A stretch of DNA of 64,000 nucleotides from an uncultured Methanosarcinales archaeon. Its GTDB lineage: Archaea > Halobacteriota > Methanosarcinia > Methanotrichales > Methanotrichaceae. The stretch is from positions 1 through 64,000 of the forward strand of contig CAWJKV010000003.1 of NCBI GenBank assembly GCA_963843555.1, in the 5' to 3' direction. The notes below the pieces were generated by a model. The model made no database searches and was not told the origin of the DNA. It was given only the letters and a program-made list of their open reading frames with translations. Below are positions 1-64,000 of this stretch, piece after piece (the first letter of the stretch is position 1; every line of letters starts with the position of its first letter). The position numbers and the translations under genes are program-made.

Positions 1-1401
1 GGAGGCTACTATCCCCAGTGGTTTCTCTCCCGGGCGGTTTCAAATGGATTATCTCTTTCGAATTCATCCCTACCTGGAGTGCGACCAGGAGTTCTGCCAC
101 TGGAATCTTATGCTGGCCGATGAGCATCTCCCTTACCGGCAGGTGACAATCTATATCCATGATCCCAACGGTCTGATGGTCCAATTCTTTCCCCACCCGG
201 ATATGAATTATCGGAAGGAGGGAGATTCCGTCATCACCGGGAGCAGCCCCGAGGACGGACTCTTAGAGGTGGAGATGCTCCTCAGTCCGGAGGCATCAGG
301 GTTCATACAGGGCTTCCCACGCCAGGTATCAGATGTCCAGTCGAAAACGCTCTCTGCCCAGGGAGGAGGCATTGACCTTCTCTTCTTCATATTGCGAGCA
401 ATGGTAGTAATATTTCCCTCCTGCTCATACTCATCTATTACAGGTTTGGCAGGGAGAAGCGCTATACTGTGCCTAAAGTTCTAGCACCATACCATCGAGT
501 AGAAAGCCATGGCTGGTCAACATGGTCTTCAAGGGGGTAACGCCTACGACTTTGATCAAGACGGATTTTATGCCACGGTGCTGGACTTATCCCGGCGCGA
601 TATCATAAAAATAGACACAGCATTTGGCACAAAGATAATACTGCTTCCTGCGATTGATCGCGATATCGATAGCTATGAACGAAGCTCTGATTTTTTCAAG
701 GATAACTCCTGGAAAAATGCTTTTTCTGCCCAGGGCTTTGAGGAAAAGGTGAAGGCTGGCGAGGTCTTATGATACGGATGTGTGAGCTGGCCCGGCTGCA
801 TGAGAGTATGGATGGACTTTTGCATTATATCAATGAAAAGGCGGTTAGTGATTTCGTAGTTGGAAGGGGCTTAAGAACACTGGGTTTGAGGATGCCAATC
901 AGGCAATTGGCCATTCCTCTAATTTGGGCTGCAGTCTTCCTCTTCCTTACTCTAAGTGGATCGAATCTCCTTTCCAATCCACTGGCAATAACTTCGATGA
1001 TCCTGGTTCTGCAGGCTTCCGTAGTTGCATTTGCTCCATCAACCCTCTTCGGCAGGTGGAAAGATGAATTCTATAAAGAAAAACTGGAGTGGGATGCGTT
1101 CGGCGCATTTCTTTCCGACTTCGCCATGATTCAGAGGTATGCCCCACAAGATCTGAACATGTGGAAGGAATGGCTGGTATATGGCACGGCTCTCGGAGTG
1201 GGGAAAAAGGTGGCGGAGGCAATGGCCGATTTAAACATCGCCATTCCGGAGGCTGTGGCCATCCACAGTATGAGTACTAGCTTCAGCCACGCTTACTCCT
1301 CCAGCTCACCAAGATCGAGCAGCTCTGGTGGGTCAGGAGGAGGAGGAGGCGGTTTTGGAGGGGGCGGCGGTGGAGGCGGTGGTGGAGGGGGCGCCAGGTG
1401 A
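1..1401 (+). CDS. DUF2207-family membrane protein, 5' part outside the window, split by frameshifts (~410-480, ~535, ~770)
   Basis: ORFs 44..484, 509..772 and 769..1401 are collinear with the intact paralog 6081..8774 (HWNL-LAD-HLPY, FDxDGFYAT, YKEKLEWDAF, WKEWLVYGTALGVG, Gly-rich tail). Confidence 0.8.
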
Positions 1402-1493
1402 TCCTTCCTGGCTCTTTTCCATCCAATTATCGAGCTGCCACTATTTTACCTTATTACCAGCGCTTGAAAAGAATGGCATATCTTCTGGGCAAA

Positions 1494-1632
1494 ATAGTCG
1501 TCTCCGTCCGTTCGTCCTCTGTGCGCTCAGCGACTCTGCGGTTTTCTTCCGTAAACCACCAGGGTTAATTATCCTGCTACGGTTAATAAACACAAAGAGC
1601 CCATAGAATTCACAGAGAAGGCACAGAGGAAT
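1494..1632. repeat. REP-like intergenic inverted repeat (CTCTGTG/CTCTGCG...CACAGAG family), copy 1
   Basis: tcctctgtgcgctcagcgactctgcggttttcttccgta...cacagagaaggcacagagga; near-identical to 26243-26363. Confidence 0.75.
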
Positions 1633-1706
1633 CGAACATCCCTTTACCCACTCGATACAGCGAAGAGCCGATCATTTCTTTAACCCTGGGCGACCAAGTG
1701 TGAGCA

Positions 1707-2678
1707 ATGGATCTGGAGACCAAAGCCCAACTTCTTGCGGTGGGAACGGTGCAGCTGGCCATGCCTCAATCCTGCGGCCAGGTATCCACAGCGGGCCCTG
1801 GTGCTGGAGGCCAGTCCGTCTTTTTCCAGTCAGGCCCGCGGATAGTGCGCCTTTCCGTAGCCGCAAGCTCGCCATTGCGTCTGGAGAGCCGCCCGGGTGG
1901 AGTGGCCATTTTAAAGGACGATATGGAGATCGCCTGCGGCCGGCTTGTGAATCCGCTCTTGCATTGCCCGGAGCAGGCTTACATCACTGTCTCGGAGCGC
2001 TGCATCTTTGACTGCAAATTCTGTGCCGTGCCCAAATTGAAAGGCGGTGTGAAGTCCCGGCAAACAGTGCGAAGAATGGTGGAAGAGGCAAGCAAGACCG
2101 GAAATCTGCGAAGCATCTCCCTGACCAGCGGAGTGGAGGAGTCGCCTCAGCTGGAGGCGAGCCGTGTGGCTGGGGTCGTTCGCGATCTAATGGACTTTGG
2201 CGTGCCCATCGGCGTCTCCATCAGTCCCTTTCCCGGCGTCAATCAAATTCTAAGAGATGCAGGCACAGTTGAGGTCAAGTACAACCTCGAGACCGTGGAT
2301 CAGGAGCTGTTCGCCAGGTTATGCCCTGGCATCTCTTTTCAGGAGATCAAAGATGCCTTGCAGGAAGCAGTCGCCATATTCGGCCGCAACCGGGTCTTCT
2401 CCAATGTCATTATGGGCCTGGGCGAATCCGATAAAACAATGCGTCAGGGCATCGATATGTTGACAGAGATGGGCGTCCTGCCGATCTTGCGGGCTGCATA
2501 TCCTCATCCCCTGAGGGCTGAGGAGGTGGAGATCAGCCGGCCCCCAGCGGAGAGGCTGCTGGAAATGGCTTGCTATCTGAAGAGGAAGCTAGATGAGAAT
2601 GATCTGGATGGCAGACTTGCTCTTACGGGCTGCTATCAATGCTCGGGCTGCGATCTTGCCCCGGGCAAGGATCTTTAG
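1707..2678 (+). CDS. Radical SAM protein (biotin-synthase-related family)
   Basis: CxxxCxxC motif CIFDCKFC, YNLETVD, NVIMGLGE, C-terminal CxxCxxCD. Confidence 0.85.
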   Translation: MDLETKAQLLAVGTVQLAMPQSCGQVSTAGPGAGGQSVFFQSGPRIVRLSVAASSPLRLESRPGGVAILKDDMEIACGRLVNPLLHCPEQAYITVSERCIFDCKFCAVPKLKGGVKSRQTVRRMVEEASKTGNLRSISLTSGVEESPQLEASRVAGVVRDLMDFGVPIGVSISPFPGVNQILRDAGTVEVKYNLETVDQELFARLCPGISFQEIKDALQEAVAIFGRNRVFSNVIMGLGESDKTMRQGIDMLTEMGVLPILRAAYPHPLRAEEVEISRPPAERLLEMACYLKRKLDENDLDGRLALTGCYQCSGCDLAPGKDL

Positions 2679-2736
2679 GGCGCTCAGAACTCAATATCCT
2701 CATCATGGGTCAGACAGGCCTTATCATCATTGCGCC
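2679..2736 (-). ncRNA. Box C/D methylation guide sRNA
   Basis: Minus strand GGCGC-a-ATGATGA-taaggcctgt-CTGA-ccc-ATGATGA-ggatattgagtt-CTGA-GCGCC: perfect C, D', C' and D boxes, 10 and 12 nt guides, 5-bp terminal stem. Confidence 0.92.
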
Positions 2737-2824
2737 ACCGGGATGAATCGTTCGAAAGGATTTAGTACTCATGGATCTATCGCCTCTTAACACGGGATTT
2801 GTAAAAAGTAATACTGGTGTTTCC

Positions 2825-3217
2825 ATGAAAGACGTAGGCATACTTGTACTCGGGCATGGTTCCAGCCTGCCTTACAATAAAGAGCTGGTGGAATCGCTCG
2901 CTCAGATGATCGGCAAAAACCACACGGGGCCAGTCAGGACCGCTTATCTTAATATGAACCAGCCCGACATCCCGGCTGGGCTGAAGAGCTTCGAAGGCAC
3001 CAATGTGAAAAAGATCGTGGCCTTGCCGCTCTTCCTGGCTCATGGCGTTCACACCCGCCAGGATATCCCCCACGAGCTGGGCGTGGACCCGGAGAAGCGC
3101 AGAGGCATTTTGAATATATGGGGCGAAGAGGTGGAGGTCATCTGCGCTGAGCCCCTGGGCGTGGATGAATGCATTGCAGCACTGGCATGCACGCGGGCCG
3201 AAGAAGCGCTAAGATAG
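2825..3217 (+). CDS. cfbA: Sirohydrochlorin nickelochelatase (F430 biosynthesis)
   Basis: CbiX-S-like GHGS and PLFLAHGVH motifs; next to cfbE and cfbD; start taken at MKDVGIL. Confidence 0.9.
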   Translation: MKDVGILVLGHGSSLPYNKELVESLAQMIGKNHTGPVRTAYLNMNQPDIPAGLKSFEGTNVKKIVALPLFLAHGVHTRQDIPHELGVDPEKRRGILNIWGEEVEVICAEPLGVDECIAALACTRAEEALR

Positions 3218-4422
3218 CCGTACTCGATACCATCCACGGGGGAGCCGTTATCGCCCGCAAGATGGTCGATTCGGGCCTGGACGCTGTTGCCCTGGAGGTG
3301 TATCACCACACCGCCAGCCTGGCAGGATTTGATGAGGTTGCTGCCCCAGTGCACCTGGGGCCGAATAATCCTCACTTAGTCGAGGCCAGGAGACTGAAGA
3401 AGAAGATCATCACTCACCATCAAGCGGTAGGCGAACTCCTGGGGCCGTCTCTGAGCGGGGTGGTGGTCTTCGAGGTGACAGGAACTCACAGCAAGACCTC
3501 GACGGCGCTGTTGCTTGCAACGATGCTCTCCCGCCAAAAAAAGGTCTTATCGCATACCACCCGCGGCCTGGAGATCTGGAATGCGGGAGAGCCCCGTCTC
3601 CTGAAAAAGAATCTAAGCATCACTCCGGGAAATGTGATCATAGCCGCCGAGGTGGCTGCCGCCCAGGAGGCAGCCGCTCTGATATGTGAGATCTCTCTGG
3701 GCGGTACAGGCCTGGCAGACTATGGGATACTGACCAGCTTTTCCGGAGACTACCGCATTGCAGAAGCCTCAAAATGGGCCAGCACTGCCAAGCTGCAGAT
3801 GGTCTCCCTGGCCAGGAAGGGCGCAAAGCTGCTCGCCAATGCTGATGCCAGAATCTCGGCCGATACTTCTTTTGCCATTGGAGGACAGGTCGATGCCAGA
3901 CCGGACAGATTGGTCTTTGGCAACGACGAGCGGCCAATATCTTTAGGCCAGGATCTGGACTTTATCGGCTACCAGACGGCAATAGCCGCAGCCTCAGCCG
4001 CGGCCGATGCCTCAGGATTGGAGAGAGACGAGATTGCCCTGGCTTTAGAGGACTTTGATGGCTTTTCCGGACGGATGAAGATCAAACGCATGCAAGGCAT
4101 GACCTTCTTCGACAACTCCAACTCCGGTCTCAAAGTCAGGGATGTAGCAAGGGCATTGGATCGGGCTCAGGGCCCCGATTTGGCCGTCGTGGTGGGTGAG
4201 GATTCAGAAACCGTATGTGAGGGCCTGGATATACCTGCCCTGACAGAGCTTCTCCGGCAGAGGCGCGTCCAGATATCAAAGCTGATTCTTGTGGGGAAAA
4301 GGCTGGAACCCCTGGCGGCGGAGCTGGGGGCTGAAACCGCAAAGAACCTGGCCGAAGGGCTGGGAAAGGCAGAGAAAGGCGGCCTGGAAAGGCTGCTATC
4401 GTGTGTGAAATGCTTTAGGTGA
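3187..4422 (+). CDS. cfbE: Coenzyme F430 synthase (Mur-ligase-like)
   Basis: IAVLDTIHGG, EVTGTHSKTSTA, EISLGGTG, DNSNSG, C-terminal SCVKCFR; start uncertain (3169 or 3187). Confidence 0.88.
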   Translation: MHAGRRSAKIAVLDTIHGGAVIARKMVDSGLDAVALEVYHHTASLAGFDEVAAPVHLGPNNPHLVEARRLKKKIITHHQAVGELLGPSLSGVVVFEVTGTHSKTSTALLLATMLSRQKKVLSHTTRGLEIWNAGEPRLLKKNLSITPGNVIIAAEVAAAQEAAALICEISLGGTGLADYGILTSFSGDYRIAEASKWASTAKLQMVSLARKGAKLLANADARISADTSFAIGGQVDARPDRLVFGNDERPISLGQDLDFIGYQTAIAAASAAADASGLERDEIALALEDFDGFSGRMKIKRMQGMTFFDNSNSGLKVRDVARALDRAQGPDLAVVVGEDSETVCEGLDIPALTELLRQRRVQISKLILVGKRLEPLAAELGAETAKNLAEGLGKAEKGGLERLLSCVKCFR

Positions 4423-4430
4423 TATGAAAT

Positions 4431-5540
4431 ATGGCGAACGAGAAAAACTTGACAATACTTCATCCCAGGCCCAGCTCCATCGTGGCTGCTCTTTACACTC
4501 TGCGTGACCTCGGGGCCGAGGTGGTCATACTGCATGGCCCAAGTGGATGCTGCTTCAAGCATGCCCGTCTCCTGGAAGAGGACGGCGTGCGCGTTCTGAC
4601 CACCGCACTGGATGAAGCAGGATTCGTCTTCGGAGGCCAGCGGCCGCTAACCAGTCTTCTCAAGAAAGCCATGGAATTGTTCCATCCCCGGCTCATGGCG
4701 ATCTCAGGAACCTGCAGCAGCATGATCATCGGCGATGACCTGCATCAGGCCGTGCTGGACGCAGATCTGGGAATACCCGTCCTGGAGGTGGAGGTTCATG
4801 CCGGCTACAGAGATAATACCAAAGGTGTGATCCTGACCCTGGAGGCGGCGAAGGACATAGGGATCATCGATGAGGCAGAGTTCCTCCGGCAAAAGACCCT
4901 GCTGGAGAAAGCCACCGAGGTGGAGAGGCTCTACGGGGCGGCGAGTAGTGAGTACCTGGCGCCGGAAAGAGGCGACCTCAAGTTTGAAGCGGCAGGAAGA
5001 CTTCTACAGCTTATCAGAGAAGGAAAGCGCGGCCTGAATATCCTCAACGCCAAGAAGGAGACCGCATATATGTTTGCAGATATAACTGCGGCCGTAGCTG
5101 AGGTTGCGGGCGACCAGGTAGATACTCTGGCCAACCTGGATGACCAGGTAGGGCTGCCAAAAGTAAGAAGGGACGCCGGCAATGTCGCTCGCGACCTCAG
5201 AGAGAGGAACGTGGACTTCAAGCTCATCGGCGGACTGGACGAGTATCCTGTGACAGGTGATGCAGTCACGCGACTTGCCTCGGAGGGCCACTACGACTTT
5301 GCCGTCATCTCTGGCGTGCCCCATGCCCTCCCTGTATCGGCTCTACAGGGCCTGGAGATCTTTTCCATCACCAACGGGCCCCGCCAGGTCAGGCCGCTGC
5401 GCGACCTGGGCCACCAGCATGTCCTGGTCGAGATTGACCTCCATCCCAAGACTATGGGCGTGACCTCCCTCGTGGAATCAGAGTTCGGAGCTACACTCCG
5501 GGCCCTGAATAAAGCCAAAGCTAAAGAAGAGATGCTCTGA
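4431..5540 (+). CDS. cfbD: Ni-sirohydrochlorin a,c-diamide reductive cyclase catalytic subunit (NifD-like)
   Basis: [45 protein letters not shown]. Confidence 0.93.
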
Positions 5541-5556
5541 AAAAGAGCATTTTTTT

Positions 5557-5823
5557 TTATAATGCGTTGGGCAGTTCCGTCAGCAACGCATATATGACAA
5601 AGCCAATGGTACCGATGATGCCGATGCCTGCCATGGATATCTTGGCAATCATGGTGAACTCTTCCCGGCTGGGTTTTCGGGCCAGCTTCAAGACCCGGAT
5701 ATACTCCCTTACGTTCGTAGAAGGCATGGTGACGCCGAGATCCACGTCATCCAGCTTATTCTTGAGATCGAGCTTCTCCTTTAAAGAGCTCTTCTTCTCA
5801 GTCTCATTAGTTCCCTCGCTCAT
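5557..5823 (-). CDS. secE: Protein translocase SecE/Sec61-gamma subunit
   Basis: EYIRVLKLARKPSREEF followed by one C-terminal TM helix. Confidence 0.9.
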   Translation of the reverse strand: MSEGTNETEKKSSLKEKLDLKNKLDDVDLGVTMPSTNVREYIRVLKLARKPSREEFTMIAKISMAGIGIIGTIGFVIYALLTELPNAL

Positions 5824-6080
5824 TCTCCACGTGGAATGAATTGGAGAATAAAAAAGCTTTCGATCAAAAGAGCGCCTGGCCCTAAGGAGGGGTCAGGCGA
5901 GATATAGGATCACGGGGACGACCGGATGCCTGCAAGACGGCATCTTCCCCGGGCGGACAATACCCGGGAGACAGAGGATGGAGCGCACTTCAACAACTCC
6001 AGCCTGAATGAGCATCTGATAAAACGGAGGAGGTCGATCATGTCGGCCAGGCGGTCAAAATTCAGGCATGTGGCTTAGCC

Positions 6081-8774
6081 TTACCTGGCTCCACCACCAC
6101 CTCCACCGTGTCCTCCTCCGCCACCGCCGCCACCACGTCCACCGCCACCAAAACCGCCTCCTCCGCCGGAGTGAGAGTGGGATCCACCCCAACTACCGCC
6201 AGAACTCATGTGCTCCCGAGCGGCTATCTCCGATTTGGTAATCACATGCTCTGTTGACCTGGAATAGGCTCGCTCGAAATGGGCGGGCGCAAAAGTGACC
6301 GCATGAACCTCCGGAATGGCTGGTATCTTGAGCTGATCCATGGACTTGACAACATTCTTGCCCACGCCAAGAGCGGTTCCATAGACCAGCCAATCCTTCC
6401 AGATGCTGATATCCTCGGGAATATACTTCTGTATCATGGCATAGTCGGAAAGGAATGCGCGGAACGCATCCCACTCCAGCTTCTCCTTATAGTAATCCCG
6501 GTTCCACCTGCCAAAGAAGGCACGAGGAGCTGCGAAGGCTGGGAGGCAGGATTGGGCCAGGAAGACCACTGCCGAGTAGAAACCCAAATACAGTTGAGGA
6601 TAGTCATCTGCAAGTATGAGGCATAGAATTCCGGTGCCAGCAATCAACGCCATGGGCAATATTGCCATCATCGCCTTCGCTTTGCCGTAGTTGGTGAAGA
6701 ACTCGCGCCCGAAAGCTTCGCCTGGACCAGCCATCAGACTGGTCATGTTGCCACAAATTTCATTAAGTTCATTCAATGCAGATGTTGAGTCGTTATAGGC
6801 GCGGTTGCGCAGGCTTTCGATCTTCCTCTCAAAGGAGTTGTAGGAAAAGACCCCATCCACTGCATCTTTGTGAAGGAAGTTCAACACACTTCGTTCATAA
6901 TCATCTTCGGCATCAGCTGGCTCCTTGAGCAGCCTTATCTTCAGGTCGTTTGCCTCATCTGATAAGATTTCCACCAGATCTTGTCTGTGTAAGTTGAGGA
7001 TGGTTGCATAGAATCCATCTTTATCGAAGTCGAAGGGATCGCCTTTGAAGATCAGGTTTACCTGCCAGGGCTTTCTCTTATTTGGGACATAGCTCAGGCT
7101 GGCTGGAACTGTAAAGAACCTCTCTTTGCCGAACCGGCCATAGACCAGTAAGAGTATCAGAGGGGCTAGAAGAACCAGAAGCCTCATTACGATGCTATAG
7201 GCTGTGGCCAGGAGGTCACTCCAGGAATGAGATGCCTCTTCCCTCTGAAACTGTGCTGCTACATCCTCGGATGGCTGCACAAATCCCTGCATTGACAGGG
7301 ATGGCTCTGACTTGAGCAGAAGATCGATCTGCAATGGTTGGTCCTGATGGCTGGAGCCGCTGATGACCCAATCTGTTCCGTCTCTCTTGACATCCATTTT
7401 AGGGACGGTGAAAAGGCCAGGGATGTGCTCTTCTGGGTCATGGACTGTAACCGCCAGATGCCTGTAGGGAAGATGTTCATTCGCCAAATTCAGTCTGATA
7501 TAAGAATGGTCATCGTCGGAAAGGATGGCGGGATGGACAACAGATTTGTAGCCTGCATCCAGAGATGTCCGGAAGTTGGAACTCATGATGTAATGGCCTA
7601 TTTCGTTATTGTCAGAAATGTCAGCGATTCTCCCGCCGTAGGGCCACAGCTCATAACTGGACGAAGGGTAGTAGGTTCCATTGGGTGCAAGAATCCTCGC
7701 CCCGTTAATGTCATCTTTTATATAGGGAATGGTCCCTTTCGGGGCAAGGACCCTGACCGGCTCGACATAAGGTTCATTGAGAGGCTCGGCGCTGAGAGGC
7801 GTCTTCCAATTTCGATATAGCATCCTGTATTTGCCGGATTGGCGAATAGCATATTGGAAAGTCTCCTTGAGGGTCCCATTCAGGTAGACGTCTGCACTGT
7901 AGCTATCTACCCAGATGGAACCGAGCGTCCCGGGTAAGGGGGCAATCTCTTGAGCTGGATCCTGGGATACAGTGTAATCTGCATTTGCGGATAAGGTCTT
8001 GCCTTCGACATCAGACACATTTCTGGGAAATCCGTCTATGAACTTCGCGGCTCTTGATTTGAGGAGCATCTCCACCCGGAGGGGCTCATCCTGGGGACAA
8101 AACCCGGTCATCACCCAGGTATCGCCAACTTTTCTAGTGGCCATTTTAGGTTGGGTGAAGAGCTGCACCAAATCGCCCCGGGGATCGTGTACTCTGATGG
8201 TCGAATTCTCATAAGGCAGATGCGTGTCTGCCAGCAGAAGATTCCAGTGAATATAATGCACATCCTGTTCCAGGGGCGGATGAATCGTGAAGATGTATCC
8301 AATCTCCTCTGAGCCGACATCAAAGTATGAGGGATTGTAACATCCTGCTTCGTCCCATTCTGCCAGGGAATTGACCACCCGGGTGTATCTGAACTCATCA
8401 GGAAAGGCGACCATGGTGCCGTCCTCATCCATTACCAGCAGGTCTCCTTGCCAGTTCCGGGCATAGGACAATGTCCCCGGTATGGGCACAAAGCCAGATG
8501 TCTCAACGTAGGGTCGGTCAAGTTTCTTGAAGGACAGGGGATAGGTCCAGGGGCGAGAGATCCTGTTTAGATATGAGCCATCCATTTTGTATCTGAACTG
8601 CTCATTTAAGGTTCCATTCAGAAAGAAGTCTGCCCGGTAATCGTCCACATACTTGTTTCCCAAATGGATATTCTCGCGGGCAAGGCCGGGGATGCCTCCC
8701 ATAAGGTACAATCCTGCCAGGCCGACGATGAATACAGCGGCCATGAGAATGGTTATCTGTTGCTCCTCTCTCAA
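6081..8774 (-). CDS. DUF2207-family membrane protein with tandem duplicated extracellular domain
   Basis: 897 aa; N-terminal TM; two repeats starting YVDDYRADFFLNGTL and WVDSYSADVYLNGTL; Gly-rich tail; downstream of lemA. Confidence 0.85.
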   Translation of the reverse strand: MREEQQITILMAAVFIVGLAGLYLMGGIPGLARENIHLGNKYVDDYRADFFLNGTLNEQFRYKMDGSYLNRISRPWTYPLSFKKLDRPYVETSGFVPIPGTLSYARNWQGDLLVMDEDGTMVAFPDEFRYTRVVNSLAEWDEAGCYNPSYFDVGSEEIGYIFTIHPPLEQDVHYIHWNLLLADTHLPYENSTIRVHDPRGDLVQLFTQPKMATRKVGDTWVMTGFCPQDEPLRVEMLLKSRAAKFIDGFPRNVSDVEGKTLSANADYTVSQDPAQEIAPLPGTLGSIWVDSYSADVYLNGTLKETFQYAIRQSGKYRMLYRNWKTPLSAEPLNEPYVEPVRVLAPKGTIPYIKDDINGARILAPNGTYYPSSSYELWPYGGRIADISDNNEIGHYIMSSNFRTSLDAGYKSVVHPAILSDDDHSYIRLNLANEHLPYRHLAVTVHDPEEHIPGLFTVPKMDVKRDGTDWVISGSSHQDQPLQIDLLLKSEPSLSMQGFVQPSEDVAAQFQREEASHSWSDLLATAYSIVMRLLVLLAPLILLLVYGRFGKERFFTVPASLSYVPNKRKPWQVNLIFKGDPFDFDKDGFYATILNLHRQDLVEILSDEANDLKIRLLKEPADAEDDYERSVLNFLHKDAVDGVFSYNSFERKIESLRNRAYNDSTSALNELNEICGNMTSLMAGPGEAFGREFFTNYGKAKAMMAILPMALIAGTGILCLILADDYPQLYLGFYSAVVFLAQSCLPAFAAPRAFFGRWNRDYYKEKLEWDAFRAFLSDYAMIQKYIPEDISIWKDWLVYGTALGVGKNVVKSMDQLKIPAIPEVHAVTFAPAHFERAYSRSTEHVITKSEIAAREHMSSGGSWGGSHSHSGGGGGFGGGGRGGGGGGGGHGGGGGGAR

Positions 8775-8864
8775 TTATCACACCCCCAGATTTTTTTGAT
8801 TACACCCCAGGGCCCATGCCAGATCTTTTAAAAAAATTGCTCCTATCAATTGGATTTTTTCATT

Positions 8865-9465
8865 TCAGTCCCATTTTGCCTCAGGCAAGCGAGGCTCGAT
8901 CTCCTCTGAGGTAAGATAACCCTTCTGACGCAACTCATCCTCTTCGAAGTTGAGATACTCCTGCTTATGCATTCTCGCATAGGTGCCGATAAAGCTCGAT
9001 GGGCAGGGTGTCAAGCATGGTATTGAACTCCTGGATGATGTTGTTGTAAGTGTACCTGTGCCTGGAGATCTCGTCTTCCACCTCGCGAATGGCATTCATA
9101 GTAGTGATGACTGCCTCCGAGGTCTTGAGAGGGGGATAGCTCTCCGCCACCGCTTTGATGTCGGCAAGCAAGCTGCGGCTGTCACTGTTGATCTTCTGGA
9201 TCTCCACCGGCCGGGCATCCCCCAGGCCCGTACGCAGGCGGGTGATCTTCTCATGTGTCTCCTGCTCGAAGTGAGCATAGCTCTTCACGGAGTCCACGAG
9301 CTGCTCCACCATATCCAGCCTCTTCTTCATGGCCACGCGGATCTGAGAGAGGGTTGCTTCGGCGCCGTTTCTCAGGCTTTGCAGGCGGTTATATGCGGTG
9401 ACGAAATAAAATATTATTACTATCAGCAACGCCAACAAGACAAAGAGAATAGTGGATAAATCCAT
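8865..9465 (-). CDS. lemA: LemA family protein (frameshift near 8990)
   Basis: TM then YNRLQSLRN, SQIRVAMKKRLD, AVAESYPPLK, RYTYNNIIQEFN; C-terminus continues in ORF 8865..9095. Confidence 0.88.
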
Positions 9466-9467
9466 GG

Positions 9468-9839
9468 TCAGGGCTCTTTTGCCCCCTCGACCTCCACATG
9501 AGCCTCCTTCTTGCGGGAAAGGCTATCCAGGAACTCAGGGATAGCTTCTACCAGATGCTCTGTCAGAGAGTGCTGGCTCTCCTTCAGCCTCTCTATTCTG
9601 ACACCCTGCTGATCGATTATCACCACCGCGACGGGCTTCATGCCCAGGCCCCCGCCGCCTCCTCCCGGATTATCCTCCTTTCCAGATCCAGTCCCTGCGC
9701 CAAAGCCCATGCCCACGCTCACCAGAGGGACTATGGTTCTTCCCTCCACAGTGATTGGATCGCCAACCACAGTTCGGGCGGAGAGGGACTTTTGTATCTC
9801 ACCGGTTATGGTTTTCAGTATGTCTGTCAGTCCATCCAT
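9468..9839 (-). CDS. GerW/YtfJ family protein
   Basis: TVVGDPITVEGRTIVPLVSVGMGFGAG...GGGGG...PVAVVII pattern. Confidence 0.85.
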   Translation of the reverse strand: MDGLTDILKTITGEIQKSLSARTVVGDPITVEGRTIVPLVSVGMGFGAGTGSGKEDNPGGGGGGLGMKPVAVVIIDQQGVRIERLKESQHSLTEHLVEAIPEFLDSLSRKKEAHVEVEGAKEP

Positions 9840-9914
9840 GTTTCTGACTCCAATTAAAATATGGTCGCTGATGGATGAAAAAGCTTTCTTTCTGCTCTAA
9901 AGTGAAAGGAAATA

Positions 9915-10919
9915 TCAGGATCGTTCAGATCCTGTCGACCGGCCATGCCCCTGATTTTGCGGCTTTTCCCTGAACTTTATCAGATTTGTGAGAAGATCGT
10001 TGTAGGGCGTCGAGATGCCAAGTTCCTCTGCGTATCTGGAGATGGCTCCGTTGAGTGCATCGATCTCCGTCTTTCTTCCTGCCTGGATGTCCTGCAGCAT
10101 GCTGGCGCGGTGACCTGCAGTGGGCGGTAGCTGCGTCTCCAAAAGATAACGATAGTATTCATCCGCGCCCCTGTAGGGAAGCGTCACTCCCAGGGCCTGG
10201 CACACCAGGAAGATCTCCGTTATGATGATCTTGATTATATTCCGGGTCTCTTCGTTATCTCCTAATTTGCCATAGGGGACCTCTAGAATAGCTCCCAGTG
10301 GATTGAGGGAGCAGTTGTAGAGCACCTTCCCCCAGAGCGCTGACCAGATCTCGTCCTTGCCAACGATTCTGGCGGGAATTCCGGAGAGGTTGAGATCCTC
10401 TTGCAGGGTTTGCAAAAGAGGCCGGTTCACGGTCCCAAAGGGCTCGCCCAGCAGGACGTCGTCTGCGTTGACGGTTACCCTGGCCTGGCCGGGGATTGGG
10501 ATCTCTGCACCAAAGATGACGCGAGCGCCTACAGTACGCTCTTCTCCGACGCTTTGGCTTATGGCCTCCCAGTTGTTGAGCCCGTTTTGTATGGAGACCA
10601 TGATGCCGTCTTCTTGCAGCAGCGGAGCGGCCTGGGACGCGGCCGTCTTTGTATCTTTGGATTTTACGCACAAGAGTATGGTCGAATATCTCTTCCGGGA
10701 AGGCTCTGCACTTGTGAGGGCATCGATCTCTTCTGGCGGGATGAAGTGTTCTCCCCAGATGCCGGTGATCTTCAAACCGTGCTCCTGAAGGGCCAGGAAA
10801 TGCACACCCCGGCCGGCGTATGTCACACGGCGGCCGATCTTCTGCAGAAATCCCCCCAGGACGCTGCCTAAGGCGCCTGCGCCGTAGATGAGATAACTGG
10901 GATTCTGGCTTTGGTCCAT
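9915..10919 (-). CDS. panE: 2-dehydropantoate 2-reductase
   Basis: IYGAGALG, LLCVKS, SIQNG, LWGKVLYNCSLNPL, SMLQD, TEIDALNG. Confidence 0.92.
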   Translation of the reverse strand: MDQSQNPSYLIYGAGALGSVLGGFLQKIGRRVTYAGRGVHFLALQEHGLKITGIWGEHFIPPEEIDALTSAEPSRKRYSTILLCVKSKDTKTAASQAAPLLQEDGIMVSIQNGLNNWEAISQSVGEERTVGARVIFGAEIPIPGQARVTVNADDVLLGEPFGTVNRPLLQTLQEDLNLSGIPARIVGKDEIWSALWGKVLYNCSLNPLGAILEVPYGKLGDNEETRNIIKIIITEIFLVCQALGVTLPYRGADEYYRYLLETQLPPTAGHRASMLQDIQAGRKTEIDALNGAISRYAEELGISTPYNDLLTNLIKFREKPQNQGHGRSTGSERS

Positions 10920-11017
10920 AAAACGCGATTTGGAGCTGGCTCTTTAAGAGGGTTTCGAAAAATCACCAGATTAATTATAACTATCAGGCCAACGAATGCC
11001 AGGAATAACGTGATTGT

Positions 11018-11491
11018 ATGCCACTTGATCCCTATGATTACTTGCGAATTCAGGTCCAGATGGATTTTGGATGCCAACGCTGCGGCGCATGTTGCCAGGT
11101 AGCTGATCCAATCGACATCTATCCCAAAGATATCCGGAGATTGGCAAGCTACTTTGAGATCTCCCTGGAAGAGGCGATCGATGAATACACAGTCCCTCAC
11201 CCGAGCGAGCCCGACATCCGCGCCTTTAAGGCCAGCGCGCCATGCCAATTTTACGACAAGACGCTGAAAGGCTGCAAGATATATCAGGCCCGGCCGATGG
11301 TCTGCAGGTGCAGCCCTTTCTTGAGCCCCGGTCAGATAGGGCTGCAGGGCGTGGAGATCTACGAGGACTGCCCCGCCTCTGCGGAGAGCCTCAAGAGAAT
11401 TGAAAGGGATTTGGATCTGCTGCTGAGTCCAGACTCTAAAACGCAGAAAAAGCTGGAAAAGGCTCTATCCAAGATGATGCAGTTTGAGTGA
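11018..11491 (+). CDS. YkgJ-family (CxxCxxCC) cysteine-cluster protein
   Basis: CQRCGACC, PCQFYD, CKIYQARPMVCR. Confidence 0.85.
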   Translation: MPLDPYDYLRIQVQMDFGCQRCGACCQVADPIDIYPKDIRRLASYFEISLEEAIDEYTVPHPSEPDIRAFKASAPCQFYDKTLKGCKIYQARPMVCRCSPFLSPGQIGLQGVEIYEDCPASAESLKRIERDLDLLLSPDSKTQKKLEKALSKMMQFE

Positions 11492-11612
11492 TCCATCGTA
11501 AGTCAGCTTTTCGTTCATTCGAATATTTTATAGGCTGGTACATCGATACAGGGATATTCTTAAGACGGGAAAGGCTAAAGAGAATCAGCCATAGTCGTAG
11601 CGAGGTGACTTT

Positions 11613-11750
11613 ATGCCAACGAGTAAGAAACAGATGGAAAAGCTGAACAGAGCTAAAAAGGCCAAGGCAGAAGAGCTCTCGAAGCAGGTAGCTTTGGGTA
11701 ACCAATCCGCCAAGAAGAAGCTCAAGAAGCTCGAGAAAAAGCTCAAGTGA
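11613..11750 (+). CDS. Small Lys-rich protein, 45 aa (MPTSKKQMEKLNRAKKAKAEELSKQVALGNQSAKKKLKKLEKKLK)
   Basis: RBS GAGGTGA just upstream of ATG, open frame, T-rich terminator tract after the stop; below the ORF-track cutoff. Confidence 0.75.
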   Translation: MPTSKKQMEKLNRAKKAKAEELSKQVALGNQSAKKKLKKLEKKLK

Positions 11751-11793
11751 GCCGCCTGGCCTTTCACCTATTTTTTATCTTCTTTTTAGCGAG

Positions 11794-12170
11794 TGTGGAG
11801 TCCCGAAACTATTTCGCACCTACTTAAGCTCCGAACTCGAAGTTCGGAATATGAAATTGAATAAGCGAAAAATCCACTGGATTATTCGCGAAAAGAAGAA
11901 GGGGGTGACAACAAGCGAGATTGCCAGGGATATGAAAATATCCCGCAGACGGTTCCTGCAGGTCTGGAAACAGTATCTTGATACGGGAATAGAGCCAGTT
12001 ATCGGCAAAGATATTGGCCGGCCCAAGAAATCATATGATTCAAAAGGAGCTCAGATTGTTGTTTTGGCCTATGCTCGCTACAGATTTGGGGCACGGATGC
12101 TTGAGGCAGCGATAAGGAAGATCTATAACTTGCATATCTCATAATCGTATCCACATGTATCTGAAAGCAT
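11794..12170 (+). mobile_element. Truncated IS481-like insertion sequence (left end plus transposase N-terminus 11851..~12170)
   Basis: Starts with TGT; HTH-type N-terminus MKLNKRKIHWIIREKKKG...GRPKK...YRFGARMLE; catalytic DDE part absent. Confidence 0.65.
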
Positions 12171-12471
12171 CCGGGCCCTCGGCAAGATGTATCTTCCGGC
12201 GGGCCTCCTTCACAGGCATCTTGCCGCCATTTGCAGCAAGTAGGGCCCTTCAAGATCTTAAGTCGCGCAGGCTTTGACTAAGGACTGATGGAGGACTGAG
12301 GCCCTTCGTGGTCAAAGCTATCCAAGCATCCGTCTGAAAATATTGAAAATACGGACAAGTTCGCTATGGGAACCCACGGGCCTTGAGTTAATCGGAGTCC
12401 TTAAAAAAAATCTCTTCATCCGAAGGCTTTTTCATTGCTTACTCCGCGTGCTATAGAATCGAGGGAATGAT

Positions 12472-13401
12472 ATGAGAGCTATCCAATGGCTGATATTTTT
12501 GCTAGTTTTAACCGCACCGGTATCCGTAAGTGCAATGGCTATTGATTCTGTGGACCGGCATTCCACTTCAAATGAGTCCGATTCTTTGGCCTGGCGCAAT
12601 TCAGGTGATGCTTATTATATTATTGGCCAGTATAACGAATCCATCGAGGCCTATGATAGAGCCGTAGAGCTCGATCCCAGGAATGTGGACGTATGGATTG
12701 CCAAAGGCAATGTGCTCAATGACCTCGGTAGGTATAACGAGTCTCTAGAATCTTTTGATAAAGCCCTCAAACTGGATTCCGGGGATGCAGCAGCCTGGAA
12801 TAATAAAGGAATCGCTCTTTCAAAATTAGGCTACTATTTGGAAGGTGTCAGATGCTACGAAGAAGCCATAAATATAAATCCGAAATACGCAGAAATTTGG
12901 GTTAACAAAGGAAATGCCCTTTCGGATCTGGGTAGACACAATGAATCTCTTGAAAGCTATTACAAGGCAATTGAGCTCAATCTGCATTATGCCAGTGCCT
13001 GGTATAATCTGGGTAGCGAACTTGATGAATTGGGCCGTTACAATGAGGCTATAGAAGCCTTTGACAAAGCCATCGAGATAGATCCAAAGGATTCTGAAGC
13101 CTGGAATAACAAAGGAAATGCCCTTCGTGATTTGGGTAGGTATAATGAGTCCATCCAATCTTATGAAAGAGCTACCGAGCTGGATCCCAAGTTGGCACTG
13201 GCATTCAAAAATGAATCGTATGCTCAAGCTTGGTCAAAAATTGTTTGGGATGTGAATAATAATGAATCATTGGAACGCATAAAATCCGAAGGGTGCGAAA
13301 TAATTTCAGGACTGCACAGTTTCATGCTCTCCTTGATATGTGTTCGATGGCTATTTGGTTATTTCTTTCGTCGCCAGGGCCGCTCTTCTATCTTTCGCTG
13401 A
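12472..13401 (+). CDS. Secreted TPR-repeat protein (C-terminus probably truncated, running into the island-end repeat)
   Basis: Signal peptide, ~6 TPRs (AWNNKGNAL...YDRAVELDP); last ~20 codons overlap repeat 13340-13565. Confidence 0.85.
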   Translation: MRAIQWLIFLLVLTAPVSVSAMAIDSVDRHSTSNESDSLAWRNSGDAYYIIGQYNESIEAYDRAVELDPRNVDVWIAKGNVLNDLGRYNESLESFDKALKLDSGDAAAWNNKGIALSKLGYYLEGVRCYEEAININPKYAEIWVNKGNALSDLGRHNESLESYYKAIELNLHYASAWYNLGSELDELGRYNEAIEAFDKAIEIDPKDSEAWNNKGNALRDLGRYNESIQSYERATELDPKLALAFKNESYAQAWSKIVWDVNNNESLERIKSEGCEIISGLHSFMLSLICVRWLFGYFFRRQGRSSIFR

Positions 13402-13565
13402 TGGTCATTGGGTAAAGCCTGAAGGTCTACATGTCCTGTGGGTGTTTCTTGACTTGATGCCAAGTTTATCCTCTTGATTTTTTACTCACCGATCCACATC
13501 CGGGTAACGCCATTACCTGTTGATTCGGTGATTTTAAAAATGGAGATGATATACATATGATTGAA
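13340..13565 (-). repeat. Island-segment end sequence, homologous to 14225-14457
   Basis: Shared blocks gggtaaagcctgaaggtct, ctgtgggtgtttct, tgccaagtttatcctctt, ccgatcc; both copies abut an SRP 3'-end copy. Confidence 0.9.
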
Positions 13566-13615
13566 TGGCAGGCCCGCCAGCGGTTGCCCTCGAACTCGCA
13601 CGCCAGTTAATCCCG
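13566..13615 (-). repeat. SRP RNA 3'-end duplication (att-like), 50 bp
   Basis: Matches 25393-25442 with 1 mismatch. Confidence 0.95.
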
Positions 13616-13736
13616 TGCACCATTGGCGCTCTTGTTTGCTCGGCGGCATCATCGCATATATTTCCTCGCGATAATAACATCAAAAAACTCTGACCTTGTT
13701 ACTGAAACCGGATGGTTTTATGGCCTTGAAATGCAG

Positions 13737-14210
13737 TCAGGACAACCCGAGACGGTCTTTTATGGATCGTATATCTGCCTGCATCTGTCTGAATTGCATT
13801 GCATACCCCGGTTGGACATCTTCTCTCACGCCTTTGATCTCTTCCAGAACCTGAGGGATTGCATCGGTATTCCCTTTCACTGCCAGGAGGATTGGAATCG
13901 CCTTATTCATTTGAGATGCCGTGTTTATCGATGCAAATTGCCACAACGGCATGACGGCCCCGGTGTAGTCCTCGGATCTCACATTATCCACTTTAGCGAG
14001 CGGCGGTCGCTCCAACATGGCTGAGTTATAGAATTTCGTGGTTCTCTGCTCGTCACCTTCGACCAGGGCTATAACTGCCTGTTGTCCATCTTCATCGTCA
14101 TTGTAGACCTCAAAACCTCGGAGGGCCAGGCGCATTGCTAACTCAGCGAGGTAGGGCCTGTAGCCCACGTCATGTACTTTTTGACCTGTGATCGTTATTT
14201 TTAACTTCAT
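13737..14210 (-). CDS. Acylphosphatase-like domain protein with C-terminal coiled coil
   Basis: ITGQKVHDVGYRP, GFEVYN, VIALVEGDE; start at MKLKITI (or up to 14219). Confidence 0.8.
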   Translation of the reverse strand: MKLKITITGQKVHDVGYRPYLAELAMRLALRGFEVYNDDEDGQQAVIALVEGDEQRTTKFYNSAMLERPPLAKVDNVRSEDYTGAVMPLWQFASINTASQMNKAIPILLAVKGNTDAIPQVLEEIKGVREDVQPGYAMQFRQMQADIRSIKDRLGLS

Positions 14211-14224
14211 GCTCATCATGATAA

Positions 14225-14457
14225 GTGTTCGTTGGGCTATTTGATCATTTCTCAAGTTGCCAGGATCTCTTCTATCTTTCGCCTTCATGGTCTTTGGGTA
14301 AAGCCTGAAGGTCTGCATCTCTCTGTGGGTGTTTCTAGACCTGGTGCCAAGTTTATCCTCTTAATTTTTTTAGTCGCCGATCCGTATCCGTTCAATGCCG
14401 TTACTTGTTGTATTCGACGGGATTTTAAGAATAGGAATAAATATACACAGGGTTAAA
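14225..14457 (-). repeat. Island-segment end sequence, homologous to 13340-13565
   Basis: Alignment by eye over ~230 bp. Confidence 0.9.
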
Positions 14458-14584
14458 TGGCAGGCGCGCCAGCGGTTGCCCTCGAGCTCGCGCGCCAGTT
14501 AATCCCGATGCATCCTCCTGCCCTTATACCTATAAGCGACAGTTACCCGCAGCAGGTCTGCTCCCTTCCGGGCCTGAACCGGTT
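14458..14584 (-). repeat. SRP RNA 3'-end duplication (att-like), 127 bp, includes helix 8 motif
   Basis: Matches 25393-25519 with 5 mismatches; minus strand has CAGGCCCGGAAGGGAGCAG. Confidence 0.95.
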
Positions 14585-14790
14585 TGGTGCAGGGAAAAGA
14601 TTGCACCTGTTTTGAACCTCATGCCGCAATAGTATTGCCGAAAGAGAGTTGTGGAAGTTGAAGGGTATGAACTGAAAATCGTCAGCCGTTATAGGTGATA
14701 TAAACCCGATTATGAAAGGGCCGCATTCTAGAGATTTTAAGATCAGATTTTAGAGATATTACTAAAACTAGACATATAAAAGTATCTATA

Positions 14791-15573
14791 TTATTGACTA
14801 TTATCATACAGGTTTCTTAAAATATTTTGTGCACTTTCAGGAAGGAAATAGGACAGAAATAGACTGATTAAGATTCCAACTAGAATCGCGATGCTAAAAC
14901 TGAGAAGCGTTCCGAATAAGATGTATTCGCTGGTTTTTCGTTCATTGAATCTCAAGATTGATTTGGCAGTAACTAATAGTCCTATTGCAGTATATTGGTG
15001 AAGCAGCATCAGTGTGTAGATCAAAAGACGCTCAGTATAGCCGATATACTTGCCTGCATTCTTCAGGCCATCAGAATCCTCAAATTCCGGCCTCCAGCTT
15101 TCAACCAATTTTGATATGAGAATACTGGCTGGCCGGAAAAGGACGATATATCCTGCCAACACGACAATTAAGCAAATCGCAGTGGATGAAGACAGCCAAA
15201 TTTTAAAAAAGGGAATGCCTTGATGCCAATTCAATGGGAATAATAAAGACAGGATTATTATGATTACTGCAAAATGTCCGAGTTGATCGAATATGAATGA
15301 TTTCAGCGTATTATTAAAGTGCGTTTTCATCAAATCTATGACCAAATGGCTCAATAAAGTTAACACGACTACAAAAGCCGTCGCATATAAATTAAAGAAT
15401 AGAGCCGATGCAATCCCTGCAAGAGTGGCAGCTACAAAAGCGTGCAAATAAAGATATTTCGACCTCGATTTGTGCTCTTCTTTGTCTTTTACCCATTTGT
15501 CAGGCTGCAATGCAAAATCAGAAATTATGTGGGCAAAGATCAGGTAGATTAAAAAGGAAAATATTAGCTCCAT
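14791..15573 (-). CDS. DUF3307 (SatE-like) membrane protein
   Basis: AHIISDFALQ, SHLVID, FDQLGH, GKYIGYTERLL, LVTAKSILRF, EYILFGTLLSF; multiple TMs; follows satD-like gene. Confidence 0.85.
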   Translation of the reverse strand: MELIFSFLIYLIFAHIISDFALQPDKWVKDKEEHKSRSKYLYLHAFVAATLAGIASALFFNLYATAFVVVLTLLSHLVIDLMKTHFNNTLKSFIFDQLGHFAVIIIILSLLFPLNWHQGIPFFKIWLSSSTAICLIVVLAGYIVLFRPASILISKLVESWRPEFEDSDGLKNAGKYIGYTERLLIYTLMLLHQYTAIGLLVTAKSILRFNERKTSEYILFGTLLSFSIAILVGILISLFLSYFLPESAQNILRNLYDNSQ

Positions 15574-15577
15574 ATTT

Positions 15578-16272
15578 TTAATCTCCTTTGTGATTAATTA
15601 TGTGACTGTTGATTTTCGTTTTGATCAACTCAGAATACCTTTCAACAATTCTAACCACAATATCGTAATCCGTCTTCTTTAGCCGTCTGCCGACCGCAGA
15701 GAAGCTGATATTTAGCTTTTCTCCGATTTCCTTTAAATTATAATCATCAAGCTTATACATCACAGCAGCACATTGCTTAGTCGTCCATTTGCTTATTAAT
15801 CGATCAACTACTAAGCAATGAATATCCATTTCTGCATCTACTTCAGGCCAGGGCGTCTTAACAATCAGATTTCTATCTCCTTTCAAGTTTCTGTCCAGAA
15901 GTTGGCCGGAATTTCTAAATGCTTCACCTGACATCTCACCGATGTTATAATTGTCCTTGCCAGTTGGGAGATGATCAATTTTTCCCAAGCCTATTGCAAT
16001 TCTAGCGTCTAATCTTGGATAGGTTTCATCTACCTTAAAACTCGATATTAATCTTAGCCGCAAGATAATTGCATCTTTTATTGCGGAATCCGGATTTGAC
16101 GTTGCTATCTGAAAACTATCTCCTCTAAAAATAGACGGCGGGATTAGTGAATTCTTTTCAAATAGTCTAAGGAATCATGAAGATCGTCGACCCAAGAACT
16201 GCCAAATCGTTCTGTAAGTCGAGTTGATCCGATAATATCTCCAGTCATTACTGCATATATTTTATCGTCCAT
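15578..16272 (-). CDS. SatD family protein (cyclase-like palm domain + C-terminal HTH), frameshift near 16170
   Basis: MDDKIYAVMTGDIIGST / IFRGDSFQ / RIAIGLG / GEAFRNSG / EIGEKLNISFSAVGRRLK across two frames. Confidence 0.82.
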
Positions 16273-16432
16273 AGTGGATTCCTTTTTCTACTTAGCATTA
16301 TTTTGATAGAAACGTTACTTAAAGATGTCGGGAAAATCTTTACGCAATTACCCGCGCACGATTTACACGAGCAAGCATTCCCCTTACGTTATCAAATTTC
16401 AGTATAACGCATATGTTATTGTCTCTGATAGA

Positions 16433-16530
16433 AGCATAGATTACTCCAATTTCTGTAATTGGATCATATGTTACTCCAATTTCTATGATTGGAGCATATG
16501 CTACTCCAATTTCTGTAATTGGAGCATATC
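16433..16530. repeat. Tandem 30-bp repeat (3 full units + partial) with internal palindrome CTCCAATT-N5-AATTGGAG
   Basis: Units 16441-16470, 16471-16500, 16501-16530; no spacers. Confidence 0.92.
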
Positions 16531-16849
16531 TTGCAGTACTCTGATTGAAGCAGATCTATTGGAGTATCTTGATGATAGCCGTCATCGGATCATCTCAACC
16601 ACCGATTCCTCGCAGGGAATACGCTTACCCGTCGTCCTCGGTATGGCTTGAACGATCTGGAGGTTTAAACGGCAAATGGCAGACTGCATCTCATTCATTT
16701 CCTTTCTTGATTTCCCGAACCCATTCCCTGATTCCAGGATGATATGGTTATTCAGATCTTAGCATTCGTTTTATCGAACTACAGATTAGACGACACTGCC
16801 GCCGAATGCGGCGGAACAAGATATATCAGATATATAATGCTCATCCAGT

Positions 16850-17710
16850 CTAAATCATTTGCCCGTATATGATTGGGGCCATAGCAATCAGCGTGAATCC
16901 CGTTATCAATCTGATGGAGACTCTGTGTTTGTTCCTGAAATGATCCACTTGCTCTGGGCTCATACCCAGCGCGATGATCCCTCCAATGAGGAGCATTGGT
17001 AGTGCTATGCCCACGTTGTAAATCAACAAATAGAGCAGTCCTGATGAGGCATACCCCTGGCTGGAGATCATGCCGATAATAGCGATATAGATCCCTCCCA
17101 CACATGGAGCCCTTACCAGAGAGAAGAGCGCTCCTAATAGGAAATAGGAGCTGAGCCTGCGGCTGGAAACGACACCATGGACATACTTCTTAGTCCAATC
17201 CGTGCGGAAGAGTGACGTGCCCCCACTTTGTAGCCTCCTGGCATCCTCCAGTTGCATTAGCCCCAAAACCAATAGGACAGCTGCCAGAACAAGGCGGAAC
17301 ATAGCGGCAGTAGACCTTTCCTGTAGAACGCTAAATAAGCCCACAGCGATAACAATGTAGACTGCAAGCATGCCCAGAGAAAAGGCAGCTACCATGGTCA
17401 GGATGTCTTTTCTGCGGCCTGTACTGGACAGCATTGAGCTTGCAAGAAACGCCAGTATAGCAAGAAGACAGGGATTAAAGCCCGCTAAAAGGCCGGCTGC
17501 AAAGACAGTAGCTACAGATGATACAGTGAGATCTTCGAGGGCACCAGCAGTAGCTTCATTAGCGCATACTGGAGAAGTGACCGTGGCGTCTGTAGTACTA
17601 CCTGTAGCTAAGACGGGCGATAAAGTCATGACTGATATCATTATCAGTAAAATTGCGATGATACAGAGTCGCACGGCCTGCATTCTGGTATTCTCGGATA
17701 AGCGTATCAT
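16850..17710 (-). CDS. CcdA/DsbD-like cytochrome c biogenesis (thiol:disulfide interchange) membrane protein
   Basis: GLLAGFNPCLL and RAPCVGGIY cysteine motifs in TMs; YNVGIALP. Confidence 0.85.
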   Translation of the reverse strand: MIRLSENTRMQAVRLCIIAILLIMISVMTLSPVLATGSTTDATVTSPVCANEATAGALEDLTVSSVATVFAAGLLAGFNPCLLAILAFLASSMLSSTGRRKDILTMVAAFSLGMLAVYIVIAVGLFSVLQERSTAAMFRLVLAAVLLVLGLMQLEDARRLQSGGTSLFRTDWTKKYVHGVVSSRRLSSYFLLGALFSLVRAPCVGGIYIAIIGMISSQGYASSGLLYLLIYNVGIALPMLLIGGIIALGMSPEQVDHFRNKHRVSIRLITGFTLIAMAPIIYGQMI

Positions 17711-17973
17711 AGCAGCATATGATGGGTTCTAAGAAGAGGTCGTACCTTGAATTATTTATCAGTATTGATGTAGATCAACTGTCGCATGGAGCTGATGCCC
17801 AAGGAATTCCATGTGAACGGCTCTGCTCCAGATTATCTGCCTAATAGACGATCCATGAAGAACTCATAACCAGCTCCTGCGAAATACGGTACTCTTTACT
17901 CATGCCCCTCCATGCTTGCCGGTCGCCCTATAAATCCGGCTTTGAAAACAGGATCAATATATTTATTGTTAAA

Positions 17974-18065
17974 TGGCAGGCCCGCCAGCGGTTGCCACTG
18001 AACTCGCGCGCCAGTTAGTCCCGATGCTTCCTCCTCCCCTTATACCTATAAGCGACAGTTACCCG
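17974..18065 (-). repeat. SRP RNA 3'-end duplication (att-like), 92 bp
   Basis: Matches 25393-25484 with a few mismatches. Confidence 0.95.
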
Positions 18066-18319
18066 TAAACCTTTAAGCCCTTGATAGATGCGCTAGCATA
18101 TTGATTCTGCTCTTTTAGCCCTCATATTATACATAGTAAACGCGCTTATCGTATATGTAATTTTTGTGTAAATAAATACCATTACTAGTCGTATTTTCAG
18201 GTAATCTATTTCATTTTGTAAAGCATTTACCGTATAATTCTATCACATACCTACTAGAAAGTGGTAGTATACGTGGCATCAACATCTAGCAAGTTGGTTG
18301 GCTTTTCCCAGCCGCCTTC

Positions 18320-19551
18320 ATCTCATATACTTCCTCGCGAAGGTCGTGATGAAGGCCGCCCACAGAAAGGTGCCAAATATGGCTCCTCTATTGCCACGGC
18401 TCGACTATGCAGGAGCAAGCCTATACCCGGCGGGTGCGGATTGATTATAACCGCAATATAGCCAGGGGCTATCGCACGGTAAAGCTGAACCAAATGTAAT
18501 CTGAATGGCATTTGTAGCACCGATTACCCCGTTTCCCGTCCAATAAATAATGGCAAATAGATGTTAAAAGTTGCAATCCACCATACCTATGAGCCACGGA
18601 TGGGGCGCAAATGCGATATCCAAATATCATTGGATAAAAATATATTCTAATACATTATATTTTATAAAATCTTTCAGATGTTTCCACTTTCTCTCTTTAA
18701 TCGCATTGGCTAGACTGTAAACTAATTCGTTTTTATTTTTAGGAAATGAGACACGATTCTCTAACTCAATTTCTCTTACTTCGTCCCAGTCATACAAAGC
18801 CTCGAAAGGTATACCATTTGCTTTTCTTTCCCTTCCATTTCCTTGAAATGATAATAATCAGCTTCTTCTTTATCGCCTGATACTTCGGCTAGTTTTTTTG
18901 CCTTTCTAAATGCGCTTTGCTGAGAATATGGGTTAAAAAATACTGCATTATATAGATTTATATGATTCGTTTTCAAATCATCTAGATCGATATAGTCTAA
19001 AATCCCTGCATCTCTTAATATTAGGCGGCCAAAAGTGGCTTTACTGAAGTCTGCGTGTTTAAAGAATCTAGCTTTTTCGAAATTGCCATCATCCTTGATA
19101 ATAGCCTCACCAAAGCTCGCGCGTCCCATAAATAGACTGCCGACGAAACTGAGACCTAAAGCTTTCTCATACCAATTAGTAGGGCGGTACATAATCTTTT
19201 CAAAAATGGCTGATTGCTCGAACCTTGCCCTTGAAAACTCAGCGCCACACTTAAAGACGGCTCTTTCGAAAAGAGCTTCTTGGAAGAATCTCGTTTTACT
19301 AAAATCGATAAAATCTTGGAAGGATACGTTGCGGAAATCCAGTTTGCCTTGTATTAATGAATCCGTTATCTCAATCTTGCCCGTGACAAGTTTTCTATCA
19401 TCTTTTGCAGAAGATTTGAATTGCCTAAGTTTAAGTCACCTTTAACTATCACGTGATCATATTTCACTAGCTCGCCTTTCTCGATCTTGGCAAGTATCTC
19501 GCTAGCAGGAACCTCTTTCAAGCCTTGATCTTCTTGCGATTCATCTTCCAT
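18320..19551 (-). pseudogene. Pentapeptide-repeat protein with C-terminal membrane region, multiply frameshifted
   Basis: VPASEILAKIEKG...IVKGDL N-terminus, xAxF pentapeptides (ARFFKHADFSKATF), EADYYHFKEM; 3' end approximate. Confidence 0.6.
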
Positions 19552-19750
19552 GCAGCCTTATTTCCTCCGGGAGATGGCAAATGTTGTCGCCATGAATTAT
19601 ATTCTTTCTCTTTTCCAGACGAGCTGACATAGATTACTTTGGCCCGCTCTGGTCCATTTAAATATTAGGTAATCATAAATGAGGATCAATAGTGCCAACA
19701 CAAAGACACATCGCTAAGCCTTAGGCGCTAAAAATGCAGGAAGATGAGAG

Positions 19751-21529
19751 ATGGACCCTATTGTGAGACTCGCGGCAAGTGCATCGCCTGGTGAAAAGAA
19801 ATATGTCCTATTTGCGGGCGCTGGTGTATCAAAAGATGCAGGTCTACCAACATCATGGGATCTAATGATGAAGACTGCAGGCGTATTGTGGGCTGCAGAT
19901 AATAAGGATGGAAATTCAACAATAGATGCAAGTCAATTAGAAGAATGGTTTATCAAGAGCAACTATTCGAAAATGGAATATAATGAATTGATGCATCAAC
20001 TTTATCCGAATTATCCAGATCAACAAAGTTTCCTCAAAGAATATCTAAACGGCAAAGAACCAGGATTATCACATCGAGGTATCGCTGAATTGGCGAGGCG
20101 CAAGATAATAAGAGCAATTATAACCACAAATTTTGACAATTATATTGAGAAGGCCTTAGAAGAAAAAAAATTGGAATATCAGGTAATTTCTAATGATGAT
20201 GATTTAGAGAAATCAGAACCATTAATCCATTGCAAGTCTGTAAGAATCTACAAACCACACGGGGATTTGGGACGCGGCGCGCTTAAAAATACGCCAAAAG
20301 ACTTAGAAAAATTGTCTCTGAAAATGGAAACTGAATTAATTAGAGTCCTAAGTGAGCATGGGGTTATAATTCTTGGATACTCTGGTCGTGATAAAGGCAT
20401 ACAAAAAGTTCTGTCTGAGAGAAATCCAATTTATTATCCACTATTTTGGGTCGATCCATGTACGCCAAATGCAGATATTGAGACTATTTTAAGATCGATA
20501 GACTATACGTACATCCCATGCAAGGGTGCGGGGCAGTTCATAGAAGATTATATGAAAATTATAGAAAAATTGGAGAGTCTGTCACCCAGTCATGGTTTGG
20601 GTCCAACGATATTCGAGATAAGACGTGCATTATCTTCTCCAAATGAGCCTATTGAACCCATCGTTATGGAATTTCTGAATAATATTTATCGACGCTTACA
20701 AGGCATAAAACCGGATTTTACAAAGTTCGATGAACATGATGATGCAATCATCCAGCAAATCGATGATGGATTGATGATTTCTTATGATTTCATAGAAGCT
20801 GCAATAGAGGTAGCCAAGTATAAAAATGTAGGTGCTATTAAAAAAATTTATGAATTTTTTGGTGAAGGATTAAAGCTTTATGATATTCCAGATAATTTTT
20901 CTGGAAGTTATCATACCACTGATTTTGATGGATATAAGTTCTTGCTACAGGAAATGTTCATATCGCTTATAGCTGCCTTGATAAAATACAACCATTGGGA
21001 TCTTATTCAGAATTTGCTAGGTGAAGGATTGCTAATAAATAGAAAACGTGAAGGAGGATACGCTTCATTCAGCGAGCTCAATGCATATCTCTATTCTCTA
21101 GACATAGAGCGAAATAATCGCCTGAATAAGAACCCTCGTAGAATGAGCATAACGGCGGATCTCTTTAATGAAAGATTCAGTAATTCAAAGCTCTCAGAAC
21201 TTATAGAATTCCAGGAATTTATTGAGTCAGATTATTTTATTTTTATACGAACAGTGTGTCATGCGTCAGATCCATTAAATCCTCGACGGAAAGAAATATG
21301 GTCCCCATATAGTAGCGTCTATTTAACACGACCTCCAAGCTTTATTATTAAGGCGGAAAGCAAGAGATTTCTTGAGATCCTGGCGAATTCATCAGGCTGC
21401 TCAGAGCTAGATAGGTTCGTTGATAGACTGAAGAAAAGTTCAGAGATTATCCATAAAATTTGGCAGAGTGGATTTTATAATGGACCTTTGACGTATTATG
21501 ATTTTGAAAAGCTGGGAACTTGGCCATGA
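19751..21529 (+). CDS. SIR2-family (sirtuin/NADase-like) protein with long helical C-terminal domain
   Basis: LFAGAGVS, IITTNFD, YKPHGD, LGYSGRD; intact 592-aa AT-rich ORF. Confidence 0.9.
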   Translation: MDPIVRLAASASPGEKKYVLFAGAGVSKDAGLPTSWDLMMKTAGVLWAADNKDGNSTIDASQLEEWFIKSNYSKMEYNELMHQLYPNYPDQQSFLKEYLNGKEPGLSHRGIAELARRKIIRAIITTNFDNYIEKALEEKKLEYQVISNDDDLEKSEPLIHCKSVRIYKPHGDLGRGALKNTPKDLEKLSLKMETELIRVLSEHGVIILGYSGRDKGIQKVLSERNPIYYPLFWVDPCTPNADIETILRSIDYTYIPCKGAGQFIEDYMKIIEKLESLSPSHGLGPTIFEIRRALSSPNEPIEPIVMEFLNNIYRRLQGIKPDFTKFDEHDDAIIQQIDDGLMISYDFIEAAIEVAKYKNVGAIKKIYEFFGEGLKLYDIPDNFSGSYHTTDFDGYKFLLQEMFISLIAALIKYNHWDLIQNLLGEGLLINRKREGGYASFSELNAYLYSLDIERNNRLNKNPRRMSITADLFNERFSNSKLSELIEFQEFIESDYFIFIRTVCHASDPLNPRRKEIWSPYSSVYLTRPPSFIIKAESKRFLEILANSSGCSELDRFVDRLKKSSEIIHKIWQSGFYNGPLTYYDFEKLGTWP

Positions 21530-21554
21530 AATGCAAGACGCTACATACGTCAAA

Positions 21555-22304
21555 AGCACGCATTATCTCGTTGTTTTTGCCAGTATGCACGTTGTTTCCC
21601 ATCTGCTTCTATTCCCGAATACCTATAGCGGCCCTCATAGATTCCTCGCCTATCCAAAATACGCTTCACCTGCATAGGATGAAAGAGCCTTCTTTATGTC
21701 CGCGATCTTCTTGAGCGAGCATTCCGGCTTCATATCTCGCAGCTCAAAGACCCGCTAACTGTGCTGGCCTTCTCTTCATCCAAGGTAAGGGCCTTGTCGC
21801 CTCGCTCTGCCTTGTAACCGATAGGTGCCTTGCCGCCTGCATAACCACCCTGGCGGGCCTTAGTCTTCCGACCGCTTGACAACCTGGACGTAATCAAGGA
21901 CTTCTCGAACTCGGCAAAAGCCGCTACCATAGTCAAAAGAAGCTTCTGGGTCGGATCTTCCCAGCGGCCCGGTTCCGCAATGCTTACTAGCTCCGCTCCA
22001 AGCTTCTTGATCTCCTTCATGAGCCACAAGGAGAGCATAGTGTCCCTGGCAAGCCGGTCTAGCCTGGTTACAATAACTTGCTTGATGTCTCCGGCCTTCA
22101 AAGCCTCAAGCAAAGCATGCAGGCCGGGCCTCTCCAAAGGTGGCAGCGATCCAGAAAACGCAGGATCCTCGATAGATCTGTACTAGCTCTAGGCCATTTG
22201 CAGCGCAGTACTTCGTGATCGCGTCTCGCTGGGTTTCAAGCCCGAAGCTATCAGCAGCCATTTTGGTTCTCAGTGCTTACCCGGACATAGCCTACTGCTC
22301 TCAT
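21555..22304 (-). pseudogene. Serine recombinase (resolvase + short recombinase domain), frameshifted
   Basis: MRAVGYVRVST (catalytic Ser), ERPGL, VTRLDRLARD, AFAEFE, GGKAPIGY, then QVKRILDRR; at least 3 frame changes; 3' end approximate. Confidence 0.8.
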
Positions 22305-22367
22305 AACAGTAATCAATTAGCGTTATGAGTTTATAAACATAACGGTAATTTTAATTAGCGTTATGAG
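22300..22367. promoter_or_regulatory. TATA box (TTTATAAA, 22330-22337) flanked by two palindromic sites, upstream of the recombinase
   Basis: CTCATAAC-N14-GTTATGAG (22300-22329) and CATAACG-N14-CGTTATG (22338-22365). Confidence 0.7.
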
Positions 22368-22588
22368 ACTCCTCAAAGTGATGGAGTTATCTAAAGATAT
22401 CGGTGCAAAACAGAGTATAACCAAATCAATTATATTAGTGGTTTTCTACGTTTATTATATTATTAATAATTTTTCTTGGTGCGATAAAAATAATTAATTA
22501 GACAATTTTTGTCCATTTATTTCTCTGCATGAAGTCGTGGTTCACAATCTCAATTCTTATATAGTAGGTAGTGGTAAAAACAAATGGG

Positions 22589-23829
22589 ATAACAATGGAA
22601 TCAGCAAAAAATTGCCAAGATTTATTGAATAAGTTAAGATTATGTCAATCTGAGGTTGAGAAGCAGTTCCTAATAGCTGCAGATAAACTCGGCCATTCGA
22701 AAGAGTTAGAACCCCAATATCCTGCATTGGGTTATTATATTGACTTCGCAATCGTAAGTAGAAAAATTGCAATAGAAATTGATGGACACGACTACCATAA
22801 AACTATCGAACAAAGAACCCATGATAGTAAGAGAGATCGCGCTCTTGATTTAGATGGATGGAGGGTTATAAGATTCACAGGTTCAGAAGTCCGAAGAGAT
22901 GCGAGAGCATGTGCAAAAAGAGCTACAATGGAAGTATCTACAAATCTAATTTCAACACCGAAGAAAAATAGGCATGAGAAATTTTGTGAATTATACCAAA
23001 TCGCCAAAACAATAGATAATATAAATTTCGGTGATGGATCTATTGATGATATATCACTCCAGATAAATCCTAAGAAACACAAAATATACATGATCGAGCC
23101 TTAACATTATCAAGAGAGGGTAAATATGAGGAATCCATAAAAATCTTTAAGGAATTAATTGATAAAAACCCCTCATTCATTTGTGCTTATAATAATGTGG
23201 GCTGCGACCTAAATAGTCTTGGCCGATACGAAGAGGCAATTCGATGTTTTGAGATAGTTCTGAAGCAAGATCATTTGGATGCAATTGCCTGGGCAAATAA
23301 AGGAGTTGCTCTAAGTGAATTAGGCCATTATGAAGAAGCCATAAGATGTTTTGATGAAGCACTTAGAGTAAGGAATCCATATACATTTGCTTTGAATAAC
23401 AAAGGCATCGCTCTTGCCAAAATAGGGCAAATCAAAAACTCATTTGCTTGCTTTGATGCTATATTTAAAAGAAATCCAAAACTTCCATCTAATGCTCCTG
23501 TGTGGAATGATAAGGGGAATATTTGCTTTGAGCTACGGCAATACAACGACGCAATTGACTGTTATAGGAGTTCAATTAAATTGGACCATTCAGATCCAAT
23601 TGTATGGAATAATATGGGCAAAACTCATTACATTATTGATCAGTTTAGAGAGGCTAACGAGTGTTATGATAATGCAGTTCACCTAGATCCCTTTTATGAT
23701 GATGCATGGTTTAACAAGGGAAAGGCTCTTAAAAAATTGAAAATCGAGGATGGAGCAGAGTCTGCTTTCAAGAAGGCAAGAGACATAAAATCAGGAAAAT
23801 TGACAGATCCTCGGAAGGAGCCACCTTAA
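22589..23829 (+). CDS. DUF559 (Vsr-like endonuclease) domain fused to TPR repeats; frameshift near 23085
   Basis: IDFAIVSRKIAIEIDGHDYH...RD...GWRVIRFTGSEV; frame of ORF 23197 extends upstream (HDRALTLSREGKYEESI...) to overlap the end of ORF 22571. Confidence 0.75.
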
Positions 23830-23930
23830 GTTGAGGATCGAATATGCTCTTGTTTACTGAGATAATGCTTAGAACCTTCCGACAATGTCAGGCAGATATA
23901 AATAGTTTTATGTTGCATCTTTAATTAGAA

Positions 23931-24534
23931 ATGAATCAAGATAGAATAGATGATGCAGCGAGTGATATTGTGAGAACTGATGATGCGGACCCAATAGCTA
24001 GATTAGAAAAAGCTAAAGAAGAATTAGCTGATGCTCTTGAGAAAAATGATACATATGGGCGAACGAAGAAAGTTTTAAATGATGCAAATAATTGGATTTT
24101 AGCAACAAGTGCAGGGACGTTAGTATTAATTTTAAATGATTATAAACTGTTCTTATTAAATTCACCCACCCAAGAAAAGATATACCAACTTCCAGGAAAG
24201 TATTATTTTATTAGTTCAATAATTATTCTAATCTATATCTGTGATAGTATTAGGATATAATAAAATTCAGCTTATAAAAAGAGATTGGATCATGAATATG
24301 TCAATAGATAGTTTATCTATATTGAGGGATGAGATACTGGATCCAGAGAATAAGACAAAGGATATAGAAGCATATACAAATGAAAGTATTACAGAAATCT
24401 ACGAATCATGGCGTGCAGGCCATGAGATAATAGTGAATCGGGATAAAACTCTGATAGTCGGAATTTTTATATATATTATTGGCATCATAGTTTATGGATC
24501 ATACTTCAGTGGTATATATATTAATTATAATTAA
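23931..24534 (+). CDS. Hypothetical membrane protein (two ORFs, probably one frameshifted gene)
   Basis: ORFs 23931..24260 and 24241..24534 overlap; hydrophobic segments; AT-rich. Confidence 0.55.
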
Positions 24535-24794
24535 TTATGTAGCGCTATTATGAAAATATAGGGCGGCAACCGTCTTTTTGTAATCTTAAACCCAAGTCTC
24601 CAAACAGGCTCTTTTGAGCGAATCTCGCCCAGAAACAACAACTCAGAGTGGGAAGTACATGAAGAGAATGAGGCGGGGCAACGATTGAGATCGAATGAAA
24701 TCGATTTCATATTGCCAATAACGAGACGCTCAGCGGCGAGGAGTTTGAAATCGATCTGAAAATGTGACGGGCAATATATTGATGATGATTAGGT

Positions 24795-25061
24795 TCATTG
24801 TTTTTGTCGCATCGCCGCGATCTCAGCATATTTCGCTTGAAAACATTCTACTGCCTTCTTTGCCCTTCGATATCGATCCTTCATCATTTCCGCTATTTGC
24901 TCTTCGTCAAAGCCCGACTCTGTAGAATCGAAAACTCCTGCAAAAGTTCCAGATCGGCATCCGCTAAGGTCTGCAAGCACCGATTCTACGATATCTGGTT
25001 CAGTGGTCGGTTGTTCTTCCAGCCTATCGATCCGCTTCTGCAGCGTCTTAATCGCAGTCAT
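24795..25061 (-). CDS. Small hypothetical protein of the integrated element
   Basis: 88-aa ORF with GGAGG upstream and coiled-coil-like N-terminus. Confidence 0.45.
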   Translation of the reverse strand: MTAIKTLQKRIDRLEEQPTTEPDIVESVLADLSGCRSGTFAGVFDSTESGFDEEQIAEMMKDRYRRAKKAVECFQAKYAEIAAMRQKQ

Positions 25062-25234
25062 TGCTTGGCCTCCGCGCCCGACTGCTTTTCTAGGGCTGCT
25101 GGCCGTGCTCAGTCAGCCAGCGTTCGAACCTCTTCAAAGCCGGATTAACATCCTTAATAATTTGGCGATTCCAGTTCACCTTTTGCCCAGTCATTTTCAG
25201 CCACCGAATTCCTCGAAGGGAATGCGCTTACCCG

Positions 25235-25381
25235 TCGTTCTCGGTGAAGACTTCGAAAACAGAATCAATAAAAGAAGGGCATGTTCTAGATTCTTAACGG
25301 CTCGCTAAGCGACAAGATCGAACAGCGCAGCGGTTTGATCTTATCGTTCTCGGTGAAGACTTCGAAAACAGAATCAATAAA
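25235..25381. repeat. Perfect 38-bp direct repeat (25235-25272 and 25344-25381) at the element end next to SRP RNA
   Basis: tcgttctcggtgaagacttcgaaaacagaatcaataaa occurs twice. Confidence 0.92.
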
Positions 25382-25392
25382 TAAGAGTTAAA

Positions 25393-25707
25393 TGGCAGGC
25401 CCGCCAGCGGTTGCCCTCGAACTCGCGCGCCAGTTAATCCCGATGCGTCCTCCTCCCCTTATACCTATAAGCGACAGTTACCCGCAGTAGGTCTGCTCCC
25501 TTCCGGGCCTGAACCGGTTCCTGCAATTATGGTACACAGATCTTCCTTCAGGAAGACCCATGGACCGGTGCTATCCCTACAGGACGGAGAATCATTGTCT
25601 GCACCTGGACTGAACGCGCAGCGCCCAAAGTCTTCCGCCAGCTTCGCCCCCCGCTTATCGACGATTTCGGGTTATAGGTGACGCCGAACCACCCGGACTG
25701 CCCGCCA
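25393..25707 (-). ncRNA. ffs: Archaeal signal recognition particle (7S/SRP) RNA
   Basis: ~315 nt; terminal helix TGGCGGGC/GCCTGCCA; Alu domain GGGTGGTTCGGCGTCACCTATAACCCG; helix 8 CAGGCCCGGAAGGGAGCAG; TATA-like TTTATA ~25 nt upstream. Confidence 0.96.
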
Positions 25708-25760
25708 CTTTTAACATTGAGGTGAGTAGCTATAAAGCTAACGCAAAAGAGGGAGAAATT

Positions 25761-26015
25761 ATGGCAGATGACATGGACGCAAATATGGGTTTCATCATGG
25801 GAAGCAGGCAGCGCGAAAGGGTAGTTCAGATTTTGGGCTCCAAGGGCAAGATGTCGGCAGAGAAGGTCGCCAAGGTTGAGCACATCCCGGCATCGATGGT
25901 CAATAAGATCCTGGCTGAGATGGCTGAGAAGAATCTCGTTACCGAGGACACCGGCGTCTGGTACCTGACTGAAGCCGGGCAAGAGATCGAGAAGGAGATG
26001 AAGAAGAGAGGGTGA
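25761..26015 (+). CDS. Small winged-helix transcriptional regulator
   Basis: 84 aa; GSRQRERVVQIL...NKILAEMAEKNLV...YLTEAG; purine-rich RBS. Confidence 0.78.
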   Translation: MADDMDANMGFIMGSRQRERVVQILGSKGKMSAEKVAKVEHIPASMVNKILAEMAEKNLVTEDTGVWYLTEAGQEIEKEMKKRG

Positions 26016-26083
26016 AAACTTGTTCCTCGCCATTTAGTGCGGGTTCGTGCGCGGGTCACAGGAATCCGACATTTATTTTCGTA

Positions 26084-26363
26084 GTCCTCTGTACGCTCGT
26101 GCCTCTGTGGTGTTCTTTCATAAATCCTCTGGTTTGAATATGCCGCTACGAATATTAACCGCAGAGACGCAGAGTTCGCAGAGACGCGATATCTTCTTTA
26201 TCACTATTCCATAACCTGAAGCCCAGAAAATTGCCTTTCATGATAGTTCTCCGTTCGTCGTCCTCCGTGCGCTCTGCGACTCTGCGGTTTTCTTCCGTAC
26301 CCACCAGAGTTTAATTATCCCGTGATGAATATTAACCGCCTAGATAAAGAGCCCACAGAGGAA
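26084..26363. repeat. REP-like intergenic inverted repeats (two units), same family as 1494-1632
   Basis: tcctctgtacgctcgtgcctctgtgg / aaccgcagagacgcagagttcgcagag; tcctccgtgcgctctgcgactctgcggtt / cccacagagg. Confidence 0.75.
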
Positions 26364-26414
26364 GCGCCGCCCGGGCGACCTCGATCCTAAAGGAAATCAA
26401 AAAAATATCATGGC

Positions 26415-27419
26415 CTACGAGCGCGACTGATCGCCAGCGCGAAGCAGGTGCTCCAGCTTCTCCACACAGCTCCAGGTCAGGATCAGCTGGGCAAGACCGA
26501 TGGCGTTGACGTACTCCTGCCTCCTGTCGCTGATGATGGCGTAAGTACCCAGTGAGTCGCCCAGCTTCTTCTCCAGCTCCGCAATCATGGACTGATGAAT
26601 CTCGCCATCAACAGTCATGATGCCCACATTCTTGCCGTAGTAATCGTCCCGCTGAAATTCAATGGAAAACTCGTGCTCGGACCTGTGCAGTATCTTGCTG
26701 AGATCAATGGTCAGACCAACCTCAGAGACAGGCTGATCGAGGGTCGGAAGTATCAGCCGCACCGAGTACCAATCGATGGCAGGCTCCGCCTGCAGCGGGG
26801 AGGGATGAAACCGGGAATCCTGGATCTTGATCACGATCTCGGCATAGATCTTCTGGATGTCTACGTAGAGTTTGTAATCGGGCTCGCGCTGCAGGATCTC
26901 TGCCATCACCTGATCAGGGTTGTAGCCCCGCTCGCCCACATCGCGTCTCACCTTCCAGAGCCGTTTTACAGACCGGGAGGGGTCCACAAAGATCTTGAAA
27001 TCGATGAGACTGCGCAATCGCTCTGTGTAAAGCGGATGAAGCCCCTCCACGATTATCACCGGCGCGGGGCCAAAGGGCACCGTACCACTTATGGCGCCTG
27101 TGCTGTGATCGTAAACGGGCTTGTCGATGCTCTCGCCGCGGCGCAGTGCTTCCAGGTGATCCGCCAGCAGGTCGAGGTGATTGGCGTCCGGGTGCAAAGG
27201 CGTGATATTGCGCTCTTTTCGCTGCCTTCTATCCAGGCTGTGATAGTCGTCCATGGAGAAGGAGGCCACCATCTCTTCGCCCAGTATTCTCTTTATGCCG
27301 CGAGATATGGTCGTCTTGCCCGAACCGCTGTCCCCGGCAATTCCAAAGACGAATACCCTGCCGGATTCCTTGATCCTGTCCATGAGAGATTCCGTAATCG
27401 GTTTCGTGATAGATTCCAT
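26415..27419 (-). CDS. prk: Phosphoribulokinase
   Basis: GIAGDSGSGKTT, DDYHSLDR...ITPLHPDAN, KPVYDHSTG, VEGLHPL, WKVRRD..ERG. Confidence 0.88.
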   Translation of the reverse strand: MESITKPITESLMDRIKESGRVFVFGIAGDSGSGKTTISRGIKRILGEEMVASFSMDDYHSLDRRQRKERNITPLHPDANHLDLLADHLEALRRGESIDKPVYDHSTGAISGTVPFGPAPVIIVEGLHPLYTERLRSLIDFKIFVDPSRSVKRLWKVRRDVGERGYNPDQVMAEILQREPDYKLYVDIQKIYAEIVIKIQDSRFHPSPLQAEPAIDWYSVRLILPTLDQPVSEVGLTIDLSKILHRSEHEFSIEFQRDDYYGKNVGIMTVDGEIHQSMIAELEKKLGDSLGTYAIISDRRQEYVNAIGLAQLILTWSCVEKLEHLLRAGDQSRS

Positions 27420-27533
27420 AAGAATGCTATTGCCTCCTGAGAAGGATGACTCTGGCGAGAGATGAGATGAATGTATGCTTTTACAGAGAATTTGCCAAAT
27501 TGAAATCGTTATCTCTTATCTGGGCGCAAAAGA

Positions 27534-27930
27534 CTATTCCGCCTTTTCTTCCGGGTTCCCCGCGGGTGTCACGCGGTGGGGTGACGGGGCGAGACTTATG
27601 GCCGTGCAGGCCTCTTGACCCCGCGTCCGCTATATGTCTGCAATCTAGCCTCCGTCGCTTGGCCGGCCGCGGCCTTGAGCGGCGCCCCAACCATATCGCG
27701 GGAGGCCCGCAGGGCCGACTCGCGGCACCCCGGAAGAAAGAGAGGAAGCGGTCTTCGTCTGCATCTATTCTATCCAGTCTGCAGTCAAATGACATCAGCA
27801 TAGCTTTGGTCAAGACGCAAAAGTTTATTCCACCTCTTCTTCCGGGGTTCCGCGCGGTGAGACGCGCTGGGGTGACGGGGGCGCACTCGAGGCCGTGCGG
27901 GCCCCCCTGACCCCGCGTCCGCGGGGGACA
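27534..27930. repeat. GC-rich hairpin element: two diverged direct copies (27534-27630, 27826-27926) and an inverted arm (27721-27747)
   Basis: Shared tattcc-cct-ttcttccggg...ggggtgacgggg...ggccgtgc...tgaccccgcgtccgc; arm cgcggcaccccggaagaaagagaggaa is complementary to the left end. Confidence 0.75.
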
Positions 27931-27932
27931 AT

Positions 27933-28907
27933 TTATGAAGCTCCGTCCTTTATCACAGGACGATTTTCATCACTCTCATTTATTCTGTCTTCTCCGAGGA
28001 CCAGATCTTCGAACTCCCTGGTCTGGTCGATGGTCTCAAGCTCGCGTTTCTCAATGAGGGCCGTCTCTTCGATGCACTCCAGCTTCGTCTCGCCGTCTAC
28101 TATTACCACCGACTTGGTCCTGGCGACAGATGAAAGGCTGCTCATGAGCCGGGCCTTCTTGAGCATGCTCTGGGAGAACTTGCTGACGCCAGTCAGCACT
28201 ACCAGATCCCCGAGTCTGGTTATGGCATTAAATGGTGCCTGCCCCGTAGGAACTACATCAAAGCCTATCTCCAGAAGCAGGCGCAAAACAGTGTCTGTCA
28301 CCGGGCCTTTCTCCTCCTCCACAGTTCCATGGTGGAAGGGGTCCACTGGCTGGATCAGCTCCTGCTCAAATATCTCTTCCAGCTTCAGAGCCACATCGAC
28401 GGATGTGTCCATATCTTCCACTTCATACTTGCTTATGGTTCTGCGGGATACGCCCAGTTCTGAAGCCAGCGCCCCCAGAGATATGCCGCGCGCCAGGCGG
28501 AGCTGTCTCATTCTGGTGCCATCGATGCGCACATATAGCCCCCCGTGCGCCGCATAGACCAGAGGCAAAGCCTCGTCCAGAAGACAATCCGCCAGAGTAA
28601 AAAGACTGAGCGTAGGTATGCCGTAGCGGAAGTAGACTGCGCCCCTTTCCAGGTACTGATCGCGGGTCTTCTCGCCCACCAGAATGGGGCTCGCTAAGAG
28701 ATGCTTGGCCAGACGGCGCACTTCCAGAGCCGTCTGCTCATTCAGGCCGTCGATGTTGGAGAGGATCTTCAGAAACAGAAACTGATCTCCCTTTCTGGCG
28801 GCAAGATCGAAGCTCCTGGGACGGAGATAGCAGCGATCCGAGGTAGAGAATCCGGCCTGCCTTAGAACCTCTTCCACACGCTCGGCGAGAAGTTCCTTAT
28901 CCATCAT
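27933..28907 (-). CDS. Archaeal Cro/C1-type HTH transcriptional regulator (COG1395-like)
   Basis: SFDLAARK, LKILSNID, GGLYVRIDG, SLGALASELGVSRRTISKYE; divergent from tiaS. Confidence 0.85.
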   Translation of the reverse strand: MMDKELLAERVEEVLRQAGFSTSDRCYLRPRSFDLAARKGDQFLFLKILSNIDGLNEQTALEVRRLAKHLLASPILVGEKTRDQYLERGAVYFRYGIPTLSLFTLADCLLDEALPLVYAAHGGLYVRIDGTRMRQLRLARGISLGALASELGVSRRTISKYEVEDMDTSVDVALKLEEIFEQELIQPVDPFHHGTVEEEKGPVTDTVLRLLLEIGFDVVPTGQAPFNAITRLGDLVVLTGVSKFSQSMLKKARLMSSLSSVARTKSVVIVDGETKLECIEETALIEKRELETIDQTREFEDLVLGEDRINESDENRPVIKDGAS

Positions 28908-28943
28908 TATATATGTCGGTTTGACGGCTATTTAAGGTTGACC

Positions 28944-30192
28944 ATGTTCATTGGAATTGATGATACCGATTCTGAGAAAGGCCTGTGCACCACGTATCTG
29001 GCAGCAGTGCTTATGGAGAGGCTCCAGCCTTTTGGGGCGGTATTGGGTCTGCCGAGGCTTATCAGGCTCAACCCCTGCGCCCGCTTCAAGACGCGCGGCA
29101 ACGCAGCCCTGGCCTTCCAGCTGGAGAGCGACCGATTCTGTGAGGTGAAGGAGGTAGCCCTGAAGACGGTCCTGGAGCTATCCGACTTCACGGGAGCGAA
29201 TACCAATCCGGGTTTGGTGATTGCAGAAGAGGTGACGGCACGAATGACGGGCTTCTACCGCCGGGCAGTCACTGAGATTCTGGAGATCGAAGAGGCGAGG
29301 GCGCTTCTGGATGATGAAGGAATCTGGTATCGGGGCTTCAAGAAAGGGCGCGGCCTCATTGGAGCACTGGCAGCAGTGGGCGCGGATCTGCCGGACTTCA
29401 CCTTACGAGCTGATCGCCTACCGGGAGCGCCAGCGCTGGGGCAGGCCCCGGAGCATCGATGCCTCATCCGTCTGGAAAGCGGATGCTCTGACCTATCCAC
29501 GCACCTGGGATACAGTAGATCATCATAATAGCAGAGTCGTCTTCGCACCTCATTCCGGGGATCCCGTTCTGTTCGGCATAAGAGGTTCCGACCCCGAGGC
29601 GATCAAGGAAGCATTCCGGACCATAATATCGGAGCCAAAGGGAGCGAGTGTGCTCTACCTGACCAACCAGGGCACAGATGCCCATATCCTGGAAGGCGAA
29701 TGGGCTGATACAAAGGAGAGTCAGAGCTACAGGCTGCATGGCCTTGTGGCAGAGCCGGCAGAGGCAATTGCAGGCGGCCACCTCTTCTTCGTTCTGCAAA
29801 ATGGCACACTTTGCCTGAAGTGCGCAGCCTTTGAGCCCACCAAGAACTTTCGCGATATTGTAAAGCGGCTCATTCCCGGCGACGAGCTGGAGGTTTACGG
29901 CTCTATGCGAGAGGGGTCGCTCAACCTGGAGAAGATCAACATCATCCGTCTTGCCGAGCAGGAGGAGCTGACGGTGCCGCTCTGCTCGCAATGCAAGAAA
30001 AAAATGGAGTCTGCTGGCAGTGGCCAGGGCTACCGCTGTCGGCACTGCAAAACAAGATCCGTCGGTCGCGAACGGACCGTCCGTCTCCGGGATCTGGAGA
30101 CTGGATTCTATGAGGTGCCGCCCTGCGCTCGCCGCCATCTCTCCAAGCCGCTGGTACGCATAAATCGCGAGAAGGTGCATCCTAGCCGGTGA
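28944..30192 (+). CDS. tiaS: tRNA(Ile2) agmatinylcytidine synthase (frameshift near 29400)
   Basis: IGIDDTDS, CTTYL, RLNP...KTRGN, PVLFGIRG, TNQGTDAH, AFEPT, RRHLSKPL. Confidence 0.92.
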
Positions 30193-30258
30193 GGGATTTT
30201 AGTAGATGCTAATAAAAAAGTGAAGGTGGCCATCCGGGTCGCCTCACACTCCAAAGAA

Positions 30259-31194
30259 CTATTTCTTGAAGGCGCCTTCCAGAGGCGGGATGACCTGCTT
30301 CTTCCTGGAAAGGACCTTTTCCTTGTAGATGGAGTTGTTGGCGAGCTTGCCTCCGAAGGCCTTCTCGAAGCCTGCTGCAGCAGTGGCATTCCCTACGAAG
30401 AGAATGTCGCTAGCCTCTTTCATGACATCCGTGAGCATCAAGACGACCATATCCAGCTTCTCAGCATCCTTCAACTTGTTCATCTCATCGAGGATGGCCG
30501 CTCTCTTGGGCTCCAGGTCTTTGAGGTCCATGACTTCGATCTGGCCGACGCCGGACTTGGTGCCGGAAAAGTCAAACTTCTTGAAATCGCCCATGAGGAT
30601 GTCCTTGGCGGACTTGGAAGAGATATCGCTCTTGGCCTTGAGCAGCTCCATACCGAACTTCATGGGGTCGACGCCCGCGATCTTGGCCAGCTTCTCCACG
30701 TCGGTCTTGTCGCGAGGAGTGCAGGTGGGGGACTTGAAGAGAACTGTGTCGGAGAGGATGGCAGACATCATCAATCCGGCCATCTGCTTGCTGATCTCTT
30801 TTTTATTCTGCTCATAGAGATTCGCGATGATGCCGCCGGTCGCGCCCACCGGCTCGTTGAGGAAGAATATGGGCTTGCCGGTGGCGAGGCCGCCAATCTT
30901 GTGGTGGTCAACGATCTCGACGATGTTCTCCATATCGAGCTTGTCCACCGCCTGAGCCATCTCATTGTGATCCACCAGGATCACCTTCTTACCCGTCGCG
31001 TCGGTAAGCTTCTCCGGGTAAGGAACTTTGAAGTAGTCCAGCAGGAACTTGGTCTCGCCGTTAAGGTCTCCTGCGGCTGCTGGTACTGCCTCACTCATTC
31101 CAAGGGCATTCTTCAGGTTGGCATAGGCTATTGCAGATGTTACGGAATCGGTATCAGGGCTCTTGTGCCCAATTACATAGATCTTGTCGGTCAA
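30259..31194 (-). CDS. ppaC: Mn-dependent (family II) inorganic pyrophosphatase
   Basis: GHKSPDTDS, LVDHNE, DHH, SDTVLFKSPT, SRKKQ; TTG start after GAGGTG. Confidence 0.95.
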   Translation of the reverse strand: MTDKIYVIGHKSPDTDSVTSAIAYANLKNALGMSEAVPAAAGDLNGETKFLLDYFKVPYPEKLTDATGKKVILVDHNEMAQAVDKLDMENIVEIVDHHKIGGLATGKPIFFLNEPVGATGGIIANLYEQNKKEISKQMAGLMMSAILSDTVLFKSPTCTPRDKTDVEKLAKIAGVDPMKFGMELLKAKSDISSKSAKDILMGDFKKFDFSGTKSGVGQIEVMDLKDLEPKRAAILDEMNKLKDAEKLDMVVLMLTDVMKEASDILFVGNATAAAGFEKAFGGKLANNSIYKEKVLSRKKQVIPPLEGAFKK

Positions 31195-31322
31195 TCGAAG
31201 CACCTCAGCATTGTTAATGTAGAACTTCAACTTAAAGCTTACTGGGCGGCAGAAGCACTTTATAGCGAGATTAATATATCTCGTATAGAAAACTTTATAA
31301 ACAACCGGCCCCTTCCATTCTT

Positions 31323-31552
31323 GTCCCTTTAGAGGGCTGGCACGAGCCTAGAAATTTGTTCTGCCGTGAGTGCTGGTGCAAGAAGGGGACTACAGGCCGC
31401 GTTGATAGGTCCTTATGGTAGGATACTGACTATCTGTCTACCTATGACCATGAGACAACCCAAATGCGGTACAGACGCCCGCTGCGAGGGTTACTGGACT
31501 GACTGCGGATACCCATCGGATGAAGTGCCAGAGTTAGTATCGGGCGACAATA
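31323..31552 (+). ncRNA. Three-hairpin box H/ACA pseudouridylation guide RNA
   Basis: Three hairpins, each with lower stem, pocket, upper stem, K-turn (GA or TA/TGA) and ACA (31392, 31471, 31547) 14-16 nt from the pocket; TATA box 31294-31301. Confidence 0.88.
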
Positions 31553-31627
31553 TCAAATTACCTTTTGTCTGCAAAAAACCATCCCACAGCGATAATTTAA
31601 TCTATTTTCAAGACCAGCTAAAAAAAT

Positions 31628-32264
31628 GTGAAAGGCCACCTTATCACTCTGGAGGGAATCGACGGCTCAGGAAAGAGCACTGCCGCCCAGCATATTGCAG
31701 CATCGCTGGCGGAGCTGATGCCGGTGAGGAGATTGGTGCTAACTGCAGAGCCGACGAAAGGTGATGCAGGTAAGATCTTGAGGAAAGAGCTTGCATATGC
31801 CGGGCCTGGAGAGACATCTATAGCCCGGCGCATGGAAGAGCTCTTTCTATTCATGGCTGACCATGCCGGTCACCTGGCCAGAACGGTCATTCCTTCCCTC
31901 GAAGAGGGTGCAGTTGTCTTATCCGACAGATATACCGATTCCACCGCTGCTTACCAGGGTGTAACACTCAGAAATATCGTCCCGCATCCCGTGCAATGGA
32001 TCAGAAGCCTCTACCAACCCTGGAATTTGCAGCCCGACAGGACGCTGCTCTTCATCCTTGACCCAAGCCTTGCCCTGCAGAGAATGCAGTCGCGTCCGGG
32101 ACGGGAGAAGTTCGAGCAGGCTCGAGTTCCTGCAGTCCGTGGACGAAAACTTCCGCCAGCTGGCCGCCGGTGAGCCGGAACGTTTTGTATTGATAGATGC
32201 GAGCCTTGGCCCGGAGTCGGTAGCTGAGCAGGCACTCTTGGCCGTCCTCGAACTGATATCCTGA
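31628..32264 (+). CDS. tmk: Thymidylate kinase (frameshift near 32120)
   Basis: ITLEGIDGSGKST, AEPT, LFLFMADH, SDRYTDST..YQG; C-terminus in ORF 32058..32264. Confidence 0.92.
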
Positions 32265-32289
32265 GAAGTTCTGCTCTTTTGCAGCCCTT

Positions 32290-32916
32290 TCAGCTCATGG
32301 CCAGTTCGATCAGCTTTTTGGCCCAGGCCAGCTTCCTTCTTTTGCGCGGAGTGACACTCTCATCTTCGAAGTCAAAGCCGACCAGTTTTATAGAGGTCGC
32401 CCCCAGCTCTTTTGCCAGAAATACACATCTATCCCCATCAGTGAATCCTCCAAAGTTATAAAGGCCCGGAGGAGGGCGGCACTGGGCTGTGCCTATGACC
32501 CTCTTTAGCTCTGGCACACATCTTTGCAGTGCGTCCAGATTGTCTCCGTGGGCATGTACCACCACGATGCTGCCCTCTCGATTGGCCTTTAAAATGTCAG
32601 GAAAGGAGCCGTCCAGGTCAGTAACTATGATATCGGGTATAATACCATGCTTCAAGAGAACCGTCGTCGCCCCGTCTGCTGCCAGGAGGACAGCATCTTT
32701 TTCCTGCAGCCCATCCAGCTCGCGATCCAGAGTCGGGGCATTGCCGAATACAACCACACCTCGGCCGCGAACCCGGGCATCGGCTTTAGGCAGCCAATTT
32801 TCTGAGCCATGCAAGAGCTCTGCCAGCAGCCTTGCCGCTTCTTCATCCCTCTTTAGAGAGAAGCCGAAATCCTCTAGCATAGCCAGGTAAAGGGGCTCCC
32901 AGGTCGCGAATTGCAT
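32290..32916 (-). CDS. mptE: 6-hydroxymethyl-7,8-dihydropterin pyrophosphokinase (MptE-like, DUF115)
   Basis: AADGA, IVTDLDG, HAHGDN, NFGGFTDGDR, LVGFDF. Confidence 0.85.
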   Translation of the reverse strand: MQFATWEPLYLAMLEDFGFSLKRDEEAARLLAELLHGSENWLPKADARVRGRGVVVFGNAPTLDRELDGLQEKDAVLLAADGATTVLLKHGIIPDIIVTDLDGSFPDILKANREGSIVVVHAHGDNLDALQRCVPELKRVIGTAQCRPPPGLYNFGGFTDGDRCVFLAKELGATSIKLVGFDFEDESVTPRKRRKLAWAKKLIELAMS

Positions 32917-32967
32917 ATCGATCAAGAAAAAAAATTAAAAAAGAAAGGGAGATTTATCCCTTCTTCA

Positions 32968-33924
32968 CTAGTAGACTCTTGGGAACTGAGCCTGGGTTGG
33001 TGCCTTGAAGCAGGTGCAGTCGAAGACGCCAGTTGCTGATTTGAAGGACTTCTTATTCGTGGCGTCCATGTCCGCAAAGCCGCCGAAGCAGCAGGGCAGC
33101 CAGTCTTCCGACTTCTGAATCAGATGGTAGGGCACTTCGAGAGTCATGTTCTTCTCGATATGGTAGGTTCCCCAGTAATCCTCATCGATCTCAATGGCAG
33201 GATTCTTCCAGGCAGTCATATCCAGATTGCCAATGGTACCCCCATTAATGGTATCCAAACTGGCAAAGGTTTCTGATGCCTGCAGGACGCCGATATGGGC
33301 CTTGCCGTCAGTCATATCTTCATTGACTTTCATCTGTGTGTAGCCTACGCCCACTATTTCTGGATCATAGGTTAAATTGAATTTCTCTTTGGCAACGAGA
33401 CTCAATTCCTTATCCAGAGCATGGGCATACTCCACCTCATGGTGCATGCTGGTGCCGGCACGATAATTCTTCACCCAGGTCTTCTCCTTCAGTAAGGAGC
33501 TGTAGTCTACCGGGTTTGCGGCGTAGTAACCGGTTCCGACAGCGATTCTCATCGGCGCATAGACCATGGATACATCTTCCTTGAACTGGATGCAGTTCTC
33601 CATGATGTCGTTGTATGAGTCGGCGTAGTGCGTCTTCCTGTCCATATTATAGTAGTTCAGGACGGCCTCACTGTTTATTGAGCCGCTGCCGTGAGCGTAA
33701 TTCTTCATAGCGACATTATCGGCCTTCGCATATATGTAGGTCATGAAATAACCATTTCCCTGCACGCTCTGCTCGAAGTCGAATGTCACATTGCTCTCTT
33801 CCAGCCCGTTTATGTATTTACCTTCCGCCGGAAATGTTTCGGCTGGAGCCGGAATTGTCGCTCCTTGAACCAATGAAATTCCCATAAGTGTAACCAAAAC
33901 CATCGCTACCGATACTGCTAGCAT
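32968..33924 (-). CDS. Secreted/surface hypothetical protein
   Basis: Signal peptide, high-expression codon style, DWLPCC and FDCTC motifs. Confidence 0.75.
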   Translation of the reverse strand: MLAVSVAMVLVTLMGISLVQGATIPAPAETFPAEGKYINGLEESNVTFDFEQSVQGNGYFMTYIYAKADNVAMKNYAHGSGSINSEAVLNYYNMDRKTHYADSYNDIMENCIQFKEDVSMVYAPMRIAVGTGYYAANPVDYSSLLKEKTWVKNYRAGTSMHHEVEYAHALDKELSLVAKEKFNLTYDPEIVGVGYTQMKVNEDMTDGKAHIGVLQASETFASLDTINGGTIGNLDMTAWKNPAIEIDEDYWGTYHIEKNMTLEVPYHLIQKSEDWLPCCFGGFADMDATNKKSFKSATGVFDCTCFKAPTQAQFPRVY

Positions 33925-34664
33925 TGCCTTCTTCAGATTAATCCCTCCACCTAAAGCGAATAACGCTATTCTATTTAATTATCCTTTTTCCTTAGGTAAA
34001 CTCACCTATTTTAATCTGTTGATTGTCTTTTTATAAATTTGAAAAAATTTGCCTTGCCGCAATCAGATAACGTAATTTCCTTCAACGAGCTGCACCAATT
34101 GCCTGGCATCGCTTTTGGCTCCGGAGAGTGCTTTGGCCATTTTTGGGAAATCCCCCGAGCAAAATCAAGCTCTGACAACAATGCTCCTCTCTGCACGGAT
34201 CGCCATAATTTATATACTATAATCTATCAACCATTTTAACTGGGAAAATTCTTACAGTGATGAAAATTACTCAATATATGGCCTTGGACACTGCATAAAA
34301 AGTTGAACACGTCATAAAAAAGTATTAATCCCATGAATGCATAACCAAAAGGTTAATACGTGAAGGGTTTCTCGATAGGTAACAGTATGCTCGCTCCTAT
34401 CGATCTTATGGGAAGGTCACCTTTTGGTCATACCGATTGCGTCAGTTCCAAGCGATTTGAGAACGAATCAGAATTTGAATGATAGTTATATATCGAGATA
34501 AGCATCGATCATAAGATCTGTAAAATTGAGCATACAAAAAACCCCACAACGTACAGTGCCGAAAGAGAAACGCTTCGTCACTCTGGCGAAGGGTTCCCGG
34601 GTTTTTTGGTTCCGGAGTGGGACCAAACCCCAGCCATGGGCTGGAACAGGAGGATAAACGGGGG

Positions 34665-35525
34665 ATGCTGGCAGAACTGGAAGATAAGAGAGGCAAACTC
34701 AGGCAGGAGTCCCTTGCCTTTAAGGATAGGCGCAGCCAACTGAATGCTGAGGCGAGCAAATGGGCCGCCAAGAGGAATGAGCTCAACAAGTCCACCAAAG
34801 ATCTCATCGACAAGGCTCAAGAACTCAAGAAGCTGCGGGATGAGAACAATAAGAATGTGGCTGAAGCCAAGAAGCAGAGGGACGAGTTCAACGAAAAGAC
34901 CAACCAATTCTATGCAAGAATAGACGATATCCGGAAGAAGTACAATTTGACCGGTGAGCGTTCCATAAGAGATCTGCGCCGCGAGATCGATCATCTAGAG
35001 TTTCGGCAGCAGACCGAGGTCTTAAGCCCGGATAAAGAGAAGCAATTGGTTGATAAGATCGCCGCCTTGCATGCTGAATTCCGAAGCCGCAAAGAGCAGC
35101 TGGAGAAGAATGATGAGCTGAGGAAGCTCCTGGATGAAGCTCAAGCCATGAGAGATGAGGCATCTCAGCATCACGACGAGGTTACCAAGTTCGCGGAGCT
35201 GGCCCAGGAATACCACGATCAGATGATAGGCACCTTCAAGGAAGCCGATCAGACTCGTGCCGAAGCCGATGCCGCTCATAAGGAGTTCGTGAAGGCCCAG
35301 GAGGCCGCCGATGAGCAGCACAAGGAGTTCATCCGCACCCAGCGAGAGGTTCGCGACTTCGAAAAGGTCATCGTGGGCTTGAAGAAGAAGAATAAGGACA
35401 TAAAGGAAGATCGCGCCAAAGAGGTTGCCAAGCGCGAGGCTGAAGACATCCTTACCCACTTCAGGCAGGGCGAAAAACTGGACACAGCCGATCTGCTCAG
35501 GTTGCAGCGTGCCGGCCTGGTTTGA
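34665..35525 (+). CDS. Archaeal coiled-coil protein (COG1340-like)
   Basis: Heptad-rich; LEFRQQTEVLS..KEKQL; GEKLDTADLLRLQ; AGGAGG RBS. Confidence 0.85.
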   Translation: MLAELEDKRGKLRQESLAFKDRRSQLNAEASKWAAKRNELNKSTKDLIDKAQELKKLRDENNKNVAEAKKQRDEFNEKTNQFYARIDDIRKKYNLTGERSIRDLRREIDHLEFRQQTEVLSPDKEKQLVDKIAALHAEFRSRKEQLEKNDELRKLLDEAQAMRDEASQHHDEVTKFAELAQEYHDQMIGTFKEADQTRAEADAAHKEFVKAQEAADEQHKEFIRTQREVRDFEKVIVGLKKKNKDIKEDRAKEVAKREAEDILTHFRQGEKLDTADLLRLQRAGLV

Positions 35526-35663
35526 TCAGCTCAAAAATTTCGACCTTATTGGGCAGAGATCCTGCCCTCTTCTTAGATTTTAGCTTCCTTTTTCCAAAAA
35601 GTCCGAATTCTCACCGGTGAAAGACCGTAAGCTTTTAAGCTTCTTCATCTGATCTGCCAAGGG

Positions 35664-36173
35664 ATGAATGAAATTCGCCTGCTCTTCGGAAAGCCGGTTA
35701 TCCGGGACAGAAGCGAGCTCATATCAGTAGTCAAGGATCTACAAACCCGTCACGGCTGCGTGGTGCAGGCGCTGGATGCAGATAAAGTCGTCAGCGAGAG
35801 ACATATCTTCTTTGCCGCCGAGAAGGCACTCGCTGCATTCTCCCAGGGGCGAAACATTGCGAAAGATGTCGGAATGGAAATAATGCGTTATGCCTCTGGA
35901 GAGCGACAGATTGAAAGGGCCCTTCACATGGGAATATCTGATTGTACAAAGCGAATCGCACTCATCCTCGCCACCTCCGACTGCATTAGCCGCTGGCCAA
36001 ATGCCGGGGATCTATCCCTGCTCGTGGAACTGGATGGATTTGGCTGTTCCTTCAGCGACGAGGCAGTGAGAGAGGCTTTCAACATCTCCTCCGCGGAGAT
36101 GGAAGCCGTGGGTGAGGGAAGGATTGAAGATTTGGTCATTGAAAGAGTAGCCCTGGTTGATACATACCGGTGA
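35664..36173 (+). CDS. cgi121: KEOPS complex subunit Cgi121
   Basis: QALDADKVVSERH, NIAKDVGMEIMRYASGERQIERAL, LVIERVAL. Confidence 0.9.
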   Translation: MNEIRLLFGKPVIRDRSELISVVKDLQTRHGCVVQALDADKVVSERHIFFAAEKALAAFSQGRNIAKDVGMEIMRYASGERQIERALHMGISDCTKRIALILATSDCISRWPNAGDLSLLVELDGFGCSFSDEAVREAFNISSAEMEAVGEGRIEDLVIERVALVDTYR

Positions 36174-36799
36174 ATCGTCAAAAAAGGATGAGTCCTACAA
36201 TGAAGGAAGAATTCTACACCCCGAAGCGGTGGCTCAACTGGATGAACAAGGTCAAGGATAGCAACTTCAAGCTCACCGAGTCGGATGATAAGAACTCGGG
36301 TGCAGTATTCATCTACATCATGGATGATGTTGTGCTGGCCTGTCTGAAGGTTATAGCCCGATGCGAAAGAGAAGTTATCACTCAAGAAGAGGCCATAGCG
36401 GAGATCGAGGCAATTAAGTCAATAGTCTTCCAGGAGCATGAATCCATGGGGGAAGATGCAGATCTGATGCTGGAATCCCTCAAGACATCCCTTGCCGCGG
36501 TATTTGTCTCCAGCCAACGCCATATCACGGGAGACTTTGATCGCGATAGTGCCCTGGAGGAACTGGTAGCAAAGGCAATCGCCGCCGAACAGAAAGAGAA
36601 CCTGGACGAAGCCTTCGATCTGCTCAGTCAGGTCGGCGCGAGGGTTATAGGCGGAGAGAGTCTCCCTGAAATAGGCGACCTGCCCTACTGCATGACGGCA
36701 GAGCTTATGGATGGAATTGATGCCATATCTGCGGCCATGTTGGGCGATGACAGCTATAAAGAAGATGACGGATCAGCGGATACAGGCGAGGGCGATTAA
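36170..36799 (+). CDS. DUF2150-family conserved archaeal protein
   Basis: EFYTPKRWLNW, DDVVLACLK, GARVIGG; start may be 36188 or 36200. Confidence 0.7.
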   Translation: MNRQKRMSPTMKEEFYTPKRWLNWMNKVKDSNFKLTESDDKNSGAVFIYIMDDVVLACLKVIARCEREVITQEEAIAEIEAIKSIVFQEHESMGEDADLMLESLKTSLAAVFVSSQRHITGDFDRDSALEELVAKAIAAEQKENLDEAFDLLSQVGARVIGGESLPEIGDLPYCMTAELMDGIDAISAAMLGDDSYKEDDGSADTGEGD

Positions 36800-36838
36800 G
36801 CTGAGGCCTGAGGAAAAGGCCAGGGATTAAAAAGAAGA

Positions 36839-37741
36839 CTAAATCTCCATTGAACTCGGGTTGCCTGGCCTGGTTGTTACCTCGCAGCCATTCTCAAGAA
36901 CCACAACCGTGTGCTCCGCCTGGGAGACCATAGCTCCTTCTACCTCCCAGAGCACAGGATATCTGTGCACTACTCCACCGCGCATGAGTTGCATGAGCGC
37001 ATATTCCGCCCTCTCCCCCTTCAGCCATCGTCGGGCGAAAGGAAGCGTCTTGTAGCTTTCCTGAATCTCCTTCATCAGCACCCTTGCCGCAGGCAGCCGC
37101 ACGGGCCGGGGCGCGGATAGGCCATAGATCTCATTGATGGGGGCCTCGCTGATTCTGCCCGATCCGTTGGTGGCAAAGGGCTCAATGGCTATGACATCCC
37201 CTTCTTTCAAAGTCACGCCCTTCTCCATAGCCTTGTTGGGCACGGCTGGCTCATCATGGGCCAGATATCTGGAGAGGCCGTGGCCTGTCAAATTGTATAC
37301 CGGCTTGTAGCCGTAGCCTGTTATCGCCTCTTCGATGGCTTTGCCGATATCGGCTGTGCTTACCCCGGGACCGACCAGCTCCAGGGCTGCAGCCAGGCCG
37401 GCACAAGAGGCCTCAGTGAGCTTATCGTGGCCGCTCAAGTCAACCGTAATGGCGGCGTCGGCAATGTAACCATCGACGTGCACGCCCACATCCAGCTTGA
37501 CCATGTTCTCGCCAAATATGCTCTTATCATCGGGCGTTGGCGTGTAATGAGCCGCGCTCCTGTCCAGAGATATGTTGCAGGGAAAGGCGGGCTCGGCTCC
37601 TCTTGATCTTATGGCACCCTCTACGAAATTCGCCACGTCCAGCAGAGACGCGCCCATTTCGACTTTTGGTCGCGCTTCTTGCAACACTTCGGCCAGGATC
37701 CGCCCGGCAGTTCTGTACTTCTCCAGTATTTCCCTGTCCAT
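36839..37741 (-). CDS. map: Methionine aminopeptidase type II
   Basis: AFPCNIS, AAHYTP, KLDVGVHVDGYIADAA, NLTGHG, AIEPF, QAEHT. Confidence 0.95.
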   Translation of the reverse strand: MDREILEKYRTAGRILAEVLQEARPKVEMGASLLDVANFVEGAIRSRGAEPAFPCNISLDRSAAHYTPTPDDKSIFGENMVKLDVGVHVDGYIADAAITVDLSGHDKLTEASCAGLAAALELVGPGVSTADIGKAIEEAITGYGYKPVYNLTGHGLSRYLAHDEPAVPNKAMEKGVTLKEGDVIAIEPFATNGSGRISEAPINEIYGLSAPRPVRLPAARVLMKEIQESYKTLPFARRWLKGERAEYALMQLMRGGVVHRYPVLWEVEGAMVSQAEHTVVVLENGCEVTTRPGNPSSMEI

Positions 37742-37796
37742 TGATACCACCATTTAAGGCAAGATATTCCCTGGCCTGTTTTCTTAACCCGTAATT

Positions 37797-38942
37797 TTAA
37801 AGCACCAGTTCTCTCTCGAAATGGGTGAGGTTCTCGCACCCGTTTCCTCTTACCACTACCAAATCCTCCAGCCGCACGCCTCCGATTTGGGGATAGTAGA
37901 GTCCCGGCTCCACAGTCACCACCTGGCCAGCCTGCAAGGTCTCGCCGATTTCGCTGAGCGAGGGTCTTTCATGCACGTCCAGGCCAACGCCGTGGCCTGT
38001 GGAGTGGGCGAAACCGCAGCCCTCTGTTTCCGGATAGCCCATATCCTGGAAGACCTGAGCCACACGTGAATGGACCTCCTTTCCCGAGATGCCAGAGCGG
38101 ACGGCCTCAATGCCAACGTCTTGAGCCTGGCGAACGGCAGCAAAGATCTCACACACCTCAGGCGTTGCCTCGCCCCGCAGCACAGTGCGGGTCATGTCTG
38201 CATAGTACCTGCTGATCTTGGAGCGCGGAAAGATATCGATGACAATGGGGGCATTGGCATGAAGGGGCCCTGCTCCTCGCGCATGAGGGTCCGCAGCGTC
38301 AGCGCCGCCGGCCACGATGGTGTCCATGGTCTCGCATGCGTCTTCCAGCAAGGAGACCTCAATGGCAGAGCGCACCTGCTCAGAGAGAAGGGGCTGATCC
38401 TGATAAAATAGGATATCCCCGCGGGGCCGAGAGCCTGCGATCAGATCCACAGCCTTACGCATAGCCCTCTCGCAAGCCCTTTGCGTAGAGGTTACGGCAG
38501 CGATCTCTTTGTCCGTCTTTACGGCTCTCTCTCTTGTTGCTGGGCTCTCCAGGATCTTGACTTCAAGATCCGGTGACAAATTTTGGAAGATTCCGGAGGG
38601 GAAGCGGAAAGGCACGCCCACCCGCAAGACGCCGTGATCGCGCAGGAACTCTTTTAGCACCTCCAGATAGGCCAGGTCCGGTTTTCCGGAACTTTTCAGC
38701 TTTTCCATAATTTCGTATTGGGAGGTGCTGAGCACAATATCCGCCGTTGACTCTTTCTCGGCCCGGCCCTTCTCCATTGAAGAGACGAGCAGTGTGGTAT
38801 TTTCCTGGGCGAGAAGGGCGAATCGGTCGCCGGCCAGAAAGTGAGAGAGGTAATACATATCCGAATCGCAGATGCTGTCGCCAACAAAAAGAAAACCGTC
38901 CAGGTTGGAGGCCTCAAGAAAGCTCTGCATTCCGGATTGCAC
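37797..38942 (-). CDS. Xaa-Pro peptidase (M24 family)
   Basis: IDIFP, YYADMTRT, HSTGHGVGLDVHE, TVEPGLY, GVRLED. Confidence 0.92.
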   Translation of the reverse strand: MQSGMQSFLEASNLDGFLFVGDSICDSDMYYLSHFLAGDRFALLAQENTTLLVSSMEKGRAEKESTADIVLSTSQYEIMEKLKSSGKPDLAYLEVLKEFLRDHGVLRVGVPFRFPSGIFQNLSPDLEVKILESPATRERAVKTDKEIAAVTSTQRACERAMRKAVDLIAGSRPRGDILFYQDQPLLSEQVRSAIEVSLLEDACETMDTIVAGGADAADPHARGAGPLHANAPIVIDIFPRSKISRYYADMTRTVLRGEATPEVCEIFAAVRQAQDVGIEAVRSGISGKEVHSRVAQVFQDMGYPETEGCGFAHSTGHGVGLDVHERPSLSEIGETLQAGQVVTVEPGLYYPQIGGVRLEDLVVVRGNGCENLTHFERELVL

Positions 38943-38947
38943 AGTGG

Positions 38948-39706
38948 TTACCTGCGAATGGAGCGGGTCACTTCAGAAACGAAAGATGTGACGTCCGGGC
39001 TACGCTCTACGGCCGTGCCTGTCACTATCAGGTCCGCTCCTGCCGCCACAAGCTCCGCGGCCGCAGCTCCGCTCCGAATCCCCCCTCCCACGATGAGGAG
39101 CACATCTCCGAGAAGCCTTTTCACCAGAGCCACCATGGCAGCAGGCACTGGCGAGTCCGCACCGGACCCCGCCTCAAGGTACACCAGCCTCATGCCCATG
39201 TACCTGGCAGCCAGGGCGTAAGCCGCGGCCAACTCCGGCTTCTTTCTGGGTATAAGACGGGCATCGCCCACAAAACCTACTGTCCCCCCCGGCTCGATGA
39301 TGATGTATGCCATGGGTATGGGCTCCAGATCATAGCGCAGTATCAAGGGAGCACCCATAGCCTGATTCTCTACAATGTAGCTGGTCGAGCGAGAGTTGAG
39401 CAGGCTCATGAAGAATACGGCATCGGCATTCTCGCAGATGCCAGCTACACTGCTGGGAAAAAGAATGACGGGCAGACTGGTCTTCTTCTTGATCTGTTCA
39501 ACGGTCTCATGAAGAAGAATGCCTGCCGAGCCCACAGAGCCACCTACCATGATGGCATCTGTGCCTCCTCTGGTGGCAGCTTCGGCCATGGCTGCGGCCG
39601 CGTCAGGGCTCTGGGAATCAGGGTCAATCAGAGTGAGATGTCCCGCTCCATGCCGCTTCACAGCATTATTCAGGTGCAGCTCGACCCTGCCCCTTTCAGA
39701 GCTCAT
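38948..39706 (-). CDS. Geranylgeranylglyceryl phosphate synthase
   Basis: HLTLIDPD, IMVGGS, PVILFP, SLLNS, YLEAGSGA, VGGGIRS. Confidence 0.93.
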   Translation of the reverse strand: MSSERGRVELHLNNAVKRHGAGHLTLIDPDSQSPDAAAAMAEAATRGGTDAIMVGGSVGSAGILLHETVEQIKKKTSLPVILFPSSVAGICENADAVFFMSLLNSRSTSYIVENQAMGAPLILRYDLEPIPMAYIIIEPGGTVGFVGDARLIPRKKPELAAAYALAARYMGMRLVYLEAGSGADSPVPAAMVALVKRLLGDVLLIVGGGIRSGAAAAELVAAGADLIVTGTAVERSPDVTSFVSEVTRSIRR

Positions 39707-39856
39707 TTATGCGGTCTTATTTTCCTTGGACTTCATCCTCAGGCCATGATAGCTGCACTTACGGCAGCGGGTCGCTTTTACAGGATTACGTGCATTGCAG
39801 CGCATGCATATCTTGAGGTTCAAGATTCTATTTTCTGCTTCAGGAAATCTAGCCAT
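39707..39856 (-). CDS. rpl40e: 50S ribosomal protein L40e
   Basis: [34 protein letters not shown]; true start 39856. Confidence 0.95.
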
Positions 39857-39912
39857 AACAATCAGCTCTTCGTCGCAACCTAATCTGATATGAAACTTTC
39901 CGTAATAAATAG

Positions 39913-40063
39913 CGCCGGGGTTGGGATTTTCCTGACAGGTCTCTTGCGCCCTGCCATTTTGAACCCAAGTGTCCCTGGAAGGGACAACAGGTCTCGAGCC
40001 TGCCGCGTATGAACTCCCGTCGGCTTTCAGACCGGCGGAATTTGTCCGCTCTGCCACCCCGGC
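39913..40063 (-). tRNA. tRNA-Ser(CGA) with two non-canonical introns (D-loop region ~40041-40009; T-loop 59/60, 39957-39927)
   Basis: Acceptor GCCGGGG/CCCCGGC + G73; anticodon arm GCAGG-CTCGAGA-CCTGT; long variable arm; T arm TTGGG/CCCAA; removing 33+31 nt gives an 87-nt tRNA. Confidence 0.92.
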
Positions 40064-40144
40064 CCGAGTGATTCTCGGTGAGCCCATGCTTTATATCTGT
40101 TGCTCTTCCAAAAGTCCCCTTCAGACCGCAAATTGGGTGAATTA

Positions 40145-41381
40145 ATGTCTCTAAGAAGTGATGCATTAGCGTTTCATAAAGCTGCCAAAGGCAAAATTGC
40201 CGTGCACAGCAAGGTACCTTGCTGCACAAAGCTTGACCTGAGTCTGGCTTACACTCCAGGCGTGGCCGAACCCTGTCGCGAGATCGAGAAGAATCCTGAT
40301 GACGTTTACGAGTACACCGCCAAGGGCAATATCGTGGCTGTGGTGACGGACGGGACAGCCGTGCTGGGTTTGGGCGACATCGGGCCCCTGGCCTCCATCC
40401 CGGTTATGGAGGGAAAGGCCATTTTGTTCAAGAATTTTGCAGGCATCGACGCCTTTCCCATAGCTGTCGCCTCCAAGGATCCCTCGATCATAGTGAACAC
40501 TGTCTCCATGATCGAGCCTGTCTTTGGCGGGATCAACCTGGAGGATATCAGCGCACCTCGCTGCTTTCGAGGTAGAGGAGCGGCTGAAGAAGATCCTGAA
40601 GATACCAGTCTTTCACGATGATCAGCACGGCACAGCCGTAGTCGCCCTGGCGGCATTGATCAACGCCCTCAAGGTGGTGGGCAAGGACTTCGGCGACGTG
40701 CGCGTAGCCGTGAGCGGCGCGGGCGCGGCGGGCATTGCCGTCACCAAATTCCTCCTGAGCTTCGGAGCGAAGGACGTCATCCTCTGCGACAGCCGTGGCG
40801 TGATTCACGGGGATAGGTCCGATCTCAACCCGTCCAAGCAGGAGATAGCCAGAGTCACCAATCCCCGCAATGTTAAGGGCACCCTGGCTGACGCCCTAGT
40901 CGGAGCGGACGTCTTCCTGGGGCTGTCCGTGGCAGGCATTGTGACTCCTGCAATGGTGAAGAGCATGGCCCATGACGCTATTGTCTTCGCCATGGCCAAT
41001 CCCGTGCCCGAGATCATGCCCGATCTGGCACTGGAAGCAGGCGCCCGGGTAGTGGCCACAGGACGATCGGACTTCCCCAATCAGGTCAACAATGTGCTGG
41101 GCTTCCCGGGCATATTCCGGGGAGCTCTGGATGTCCGGGCCAGCGATATCAACGAGCCCATGAAGATCGCAGCCTCGCGGGCCATAGCCGGCCTGGTGGA
41201 GAATGTCTCTCCGGAGTGCATCATCCCTTCGCCACTGGACCGGAGAGTTGTTCCTGCCGTGGCCGAGGCGGTCGCGCGCGCGGCCATAGAGACGGGCGTC
41301 GCCCGCGTGCCGGTTGACCCCGTCGAGGTAAGACGCAGGGCGGAGGCGCTGGTGAGGGATCTGCAAAAGAGCGTTTGCTGA
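40145..41381 (+). CDS. NAD(P)-dependent malic enzyme (frameshift near 40568)
   Basis: [65 protein letters not shown]. Confidence 0.92.
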
Positions 41382-41512
41382 TCTTTTCCGGGCGGCTGGT
41401 GTTGCTGTTATCAGGTAGAGAAGGGCAGCCTCTGGCCGTCTTCACCAGATATCTCGCGAACAATCAAAGTATTAAGCTTCAGGCGTTGATAAGAGAATTA
41501 GGTGTTCTTTTC

Positions 41513-41632
41513 ATGAATAAGCAGCCAAAGAAGAGGAAAGACAGCCCGGAAGAGATAAGAAGACGGCTGGAGAACAGTCTCCCCTGGAGCCTGTCTCGCT
41601 GGTTTGCCCGGCGGATGGGGCGAAAGAAGTAG
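41513..41632 (+). CDS. Possible small basic protein (39 aa, MNKQPKKRK...RRMGRKK)
   Basis: AGGTG RBS-like motif upstream; fills the intergenic gap. Confidence 0.4.
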   Translation: MNKQPKKRKDSPEEIRRRLENSLPWSLSRWFARRMGRKK

Positions 41633-41687
41633 CTTCGATTTCGAAAGGGGAAAGATCTATCTACTTACAATCCTTACAACATTTATC

Positions 41688-41873
41688 ATGCTTGCTACTA
41701 AACGCATTCCTGTGACTGAGGCTGTATGGGTTGAGCTATCAGACCTCAAGATGGCAGGACAGACCTATTCCCAGCTCCTGGAAGAGATGATCGAAGATCG
41801 GAAAAAAGCCCGATTTTTCCGCGATATGGAGCGGATTGAGGAAGAAGGCGAGTTTGTGGAGTTTCCGTGGTAG
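41688..41873 (+). CDS. Putative antitoxin (RHH-like)
   Basis: TKRIPVTEAVWVELSDLK..GQTYSQLL, acidic C-terminus; overlaps the toxin start. Confidence 0.75.
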   Translation: MLATKRIPVTEAVWVELSDLKMAGQTYSQLLEEMIEDRKKARFFRDMERIEEEGEFVEFPW

Positions 41874-42157
41874 CCTACCAGCTGGTCATCAAGAAGAAGG
41901 CTTTGGAGTTCGTCAACTCATTACCCCCGAAGAGCCAGAAGGTAGTGATCGAAAAATGCAAGACACTTACAGATGATCCATTTCCTGGCCAGGGTGACAA
42001 AGAGATAATTCGGCGAAAGGGTCATGAGAACATCTATCGTTTGCATATTTCTAGATCTTACACAGCTTTTTACAAGGTACATAAAGGCGAGAAGAGGGTT
42101 TTGATCCTGGATATCACAACCATTGAGCAAGCGCATAAGATCTACGGTCGATTCTAA
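41867..42157 (+). CDS. RelE/ParE family toxin
   Basis: YQLVIKKKALEFVNSL...LTDDPFPG...YRLHISRSYTAFY. Confidence 0.82.
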   Translation: MVAYQLVIKKKALEFVNSLPPKSQKVVIEKCKTLTDDPFPGQGDKEIIRRKGHENIYRLHISRSYTAFYKVHKGEKRVLILDITTIEQAHKIYGRF

Positions 42158-42279
42158 ATCAGGCAGGAGGTCATTTTCGCCCGCCGTTTCAGTCAGCTAG
42201 ATGATGGCTCCCACGGAAGTAATTTAGGCACCGAATTTTGAGAATGAGAAACCTGCGCCCCTCCAGACGCAGGTTTGCA

Positions 42280-43287
42280 TCAATCACTCAAATTGGCCGA
42301 TGATGGGGCGCCTTCCTCCACCAGATACCCAGCAACGGCTTGAGTCACATCCGCGGTCCCAGAGCTCCCGCCCAGGTCCGGTGTCTTCACACCCTGCGCC
42401 AGCGCCCGCTGCACAGCCTGCTCTATTCGGCGCCCTATCTCCGGCTCGCCCAGCCACTCCATCATCATGGCCGCGCTGCGCATGGCTCCTATGGGATTGG
42501 CGATCCCCTTTCCTGCGATATCCGGCGCGCTGCCGTGTATCGGCTCGAATAGAGCGCGCGTTGTGCCGATATTGGCGCTGGCGCACAGGCCCAGGCTTCC
42601 CACCACTCCGGCTGCCTCATCACTCAGGATGTCTCCAAATAGATTGGTGGTGACCAGCACATCGAACCTCTGCGGGTTGACCACCAGATTATAGGCCGCG
42701 GCATCCACGAGCATATCGTCGTAGGGAACGCCGCGCCGCCGCGCCACCTCCCGGCAGGTCTGGAGGAAGAGGCGATCGCTTCTCAGGACATTGGACTTAT
42801 GGATGATGGTCAGACTCTGCCGTTTTGCAGCCAGGTCACACGCCACTTCTGCGATCCTCTCCGAGCCGCGGCGCGTTACCACCCTCAAAGTGCGCGACTC
42901 CTCCACCCCCACCTCTTCCAGACCGGAGTAAAGCCCCTCCGTGTTCTCCCGCACAATGATGAAATCCAGTTCGCGGGATTGGAAGGGCCGGATGTTAGCA
43001 TAGAGGTCCAGATCCTTTCGAAGCCTCAGGAGGACGCTCTTGTAGTCCGGATCGGGCGGAGTGGTGATGGCCCCCAGGAGAACGCAGTCGCACTCCTTGA
43101 TGGTCTCCAGGTCCTCGTCCGCCATGGCCTGGCCAGTTCTCTCCCAGCGGCACAGGCCTACCTCCAGAGGCACGAGCTCGAGCTCTGCGCCTGCCGCTTT
43201 CAGCACGGCGAGGGCGCTCTCCATGACCTCTGGCCCGATGCCGTCGCCGGCGATTACAGCTACTTTCTTAGTCCCTTGACCAGACAT
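42280..43287 (-). CDS. Isocitrate/isopropylmalate/homoisocitrate dehydrogenase family (LeuB/AksF)
   Basis: IAGDGIGPEV, VRENTEGLY, HKSNVL, NLFGDILSD, FEPIHGSAPDIAGK. Confidence 0.92.
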   Translation of the reverse strand: MSGQGTKKVAVIAGDGIGPEVMESALAVLKAAGAELELVPLEVGLCRWERTGQAMADEDLETIKECDCVLLGAITTPPDPDYKSVLLRLRKDLDLYANIRPFQSRELDFIIVRENTEGLYSGLEEVGVEESRTLRVVTRRGSERIAEVACDLAAKRQSLTIIHKSNVLRSDRLFLQTCREVARRRGVPYDDMLVDAAAYNLVVNPQRFDVLVTTNLFGDILSDEAAGVVGSLGLCASANIGTTRALFEPIHGSAPDIAGKGIANPIGAMRSAAMMMEWLGEPEIGRRIEQAVQRALAQGVKTPDLGGSSGTADVTQAVAGYLVEEGAPSSANLSD

Positions 43288-44087
43288 CTTACCGCCTCTG
43301 CTATCTCCCAGGGCCCGTCCCCCCAATGCACGACCATGCCAGGCTGGCCGCACTTCTCTGTCATGCCCCGCCGCTCGGAACGGCAACAGCGGGTGATGAA
43401 GGGCCTGTGGGGTTCAAAGACAGGATCCTCGCAATGCAGAGGACAAATATTCACAAATTCGTATTTATGCCCAGGATTATTGGCCAGAAAGATCTCGCGC
43501 GAGACCTCGCAGCCCACTATGCGGGGAAGGTCGCACGTTACCGGGTCCGAGTCCAGGGAACGCCCCAGGCCCGAGGCCCTGCAGGGGTAGTAGACATTTT
43601 CGCAATCGAACTTACGCAGATCCAGGATACTCGGCTTGAATTGAACCGCCAGGTCGCCCAGGATTCCGCATTCCTCCAGACCCCCGAGAACGTGAACCAG
43701 CCAGGGCGGGTCAGGCGGCGAGACATCCAGAACCTCGATGATTAGAATCTGGCCCGGGTCAGGATCTTTGACGAAGGTGATATGCTCATCCGGCCCCTGG
43801 AAGACTACCGTATTCGCTTTTCCTTTCTTGCAGATGCCATCCGCCAGATCGATCAGATGGGCCCGGTTGCGGGTGTCAACTCTCTCTGGATAAAACTCAA
43901 TCTCTGCACCGGAGGCGATCAACTCCAGCTTATCCACCTCATGCATGAAACCTGAGCCACGGCTCTGCACCCGATAGAGCCTCGGCCCATCCCGGCTGAT
44001 GAGAAACTCGGTGGCAAAGTAGACCGGCTCGCCCCGGCACTCCCGGTCCTTTATGCCCACGAACTTGTACTCTTCTGGAAAGATCAT
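43260..44087 (-). CDS. Conserved Cys-rich hypothetical protein between hacB/leuD and leuB/aksF
   Basis: Start at MIFPEEYKFVG; PCRASGL, VGCEVS, NICP, RCCR, VVHWG. Confidence 0.7.
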   Translation of the reverse strand: MIFPEEYKFVGIKDRECRGEPVYFATEFLISRDGPRLYRVQSRGSGFMHEVDKLELIASGAEIEFYPERVDTRNRAHLIDLADGICKKGKANTVVFQGPDEHITFVKDPDPGQILIIEVLDVSPPDPPWLVHVLGGLEECGILGDLAVQFKPSILDLRKFDCENVYYPCRASGLGRSLDSDPVTCDLPRIVGCEVSREIFLANNPGHKYEFVNICPLHCEDPVFEPHRPFITRCCRSERRGMTEKCGQPGMVVHWGDGPWEIAEAVRCLVKGLRK

Positions 44088-44097
44088 GCCCATGCCA

Positions 44098-44577
44098 TCA
44101 TGCCAATCCTTTCTGCCGCCGCCGGTGCGCCACCAGGCCACCATCCTCCAGTATCTCCATGAGGAAATCAGGCAGCCTTGTTCCCTGATAGACTTTATCC
44201 GCAACGCGCACAGTCCCTGCCTTCAGGTCCACCTCTACAGTATCGCCTGCCTGGCATGTGACATCCGCCTCTATCAGAGGAAGCCCAACGTTTATTGCAT
44301 TTCTGTAGAAGATGCGGGCAAAAGACCGGGCCACCACCACAGCCACGCCTGCCTCCTTCAGTGCCCGGGGCGCCTGCTCGCGGGAGGATCCGCTGCCGAA
44401 GTTGCGGCCGGCCACAATTATGTCGCCCTTCTGGACTTGCAATGCAAATTGCGGATCCAGGCCCTCCATGGCATGCTGGGCCCAAACCCGGGTGTCTTTG
44501 GTCCGCAGGTACTTGCCGGGGATGATCACATCTGTGTCCACGTCGTCGCCATAGATCCAAGCCTTGCCCCTGATCAT
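44098..44577 (-). CDS. 3-isopropylmalate dehydratase/homoaconitase small subunit (LeuD/AksE)
   Basis: [43 protein letters not shown]. Confidence 0.92.
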
Positions 44578-44846
44578 AATATAGAACACATCCCGCAATG
44601 GCATTAACGATTCGCAAGCATAATACTTTTGGCATTCGTCGAGCCATTACTTTCGCCCCGCCCTCTCATCCTTTTTCTCCTCATTCATCTCATTATAATC
44701 ATCGTCTTTATGGAAGGGCATTTATGGGGCGATTTTATTGCAGACCAATTGTATCTTATACATACTTTTATAAGTTCATAAAATGATCTATGGTTATCTA
44801 TTTCTCTAGAAAAGTATTTAATCTTACACGTACTTGATAGCAGTTG

Positions 44847-45050
44847 ATGGCAGGAGTTCTGGCAGAGTTATGGAGGCCGCGGCATACGAGGCCGAAATTT
44901 GAGCCGCAAATGTTCCCCAGCTACAGGCTCGATCGGAAGGCTCTCGAGCTGGAGACCGCTAAGGAGATCCTGCGAGAGGTCTTTGGCACCACTTCCGCCG
45001 AGGTGGAGGAGATGATCCGGCTTCGTCTGGAAGAGCACGATGCCCTCTGA
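44847..45050 (+). CDS. Small hypothetical protein
   Basis: 67-aa ORF downstream of an AT-rich promoter-like region. Confidence 0.5.
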   Translation: MAGVLAELWRPRHTRPKFEPQMFPSYRLDRKALELETAKEILREVFGTTSAEVEEMIRLRLEEHDAL

Positions 45051-45141
45051 AAAGCCTCTCCGAATATTTTTGCGGATCTCATTTTTGGGCGTTTCGCCTC
45101 TCCAGGCAAATCTGAAATATCAGCAATCCCCATAGACTATC

Positions 45142-45753
45142 ATGATACTCGGCATATCCGGCAGCCCTCGCAAGATGGCCACGGAACATATCCTGGGTGA
45201 GGCCCTCAAGATGCTGGCGGAGAAAGGCTTCCAGACGGAGCTGTTCACCGTGCGGGGCAAGAGCATCAGCCCCTGCAAACACTGCGACTACTGCCTCAAG
45301 AACAAGGAATGCATCGTCAAGGACGACATGTATCAGCTCTACCCGCTCATCCGGGAGGCAGAGGGTTTTATCTTCGCCACGCCCGTCTACAACGGCGGAA
45401 TGAGCGCCCAGACGAAGATAGTAATAGACAGGACGCGAGCCACCCTGGCTGCAGAGCCCAAAGCGCTCAGGCGCAAGCCCGGCATGGCGATCGCAGTGGG
45501 AGGCGACCGCATGGGCGGCCAGGAGCTGGCAGTGCAGCAGATCCACACTTTTTACATTCTCAACGGCATGATACCTGTGAGCGGGGGATTTTTCGGTGCC
45601 AACCTGGGTGCAACCTTCTGGTCTCGCGATACACTGGAGGAAGCAAAAAAAGATGAAGAAGGCTTTCGGTCCCTCAGAAAGACCACCCGCCGGTTTGCCG
45701 AGGCCCTGGATTGGCTGAAGCTGGCAGAGGTGCAAGGAAAATGGGAAAAATAA
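45142..45753 (+). CDS. Iron-sulfur flavoprotein (Isf, flavodoxin-like)
   Basis: GISGSPRK, CKHCDYC....C, ATPVYNG, GGQE. Confidence 0.9.
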   Translation: MILGISGSPRKMATEHILGEALKMLAEKGFQTELFTVRGKSISPCKHCDYCLKNKECIVKDDMYQLYPLIREAEGFIFATPVYNGGMSAQTKIVIDRTRATLAAEPKALRRKPGMAIAVGGDRMGGQELAVQQIHTFYILNGMIPVSGGFFGANLGATFWSRDTLEEAKKDEEGFRSLRKTTRRFAEALDWLKLAEVQGKWEK

Positions 45754-45810
45754 GGATGATAATGCGAAAATAAATATCCTGAAAGGTCCAATCGGATAAG
45801 GGTTGAAACT

Positions 45811-46395
45811 ATGGCAACGGATGGGGCAAAAGAAGGATCCAGGAAGAAGATCGCCTGGGGAATCACTGGCAGTGGCGACCGCATTGTGGAGACGGTCGAG
45901 GCCATGATCGAGCTGCAAAAGCAGTATATTGAAGTTGTGGACGTTCGTGTCTTCGTATCCAAGGCAGGCGAGCAGGTCATAAAATACTACAAGCTCTTCA
46001 ACACCCTGGAAAAGAACTTCGACAAGGTCTGGGTGGAGATCAACTCCAACTCACCCTTCCTGGCCGGCCAGCTGCAGGTCAAGCGCTACGAGTTCCTGCT
46101 CCTCGCCCCCACGACCTCCAACACAGTAACCAAGATCGCCCTGGGCCTGGCAGACTCTCTGCTCTCCAATGCCGCCATCATGTCCCAGAAGGCGTTCGTG
46201 CCCACGTACATCATGCCCTGTGACTATAAGCCTGGAATCATATCTACCATTCTCCCTGACGGCAGCGAGATGAAGCTGCGCATCAGAAAAGAGGATGCAG
46301 AAAATGTAGAGAAGCTGCGCCGGATGGATGACGTCCATGTCATCGAGACGCCCGGCGATATTGCAGGTGTCTTCGAGAAATACTTCGCTCGATGA
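45811..46395 (+). CDS. afpA: Archaeoflavoprotein AfpA family
   Basis: IAWGITGSG, NSPFLAG, APTTSNTVTKIALGLADSL, RIRKED. Confidence 0.82.
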   Translation: MATDGAKEGSRKKIAWGITGSGDRIVETVEAMIELQKQYIEVVDVRVFVSKAGEQVIKYYKLFNTLEKNFDKVWVEINSNSPFLAGQLQVKRYEFLLLAPTTSNTVTKIALGLADSLLSNAAIMSQKAFVPTYIMPCDYKPGIISTILPDGSEMKLRIRKEDAENVEKLRRMDDVHVIETPGDIAGVFEKYFAR

Positions 46396-46566
46396 GGATA
46401 GGCAAAAGGTGGGCGATGTTATGCCTTCGAACTTTTGGTAGCAGTAGCAAATGGTCTGTAATGTCAAATAATTCCTTTTTCGTCGGCCTCAGGGGGTGGT
46501 CGTGATTCCAGAATAGCTTTGAATTTTTGAATAGCTTTATATTATCTGATTGTAATAGGAAAGGTA

Positions 46567-47289
46567 ATGAAGAAATTGACCTTTGCTCCACTATCTATTC
46601 TCGTTTTAATTATTCTATTCTCCAGCGCCAGCTCTTCCGAGGAGAAGGGCGCTGTTGCTTGGTTCCCAAAAATAAATACGACTATCCTTTCTACCTCTCA
46701 GAACGTTGATTTTATTCCCAATTTGACGGCCTACCAGCAAACGACCGACTATACCTGTGGTCCGGCAGCATTGCTTTCTCTGGCCAAATTCTACGGGTTG
46801 CCTGATATCGAGGAAGATGCCAAGACAGAAATGCGAATCGCTCAAGAATTAGGCACAAGGGATTTGAATTCATCCCAGCCGGGGACTAAACCGCAAGAGA
46901 TGGCTAACTGGCTTGAGAAAAATGGCTTTGATGTGCAACTTGAGTTTGAGGACAAAGGCGATGGTACTGCATTGCAGCGGCTGCGCGACAACATTCGGGA
47001 TGGCATTCCAACTTTGGTAGAATGGATAGATCTCAGCGGACACTGGGTCATAGCTGTTGGTTATGACTATCGCAATGAAAGCGATCCGTGGGATGATGTC
47101 TTGATTCTGGCAGATCCTTATGATAAGTATGATGATTACGGCGACGGCTATTCCTATGTGAATGCAGATCGTTTTTACTGGATGTGGTTTGACGCACTGT
47201 ATTTCGATGATATCACCTGGCGAACCATGATCACTGCCACCCCGAGAGAGCCTCTCGGGCAAAAGTCGAACCATACAATGGCACAATGA
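46567..47289 (+). CDS. Secreted C39-like papain-fold cysteine peptidase
   Basis: Signal peptide; QQTTDYTCGPAAL; GHWVIAVGYD; LADP. Confidence 0.82.
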   Translation: MKKLTFAPLSILVLIILFSSASSSEEKGAVAWFPKINTTILSTSQNVDFIPNLTAYQQTTDYTCGPAALLSLAKFYGLPDIEEDAKTEMRIAQELGTRDLNSSQPGTKPQEMANWLEKNGFDVQLEFEDKGDGTALQRLRDNIRDGIPTLVEWIDLSGHWVIAVGYDYRNESDPWDDVLILADPYDKYDDYGDGYSYVNADRFYWMWFDALYFDDITWRTMITATPREPLGQKSNHTMAQ

Positions 47290-47497
47290 CAACAATGCCT
47301 GCACAAGCAGAAGGAGGATATTCGTAACTTTTTTCATTACGGCCATTTGGCCTAAGGGCCCCATTCGCACTTTTGCTCAGCCTCCTGGCAGCATCTCTTC
47401 CTCTCCAACTCCAACGCCCATCTTTTCATCCAGGAAAAGCGTTATAAACTTTCCATCCGACCGCAGAGGAGATAATCGCGCAGGGAGGCTCCATCTG

Positions 47498-47800
47498 ATG
47501 ATCAAGCACATAGTGATGTTCAAGTTCAAGAAATTCGCCGAGAGCAATAATAAGTTGGGCAATACTCAGATGCTAAAGCAATATCTGGAGGCCCTTCCTG
47601 CCAAGATCAATGAGATCAAATTCTTCCAGGTGGGCGTCAACTTCAGTGACGCTACAGTCGCTTACGATCTGGTCCTCGTTTCCGAGTTTTTCAGCAAAGA
47701 GTCCCTCTATAGCTATCAGCAGCATCCAGAGCACCTCAAGGTGGCGGACTTCGTGGGCAAGGTGTGCGAGAGCAGGATAATTGTGGACTATGTGGTCTAG
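47498..47800 (+). CDS. Dabb (stress-responsive A/B barrel) family protein
   Basis: MIKHIVMFKFK, YDLVLVSEF, YQQHPEH. Confidence 0.88.
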   Translation: MIKHIVMFKFKKFAESNNKLGNTQMLKQYLEALPAKINEIKFFQVGVNFSDATVAYDLVLVSEFFSKESLYSYQQHPEHLKVADFVGKVCESRIIVDYVV

Positions 47801-47808
47801 GGATTGCG

Positions 47809-48048
47809 ATGAAGATAGGAGTATGCGGCATCGCCTGCGAGGTCTGCCCAAGAATGGTGCGGGGTATGTGCCCCAACGGCGAAGCGGGCTGCCTTCCACG
47901 GGAGAACAGGATGTGCCAGATAGCCACCTGCGCCTTTCGAAAGGGGGTAGAATTATGTTTCCAGTGCCCGGAGTTTCCCTGCGAGACGACAAAGCAGGGA
48001 CCGATAAGCTATGGCTACTGTCAGTTCATCTCCGGCCGGGATTCTTAA
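47809..48048 (+). CDS. DUF3795-like Cys-rich protein
   Basis: GVCGIACEVCP...CQIATCAFRKGVELCFQCPEFPC. Confidence 0.78.
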   Translation: MKIGVCGIACEVCPRMVRGMCPNGEAGCLPRENRMCQIATCAFRKGVELCFQCPEFPCETTKQGPISYGYCQFISGRDS

Positions 48049-48087
48049 GGCAAATAATCTATCTATTCTGATAATAATATTTGGATC

Positions 48088-49032
48088 ATGCAGCTAATTA
48101 TCGAGCCTCTGCCGCCCTTTGACTTCGATCTGTCAGCGCAAATCTTCGTGAATGGGGACGGGCGCGTACAAAAGTACGAAGGTAGTGTCTTCTGGCAGAC
48201 AGTTCGGCTGGGAGGGATTCCGGCATTGATCAGAGTTTCATCTCAAGGGACAGTCGACCATCCCCAAATCCTGGTGCAGGTCGAGCCACAGGACGCCTTT
48301 TCCGATGATGATAAAGAGGATATTGAAGCCCTGGTGGTCAGACTCTTCAATCTGAAACTGGATCTATTGTCCTTTTACGAAGCGGTTAAGGATGATCGCA
48401 TAATGCGGCCAATAACTAAACGCCTGTGGGGCCTGCACAGCCCCAGCACGGCCACAGCTTTTGAAGCTCTGATCGACTCCATTATCGAGCAGCAGATCTC
48501 ACTCAAAGCCGCCTGGAGTATGCAGCGGCGGCTGATTGAGACCTTTGGGGAAGCCCTGAACCTGCGGGGCCGCACCTATTTCGCTTTTCCAGAGGCGGAG
48601 AAGCTGGCCGCGGCCACCATTGAAGAGCTGCGCAATTGCGGCCTGAGCGGCAGGAAGGCAGAGTATGTGCAGGGAGTCGCCAGGTTTGTGGCGGGAGGGC
48701 TGGACCTGGAGAATTTCCGGGCCTGGGACGAAAAAAGGATTATCGAAGAACTCAGCCTGATAAGAGGGGTGGGCGTCTGGACGGCGGAGATGACCATGAT
48801 CCGGGGGATGCAGAAGTTTGATGCTTTCCCTGCCGACGACATTGGCCTGAGAAGGCTCATCGCCCGCTATTACTATGGAGGCGAGAAGATCACGGGAGAA
48901 GAGGCGCGGTGCACTGCCGCCGCCTGGTCGGGCTGGCGGGGTCTGGCCAGCTTCTACCTGGTCATGGCCGAAATGCTGCAGATCGAGCCTGAGCTGGACG
49001 AATTATTGGATAAAGATCCGGAGACGGCTTGA
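48088..49032 (+). CDS. alkA: DNA-3-methyladenine glycosylase II (AlkA family)
   Basis: IIEQQIS, GLSGRKAEY, HhH LSLIRGVGVWTAE, FPADDIGL. Confidence 0.88.
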   Translation: MQLIIEPLPPFDFDLSAQIFVNGDGRVQKYEGSVFWQTVRLGGIPALIRVSSQGTVDHPQILVQVEPQDAFSDDDKEDIEALVVRLFNLKLDLLSFYEAVKDDRIMRPITKRLWGLHSPSTATAFEALIDSIIEQQISLKAAWSMQRRLIETFGEALNLRGRTYFAFPEAEKLAAATIEELRNCGLSGRKAEYVQGVARFVAGGLDLENFRAWDEKRIIEELSLIRGVGVWTAEMTMIRGMQKFDAFPADDIGLRRLIARYYYGGEKITGEEARCTAAAWSGWRGLASFYLVMAEMLQIEPELDELLDKDPETA

Positions 49033-49478
49033 TGCCCCGCAGATACTCTGACCGCAAAGCAACTCCCTGGAGAGAGCAATGCATCCCGTGGCCGGACAAC
49101 AAGAGATGCATCAGATGTGGTGGCGACATCCCGGAAGAGATGCAATTCAACCTCGGAACTGAGCATAGATACTGCTCCCCAGAATGCATCCGATTGTCTG
49201 TCAATGCCATTCATGATTGGACCAGATTGAGGGCCTGGATCCTCAAGCGGGATGGATTTGCCTGCCAGAGGTGCGGGGCCAAGGAGATCCGGAGGAAGAT
49301 ACCCTGGCGAAAGGACAAAGTCTTCCCTTTGGAGGTTCACCACATCAAGCCGATCATGGATGGCGGTCCGAAATTCGAATCTGCCAACTGCATAACCTTA
49401 TGCCATGACTGCCACTGTGCCGAGCACTTTCAGATTGCTCCTATCCGGAGAATGCATCGCACCCTGGACAGCTTTTAA
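49032..49478 (+). CDS. HNH endonuclease with N-terminal Zn finger
   Basis: CIRC...YCSPEC; ILKRDGFACQRCG; EVHHIKP..GG...N..TLCHDCH. Confidence 0.88.
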   Translation: MPRRYSDRKATPWREQCIPWPDNKRCIRCGGDIPEEMQFNLGTEHRYCSPECIRLSVNAIHDWTRLRAWILKRDGFACQRCGAKEIRRKIPWRKDKVFPLEVHHIKPIMDGGPKFESANCITLCHDCHCAEHFQIAPIRRMHRTLDSF

Positions 49479-49482
49479 AATC

Positions 49483-52014
49483 TCAAGATAACTCTTCCTT
49501 CAGCCCCTTTAGAAAGTGCCCCGTGGTGATGCCCCCCAAAGATCGTGCCCTGGCTTCTTCCTTCAGGGCCTGCAGATCCCTATCCCGCGTCGGTGATCCC
49601 GCTTGGGTGACCCTTATTGCTTTCTGGTAGATCTCCGTCATCTCCCGGGCATACTTTCGGGTTCTGCCGCGAGTGTCCACAGCAATGCCGTCCAGCCCTA
49701 TCCGGAAGACCTCGGGCAGGAGGTCCAAAAGGCAGGTCTCGACGGAGTTGAAGATGTGCGTCCTTCCTTCGTCATCCTGGCGTACAGGGAAGATGCGTTT
49801 GAAGTCCTGCAGGGCCCAGAAGTCTCCTGGATCGGGTTTTCCTTTTGCCAGGCAGGGAATGCAGTCCTCAGTGACCATTACCTCCAGGTTGCCCTGCACC
49901 AAGAGCTCCAGCTTCAGGACGCCGTCAATCTGGCAAGCAGCAGCGACGGTCCGGGCCAGTTGATCGCAAGAGAGTTCGGGCGAGAAAGTGAGGTGCTGAA
50001 GGTACGGTGCCAGTGCCTTAATCGTCATGTGGTTCCATACATTCAGGCCTGCAGCTCCATAAATGCGGGCCTCCGGCTTCGCCTCCAGGACGGCCTCAAT
50101 GGCGCCGATATTTTCCACCATGATCCCATCCACATCGACTTCATTGAGCAGATGCCGGGCAATCTTGAGGAAATCATCTCTGGTGATCTTGGGCCACTTC
50201 CAGATCAGCTCTGCGTCCGCCTTCTCGCAAATCTCTCTTGCCTCCTTGAGCAAAACCCTGGTCTCTCTGGCATGATCTACTTGACTTCCCAAAAATGGCT
50301 CGAAGTAGATGCGCCGGCATCCTCCCTCGATCGCTCCCTCTACCGCCTCCAGGCTGTCGGCATAGACTGCCAGCGCAGGGATGCGGCCATCCAGACCTTC
50401 TCCAATGTCCTGGCCGCAAGCCAGTCTCATCTCTTGCAGGCGTTCTCGCGCCCGTGCGACCAAATCTTTAGTCGGGCGATGCTTTTCCAGGAGGGCCTTC
50501 TCTGCTTTATCGAGAAGATCGCGGCGCAGCTGGTTCAGGGCTCCCAGTGGGGCGAAGAGGTCCCCAGGATAGTCCATATCTATCTTCCTGATGACGAAAG
50601 GCGTCCCGCCTGTCCGGCGCATCTGGGATTCGATCTGTTGCCGGGTTATGGGCTGATTTACTGCCTTCTCCATCTTGAATCTCGCTTTGACCTCCACGCG
50701 TTGGCCCGTCTCCAGCCTTCCCTCGACATGGCAGGTTCCGTTCGCAAAGGAGATGACGAGATCGATGGGAATCTCCACTTTGCCGGAGCTCGTGATCTCC
50801 TGCGCTCTTCTGGCGAGGCTTGTGCTGCCCGTAAGATAGACTCTGGCTCCCGGGCGCACTCTCTCCGGCGTCCTAAGCCGCACCAGGCCGTTTTTTTGGG
50901 CGGCGCTCTGCACGACCAGGCCCATCTCCTGGCCCGGAGCCTGGAAGACCAGGCCGTCGCCCCTTTCCGGTGCCAGGGGACCGCAAAGGCGAACCACTGC
51001 CTCGCCTCTTTGCAGGTCGTAAGAGGCGACGCTGCCCAAAAGAAAACCCTGATTGTCCGACGCCTTTCTGCCCATAACATCCCTGGCGCCGAGCAGGTGG
51101 CCTTCAGTAAAATCGCGGTTGAACGCCAGGGCCAGGTCCCTCTCCTCCTCCACTGACGCCGTCCATGAACCGCAGGCTATGGAGTCCAGAGCCTTTCTAT
51201 AAATGCTGGTGACGATGGCCACATACTCCGGGGACTTCATCCGTCCTTCGATCTTCAGCGACTGCACAGGCGAGCGGACGATCCTGTCCAGATGTCTGTA
51301 AACGGAAAGGTCGCGGGTGGATATGAGAAATCTCTCTTTTTGTGGCTCCGCAGCCAGGCTCGCCGGCCTCCCGTACTCGTCCTTCTTGCCGCGCAGCAGC
51401 ACGTATGGTTTGCGACAGGGCTGGGCGCACATTCCCCTGTTGCCGCTGCGCCCGCCAATGGCAGAGGAGAGGAGGCACTGCCCGGAGTAGCAATAGCAGA
51501 GCGCTCCGTGCACGAATACCTCCAGGCCCAATCCAGCGGCTCGCGTCTCTGACTCCCATTTTTTAATCTCTTCCAGGGTTACTTCTCTCGCCAGGACCGC
51601 TCTTTTAAATCCTGTTCGAGCGGCAAAAAGGACGCCCTCGCTGTTGTGGATAGTCATTTGCGTGGAGGCATGCTTTTCCAGCTCCGGCACAAGCAGTCCT
51701 GCCAGGGCCGCCGCTCCCAGATCCTGCAGCAGAATTGCGTCTGCGCCCATCTCGTAGAGCCGGATCAGGTATTCAGCAGCATCCAAGAGTTCTTCCTCTC
51801 TGATCAGAGTGTTGACGGTAACGTATACTCTAACGCCTCGCAGATGAGCGTAGTCAATAGCTTCTGCCAGGGCAGAATCATCGAAGTTTGCGGCAAATTT
51901 TCTGGCCCCAAATCTCTTGCCGCCAAGATATACGGCATCGGCTCCCGCAGCTATGGCTGAATGCAGTGCCTCGGGCGAGCCTGCGGGCGCGAGGAGTTCA
52001 GGCAGTTTTCTCAA
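49483..52014 (-). CDS. U32 family protein (RlhA/TrhP-like RNA hydroxylation family)
   Basis: PELLAPAG, HASTQMT, EVFVHGALC...SGQC, NRGMCAQPCR, KIEGRMK. Confidence 0.92.
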   Translation of the reverse strand: MRKLPELLAPAGSPEALHSAIAAGADAVYLGGKRFGARKFAANFDDSALAEAIDYAHLRGVRVYVTVNTLIREEELLDAAEYLIRLYEMGADAILLQDLGAAALAGLLVPELEKHASTQMTIHNSEGVLFAARTGFKRAVLAREVTLEEIKKWESETRAAGLGLEVFVHGALCYCYSGQCLLSSAIGGRSGNRGMCAQPCRKPYVLLRGKKDEYGRPASLAAEPQKERFLISTRDLSVYRHLDRIVRSPVQSLKIEGRMKSPEYVAIVTSIYRKALDSIACGSWTASVEEERDLALAFNRDFTEGHLLGARDVMGRKASDNQGFLLGSVASYDLQRGEAVVRLCGPLAPERGDGLVFQAPGQEMGLVVQSAAQKNGLVRLRTPERVRPGARVYLTGSTSLARRAQEITSSGKVEIPIDLVISFANGTCHVEGRLETGQRVEVKARFKMEKAVNQPITRQQIESQMRRTGGTPFVIRKIDMDYPGDLFAPLGALNQLRRDLLDKAEKALLEKHRPTKDLVARARERLQEMRLACGQDIGEGLDGRIPALAVYADSLEAVEGAIEGGCRRIYFEPFLGSQVDHARETRVLLKEAREICEKADAELIWKWPKITRDDFLKIARHLLNEVDVDGIMVENIGAIEAVLEAKPEARIYGAAGLNVWNHMTIKALAPYLQHLTFSPELSCDQLARTVAAACQIDGVLKLELLVQGNLEVMVTEDCIPCLAKGKPDPGDFWALQDFKRIFPVRQDDEGRTHIFNSVETCLLDLLPEVFRIGLDGIAVDTRGRTRKYAREMTEIYQKAIRVTQAGSPTRDRDLQALKEEARARSLGGITTGHFLKGLKEELS

Positions 52015-52101
52015 TGTCGATCGATCATATCAGAAGCCGAGCCAGTTGATAAGCCCTCGCCAAGGAAACCTATGTACCTTATGGAGTACGATTATTGACA
52101 T

Positions 52102-52698
52102 ATGCCACCCAACGCAGTGATCAAGAGCCCTGATACGCAAAGGTCTTCCAGAGTGCCTCCAGGCCAGAGGCTGACTGAATACTGGCCTGTCCTTCATTAT
52201 GGAAACGTTCCCAGAATAAACCCGGAAGAGTGGCGCCTCAGACTGTTCGGCCTGGTGGAAAAAGAGCGCAATCTCAGCCTGCAGGAGTTCAGGGCTCTGC
52301 CGCAGGCCAGTGTCCTCTCGGATGTGCATTGCGTTACAGGCTGGTCCAGGCTCGACAACCTCTGGGAAGGGCTGCCGGCGGTTGCCATAAGAGAGCTGGT
52401 GAAGATTCTTCCGGGGGCCGGATTTGCCATCATTCATGCCTGGGGAGACTTCACCACCAACCTCACCCTGGATGACTTCTTCCAGGAAGATGTCATACTG
52501 GCAGCCAAACACAATGGCCTGGAGATATCTCCTGAACACGGCTATCCTGTGCGCCTCGTCGTACCCAGGCTTTACTTCTGGAAGAGTGCTAAATGGATAA
52601 CGGGCGTGGAGTTCACATCCGAGGACCGACCGGGCTTCTGGGAGAGCCATGGTTACCACAATCGGGGCGATCCCTGGAAAGAAGAGCGCTACGGATGA
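52102..52698 (+). CDS. Sulfite-oxidase-like molybdopterin oxidoreductase
   Basis: PPGQ, DVHCVTGWS, HGYPVRLVVPRLYFWKSAKW, GFWE. Confidence 0.9.
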   Translation: MPPNAVIKSPDTQRSSRVPPGQRLTEYWPVLHYGNVPRINPEEWRLRLFGLVEKERNLSLQEFRALPQASVLSDVHCVTGWSRLDNLWEGLPAVAIRELVKILPGAGFAIIHAWGDFTTNLTLDDFFQEDVILAAKHNGLEISPEHGYPVRLVVPRLYFWKSAKWITGVEFTSEDRPGFWESHGYHNRGDPWKEERYG

Positions 52699-52752
52699 GG
52701 ATAGAATAAGGATATACGGGTTATTTATTGGATAAGATCCCATTATATTCTG

Positions 52753-53775
52753 GTGAATGTGATGAAGAGCGCTAACATAATACTCGTTCTAATGGCCCTC
52801 ATTCTGCTCTCCTCAGGAGGGCAGGCATTGAGGACCTTTTCCGGGGACACGATTTCTATAGACACGCCCATAGAGGATGATGTTTTCGCCGCAGGCAGCA
52901 TAGTGAGCATCAATGCCCCAGTGGACTCGGCAATAGTCGCAGGCGGCACGGTGAATGTCAATGCTCCGGTGAAAGGTGACCTCATTGCTGCAGGGGGCCA
53001 GGTCAATGTGAACTCTGATGTGGGCGGGAAGGTGGTAGCAGCGGGAGGAAATGTTATCCTGGGTGGCAACATTGGCACCAATCTTGTGGCCGCAGGTGGC
53101 CAGGTGAGCATACTTCACGACAAGATCATTGCCAGAGATGCTCTCATCGCTGGCGGCAATGTGGTCAACGCCGGCCATGTTAACGGCACCTTGACAGTTC
53201 GCGCCGATAATTTCACCAATACCGGCTCAGCCGGAAGGGTGGACTTCTACCAGACAGAGAGTAAGGCCCCGAAAGGAGACGAGGACCGGGGAATGTTCAA
53301 TGTCTTCACCCTTCTGATCATTCTTGGCTACTTCATTCTGGGATTGATCCTGGTGAAATATCTCCCCGGCATCTTCATGGCAGTGGATAGCGAGATTCGC
53401 AGCTCTGCCTTACTCAAGACCATCCTTGGGTTCGTCATGATCATTGCCTCGTTTATTGCCGTGCTTCTGGTGGCCATAACCATGGTTGGTTTGCCGATCG
53501 CTCTGATCTCATTTCTCCTCATACTTGCCGCCCTGATGCTCAGTGGCACCTTTGTCTCCTTCAGCCTGGGCAAATGGATTGGCGAGCAAAGGAAGATCAA
53601 GCAGGGAGACCTGGTCCTCTTCACATTGGGTTTCGTTATCCTTAATGTGCTCTTCCTGGTGCCATATGTTGGCGGTCTGATCTCTTTGATCTCCATGAGT
53701 CTGGGATTTGCGGCTCTCCTTTACGCTGCACGCCGCTTCTTAAGAACAGATAAGGTTACAGCCATAGCAAAATAG
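52753..53775 (+). CDS. Membrane protein with bactofilin-like beta-helix repeats and C-terminal TM bundle
   Basis: Signal peptide; repeated GD(L/V)xAAGGxVxV; several TMs. Confidence 0.78.
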   Translation: MNVMKSANIILVLMALILLSSGGQALRTFSGDTISIDTPIEDDVFAAGSIVSINAPVDSAIVAGGTVNVNAPVKGDLIAAGGQVNVNSDVGGKVVAAGGNVILGGNIGTNLVAAGGQVSILHDKIIARDALIAGGNVVNAGHVNGTLTVRADNFTNTGSAGRVDFYQTESKAPKGDEDRGMFNVFTLLIILGYFILGLILVKYLPGIFMAVDSEIRSSALLKTILGFVMIIASFIAVLLVAITMVGLPIALISFLLILAALMLSGTFVSFSLGKWIGEQRKIKQGDLVLFTLGFVILNVLFLVPYVGGLISLISMSLGFAALLYAARRFLRTDKVTAIAK

Positions 53776-53884
53776 TGCGCCAATAGAGACGCTTTTGCGG
53801 GCCCAACAAGGACCCGCAAACATTATTTGCGCTGCAAGACGATAGTTATATGTTCCGATCTTGTTGTGCGAGAGTGGTGAAGTC

Positions 53885-54673
53885 TTGAAACTGGTAGTAT
53901 TCTACAATGGCGAGTTTGGCCTGAGAGTGGTGGGAAACCTCATCAATTACTCGGGATTTTGCATATCCTGCGGTGAGGCCTGCTCTCTATGCCGTAATGT
54001 TCGGCCGGGTTATGCCGAGAACATAGTATCCCTGGTGGAGATGCCCGATCCTGCGACTTTGGGCGACTTTATTGATGATGTGGATCCACTTCTTCCCAAG
54101 GATATCCCGGCAGCGGATATCGCCCTGGTGATCAATGTCCATCCCGACATACTCTTCGGCCTGCTTCCCAAATTGAAAGAGGCGGGCGTAAAGGGCATAG
54201 TGGGAGGCTCGGAATCGCCCCGCGATCTTCCTTTGGGCCAGAGGAAGCAGCTGGAGGAGAAGGCAGCTGAGCTGGGAATGGAGGCCGCCTTCGCCAAGCC
54301 TTTCTGCGCTCTTCGCCCGGACCCCAGCAAGCCCAACATCTATGCCTTCCTCAATGAAGCAGGGATAGGAGACCCTGTAATCGATGTGACTCTGCAGAAA
54401 AGCCGGGAGGGCAAAGAGCACATTCTGGCGGCCAACGTTGTCAGGTCAGCACCTTGCGGATCAACCTGGTTTGTGGCCAAACGCCTTCTGGGGCTGGAGC
54501 CTGATCAGCCCGACATCAGGGAGAGGATCTCTGAAGCGCATCATGCCTACCCTTGCACCGGGTCGATGGAGCGGGACACTGAAATTGGCGATACCGTCCT
54601 GCATAAGGGCGGCTACATCATCCGCGATGCCGTGGAGGATGCTTTCAAGAGAGCGAAACGCCAGGAGGCGTAA
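53885..54673 (+). CDS. DUF166 family protein
   Basis: HPDIL, KPFCAL, RSAPCGSTW, HHAYPCTGSM, LHKGG; TTG start uncertain. Confidence 0.72.
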   Translation: MKLVVFYNGEFGLRVVGNLINYSGFCISCGEACSLCRNVRPGYAENIVSLVEMPDPATLGDFIDDVDPLLPKDIPAADIALVINVHPDILFGLLPKLKEAGVKGIVGGSESPRDLPLGQRKQLEEKAAELGMEAAFAKPFCALRPDPSKPNIYAFLNEAGIGDPVIDVTLQKSREGKEHILAANVVRSAPCGSTWFVAKRLLGLEPDQPDIRERISEAHHAYPCTGSMERDTEIGDTVLHKGGYIIRDAVEDAFKRAKRQEA

Positions 54674-54695
54674 GCCCAAAACCTTTTTGCCGTGA

Positions 54696-55208
54696 ATGAG
54701 ATTCATAATGAATATGTCATCAAGAGATCTCATGTTCTCCATTCTCATGATACCATCGTCTGGAGAGACGCAATCTGCCGGCTATTGGCTGGAAAAGGGA
54801 AATGAGCTATGCAACTCAGGGCAGATGGAAGAGGCGATCAAGGCTTACGAATTCGCCTTGAGCCTTGATCCAACGCTGATCGATGCCCAGAACAACAAGG
54901 GCCTCATCCTCGCCAATGAGAATCGCCTGGCAGAGGCTCTGCAATGCTTCGATGAAGTCCTTAAGATCTCACCCCGACATGCCTATACTCTGAACAACAA
55001 AGGCATGGTTCTAGCTCAGCAAAAGAAGTATCAAGAAGCTCTGGACTGCTTTGAAGCCGCTCTCGTCGTGGATCCCTATTTTGCCGGTGCCTGGTACAAT
55101 AAGGCTCTGGTCATGCAATGCCTTGGTCGGGACAGGGAGGCCATGGCTGCAATGAAGACCGCCGATACGCTGGAGGGAAAGGCTGGAGGATGCAGGCGAA
55201 GAGGCTAG
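54696..55208 (+). CDS. TPR-repeat protein
   Basis: Four TPRs (NNKGLIL, NNKGMVL, WYNKAL); start uncertain. Confidence 0.8.
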   Translation: MRFIMNMSSRDLMFSILMIPSSGETQSAGYWLEKGNELCNSGQMEEAIKAYEFALSLDPTLIDAQNNKGLILANENRLAEALQCFDEVLKISPRHAYTLNNKGMVLAQQKKYQEALDCFEAALVVDPYFAGAWYNKALVMQCLGRDREAMAAMKTADTLEGKAGGCRRRG

Positions 55209-55403
55209 ATCGACAAAGCCATGGAAGAGATCCCTTCTCTTTCTCATGAGACAGTTGAACGTGCCTAAATAGGGGGGCCGGGCAGGATATTCCTCTTTGC
55301 AGCAATATGGTGGCACTGCTAACATAAATATCAATAGAATTAAAAAAATATTTTAGTTATCAAATTTCGAAATGTGATTGACTTGCCTTCTGCCATCCTG
55401 CAA

Positions 55404-55841
55404 TTATCCTAATTCGATTATCGGTCTTGGTTTCATACGTTCTCTCATCCTCTTAATTGTTACAGCGGGGTCGTTTTTTTTCGCGGTTACCCAATCCATT
55501 CTGCTCCATTGTTTGTTCTTTGCGTCAACAAAGATCACATTCGCATTCATTGGCAAAGCTACAAGTGCGTCATAATTCACGAATAATTTTCCCTCTATAT
55601 TCATTTGAGGCACATCTGGTCCTATCACTCCTGCAGGCATCTCCCACTCAAATCCTTCTGGCTCGACGCAGGGCAACCAGCTTCCAGTTGTTGGATCACC
55701 AGGAGGCCTTATATTCACTGTTCCACAAACATAGCACAAGCACTTTTTGTTATTCCCTGCAAACTCTACAGGAAATTTGCAGTGGAAACATTGATATCCA
55801 CCCATTGCCTTTGCTTTCGCTTCTTCATCTGCCATCTCCAT
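55404..55841 (-). CDS. Hypothetical protein with N-terminal Zn ribbon
   Basis: CFHC...CYVCG; GGAGG RBS. Confidence 0.7.
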   Translation of the reverse strand: MEMADEEAKAKAMGGYQCFHCKFPVEFAGNNKKCLCYVCGTVNIRPPGDPTTGSWLPCVEPEGFEWEMPAGVIGPDVPQMNIEGKLFVNYDALVALPMNANVIFVDAKNKQWSRMDWVTAKKNDPAVTIKRMRERMKPRPIIELG

Positions 55842-55888
55842 ACCTCCGTATTAATTTTGAATTGGAGTTGAATTCGTAGACTATTCTC

Positions 55889-56407
55889 TTAGGTCAAATT
55901 GACATTGGTCCCATTGACATTGGTCGCATTAATGTTGGTCGCATTGATCTTGGTTGCATTAACGCTGGTCTCATTGACTGCGGTCTCATTAACTGGATTA
56001 AGAAAATCCTCTATAGTCTGTCCGGGTTGGGTCGTGGTAACATTTTCCGAATTAAGAAATGCATCAATAGAGGATCCGGCCTGTATATTGAATATCTGGC
56101 TCTTGGCATCGCTATGAAACGATTCGTTTGTATTTGGGAAAAGTTGTGGCACCGAGTCAATGAAATCCTGTGTGGCATTCTTGCTCAATATATCATCATC
56201 GACCTGCGGTTCTAAGAAGTGCTTTCCTTTCAATATGTTTTGGTTTGCAAATGCGTCTGTCTTGAATACGGACGCATTTACTCCGTGAGTATTCACCACA
56301 GGTTTCTCGGGCTCTACTGCTTTTCTCACCACATCCGCTGGTGTCAATGCACCAACTACCATCATCATTACCAATCCGATGATTACTAATTCTATTATTT
56401 TTTTCAT
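55889..56407 (-). CDS. Secreted protein with C-terminal N-x-T pentapeptide repeats
   Basis: Signal peptide; VNETA VNETS VNATK INATN INATN VNGTN VNLT. Confidence 0.75.
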   Translation of the reverse strand: MKKIIELVIIGLVMMMVVGALTPADVVRKAVEPEKPVVNTHGVNASVFKTDAFANQNILKGKHFLEPQVDDDILSKNATQDFIDSVPQLFPNTNESFHSDAKSQIFNIQAGSSIDAFLNSENVTTTQPGQTIEDFLNPVNETAVNETSVNATKINATNINATNVNGTNVNLT

Positions 56408-56818
56408 TCTGCACTCCCCCTCGTGTTCCTTACCAATTTTGCGGAATTGAGGAGCTTGATGAATTCAAGAGCCTTGCTCACTTCCGATTTGAGAAAGTTG
56501 ATGCGAGGCCCAACCCAGCATTCTGATTTGGGCAAATGTCAATTGAATTTGCCTCGAAATCCTTGCATCAACTCCTTTGGATCCTGCAATTATCTTGTTC
56601 CTAAACTATTTATAGTATACGACCACAAAACCCGATTTTAAGAAAGAAAGATAAGAATCATGCATACTAATTTACATTCTCAAAGTTCTTGATTGGCGAA
56701 ATAGCTAATAAAGCAAATTTTATTAGATTTGTGTTCTGGATCGAACTCCGTTCCCATTTTCTTTTTTGAAACTCCACCTTCCAAAAGGCAAATAAACTTG
56801 CACGCCCTCGCCCCCCCC

Positions 56819-58335
56819 ATGTCCCGCTTTCTCGTGGTCCTCGGCACCACCTCCCACTCCGGCAAGAGCACGCTTGTCGCCGCCCTCTGCCGCCTTCTCT
56901 CCGATCGCGGCTTTAGGGTCGCGCCCTTCAAGTCCCAGAACATGAGCCTCAACTCCTGGGTGACCCAGAACGGCTGCGGAGATCGGCATCGCTCAGGCGG
57001 TGCAGGCCTGGGCGGCCCGGGCGGAGCCGAACGAGTTCATGAATCCCATCCTCCTCAAGCCCAAGGGCGACCGCACCTCTCAGGTCATAGTCCTGGGCAG
57101 GCCCGTGGCCGACAAATCGGCAGAGGAGTACTATCGGGAGATCGAAGGGCTCAAGGAGGTGGTGGACCGATCAATCAAAGAGCTGGAGAAGGACTACGAC
57201 TACATAGTAGTAGAAGGCGCGGGCGGAGCGGCGGAGATCAACCTCTATCGATCGGGATATCGCCAATATCTACGTGGCCCGCTCCTGCAGGCCCCCATAA
57301 TCCTGGTCGGGGATATCGAGCGGGGCGGCGTCTTCGCCAGCCTTTTCGGCACGGTGCAGCTTCTGCCCGAGGACATCCGGCCACTGGTTAAGGGCCTGGT
57401 GATCAACAAATTCCGGGGCGATCCTGCCATTTTCGGATCCGGCCTGAAGACGCTGGAAGAGCTCACCGGCGTTCCCGTGCTGGGCGTCATGCCCTATCTC
57501 GATCTGGACATACCATCCGAGGACTCTGTCTCTTTGGGCGACAAGAAGGCCCGGCCTTCGCGGCGAGCGGTCGAGATCGCCGTGATCAGGCTGCCGCGCA
57601 TCAGCAACTTCACCGACTTCGAGCCCCTGGAACGGCAGGCGCGTGTTCGGTACGTGAACCTCTCGGACGAATCCCTGGGCCATCCGGATGCGGTGATCAT
57701 TCCCGGCACCAAGAACACCGTCTCCGATCTGCGAGGAGATGCAGGAAAAGGGCATGGCCGATCAGATAAAATCCCTGCCGGACACTCCGGTCCTGGGCAT
57801 CTGCGGAGGCTACCAGATGCTGGGCCGGGAGATCATCGACTGCGGCATTGAGGACACCGTGGGAACCGTCCCCGGTCTGGGTCTGCTGGATGCTGTGACC
57901 CGCTTCGACCTTTATGAGAAGAGGACGGTGCAGGTGAAAAAGACGGTCACGGGCGGCGGCCCCATCCTGGAGCCGATCCGCGGCCAAATGGTCACAGGCT
58001 ACGAGATTCACATGGGTGTGACCAGCCCCGAGGGGAGGCAGCCTTCGGAGACGACGGCGCTGTATCAGAGAACGGAATGGTGATCGGCACCTACCTGCAT
58101 GGAATCTTCGAGAATGAGAACTTCCGCAATGCTTTTCTCGATTTCCTCCGCCGCCGCAAAAATTCGGGCCAGGACAGAATTGTTCCCAGCGAATGGCGGC
58201 CGCAGAAGGGAGACGGCTTTGCGGAGCTGGCCGCGGCTGTAGAGGCAAACTTGGATATGGAGAAGATCTGGCGGATGCTTGACCTGGATTGCTGCAATAT
58301 CTTTTTCAGCCGGCAGGCATTCGTTCTACAACTGA
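56819..58335 (+). CDS. cobQ: Cobyric acid synthase (several frameshifts; end approximate)
   Basis: [68 protein letters not shown]. Confidence 0.9.
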
Positions 58336-59030
58336 TGAAACTGGGCGTGCTCTTCTCCGGCGGCAAGGACTCGGTCTTTGCCTGCCGCCGGGCCATGGAA
58401 AAGAACCAGGTAGCCTGCCTGATAACTCTGGTCTCGGAGAACCCGGACAGCTACATGTTCCACACGCCCAACATTCGCCGCACCGACCTGCAGGCGAAGG
58501 CCATGGGCATTCCCCTGCTCACCTGGCCCACGCACGGCGTCAAAGAGGAGGAGCTGGAGGACCTGTCGGCTGCCGTAGCCGCCGCCCGGGAGAGATACGG
58601 CATCCAGGGAATCGTCACCGGAGCCATCGAGTCCGTCTACCAGGCGGCGCGTGTGCAGAGGATCTGCCGCGACCAGGATCTCTGGTGCTATAATCCCCTC
58701 TGGCAGACAAATCAGATCGATTACCTCCGGCAGGCTTTTAAAGGAAGACTTTTCCGATCATCATCTCCGGGGTCTATGCCTATCCCTTCGATGCCTCCTG
58801 GCTGGGCGCACGAGTTGACGGAGGAGCGCATCCAAATGCTGGAGCGGCTCCAGCAAAAATACAAGATAAATCCCTCAGGCGAGGGCGGGGAGCTGGAGAC
58901 CTTCGTCCTGGACGGCCCCATCTTCCAGAAGAGAATCGAGATCCTGAAGGCATCCCAGAGCTATGCCAACTACCGGGGGCAGTTTGTCATAGAAGAGATG
59001 CAGCTGGTGGAGAAACCAGTGAGGAAATGA
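58335..59030 (+). CDS. dph6: Diphthine-ammonia ligase (compensating frameshifts ~58740-58805)
   Basis: LFSGGKDS, DSYMFH, GAIESVYQ, PLWQ, GEGGELETFVLDGP. Confidence 0.88.
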   Translation: MKLGVLFSGGKDSVFACRRAMEKNQVACLITLVSENPDSYMFHTPNIRRTDLQAKAMGIPLLTWPTHGVKEEELEDLSAAVAAARERYGIQGIVTGAIESVYQAARVQRICRDQDLWCYNPLWQTNQIDYLRQAFKGRLFRSSSPGSMPIPSMPPGWAHELTEERIQMLERLQQKYKINPSGEGGELETFVLDGPIFQKRIEILKASQSYANYRGQFVIEEMQLVEKPVRK

Positions 59031-59094
59031 GTCCGGAAATTGAAGGGAAATTCCGGATAACGAAGGCAAATTCCAAGGAATGATGCATAGGAAG

Positions 59095-59650
59095 GGCGCA
59101 TCCTCCTGGTTGACCTGTGCTTCGAAAAAGACTCCCTATCCCAGTACGAATTTGTCCATCCCATTAGAGATACGCTGCAAAAATTGGGCTTTCTCTGCAA
59201 CATTTTGCATTATACCGAGGTCAAGCCGCAGGCTCTTGCCAACCACGATAAAATTATCCTCTGCGGAACGAGCCTGTTGGACAATGTTTATGCCGAGCAT
59301 TTGCAGCTCTTCTCCTGGATAAAGGATTTGAAAAAGCCCATTTTGGGCATCTGCGCCGGCATGCAGGTTATCAGCGCCGTTCTATGGTGGATCGATAGTG
59401 CCAAATCATGCTATCGGCCTGGAAGAGATAGAGATCGTCAGGGCTTCACCGCTGCTGGGCGAGCCGCGGCAGATAGAAGGCTATCATCTTCATAACTATG
59501 CAGTGACATTGCCGGAGGGATTCATGCTTCTGGCGGGAGAACCTTGATGCCGTCGAGGCTTTCCAGCACCGCACCCATCCCACTTACGGCATTATATTTC
59601 ATCCTGAAGTGCGAAACCGGTGGATATTGGAGCGCTTTGCCAATCTTTGA
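59095..59650 (+). CDS. Class I glutamine amidotransferase (frameshifted, start uncertain)
   Basis: ILLVDL, KIILCGT, PILGICAGMQ, YGIIFHPEV across frames. Confidence 0.7.
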
Positions 59651-59718
59651 TGAAGTCTGCCGGAAACCCCTTTCCTTCGAAACCGATTTATGTAATGAAT
59701 CATCACTATTAGCGCGCT

Positions 59719-60903
59719 ATGCAAGACTACTCCCTCAATCAGTTCTTGGCCCTGGCCAAGACACCACCCCTGGACATCGAGATCTGCGATGTAACCCTTC
59801 GCGATGGTGAGCAGATGCCGGGAGTAGTCTTTCGTGCCGATGAAAAACTGGATATTGCTCTGCGGCTGGATGAGATCGGCGTCGAGGTTATAGAAGCCGG
59901 TTTTCCCGTCGTATCCGCGGCAGAGATGAATGCCGTAAAAGAGGTCTGCAATCTGGGACTTGATGCCAAGATCTCAGCCCTCTGCCGGTCCGTCAAGAAG
60001 GATGTCGATGCGGCCATTGAATGCGGCGTGGACATGGTCAGCGTCTTCATCGCTACCTCTGATCTTCATCTCAAGTACAAACTGCACATGAGCTGTCCCG
60101 AGGCGATTTCTTGCGCACTGCAGACGGTGGAGTACGCCAAGGACCATGGCCTGATTGTGCGCTTCTCGGCCGAAGATGCCACGCGCACCGATTTTGAGAT
60201 CTTAAAGAAGCTTTACAAGAAGGCAGAGGAGTACCATGCCGACTACATCAGCGTCGCCGACACCGTGGGGATCATGAATCCGCGCACGACATATTACATG
60301 ATAAGCGAGCTGAAAAAGGTTGTCAAGATCCCCATCTGCATGCACTGCCACGACGACCTGGGAATGGCCCTGGCCAATACCCTGGCCGGAGCGGAAGCAG
60401 GGGCAAAGCAGCTGCACACTACGGTAAACGGCATTGGTGAACGCAGCGGCAACACGCCTTTAGAAGAGCTGCTGGTAACTCTGCGGCTGCATTACGACCT
60501 GGGCGGTTACGATCTCACCAAGGTAAAAGACCTCTCCAAGCTGGTGGAGACCTACTCGGAGGTCCCCGTGGCCAGGAATAAAGCCGTAGTGGGCACGAAT
60601 GCCTTTGCCCATGAGTCGGGAATTCATGTGGCGGCCGTCCTGGAAGAGCCCAGAACCTATGAGCTCTACTCTCCGGAAATGGTGGGCGCTGCCCGGCACA
60701 TCATCATAGGCAAGCACACCGGAGCCAAGGCGCTCAAATACATCACCCAGAGAATGGGCTACTACTTAAAGGACAAGGAGCTGGGCGATCTCTCGGAGCG
60801 GGTGAAGATGTGCAGCGAGTTCAAGCATCCCATAAACTGCGAGGAGCTGCGCAAGTTGATATTGAACATGGAGAATATCGAGGTTATTTATCCGGGACCG
60901 TAG
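59719..60903 (+). CDS. Homocitrate synthase/LeuA-family protein lacking regulatory domain (AksA-like)
   Basis: DVTLRDGEQ, HCHDDLG, NGIGERSGN, AHESGIH, GKHTG. Confidence 0.9.
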   Translation: MQDYSLNQFLALAKTPPLDIEICDVTLRDGEQMPGVVFRADEKLDIALRLDEIGVEVIEAGFPVVSAAEMNAVKEVCNLGLDAKISALCRSVKKDVDAAIECGVDMVSVFIATSDLHLKYKLHMSCPEAISCALQTVEYAKDHGLIVRFSAEDATRTDFEILKKLYKKAEEYHADYISVADTVGIMNPRTTYYMISELKKVVKIPICMHCHDDLGMALANTLAGAEAGAKQLHTTVNGIGERSGNTPLEELLVTLRLHYDLGGYDLTKVKDLSKLVETYSEVPVARNKAVVGTNAFAHESGIHVAAVLEEPRTYELYSPEMVGAARHIIIGKHTGAKALKYITQRMGYYLKDKELGDLSERVKMCSEFKHPINCEELRKLILNMENIEVIYPGP

Positions 60904-61113
60904 TCTGAAATTGTTTCATTTTGAGATATTTCCGATAGTTCCAATCCGAAATCTAAGAAGAAATGAGTTCATCATTTCGAGATACGGGCACTTTAAAGTT
61001 GCTTTTTGGCCCTGAAGGTTCATTGCGAGGGATAAAGCAGAGTTCTCATTGAGGGCTATATTTAAATTCGTTTCCTGCTTTGCTATATCGTGCAACGATA
61101 GGACTGGTGCAAT

Positions 61114-62352
61114 GTGAAAAAGTTTGCTGTGCTCTCTCATGTACTGCCGCCATCTAGTTCGGGTCAGGCCATGGTCCTATACAGGCTGCTGAAAGACTTG
61201 GATCCAGAAAGCTATTGTCTCATATCTCAGCGAAATTATAGCTCTGGGATATACAAGTCCTATACTGGTAGGCTGCCTGGAAGATACAACAAGATTCTGG
61301 CTGAGCTTCGATTTCGCAATCCCGTCATGTTTAGCCGTGGTTTGCTGTCTCCCATTGGTTCAGCTATCCGGTTAATCAATGCCCTGCTAGCAATTGTATG
61401 GATCCCCTTCAGAGGAATGCAGATTGCTCGAATCCTTCACAAAGAGAACTGCGGAGCCGTTGTTGCCTGCACAGCTGACTGGATAAATATCCCTGCCGGC
61501 TACTTAGCAAGCCGACTGATTGGCGTATCATATTTCCCCTACATGTTCGATTACTATTCTTATCAGTGGACAGAACCTTTTTCCAGGTTTTTTGCGAATC
61601 TCATTGAGCCACACATTCTCAAAGGTGCCGCCGGGGTTATAGTTCCTAATGAGTCCTTGCGCGATGAACTGGGGGATCGCTATGGAGTCGAATCGGCAGT
61701 TATCCACAATCCGTATGATGGCCCTGAAGTCGAGACGGATCTGCCCTGGCCGTCTAGTGAAGATGAGATTTGCATAGTGTATACAGGCGCGATCTATTAT
61801 GTGCATTACGACGCATTTCGCAATCTTGTGGCTGCAATAGAGCGACTGGGCAGGGACGACGTCTACCTCCATATCTATACAGGCGATTCTCACAGATTGC
61901 TGCAATCGGAGGGTATTCTTGGACCTGTAAAATATCATGATCATTTGGAACTCTCAGATGCCCTAGAAGTGCAAAAGAAAGCTGATGTTCTATTCTTGCC
62001 GCTGGGTTTTGTCTCTTCAAATCCAAAGATCATAAAGACATCTTCTCCTGGAAAGATGGGTGAATACCTGGCCAGCGGCCGGCCGGTTTTGTTGCACGCA
62101 CCTTCCGACTCATTTGTGAGTCGATATTTTCGGGAGCATGAATGCGGCGTTGTAGTAGACGAGGATAGTGTAGATCATTTGGCCGAGGCTATCCGAGAAC
62201 TCATCGAGGATAAGGATCTAAGAAGCCGGCTGGTCGCAAAGGCGCGCCAATGTGCCCGAGATGATTTTGACCTCGCCTCGAATCGCACCAAGTTCCTTGA
62301 GCTGTTAGGTTCTGAGAATTCCAAAGCACTTTTGACATCGAAAGCAAGGTGA
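61114..62352 (+). CDS. Glycosyltransferase family 4
   Basis: IVYTGAIY, PGKMGEYLASGRPVL, CGVVV. Confidence 0.85.
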   Translation: MKKFAVLSHVLPPSSSGQAMVLYRLLKDLDPESYCLISQRNYSSGIYKSYTGRLPGRYNKILAELRFRNPVMFSRGLLSPIGSAIRLINALLAIVWIPFRGMQIARILHKENCGAVVACTADWINIPAGYLASRLIGVSYFPYMFDYYSYQWTEPFSRFFANLIEPHILKGAAGVIVPNESLRDELGDRYGVESAVIHNPYDGPEVETDLPWPSSEDEICIVYTGAIYYVHYDAFRNLVAAIERLGRDDVYLHIYTGDSHRLLQSEGILGPVKYHDHLELSDALEVQKKADVLFLPLGFVSSNPKIIKTSSPGKMGEYLASGRPVLLHAPSDSFVSRYFREHECGVVVDEDSVDHLAEAIRELIEDKDLRSRLVAKARQCARDDFDLASNRTKFLELLGSENSKALLTSKAR

Positions 62353-62475
62353 TTTCTCTCCCATCGGCAAGGATGTGGGTATTCTCATCATCTCTCCTCA
62401 CTCCTCTGCCAAGGTTAATGGTCGGATCACTTTTTATATTGGGGTAATATCTCATTGCATACGAAGGTGAATTAA

Positions 62476-63351
62476 GTGAAGGTTCTCGTTCTTGGTGCCA
62501 CTGGGATGCTGGGCCATAAATTGATGCAAATCTTTTCCGAACGGTTTGATGTCACGGGCACTGTGCGCGCCAGCGCTTCAAGTTACAAGAACCATCCTGT
62601 GCTGGGGGGATTGTCCCTGCAAAGCGAGGTTCTGGCTGAGAACTTTGACAGCGTTATCGAGGCCATGGCGCAAGTCAAGCCGGATGTCGTCGTCAATTGC
62701 ATTGGAATTATCAAACAGCATCCGAGTGCCAAGGATCCACTGCGTAGCATCGCCCTCAATTCATTATTTCCCCACCGACTGGCCAGGCTTTGTCATGTTT
62801 CAGGGGCTCGCATGATTCACATCAGCACAGATTGTGTCTTTTCGGGCAGAAGAGGCAATTACTCGGAAGAGGACTTAGCTGACCCTGTGGACCTCTACGG
62901 CCAGAGCAAGCTATTAGGGGAGGTAACGGACCCAGGATGTTTAACCCTTCGCACTTCCATGATAGGGCGAGAGCTGAAAGGCAAGCTTGGTTTGATCGAG
63001 TGGTTCTTTGGTCAAAAGGGCAAAAAGGTGCGCGGCTTTGCTGGTGCGATATATACTGGTTTCACTACTCCAGCTCTAGCAAACCTGATCGGAGATATAA
63101 TTGAAAATCGCCCTGAGCTAAGCGGCATGTGGCATGTATCATCGGATCCTATCAGCAAATACGATCTCTTGAGTCTTGTCAATCAGGAGTTCGAACTGGA
63201 TGTAGAAATAGAAATTGATCAGATATTTCAATGCGACAGAAGCCTCAATAGTACCCGGTTCCGGACAGCAACCGGATTTAAGCCACCCTCCTGGGAGGCG
63301 ATGGTAAACCAGATGGCCAGCGATGCTACTGCATATGATAGGTTGATTTAA
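62476..63351 (+). CDS. dTDP-4-dehydrorhamnose reductase-like SDR
   Basis: VLGATGMLG, VNCIG, ISTDCVF, YGQSK. Confidence 0.88.
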   Translation: MKVLVLGATGMLGHKLMQIFSERFDVTGTVRASASSYKNHPVLGGLSLQSEVLAENFDSVIEAMAQVKPDVVVNCIGIIKQHPSAKDPLRSIALNSLFPHRLARLCHVSGARMIHISTDCVFSGRRGNYSEEDLADPVDLYGQSKLLGEVTDPGCLTLRTSMIGRELKGKLGLIEWFFGQKGKKVRGFAGAIYTGFTTPALANLIGDIIENRPELSGMWHVSSDPISKYDLLSLVNQEFELDVEIEIDQIFQCDRSLNSTRFRTATGFKPPSWEAMVNQMASDATAYDRLI

Positions 63352-63377
63352 TACACTTGAACAATGGAGGCTTCAAT

Positions 63378-64000
63378 ATGTTGAATGGAAAGAGAGTGGT
63401 AATTACCGGCGGCACGGGGTCTTTGGGCAAGGTTCTCTTGATGCGCCTGCTCTCAGGAGAGATGGGTAGGCCAAAGAAGATAATAATCTTCTCCCGTGAT
63501 GAAGCCAAGCAGCATGCTTTGCGTGTAGAATACATGCAACGCAAATCAGCCACTGATGAAGTGATATACAGGAATTTTGAGCAGCTATTGGAGTTTCGTA
63601 TCGGGGACGTTCGTGACTTCCACAGCGTAAGTGAAGTCCTGCGTGATGCGGATGTAGTCTTCAATGCAGCGGCTCTAAAGCAAGTCCCTACCTGCGAGTA
63701 CTTCCCATTTGAGGCAGTGAAGACCAATATTGTCGGTCCGGAGAACATAGTTCGGGCCATAAGAGAGCACGACCTCCCAGTGGAAACAGTTGTAGGCATC
63801 TCTACCGACAAGGCCTGTAAGCCGGTCAATGTGATGGGCATGACTAAAGCCATTCAGGAGAGGGTCTTTATTCGGGCTAATCTGGAATGTTCAGATACAC
63901 GCTTTATTTGCGTGAGGTATGGCAACGTTCTGGCCTCCCGAGGCTCTGTAATTCCGCTCTTCCACGAGCAGATAGCAAATGGAGGTCCCGTGACCATCAC
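63378..64000 (+). CDS. UDP-GlcNAc 4,6-dehydratase/polysaccharide biosynthesis protein (CapD/FnlA-like), runs off the window end
   Basis: ITGGTGSLG, FSRDEAKQ, IGDVRD, AAALKQVPTCE, STDKACKPVNVMG, RYGNVLASRGS. Confidence 0.9.
   Translation, partial: MLNGKRVVITGGTGSLGKVLLMRLLSGEMGRPKKIIIFSRDEAKQHALRVEYMQRKSATDEVIYRNFEQLLEFRIGDVRDFHSVSEVLRDADVVFNAAALKQVPTCEYFPFEAVKTNIVGPENIVRAIREHDLPVETVVGISTDKACKPVNVMGMTKAIQERVFIRANLECSDTRFICVRYGNVLASRGSVIPLFHEQIANGGPVTI

Follow-up and report, generated by a model that had tools for sequence, protein, structure and literature searches.

The SRP RNA gene as a probable integration hotspot in Methanotrichaceae: a tandem array of apparently eroded elements

The SRP RNA gene, its displaced 3' copies and the segments behind it

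The window, a stretch of 64,000 nucleotides from an uncultured Methanosarcinales archaeon, contains an intact SRP (7S) RNA gene and three co-oriented copies of its 3' end with a common end nucleotide (Table 1), as the sequence-only reading had described and as Rfam and sequence matches bore out. The Rfam scan of the window at this locus reported SRP RNA only and no attC. The sole tRNA gene in the window lies at 48921; the target of the array is the SRP RNA, not a tRNA or tmRNA. The segments between the copies measure 7327, 3389 and 842 bp, with GC contents of 39.1%, 41.5% and 46.4% versus 53% in both flanks. The earlier sizes (~7.3, ~3.4 and ~0.84 kb) were correct, and so was the AT-richness of the larger two, whereas the smallest, at 46.4% against 53%, is therefore only mildly AT-rich. 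A fourth segment (E4), overlooked earlier, lies beyond the last SRP copy and has no closing copy; it runs to ~11790, so that ~13.6 kb is inserted in total.

Table 1. Features of the array and its boundaries (positions in the window; att, core and arm assignments are predictions)
Feature	Position	Strand	Description
Intact SRP (7S) RNA gene	25393-25707	minus	Rfam RF01857 (Archaea_SRP), 191 bits, model 1-317
Predicted recombination core, SRP nt 224-241	25467-25484	minus	GTAA, 7-nt spacer (nt 231-237), TTAT
Element E1	18066-25392		7.3 kb, GC 39%
Integrase leader of E1	25195-25392	minus	TATATTGATTCT-like box, palindrome, ribosome-binding site
Tyrosine integrase remnant, first ~32 codons	25102-25194	minus	75% to G014 integrase aa 4-35
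Serine resolvase pseudogene (E1 cargo)	21730-22290	minus	Pfam Resolvase; stop and frameshifts
SIR2-like protein, candidate defence gene	19751-21529	plus	Pfam SIR2_2; PADLOC PDC-S65, E 1.4e-62 over 2-505
Conserved element end (P arm) of E1	18066-18231	minus	AATCAATATG at 18106, fixed spacing to core
Copy 1, SRP nt 224-315	17974-18065	minus	95% identity, E 2e-40
Element E2	14585-17973		3.4 kb; split leader, then SatD, DUF3307
DsbD-type membrane gene inserted into E2 leader	16643-17939		1.3 kb, GC 48%; absent from G065, G068
Copy 2, SRP nt 189-315	14458-14584	minus	96% identity, E 2e-59
Element E3	13616-14457		0.84 kb; G011-type integrase leader, then acylphosphatase-like gene
Copy 3, SRP nt 266-315	13566-13615	minus	96% identity, E 6e-22
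Element E4 remnant	~11790-13565		leader, start of second acylphosphatase-like gene, IS481-like remnant
45-aa chromosomal ORF, marker of original downstream flank	11613-11750	plus

Every segment in the window begins with the integrase leader. E1 carries an 88-aa ORF, two small ORFs without family, TPR and DUF559 nuclease-like genes, a broken serine resolvase, a SIR2-like gene and a broken pentapeptide/ion-channel gene. The cargo had been called defence- or stress-like; the SIR2-like gene is one good defence candidate, and the cargo overall is mixed. The serine resolvase was rejected as the SRP recombinase, being broken and patchy, whereas tyrosine integrases track SRP.

The E2 unit is common to the close relatives G065 and G068, which differ in front of it; its SatD gene is frameshifted in the window and whole in G065. 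In G068 the two halves of the E2 leader (window positions 17940-17973 and 16595-16642) adjoin directly. A 9-nt match to the SRP end at 16674-16682 had hinted at a hidden fifth boundary, which was rejected because G068 shows a single leader that the DsbD insertion has split. The E3 leader is 73% identical to that of G011, and the same leader-plus-acylphosphatase unit lies directly behind the intact SRP gene in G009. The E4 leader is 76% identical to the G011 leader, and the IS481-like remnant in E4 has 27-nt inverted repeats (11794-11820 and 13292-13318) with a TPR gene between them.

Local tandem duplication or mis-assembly could also place SRP copies in a row. The starts of E3 and E4 are 82% identical over 309 nt, and the whole array is spanned by no single read or contig among the contigs of other studies and the sequencing runs examined, as such an origin would allow. 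It is scarcely credible, given that the copies differ mutually, that their cargo is unrelated, that units and junctions recur in G065, G068, G042 and contigs of three other studies, and that relatives hold linked integrases. G065 and a contig of G042 have the boundary and arm of copy 2 as well, and the contigs from the three other studies bridge the copy 2 junctions and the 3' end of copy 1. The E1 interior was almost without coverage in the four sequencing runs mapped. Two joints seen there (18040-25469 and 16605-25210) pass through repeated sequence and so give no evidence of excision. The sequencing runs listed for the locus reached a best share of 0.13 and included no RNA run, and copy 2 was rejected as a separately folded RNA (z -0.37).

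Integrases and the predicted recombination core

The sequence-only reading saw no tyrosine integrase, which was wrong in detail: a 32-codon remnant lies in E1 and matches the G014 integrase with E 1.6e-9 (within the window). Linked integrases, which that reading had proposed to look for in Methanotrichaceae, are present: 4 of 105 genomes (G011, G014, G041, G086) have intact ~290-aa tyrosine integrases immediately after the SRP gene, with starts 72-160 nt behind it. They carry R145, K170, H240, R244, H267 and Y276 (G011 numbering), which we take to be the catalytic residues from the tyrosine-recombinase motif; the full set is thus adjacent to the att site in these relatives, and the window has the remnant only. 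The integrated gene is full-length and not split by att, unlike the suicidal integrases of the SSV1/pTN3 type. Complete elements, with an integrase and both ends, were found in G014 (3.8 kb) and the metagenome locus L131 (6.5 kb, with a copy 100% identical to the host); G011, G041 and G086 showed no closing copy within 8-11 kb.

SRP sequence stands immediately upstream of the integrase in 27 of 44 metagenome loci, which are not independent (L118 equals L119, and several have a common sample prefix); the other 17 comprise nine close relatives without N-terminus or upstream DNA and eight distant or tiny matches. In a quick-search tree with an unreliable root, a branch with SH-aLRT 99 separated the 20 SRP-adjacent integrases, which made up one of its sides, from 11 that are tRNA-adjacent. 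The nearest relatives of the SRP-adjacent integrases (~40% identity) lie beside tRNA-Leu, -Gly, -Pro and -Arg. The integrases of L118 and L120, 95.5% alike, accompany different primase or D5-helicase genes. The genome to which the window belongs (G000, 82% complete) yielded no intact clade member; its matches were the C-terminal half of a distant relative on contig C7 and two other distant matches. A viral collection gave 359 pattern matches and no relatives. Of the 401 genomes in a phylum sample, two had matches at E<=1e-85, each of the tRNA type (~310 bits), with no SRP type found.

The motif GTAA-N7-TTA(C/T) is present in 31 of 33 intact SRP genes (right arm TTAC in 23, TTAT in 8, TTGC in 2), and its 7-nt spacer fits the 6-8-nt overlap expected of a core dyad at a repeat boundary. 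Displaced copies in six genomes share the start base nt 224, at the left edge of this dyad, and in these six nt 224 is preceded by AATCA(A/G)TATG and then a 31-32-nt spacer of unrelated sequence. In three further contigs (L108, L111, L117), the first 8-14 nt are non-SRP DNA; the SRP 3' end follows from nt 224 onwards, and then the leader and an intact integrase. These contigs have no terminal repeats and may represent either attP or a tandem arrangement. The dyad is likely to be the crossover core, judging from these alignments. The P arm of E1 contains a palindrome at 18218-18231 and has homologues in G014, G072, G049, G041, G067 and G059. The E1 leader, which contains a 38-bp internal duplication, shows 76% identity across 246 nt to the stretch of G014 that comprises the leader and the beginning of its intact integrase gene; of 31 intact SRP loci, 14 have such a leader no more than 260 nt away, two of these being the queries. 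The palindrome in the E1 leader, GGTAA-N5-TT(A/C)C near 25232, has the sequence of a half-site of the predicted core and probably serves autoregulation by the integrase. By this prediction, the intact SRP gene contains the attL of the newest element, E1; copy 1 is a putative attR with a complete core, copy 2 a putative attR with the core and 35 nt of extra SRP sequence (helix 8), and copy 3 a putative eroded attR whose core is lost.

Variation among relatives and the origin of the array

Co-oriented SRP copies lie downstream in 9 of 30 intact loci, with at least two copies in three of them. The chromosomal flank starts ~60 nt behind SRP in G008, a near-empty site, and at 3.5 kb in G052, 15.5 kb in G066 and 13.6 kb here. 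The DNA after the copy of G012 is 94-96% identical to that after the intact SRP gene in G016 and G001. Together with G065 and G068, these loci supplied a near-empty site and the variable content that the earlier reading had asked for; its proposal of an archaeal element family with SRP RNA as its recurrent target gained support from these, from the dedicated integrases and from the recurrent boundary.

We conclude, from comparative sequence evidence, that the locus is very probably a tandem graveyard of eroded, formerly integrase-bearing elements of one family, not an integron. The attP of such an element would bear the 3' part of the SRP RNA gene, and a ~290-aa XerA-like tyrosine integrase would recombine it with the chromosomal gene, the crossover falling within the dyad (SRP nt 227-241). 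Integration would restore the full SRP gene and place the leader and integrase directly behind it, while the previous 3' end, starting at nt 224, would be displaced downstream together with all earlier elements, the newest element lying nearest SRP. Later, the integrase and replication genes would be deleted, IS and other insertions would enter, and attR copies would erode from the 5' side until the core was gone and the cargo fixed. We infer the crossover position, the order of events, autoregulation and a gene conversion that keeps the restored 3' end host-like.

Several observations count against this model. The G011 and L118 integrases are 92% identical, yet the two SRP genes agree to only 83% over nt 238-315 and are host-like there in each case, so that a crossover at nt 231-237 would have to be followed by conversion from attR. 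Copy starts also differ across loci (nt 188/189, ~200, 224-226, 239-266, 286-293), and erosion accounts for the short copies, not for the long ones. Three of 12 copies rank far from their own host in likeness (G066 7th, G049 13th and G042 14th of 33), and G011, G041 and G086, as noted, showed no closing copy. One integrase subtype per copy length was rejected as an explanation: the G014 type occurs with nt 224 (G014) and nt 259 (L115), and the G011 type with nt 226 (L131).

The same elements might instead cross over at the SRP 3' end (GCCATTTAA, the end common to all copies), nt 224-315 being an element-borne arm in attR. Every copy indeed ends at the identical base, the restored 3' end resembles the host rather than the integrase, and the shortest copies measure 28-35 nt. 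Such a crossover leaves the sharp boundary at the dyad without a reason, and an element-borne arm does not predict host-like copies: 8 of 12 rank first or second in likeness to their own host, those of G059 and L131 being 100% identical. We consider it quite improbable.

The sequence-only reading had left a choice between eroded elements and integron-like cassettes moved in trans. The integrase remnant, the leader at each segment head and the ragged, core-less copies favour erosion. Integrase-less cassettes closed by SRP 3' copies, moved in trans or swapped by homologous recombination, are unlikely, even though DUF3800 and Panacea units occur together in G012 and singly in G066 (DUF3800) and G049 (Panacea), the DUF3800 unit reaches 96% identity in a comparison of hosts with flanks 85-89% alike, the leader-plus-acylphosphatase unit recurs in G009, G042, G065 and twice in the window, and E1 retains both cores and the arm. 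The integrase reaches only 65-74 bits against the 265 cut-off for integron integrases (TIGR02249), matched in two pieces, and travels inside elements together with replication genes; its leader or remnant stands at the head of the segments, the core is missing from the DUF3800 unit and from copy 3, and G000, at 82% completeness, yielded no intact clade member. Within the eroded-element model, core-retaining segments may still have moved in trans. A bolder extension, which we think has a small chance of being right, makes the Methanotrichaceae SRP locus an integron analogue based on an essential RNA gene: the dedicated integrase clade would seed it, integrase-less units would be shuffled or exchanged between strains (in trans or by copy recombination), each event would swap the 3' 80 nt, and displaced copies would serve as an allele reservoir for repairing or varying SRP RNA.

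Relation to known systems and significance

Archaeal tRNA-targeting integrative elements with classical (non-partitioned) tyrosine integrases include tandem arrays (Badel et al., 2021; PMC8371274). The SRP elements resemble them in the integrase next to att, the duplicated 3' part of an RNA gene with restoration of the target, the 7-nt overlap in a dyad, tandem integration and later integrase loss; they differ in having SRP RNA as their target, in replacing ~80 nt of an essential structured RNA and in their integrases, a clade dedicated to this site and associated with an arm and a leader not shared with the others. The review has no occurrence of SRP, 7S RNA, signal recognition, Methanothrix or Methanosaeta. 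Like integrons, the locus has an ordered array beside a fixed site, the newest unit first, with defence- and stress-like cargo; unlike integrons, it has no IntI and no attC in the Rfam scan, and its segments carry several genes on both strands and each derive from an integrase-bearing element. The integrases resemble archaeal XerA (closest solved structures, with 5hxy at E 3e-35; best NCBIfam model NF040815), but they score 145-152 bits against the cut-off of 220, occur in 4 of 105 genomes and are tied to SRP; the equivalog score and near-universal presence of host XerA/dif are thus both lacking.

SRP RNA as an integration target has one bacterial precedent in print: the Enterococcus faecalis phage phiEf11 integrates into ffs, the bacterial SRP RNA gene (Stevens et al., 2025; PMC12540744). 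The authors of that paper report finding no other example. Both integrases use the SRP RNA gene as attB; the prophage phiEf11, in a bacterium, has a core of 27 nt and changes the 3' end of the RNA, whereas the archaeal elements are small and plasmid-like, restore the gene and use it repeatedly, forming arrays. The available text of PMC12884075 does not mention SRP or ffs, and that of PMC4731332 and 10.64898/2026.01.13.699239 has nothing bearing on an SRP target. Our literature search, which covered main texts, found no archaeal case.

The archaeal SRP RNA gene joins the list of integration targets, with an integrase clade and a predicted core; the hotspot recurs in genomes throughout one family of methanogens that live on acetate. 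Software that locates islands from tRNA and tmRNA sites would miss such elements. The predicted attB is kept in the 33 SRP genes examined (TTA(C/T) arm in 31), and the gene would be restored on integration; the system is therefore open to direct testing and might be developed into a means of inserting DNA at a defined site in Methanothrix. The array also raises the question of how an essential RNA copes when one strand of its long helix is swapped between species.

The SRP RNA array and its elements

In the window, a single full-length archaeal SRP RNA gene is followed downstream by three partial copies in the same orientation, which reproduce its 3' end at 95-96% identity. They bound segments of 7327, 3389, and 842 bp with GC contents of 39%, 42%, and 46%, respectively, versus 53% in the flanks. 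The array noted in the sequence-only reading is real. Mis-assembly, which it had considered, is argued against by contigs from three other studies: these cross the copy 2 junction and the one at the 3' end of copy 1, although none covers the whole array.

Features of the SRP RNA array and its surroundings in the window
Feature	Position	Strand	Support
45-aa ORF, chromosomal flank	11613-11750		
IS481-like remnant	11794-13318		
Copy 3, SRP nt 266-315	13566-13615	minus, as SRP gene	E 6e-22
Pentapeptide/ion-channel gene 3' end, repeated	13635-13671 and 18304-18340		
Copy 2, SRP nt 189-315	14458-14584	minus, as SRP gene	E 2e-59
30-nt tandem repeat	16422-16532		
Copy 1, SRP nt 224-315	17974-18065	minus, as SRP gene	E 2e-40
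Integrase remnant	25102-25194		75% identity to G014 gene
Full-length archaeal SRP RNA	25393-25707	minus	Rfam, single match
Dispersed palindromic repeat	26017-26370		

Of the successive elements behind the gene (E1-E4, E1 nearest), E1 consists of a leader (the region ahead of the integrase gene), an integrase remnant, cargo, an arm (the conserved end abutting attR), and an attR with the full core. The leader of E2 is interrupted by a 1.3-kb DsbD-type insertion; its SatD-DUF3307 unit recurs with an unbroken leader in G065, directly behind the intact SRP gene, and in G068, behind a different element of 4.4 kb. A short tandem repeat of 3-4 units lies between this leader and SatD, in G068 too. E3 comprises a leader and an acylphosphatase-like gene, a unit found directly behind the intact SRP gene in G009, and its attR has lost the core. 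E4, past the limit of the sequence-only reading, resembles E3 at its start and is interrupted by the IS481-like remnant. The inverted repeats of this remnant, 27 nt each, surround a TPR passenger gene, and a related end occurs close to a pair of tRNA genes (G000:C3:199218). The repeated pentapeptide/ion-channel gene end stands just before copy 3, and a G049 element carries an intact gene of this type. The palindromic repeat upstream of SRP is MITE- or REP-like: the genome matches it at about ten other places, and in one run its contig depth is very high.

A further SRP 3' fragment (nt 259-315) lies far from the SRP gene (L001:9114-12520, G000:C5:181114-184521). Its upstream arm is that of copy 3, and 3.3 kb from it there is a homologue of the 88-aa ORF of E1. 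The fragment has the same flanks in G065, indicating one ancestral event, and its cargo occurs within the SRP array of G063.

A tyrosine integrase behind the SRP RNA gene

In relatives, conservation extends over the genes upstream of SRP but not over the DNA downstream. A search there for linked integrases, as earlier proposed, revealed an intact tyrosine integrase of ~290 aa, 72-160 nt behind the intact SRP gene and in the same direction, in G011, G014, G041, and G086. These were the only matches above 580 bits in 105 genomes of the order (next best, 327). The window, in which no tyrosine integrase had been seen, retains the first 32 codons of such a gene, and remnants lie behind SRP or a copy in G020, G050, G052, G059, G065, G067, G069, and G070.

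SRP sequence is directly upstream of the integrase in 27 of 44 metagenome loci, the rest being nine close relatives without N-terminus or upstream DNA and eight distant or tiny matches. A tree was built from 54 near-complete proteins, excluding partial and frameshifted loci and most duplicates. In it, the 20 integrases next to SRP formed one side of a branch with SH-aLRT 99; the tree comes from a quick search, and its root is unreliable. Relatives at ~40% identity adjoin tRNA genes or nothing recognisable; for some related groups, neither a tRNA gene nor SRP lies within 1.5 kb (L059, L062, L155 [G074, G023, G078], and L066-L070). A large protein collection contains about 50 clusters at ≥55% identity, all under generic names. 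Inside elements at L118, L122, L123, L125, L128, L130, and L137, the SRP integrase is followed by another, more distant tyrosine recombinase or a fragment.

The integrase is XerA-like, scoring below the XerA cut-off and far below the integron-integrase cut-off. By feature tests that include these scores, the system is neither an integron, nor a suicidal integrase, nor XerA. Integrase-less units do recur in differing combinations across strains, which leaves some room for a reduced version of the cassette reading suggested earlier.

The predicted crossover site

Displaced copies start at the same place, SRP nt 224, in the window (copy 1), G014, G072, G049, G041, and G067. They are preceded by a spacer of 31-32 nt, conserved in length but not in sequence, and before it an AATCA(A/G)TATG box. 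In G059 the spacer of this arm is longer and SRP-like; the L131 copy starts at nt 226 behind a different arm. In three metagenome contigs, representing either attP or a tandem, non-SRP DNA meets SRP sequence at nt 224, and the SRP 3' end with an intact integrase follows. In 33 intact genes, SRP nt 227-241 consist of GTAA, a 7-nt stretch, and a final TTAC (23 genes), TTAT (8), or TTGC (2). Because a dyad flanking a 7-nt overlap is described as the standard tyrosine-recombinase core (PMC8371274), we infer that crossover occurs in this GTAA-N7-TTA(C/T) dyad.

In the leader, just ahead of the ribosome-binding site, the core half-site recurs as a palindrome whose spacer is 5 nt; from this position we would guess at integrase autoregulation. 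Every SRP copy in the window has such a leader behind it. The palindrome pattern matches 18 times genome-wide (both strands counted), five matches (four sites) being within the 14-kb array.

Between G011 and L118, integrase DNA is 92% identical and the 200 nt upstream of SRP 79%, which points to transfer between species. Despite such similar integrases, SRP nt 238-315 follow the host (G011 versus L118, 83%; L118 versus window, 98.7%), as expected if crossover instead took place at the SRP 3' end, the less likely option. Crossover at nt 231-237 would require subsequent conversion of the restored 3' end from attR, and copies 100% identical to their own host (G059, L131) fit such conversion. For eight of 12 copies, their own host was among the top two of 33 by rank, and for three it came 7th, 13th, and 14th. 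Longer copies start at nt 188/189, for which the core model does not account.

Variation among relatives and known systems

The distance from SRP to the chromosomal flank is ~60 nt in G008, 3.5 kb in G052, 13.6 kb in the window, and 15.5 kb in G066. With G012 versus G016 and G001 forming a filled/unfilled pair for one unit, and with G065 and G068 differing, relatives show a near-empty site (G008) and the variable content that the sequence-only reading had proposed to look for. Of 30 intact loci, nine have co-oriented copies downstream, and three of these (the window, G065, and G012) have at least two; G022 gave two opposite-strand matches. At least two SRP matches, some mere pieces at contig ends, were found in 17 of 59 genomes of the genus. 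In five genomes (L032, L048, L051, L094, L098), a Panacea/SocA-like antitoxin gene comes right after SRP or one of its copies, and that of G016 has an HD-domain partner. A copy-2-like fragment at L100 (G042:C61) is closer to the window's SRP than to G042's own; either the contig is misbinned or it moved as a block.

Intact-integrase elements L118 and L120 carry a primase-like or P4/D5 primase-helicase gene, so the parent form was probably a small integrative plasmid; a search for it among viral contigs found none.

PMC8371274 describes both tandem integration and loss of the integrase for tRNA-targeting archaeal elements. Judged from sequence, the present system appears to work alike and, among the defining features compared, departs from them only in its target. 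Use of SRP RNA as attB has been published for a single bacterial phage, in a paper that reports finding no other example (PMC12540744), and our literature search, thin on subscription papers, found no archaeal SRP RNA serving as an integration target. Targeting of archaeal SRP RNA is thus probably, though not certainly, new.

Follow-up and report, generated by a model that had tools for sequence, protein, structure and literature searches.

SIR2, TIR and SEFIR effectors generally become active when they assemble, and the titles of Protein Data Bank (PDB) entries record helical or tetrameric assemblies of ThsA, KomC, DSR2 and SPARSA. In DSR1 and DSR2 the phage is detected by a C-terminal helical part. 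In Thoeris, ThsA consists of a SIR2 domain fused to a SLOG/STALD ligand-binding domain, and its partner gene ThsB encodes a TIR protein. The sensor of the STAND NTPases classically lies C-terminal to the NTPase. Upon infection NAD+ is converted to ADP-ribose and nicotinamide by the SIR2_2-type domains of DSR1, DSR2, ThsA, SIR2-HerA and SPARSA and by bSEFIR, in which it is the N-terminal SEFIR domain that depletes NAD+ (10.1101/2024.02.11.579819). The bSEFIR family confers protection from phage phi29 (10.1101/2022.05.11.491447) and is recognized, in the methods of Millman et al., by an N-terminal match to SEFIR that is stronger than the match to TIR. DUF4062 is also reported to be a defence NADase effector; its partners include Avs, a HEAT-repeat protein (Vulcan), Vesta and others, and the part of that report available to us describes no tail of the kind discussed below (10.64898/2026.09.04.749371).

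In the literature searched, we found no paper naming the trigger of bSEFIR or reporting phi29 escape from SEFIR, and none assigning a role to the half of bSEFIR outside the SEFIR domain. A search by the name "bSEFIR," with subscription journals mostly outside its reach, returned no papers, and a search of literature other than supplements and most subscription journals found no description of a tail shared by SEFIR, SIR2 and TIR proteins. PDC-S65 is one of 145 candidates without experimental test reported by Payne et al. 2024 (10.1101/2024.01.29.577857), in whose text, as available to us, neither SIR2 nor SEFIR is mentioned for it; no papers were found under the name PDC-S65 in literature mostly outside subscription journals and supplements.

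The gene described here encodes a 592-residue protein, P0001, and lies within the window, that is, the whole 64,000-nucleotide stretch of DNA that was analysed. Its parts are as follows.

19751..21529, + strand: whole gene, encoding the 592-aa protein with a SIR2 domain and a bSEFIR-type C-terminal domain (open reading frame; PADLOC PDC-S65 member)
19751..20560, + strand: N-terminal SIR2 (SIR2_2 / immune sirtuin) domain, residues 1–270 (Pfam SIR2_2)
19817..19825, + strand: codons of G23-A24-G25, the Rossmann NAD-binding loop (conservation; aligned with GAG of 8jkz)
20129..20137, + strand: codons of N127-F128-D129 in the TTNFD motif, predicted catalytic Asn/Asp (conservation; TTNFD of 8jkz)
20258..20260, + strand: codon of H170 in KPHGD, predicted catalytic His (conservation; HGD of 8jkz)
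20561..20617, + strand: interdomain linker, residues 271–289 (low pLDDT)
20618..21526, + strand: C-terminal all-alpha domain, residues 290–592, homologous by profile comparison to the bSEFIR C-terminal domain (homology, AlphaFold)

A sequence-only reading had described 19751..21529 and quoted a series of motifs from its product. The open reading frame there, on the + strand, is indeed intact, with 592 codons for amino acids and no internal stops, and every quoted motif is present in the translation: KPHGD at 168–172, FDGYKFLLQEMF at 392–403, RNNRLN at 454–459, RRMSITADLFNER at 463–475, FIESDYFIFIR at 490–500, WSPYSSVY at 517–524 and KAESKRF at 534–540. The helical region that the same reading described behind the SIR2 part is seen, after about residue 290, in two AlphaFold models. 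In the full-length model the linker is disordered (pLDDT <50 at residues 279–282) and both domains are confident, with a pTM of 0.56 and no confidence in the interdomain geometry. A TATA-like sequence, TTTAAATA, lies ~90 nt upstream of the gene. Scans for sigma-70 promoters and terminators around the gene stayed at chance level, these models not being meaningful for an archaeon. No RNA sequencing run is listed as containing the sequence, and a single DNA run shares 0.05 of its words.

The SIR2 motifs, read as intact from the letters, stand: G23-A24-G25, N127, D129 and H170 show no variation among 26 full-length members of the family (alignment A1). The GAG loop is invariant in a further alignment (A5) as well, N127 and D129 are invariant across 31 sequences, and H170 is at least 90% conserved in A5. 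Pfam SIR2_2 matches residues 122–226 (E 1.1e-14, 55.1 bits vs a gathering cut-off of 24.5). Among solved sequences, the Argonaute-associated Sir2 of 8in8/8jkz is nearest (E 1.6e-13), and the GAG, TTNFD and HGD motifs of P0001 align with the same motifs of 8jkz. The top Foldseek neighbours listed for the domain are SPARSA 8y80 (E 2.4e-9), DSR2, ThsA and KomC, at TM scores of 0.56–0.66 when normalized to isolated SIR2 chains. PDB titles show the His mutants DSR2 H171A and KomC H146N to be the forms used to trap NAD. The predicted catalytic residues of the SIR2 domain are intact, and its modelled fold is closest to those of the defence NADases.

The ~300-residue tail is an unnamed module, covered by no model in Pfam or NCBIfam. 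At E <= 1, the PADLOC bSEFIR model gives no match to P0001; the link between the two has to be made through profiles or pairwise alignment. By both routes, the resemblance to the C-terminus of SEFIR proteins that the sequence-only reading had proposed turned out to be real homology. BLASTP aligns residues 293–560 of P0001 with residues 186–452 of P0188 (E 9e-12, ~24% identity), a genuine bSEFIR protein by its matches to PADLOC bSEFIR (E 6.7e-93) and Pfam SEFIR (E 5e-14). In hhalign, the SIR2-family profile and a 24-sequence bSEFIR profile align with a probability of 99.9% and E 1.2e-35 over 291 columns, pairing P0001 290–592 with bSEFIR 183–490, and a further profile–profile comparison of the tail with bSEFIR gave E 1.2e-48; control profiles, one reversed and five column-shuffled, gave E values of 0.1–0.26. 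Reciprocally, P0188 matches positions 323–545 of the PDC-S65 model. The PADLOC bSEFIR model matches the tail region in 9 of the 30 relatives scanned, including a STAND-LuxR protein that lacks a TIR domain, while a tail-only HMM recovers 119 of the 120 bSEFIR-family proteins examined. With tblastn, the tail matches plasmid genes annotated as SEFIR, SIR2 and TIR proteins, among them a "SEFIR domain-containing protein" matched at its residues ~220–479. By these comparisons the tail of P0001 is homologous to the bSEFIR C-terminal domain, at positions ~200–400 of the PADLOC bSEFIR model.

Over 274 C-terminal domains of proteins with differing N-termini, conservation is among the highest at F397, E401, D494, W517 and P519, and the tail motifs that had first been noticed are therefore not chance. 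Across the tail superfamily D393, E401, R475, D494 and W517 have weighted frequencies of 0.74–1.0. Within the SIR2 family the tail evolves faster than the SIR2 domain, with a mean identity of 56% vs 71%.

An AlphaFold model of the tail alone is compact and all-alpha (pLDDT 93, pTM 0.93). No solved structure proved to be an informative relative. A sequence search of the PDB with the tail found nothing for the single sequence and E values of 0.29 and 1.4 for the profile. Foldseek with the tail model reached a best E of 0.04 at TM <= 0.26 against the PDB and a best E of 0.067 against BFVD. In VIA-align, run over 48,161 chains, the highest Z was 8.2, to the Sec7 C-terminus, designed helical proteins and MIF4G/HEAT-like proteins; because helical models reach Z ~13–14 by chance, this yields no fold assignment, and it does not make the fold new. 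When the tail was searched against the ESM Atlas, the best score, 0.78, stayed below the meaningful level and serves as a lead only. A match of Pfam EcoEI_R_C to residues 466–544 (E 0.029) was rejected, since its 14.9 bits lie below the cut-off of 24 and it is otherwise unsupported.

The relatives of the tail, bacterial and archaeal, fall into at least 755 representative clusters at 50% identity. The sequence-only reading had taken P0001 for an effector-swapped protein, and swapping is observed directly on this tail, which follows SIR2, TIR_2, SEFIR, DUF4062, kinase, PIN and STAND N-termini. The N-termini of 104 of 150 listed tail relatives were scanned with Pfam: 34 gave a weak CAP12-type TIR match, 8 carry SIR2_2, 6 TIR_2, 4 DUF4062, 4 a protein kinase, 1 nSTAND1 with GerE and 1 PIN, and 46 have no Pfam match. 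The tail is C-terminal to the recognized domains in all these architectures.

Phylogenetically, the tail of P0001 belongs to a clade of 18 rows (SH-aLRT 96) containing 13 SIR2, 4 DUF4062 and 1 TIR_2 protein, and its nearest non-SIR2 relatives carry DUF4062 or HTH-TIR. The bSEFIR tails form a clade of their own (SH-aLRT 98), which indicates that SEFIR is related to P0001 as a sister form rather than as its direct parent. In a quick tail tree, the well-supported branches force at least two changes for the SIR2 fusions.

The surroundings of the gene carry an archaeal signal recognition particle (SRP) RNA gene, partial copies of its 3′ end and a recombinase remnant.

13549..13619, + strand: third and shortest partial copy of the SRP RNA 3′ end, at the left edge of the low-GC island (89% identity)
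14424..14584, + strand: second partial direct copy of the SRP RNA 3′ end, ~140 nt of the gene (alignment)
17941..18065, + strand: partial direct copy of the SRP RNA 3′ end (86% identity to the reference copy; in register with the 3′ end)
21730..22276, − strand: serine recombinase (resolvase) remnant in two reading frames, 200 bp downstream of the SIR2 gene (Pfam Resolvase)
25393..25707, − strand: archaeal SRP (7S) RNA gene, apparent integration target bounding the island (Rfam RF01857, 191.4 bits, model 1–317 of 317)

The copy at 17941..18065 and the SRP RNA gene bracket a 7.3-kb segment that holds the SIR2 gene, and on the left side of the island the drop in G+C starts at ~11.4–13 kb. The G+C content of the gene is 0.37 and its GC3 0.31, vs 0.53 for the flanks. 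The resolvase remnant covers only positions 48–144 of the 145 in Pfam Resolvase, with an N-terminal piece in another frame, and its local G+C of 0.53 is unlike its surroundings. The SIR2 gene was apparently acquired horizontally, on an island whose insertion site is the SRP RNA 3′ end.

The tail is rare and patchily distributed: in the order, 2 of 105 genomes carry it, in the genus none of 58 others does, and a sample of 401 genomes from the phylum yielded 4. Several methanogen lineages and no fewer than eight bacterial phyla have full-length relatives at 40–61% identity, and bSEFIR genes with the same tail (L050, L051) are also present in archaea of this phylum. The bSEFIR model has no match in the genome from which the window comes (G000). 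In the order, 39 of 105 genomes do give matches to it; these were set aside, all of them falling within model positions 19–232, the SEFIR/TIR half; many lie in ORFs of ~1000 aa, and none has a tail of the P0001 type. Among phage records, tblastn found no match to the family, and none of 31 pattern matches in viral contigs was confirmed as a relative; neither result bears on other elements.

No neighbour family recurs, and no partner gene is conserved, among 14 related loci retrieved with the SIR2-family alignment. The system is a single gene without an obligatory partner. Unmistakable defence neighbours are found at only 2 of the 14 loci. Both are clear defence islands: L025 has a TIR-like ORF, ApeA/PDC-S58 (E 5.7e-85) and a DruE fragment beside the relative, and at L023 the neighbours are TIR-like, HerA-like, ParE and DUF4238. 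The 13 neighbours of the SIR2 gene in the window include no strong defence match, and a DUF559-type ORF and a TPR ORF near the gene give weak partial matches to defence models (E ~1e-6).

The combination of a SIR2 domain and a SEFIR-type tail on a mobile island suggests that the gene is likely a one-gene antiviral suicide switch. We consider it likely that P0001 is a single-gene abortive-infection NADase in which the tail would detect infection and switch on NAD+ hydrolysis by SIR2. In such a system the SIR2 domain would act as the NADase, and the tail, to judge from its position in the architectures, would be the sensing or activating part. Activation could consist in release of the SIR2 domain, probably by oligomerization as in other SIR2 and TIR effectors, and the outcome would be a growth arrest that blocks viral replication.

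The conserved charged positions of the tail are unusual for a sensor of fast-evolving phage proteins, and could point to an enzymatic or scaffold role. A polar pocket made up of the invariant residues D393, E401, R475, D494 and W517 suggests that the signal may be a small molecule or a nucleic-acid product rather than a variable phage protein. Tentatively, and with more doubt than the reading of P0001 itself, the tail may be an ancient and widespread immune module that couples one conserved infection signal to four NAD+-destroying domains (SIR2, TIR, SEFIR and DUF4062/NIR) and to kinase, PIN nuclease and STAND-LuxR outputs. If so, solving one trigger, for example that of bSEFIR with phi29, would explain a whole set of single-gene systems, the archaeal ones included.

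It is also conceivable, though unlikely, that P0001 is a defence NADase whose tail is an oligomerization or autoinhibition scaffold, or an enzyme, common to many effectors, the trigger being read elsewhere by the effector domain, a host factor or a general cellular state (a nucleotide or nucleic-acid product). Conservation of D330, D393, E401, R454, R457, S466, D470, R475, D494, R500 and W517 whatever the effector is consistent with such a part, as are the compact all-alpha fold with its exclusively generic helical-repeat matches and the general activation of SIR2, TIR and SEFIR effectors by assembly. A sensing tail is favoured, however, by its divergence within the family, which is faster than that of SIR2, and by the STAND-LuxR fusion, where the tail takes the usual C-terminal place of the sensor.

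An improbable reading is that the gene serves the mobile element, as an addiction or exclusion toxin that stabilizes the island or fights competitors via NAD+ depletion. The location in an island built up by one insertion after another at the SRP RNA gene, next to a decayed recombinase, would fit this, and so would the transposases beside relatives at 4 of the 14 loci (L014, L015, L016 and L020), the toxin–antitoxin genes flanking relatives at L023 (ParE) and L029 (Gp49/HTH), and a plasmid bSEFIR gene lying among HicAB and HigA genes. Yet no antitoxin-like small gene is conserved beside the gene across the 14 loci, and the homologous bSEFIR protects against phi29 (10.1101/2022.05.11.491447). 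We regard as very improbable a housekeeping or regulatory sirtuin, a deacylase or ADP-ribosyltransferase whose tail recruits the substrate and which has no role in conflict. Weak matches to NCBIfam NAD-dependent deacylases of the CobB type (25.4 and 22.6 bits) and a match to Sir2-Af2 (1ma3, E 6.6e-5) speak for it, but the deacylase scores fall far short of the curated thresholds (243 and 320 bits), the family matched best is SIR2_2, and structurally the closest proteins are defence NADases. The lack of the gene in 58 other genomes of its genus, its foreign base composition and the sharing of its tail with TIR, SEFIR and DUF4062 NADases likewise argue against such a sirtuin.

Through the common C-terminal module, PDC-S65 turns from a catalogue entry into a specific and testable relative of the validated bSEFIR system, and the tail defines a new domain family outside the current Pfam and NCBIfam models. 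The fusions provide a natural domain-swap series with which to ask which half senses and which kills. To our knowledge, antiviral NADases have been little studied in methanogenic archaea, and here such a system is documented in a methanogenic archaeon, on an island integrating at the SRP RNA gene.

Among described systems, P0001 is, by its profile matches, a member of PDC-S65, a catalogued candidate family. The PADLOC model PDLC05061 matches residues 2–505 on profile positions 17–521 of 592 (E 1.4e-62, 210.8 bits), and PDLC05060 also matches (E 9.2e-31). There is no difference in kind between PDC-S65 and P0001, and more distant SIR2-tail relatives match the same PDC-S65 model. Membership in Thoeris was rejected, as PADLOC ThsA matches residues 16–222 only, the tail is all-alpha and no ThsB-like neighbour is found. 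The Sir2-APAZ protein of SPARSA has the SIR2 domain closest to that of P0001 by sequence (8in8), PADLOC model and structure (8y80), and PADLOC Aga_SIR2-PNTD1-PNTD2 matches with E 3.9e-33. Membership in SPARSA or the short pAgo systems was rejected in turn, because the Aga_SIR2 models stop at residues 16–236, without APAZ, and no Argonaute is found among the neighbours.

DSR2 and DSR1 are, like P0001, single polypeptides with an N-terminal SIR2 NADase, and their SIR2 domains are structural neighbours of its own. DSR2 chains are longer, at 919–1002 residues roughly twice the length of P0001. DSR-like proteins were absent from the results of sequence searches with the tail, which none of the Dsr models matches; membership in DSR1 or DSR2 was rejected on an NCBIfam Dsr1 score of 16.3 bits vs a cut-off of 1400 and a PADLOC Dsr1 match (E 0.0021) to residues 14–136 only. 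The DUF4062 (NIR) and TIR fusions share the tail clade of P0001 and differ from it in the fold of the N-terminal effector. The tail relative P0034, of the DUF4062 type, aligns with E 2.5e-54 at 39% identity, and P0036 is an HTH-TIR protein of the same clade.

P0001 was rejected as a bSEFIR protein proper: unlike bSEFIR, its N-terminus is SIR2_2 and not SEFIR, Pfam finding SIR2_2 only, with no SEFIR or TIR match at E <= 1. In bSEFIR (Millman et al. 2022; PADLOC PDLC03957, DefenseFinder SEFIR) the ~300-residue C-terminal domain is, by the alignments above, homologous to that of P0001 over its whole length. Both proteins follow the order of effector, linker and tail, both are encoded by stand-alone single genes, and the NAD+ depletion by bSEFIR is the chemistry that would be expected of the SIR2 domain in P0001.

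The SIR2 gene is a single uninterrupted open reading frame:

19751-21529, + strand, SIR2 gene, 592 codons, product P0001

Its start agrees with that of 25 full-length relatives in the alignment (MNPIV/MDPIV), and every motif quoted in the sequence-only reading is present, in its place, in the translation. Pfam detects one significant domain, SIR2_2 (residues 122–226, E 1.1e-14, 55.1 bits against a cut-off of 24.5). Across the 26 aligned family members there is no variation in the NAD-binding GAG (23–25), in N127 and D129 of TTNFD, or in H170 of KPHGD; when seven more distant members are added, N127 and D129 still do not vary and conservation of H170 is at least 90%. The closest solved sequence is an Argonaute-associated Sir2 (8in8/8jkz, E 1.6e-13), in which GAG, TTNFD and HGD are aligned. 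The full-length AlphaFold model (mean pLDDT 88.1) consists of two well-folded domains and a linker, with disorder at residues 279–282, and at a pTM of 0.56 gives no interdomain geometry. Its Foldseek neighbours are the anti-phage SIR2 proteins SPARSA (8y80, E 2.4e-9), DSR2, ThsA and KomC.

The best PADLOC family for P0001 is the candidate phage defence family PDC-S65 (PDLC05061; E 1.4e-62, residues 2–505), while the models for Argonaute-associated SIR2, ThsA and Dsr1 match its SIR2 part only. The PADLOC model for bSEFIR, the single-gene bacterial SEFIR defence system, has no match to P0001 at E ≤ 1. The “guilt-by-embedding” screen that yielded PDC-S65 is that of Payne et al. (10.1101/2024.01.29.577857), who call their 145 PDC systems untested. 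The name PDC-S65 was not found in the text of the searched literature (subscription journals and supplements lay outside the search). The SIR2 gene is a new member of this catalogued, experimentally untried family.

A word-indexed search with P0001 residues 285–592 returned 32 proteins, all containing SIR2_2, which taken alone would have argued against the likeness of the C-terminus to SEFIR proteins proposed in the sequence-only reading. With the same residues as query, an exhaustive phmmer search of 1.84 billion representatives returned 755 proteins at E ≤ 1e-3, of which 320 reach E ≤ 1e-10 and 22 reach E ≤ 1e-30; many are ~480 aa in length, with the matched part at ~195–480. Nine of 30 tail relatives have a PADLOC bSEFIR match in the tail; in one of them, P0070, a STAND-LuxR protein without a TIR-like domain, residues 467–739 fall on bSEFIR model positions 204–364 (E 1.4e-6). 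A profile built from 21 tail-only sequences (A2) retrieved P0188 (490 aa, E 6.7e-16), which contains Pfam SEFIR (E 5.1e-14) plus TIR_2, has a PADLOC bSEFIR match spanning residues 1–453 (E 6.7e-93), and is, judged by these matches, a bona fide bSEFIR. Reciprocally, P0188 residues 193–419 fall on PDC-S65 model positions 323–545 (E 3.7e-4). BLASTP aligns P0001 293–560 with P0188 186–452 (E 9e-12, 24% identity, 283 columns), pairing FDGYKFL with LELFSFL, ESDYFIFIR with EADAFLYIK, IWSPYSSVY with IWWPHASFY, and KAESKRF with KSERSSY.

Profile comparison by hhalign places the SIR2-family profile on P0188 with a probability of 96.9% (E 1.5e-10) and on A3, a bSEFIR profile of 24 sequences, with a probability of 99.9% (E 1.2e-35, 291 columns; P0001 290–592 on bSEFIR 183–490). 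The tail-only profile matches A3 at E 1.2e-48. Controls in which A3 was reversed or column-shuffled five times gave E 0.1–0.26. Of 120 bSEFIR-family proteins searched with an HMM built from A2, 119 contain the tail. Plasmid annotations provide a check independent of the profile comparisons: tblastn of the P0001 tail against 72,556 plasmids matched six records, including a Pseudomonas luteola gene annotated “SEFIR domain-containing protein” (480 aa; E 7e-13, 86% of the query, at about residues 220–479) and an Azospirillum gene annotated “SIR2 family protein” (E 1e-17); the other matched genes are annotated as TIR-domain proteins. BLASTP, hhalign with its controls and the plasmid SEFIR gene agree on true homology to SEFIR proteins, so the proposed resemblance is real.

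N-termini were scanned in 104 of the 150 listed tail relatives (755 in total), the others being short, mostly tail-only entries and P0014; no caspase fusion was seen among the scanned proteins.

N-terminal domains of the 104 scanned tail relatives (Pfam)
SIR2_2: 8
TIR_2: 6
DUF4062: 4
weak CAP12/Pycsar-type TIR: 34 (E 4e-6 to 9e-4, mostly under the gathering score)
protein kinase: 4
nSTAND1+GerE: 1
PIN_4: 1
no Pfam match: 46

A quick IQ-TREE tree was computed for 130 tails with labelled N-termini only, thinned to below 62% identity and thus free of unlabelled proteins and near-duplicates. In this tree, whose sampling is biased in that one set was gathered from the P0001 tail and the other from P0188, all 65 SEFIR-linked tails lie on one side of a single branch (SH-aLRT 98). 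The clade of P0001 (18 rows, SH-aLRT 96) contains 13 SIR2, four DUF4062 and one HTH-TIR_2 fusion, and two further SIR2 fusions, P0048 and P0135, are placed among TIR-like fusions. The SIR2 label changes five times on the tree, and the starred branches force at least two changes. We take this as evidence that N-termini have probably been exchanged repeatedly on the tail scaffold and that bSEFIR is a sister form, not the donor. A recent paper reports DUF4062 (“NIR”) to be an NADase acting in defence (10.64898/2026.09.04.749371), and according to 10.1101/2024.02.11.579819 defensive TIR, SIR2 and SEFIR domains cleave NAD+, giving ADP-ribose plus nicotinamide; the tail is therefore common to four NADase classes.

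The tail is covered by no Pfam or NCBIfam model in any fusion partner. Modelled from A2 with very high confidence (pLDDT 93, pTM 0.93), it is almost wholly helical and includes a single small hairpin. Neither sequence searches nor Foldseek (best E 0.04) gave a significant PDB match, BFVD gave none either, and a Foldseek-independent structure search returned generic helical arrays only (Z ≤ 8.2, under the chance level for helical models). We therefore assign no known fold and do not claim a novel one. Weighted conservation over 274 near-complete tails is highest at W517 (1.00), D494 (0.92), F397 (0.91) and P519 (0.91), followed by E401 (0.82), D393 (0.79), S466 (0.78) and R475 (0.74); D330, R454, R457, D470 and R500 score 0.64–0.70.

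Within the order (105 genomes), two genomes contain the tail, which is lacking from all 58 others of the genus; in a sample of 401 genomes across the phylum, four contain it. Two archaeal bSEFIR genes in the phylum sample, L050 (Pfam SEFIR E 2e-19) and L051 (E 6.9e-15), both with a stronger SEFIR than TIR_2 match, fit the Methanosarcina homologues mentioned by Millman et al. (10.1101/2022.05.11.491447); L053, one of two weak partial matches there, is a more distant SIR2 fusion. Full-length relatives (40–61% identity) are found in the archaea Methanothrix, Methanoculleus, Methanosphaerula, Methanobacteriaceae and Methanomicrobiaceae and among bacteria in Latescibacterota, Chloroflexota, Auribacterota, Zixibacteria, Bacillota, Pirellulales, Anaerolineales and a deltaproteobacterium. 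The bSEFIR model has matches, always in its N-terminal half, in 39 of the order's 105 genomes. In several related methanogen genomes of the order (loci L001, L003–L005, L010), ORFs of about 1000–1100 aa begin with SEFIR/TIR-type domains (model positions ~27–203, best E 1e-31); these long ORFs probably encode NLR-like immune proteins.

No recurrent partner gene was found across the 14 related loci with scanned neighbours, four of which have transposase or IS genes adjoining the SIR2-family gene. Two are clear defence islands, one (L025) with a TIR-like ORF, ApeA/PDC-S58 (E 5.7e-85) and a DruE fragment, the other (L023) with TIR-like, HerA-like, ParE and DUF4238 genes; the rest have uninformative or housekeeping neighbours. 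The annotated bSEFIR gene of the P. luteola plasmid (L054; NZ_CP044087.1, 99763-110542) lies in a phage-like hotspot, with portal, terminase, Dam methylase and HicAB genes on one side and HigA, recombinase and reverse transcriptase genes on the other.

The SIR2 gene itself has a G+C content of 0.37 (GC3 0.31), against 0.53 in the flanks, and lies near an RNA gene with partial copies:

25393-25707, - strand, archaeal SRP (7S) RNA gene, island boundary (Rfam, 191 bits, full length)
17941-18065, partial direct copy of the SRP RNA 3′ end, reaching about 105 nt into the gene
14424-14584, partial direct copy, reaching about 140 nt
13549-13619, partial direct copy, reaching about 55 nt

All three copies have the same starting boundary, the footprint that successive site-specific insertions at the 3′ end of an RNA gene would be expected to leave. 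The low-GC island (13549-25707) looks like a tandem array of integrations with the SRP RNA gene as attachment site. Immediately beyond the 3′ end of this gene, 38 nt are duplicated exactly (25235-25272 and 25344-25381). A fifth 3′-end fragment (81% identity), on another contig of the same genome (C5:181114-181180), could be the scar of another integration or a second att-like site.

The SIR2 gene sits in the 7.3-kb segment closest to the intact SRP RNA gene, which also encodes a TPR protein and the following:

21730-22276, - strand, serine recombinase (resolvase) remnant, split over two reading frames
22571-23104, + strand, DUF559/MTES_1575 restriction-endonuclease-like ORF, 177 aa, just downstream

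The remnant lacks the first ~47 Pfam domain positions in its main frame and stands out because its G+C is 0.53, against 0.35–0.38 around it. The DUF559/MTES_1575 ORF has a weak partial PADLOC match to PDC-S37 (E 1e-6), and none of the 13 window neighbours of the SIR2 gene has a strong PADLOC match. Related TPR-repeat coding sequence (repeat families D2, D4 and D12) occurs at 12719-13227 and 23213-23730, so that similar TPR genes are found in two different island segments. ORF 16325-16651 contains overlapping copies of a 51-nt repeat at a 30-nt period (16422-16532), which encode a repetitive Cys/Asn/Trp-rich peptide. At 27510-27922, next to a phosphoribulokinase/uridine-kinase-family gene (26415-27419, - strand), lie GC-rich direct repeats of ~100 nt (27510-27612 and 27801-27903) that enclose inverted-repeat arms.

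The best-supported prediction from these sequences is that P0001 acts as a single-gene abortive-infection NADase. The SIR2 domain would be the effector, because its catalytic residues are conserved and because of its nearest relatives. The tail would be the regulatory half, since it is common to bSEFIR, lies, in the architectures found here, C-terminal to effector or output domains as does the sensor of STAND proteins, and diverges faster than SIR2 within the family (56% against 71% identity). It may sense an infection trigger, and activation may proceed by assembly. The strongly conserved polar positions of the tail are also compatible with ligand binding, a scaffold role or even catalysis.

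Neither the homology between the PDC-S65 and bSEFIR tails nor the breadth of outputs on this unnamed module was found in the searched literature (subscription papers and supplements lay outside the search), and both points look new. Since swapped effectors are well known in the defence field, we regard the result as more useful than surprising. Compared with experimentally known systems, P0001 is an effector-swapped variant of bSEFIR, having a homologous C-terminal tail but SIR2_2 at the N-terminus where bSEFIR has SEFIR.
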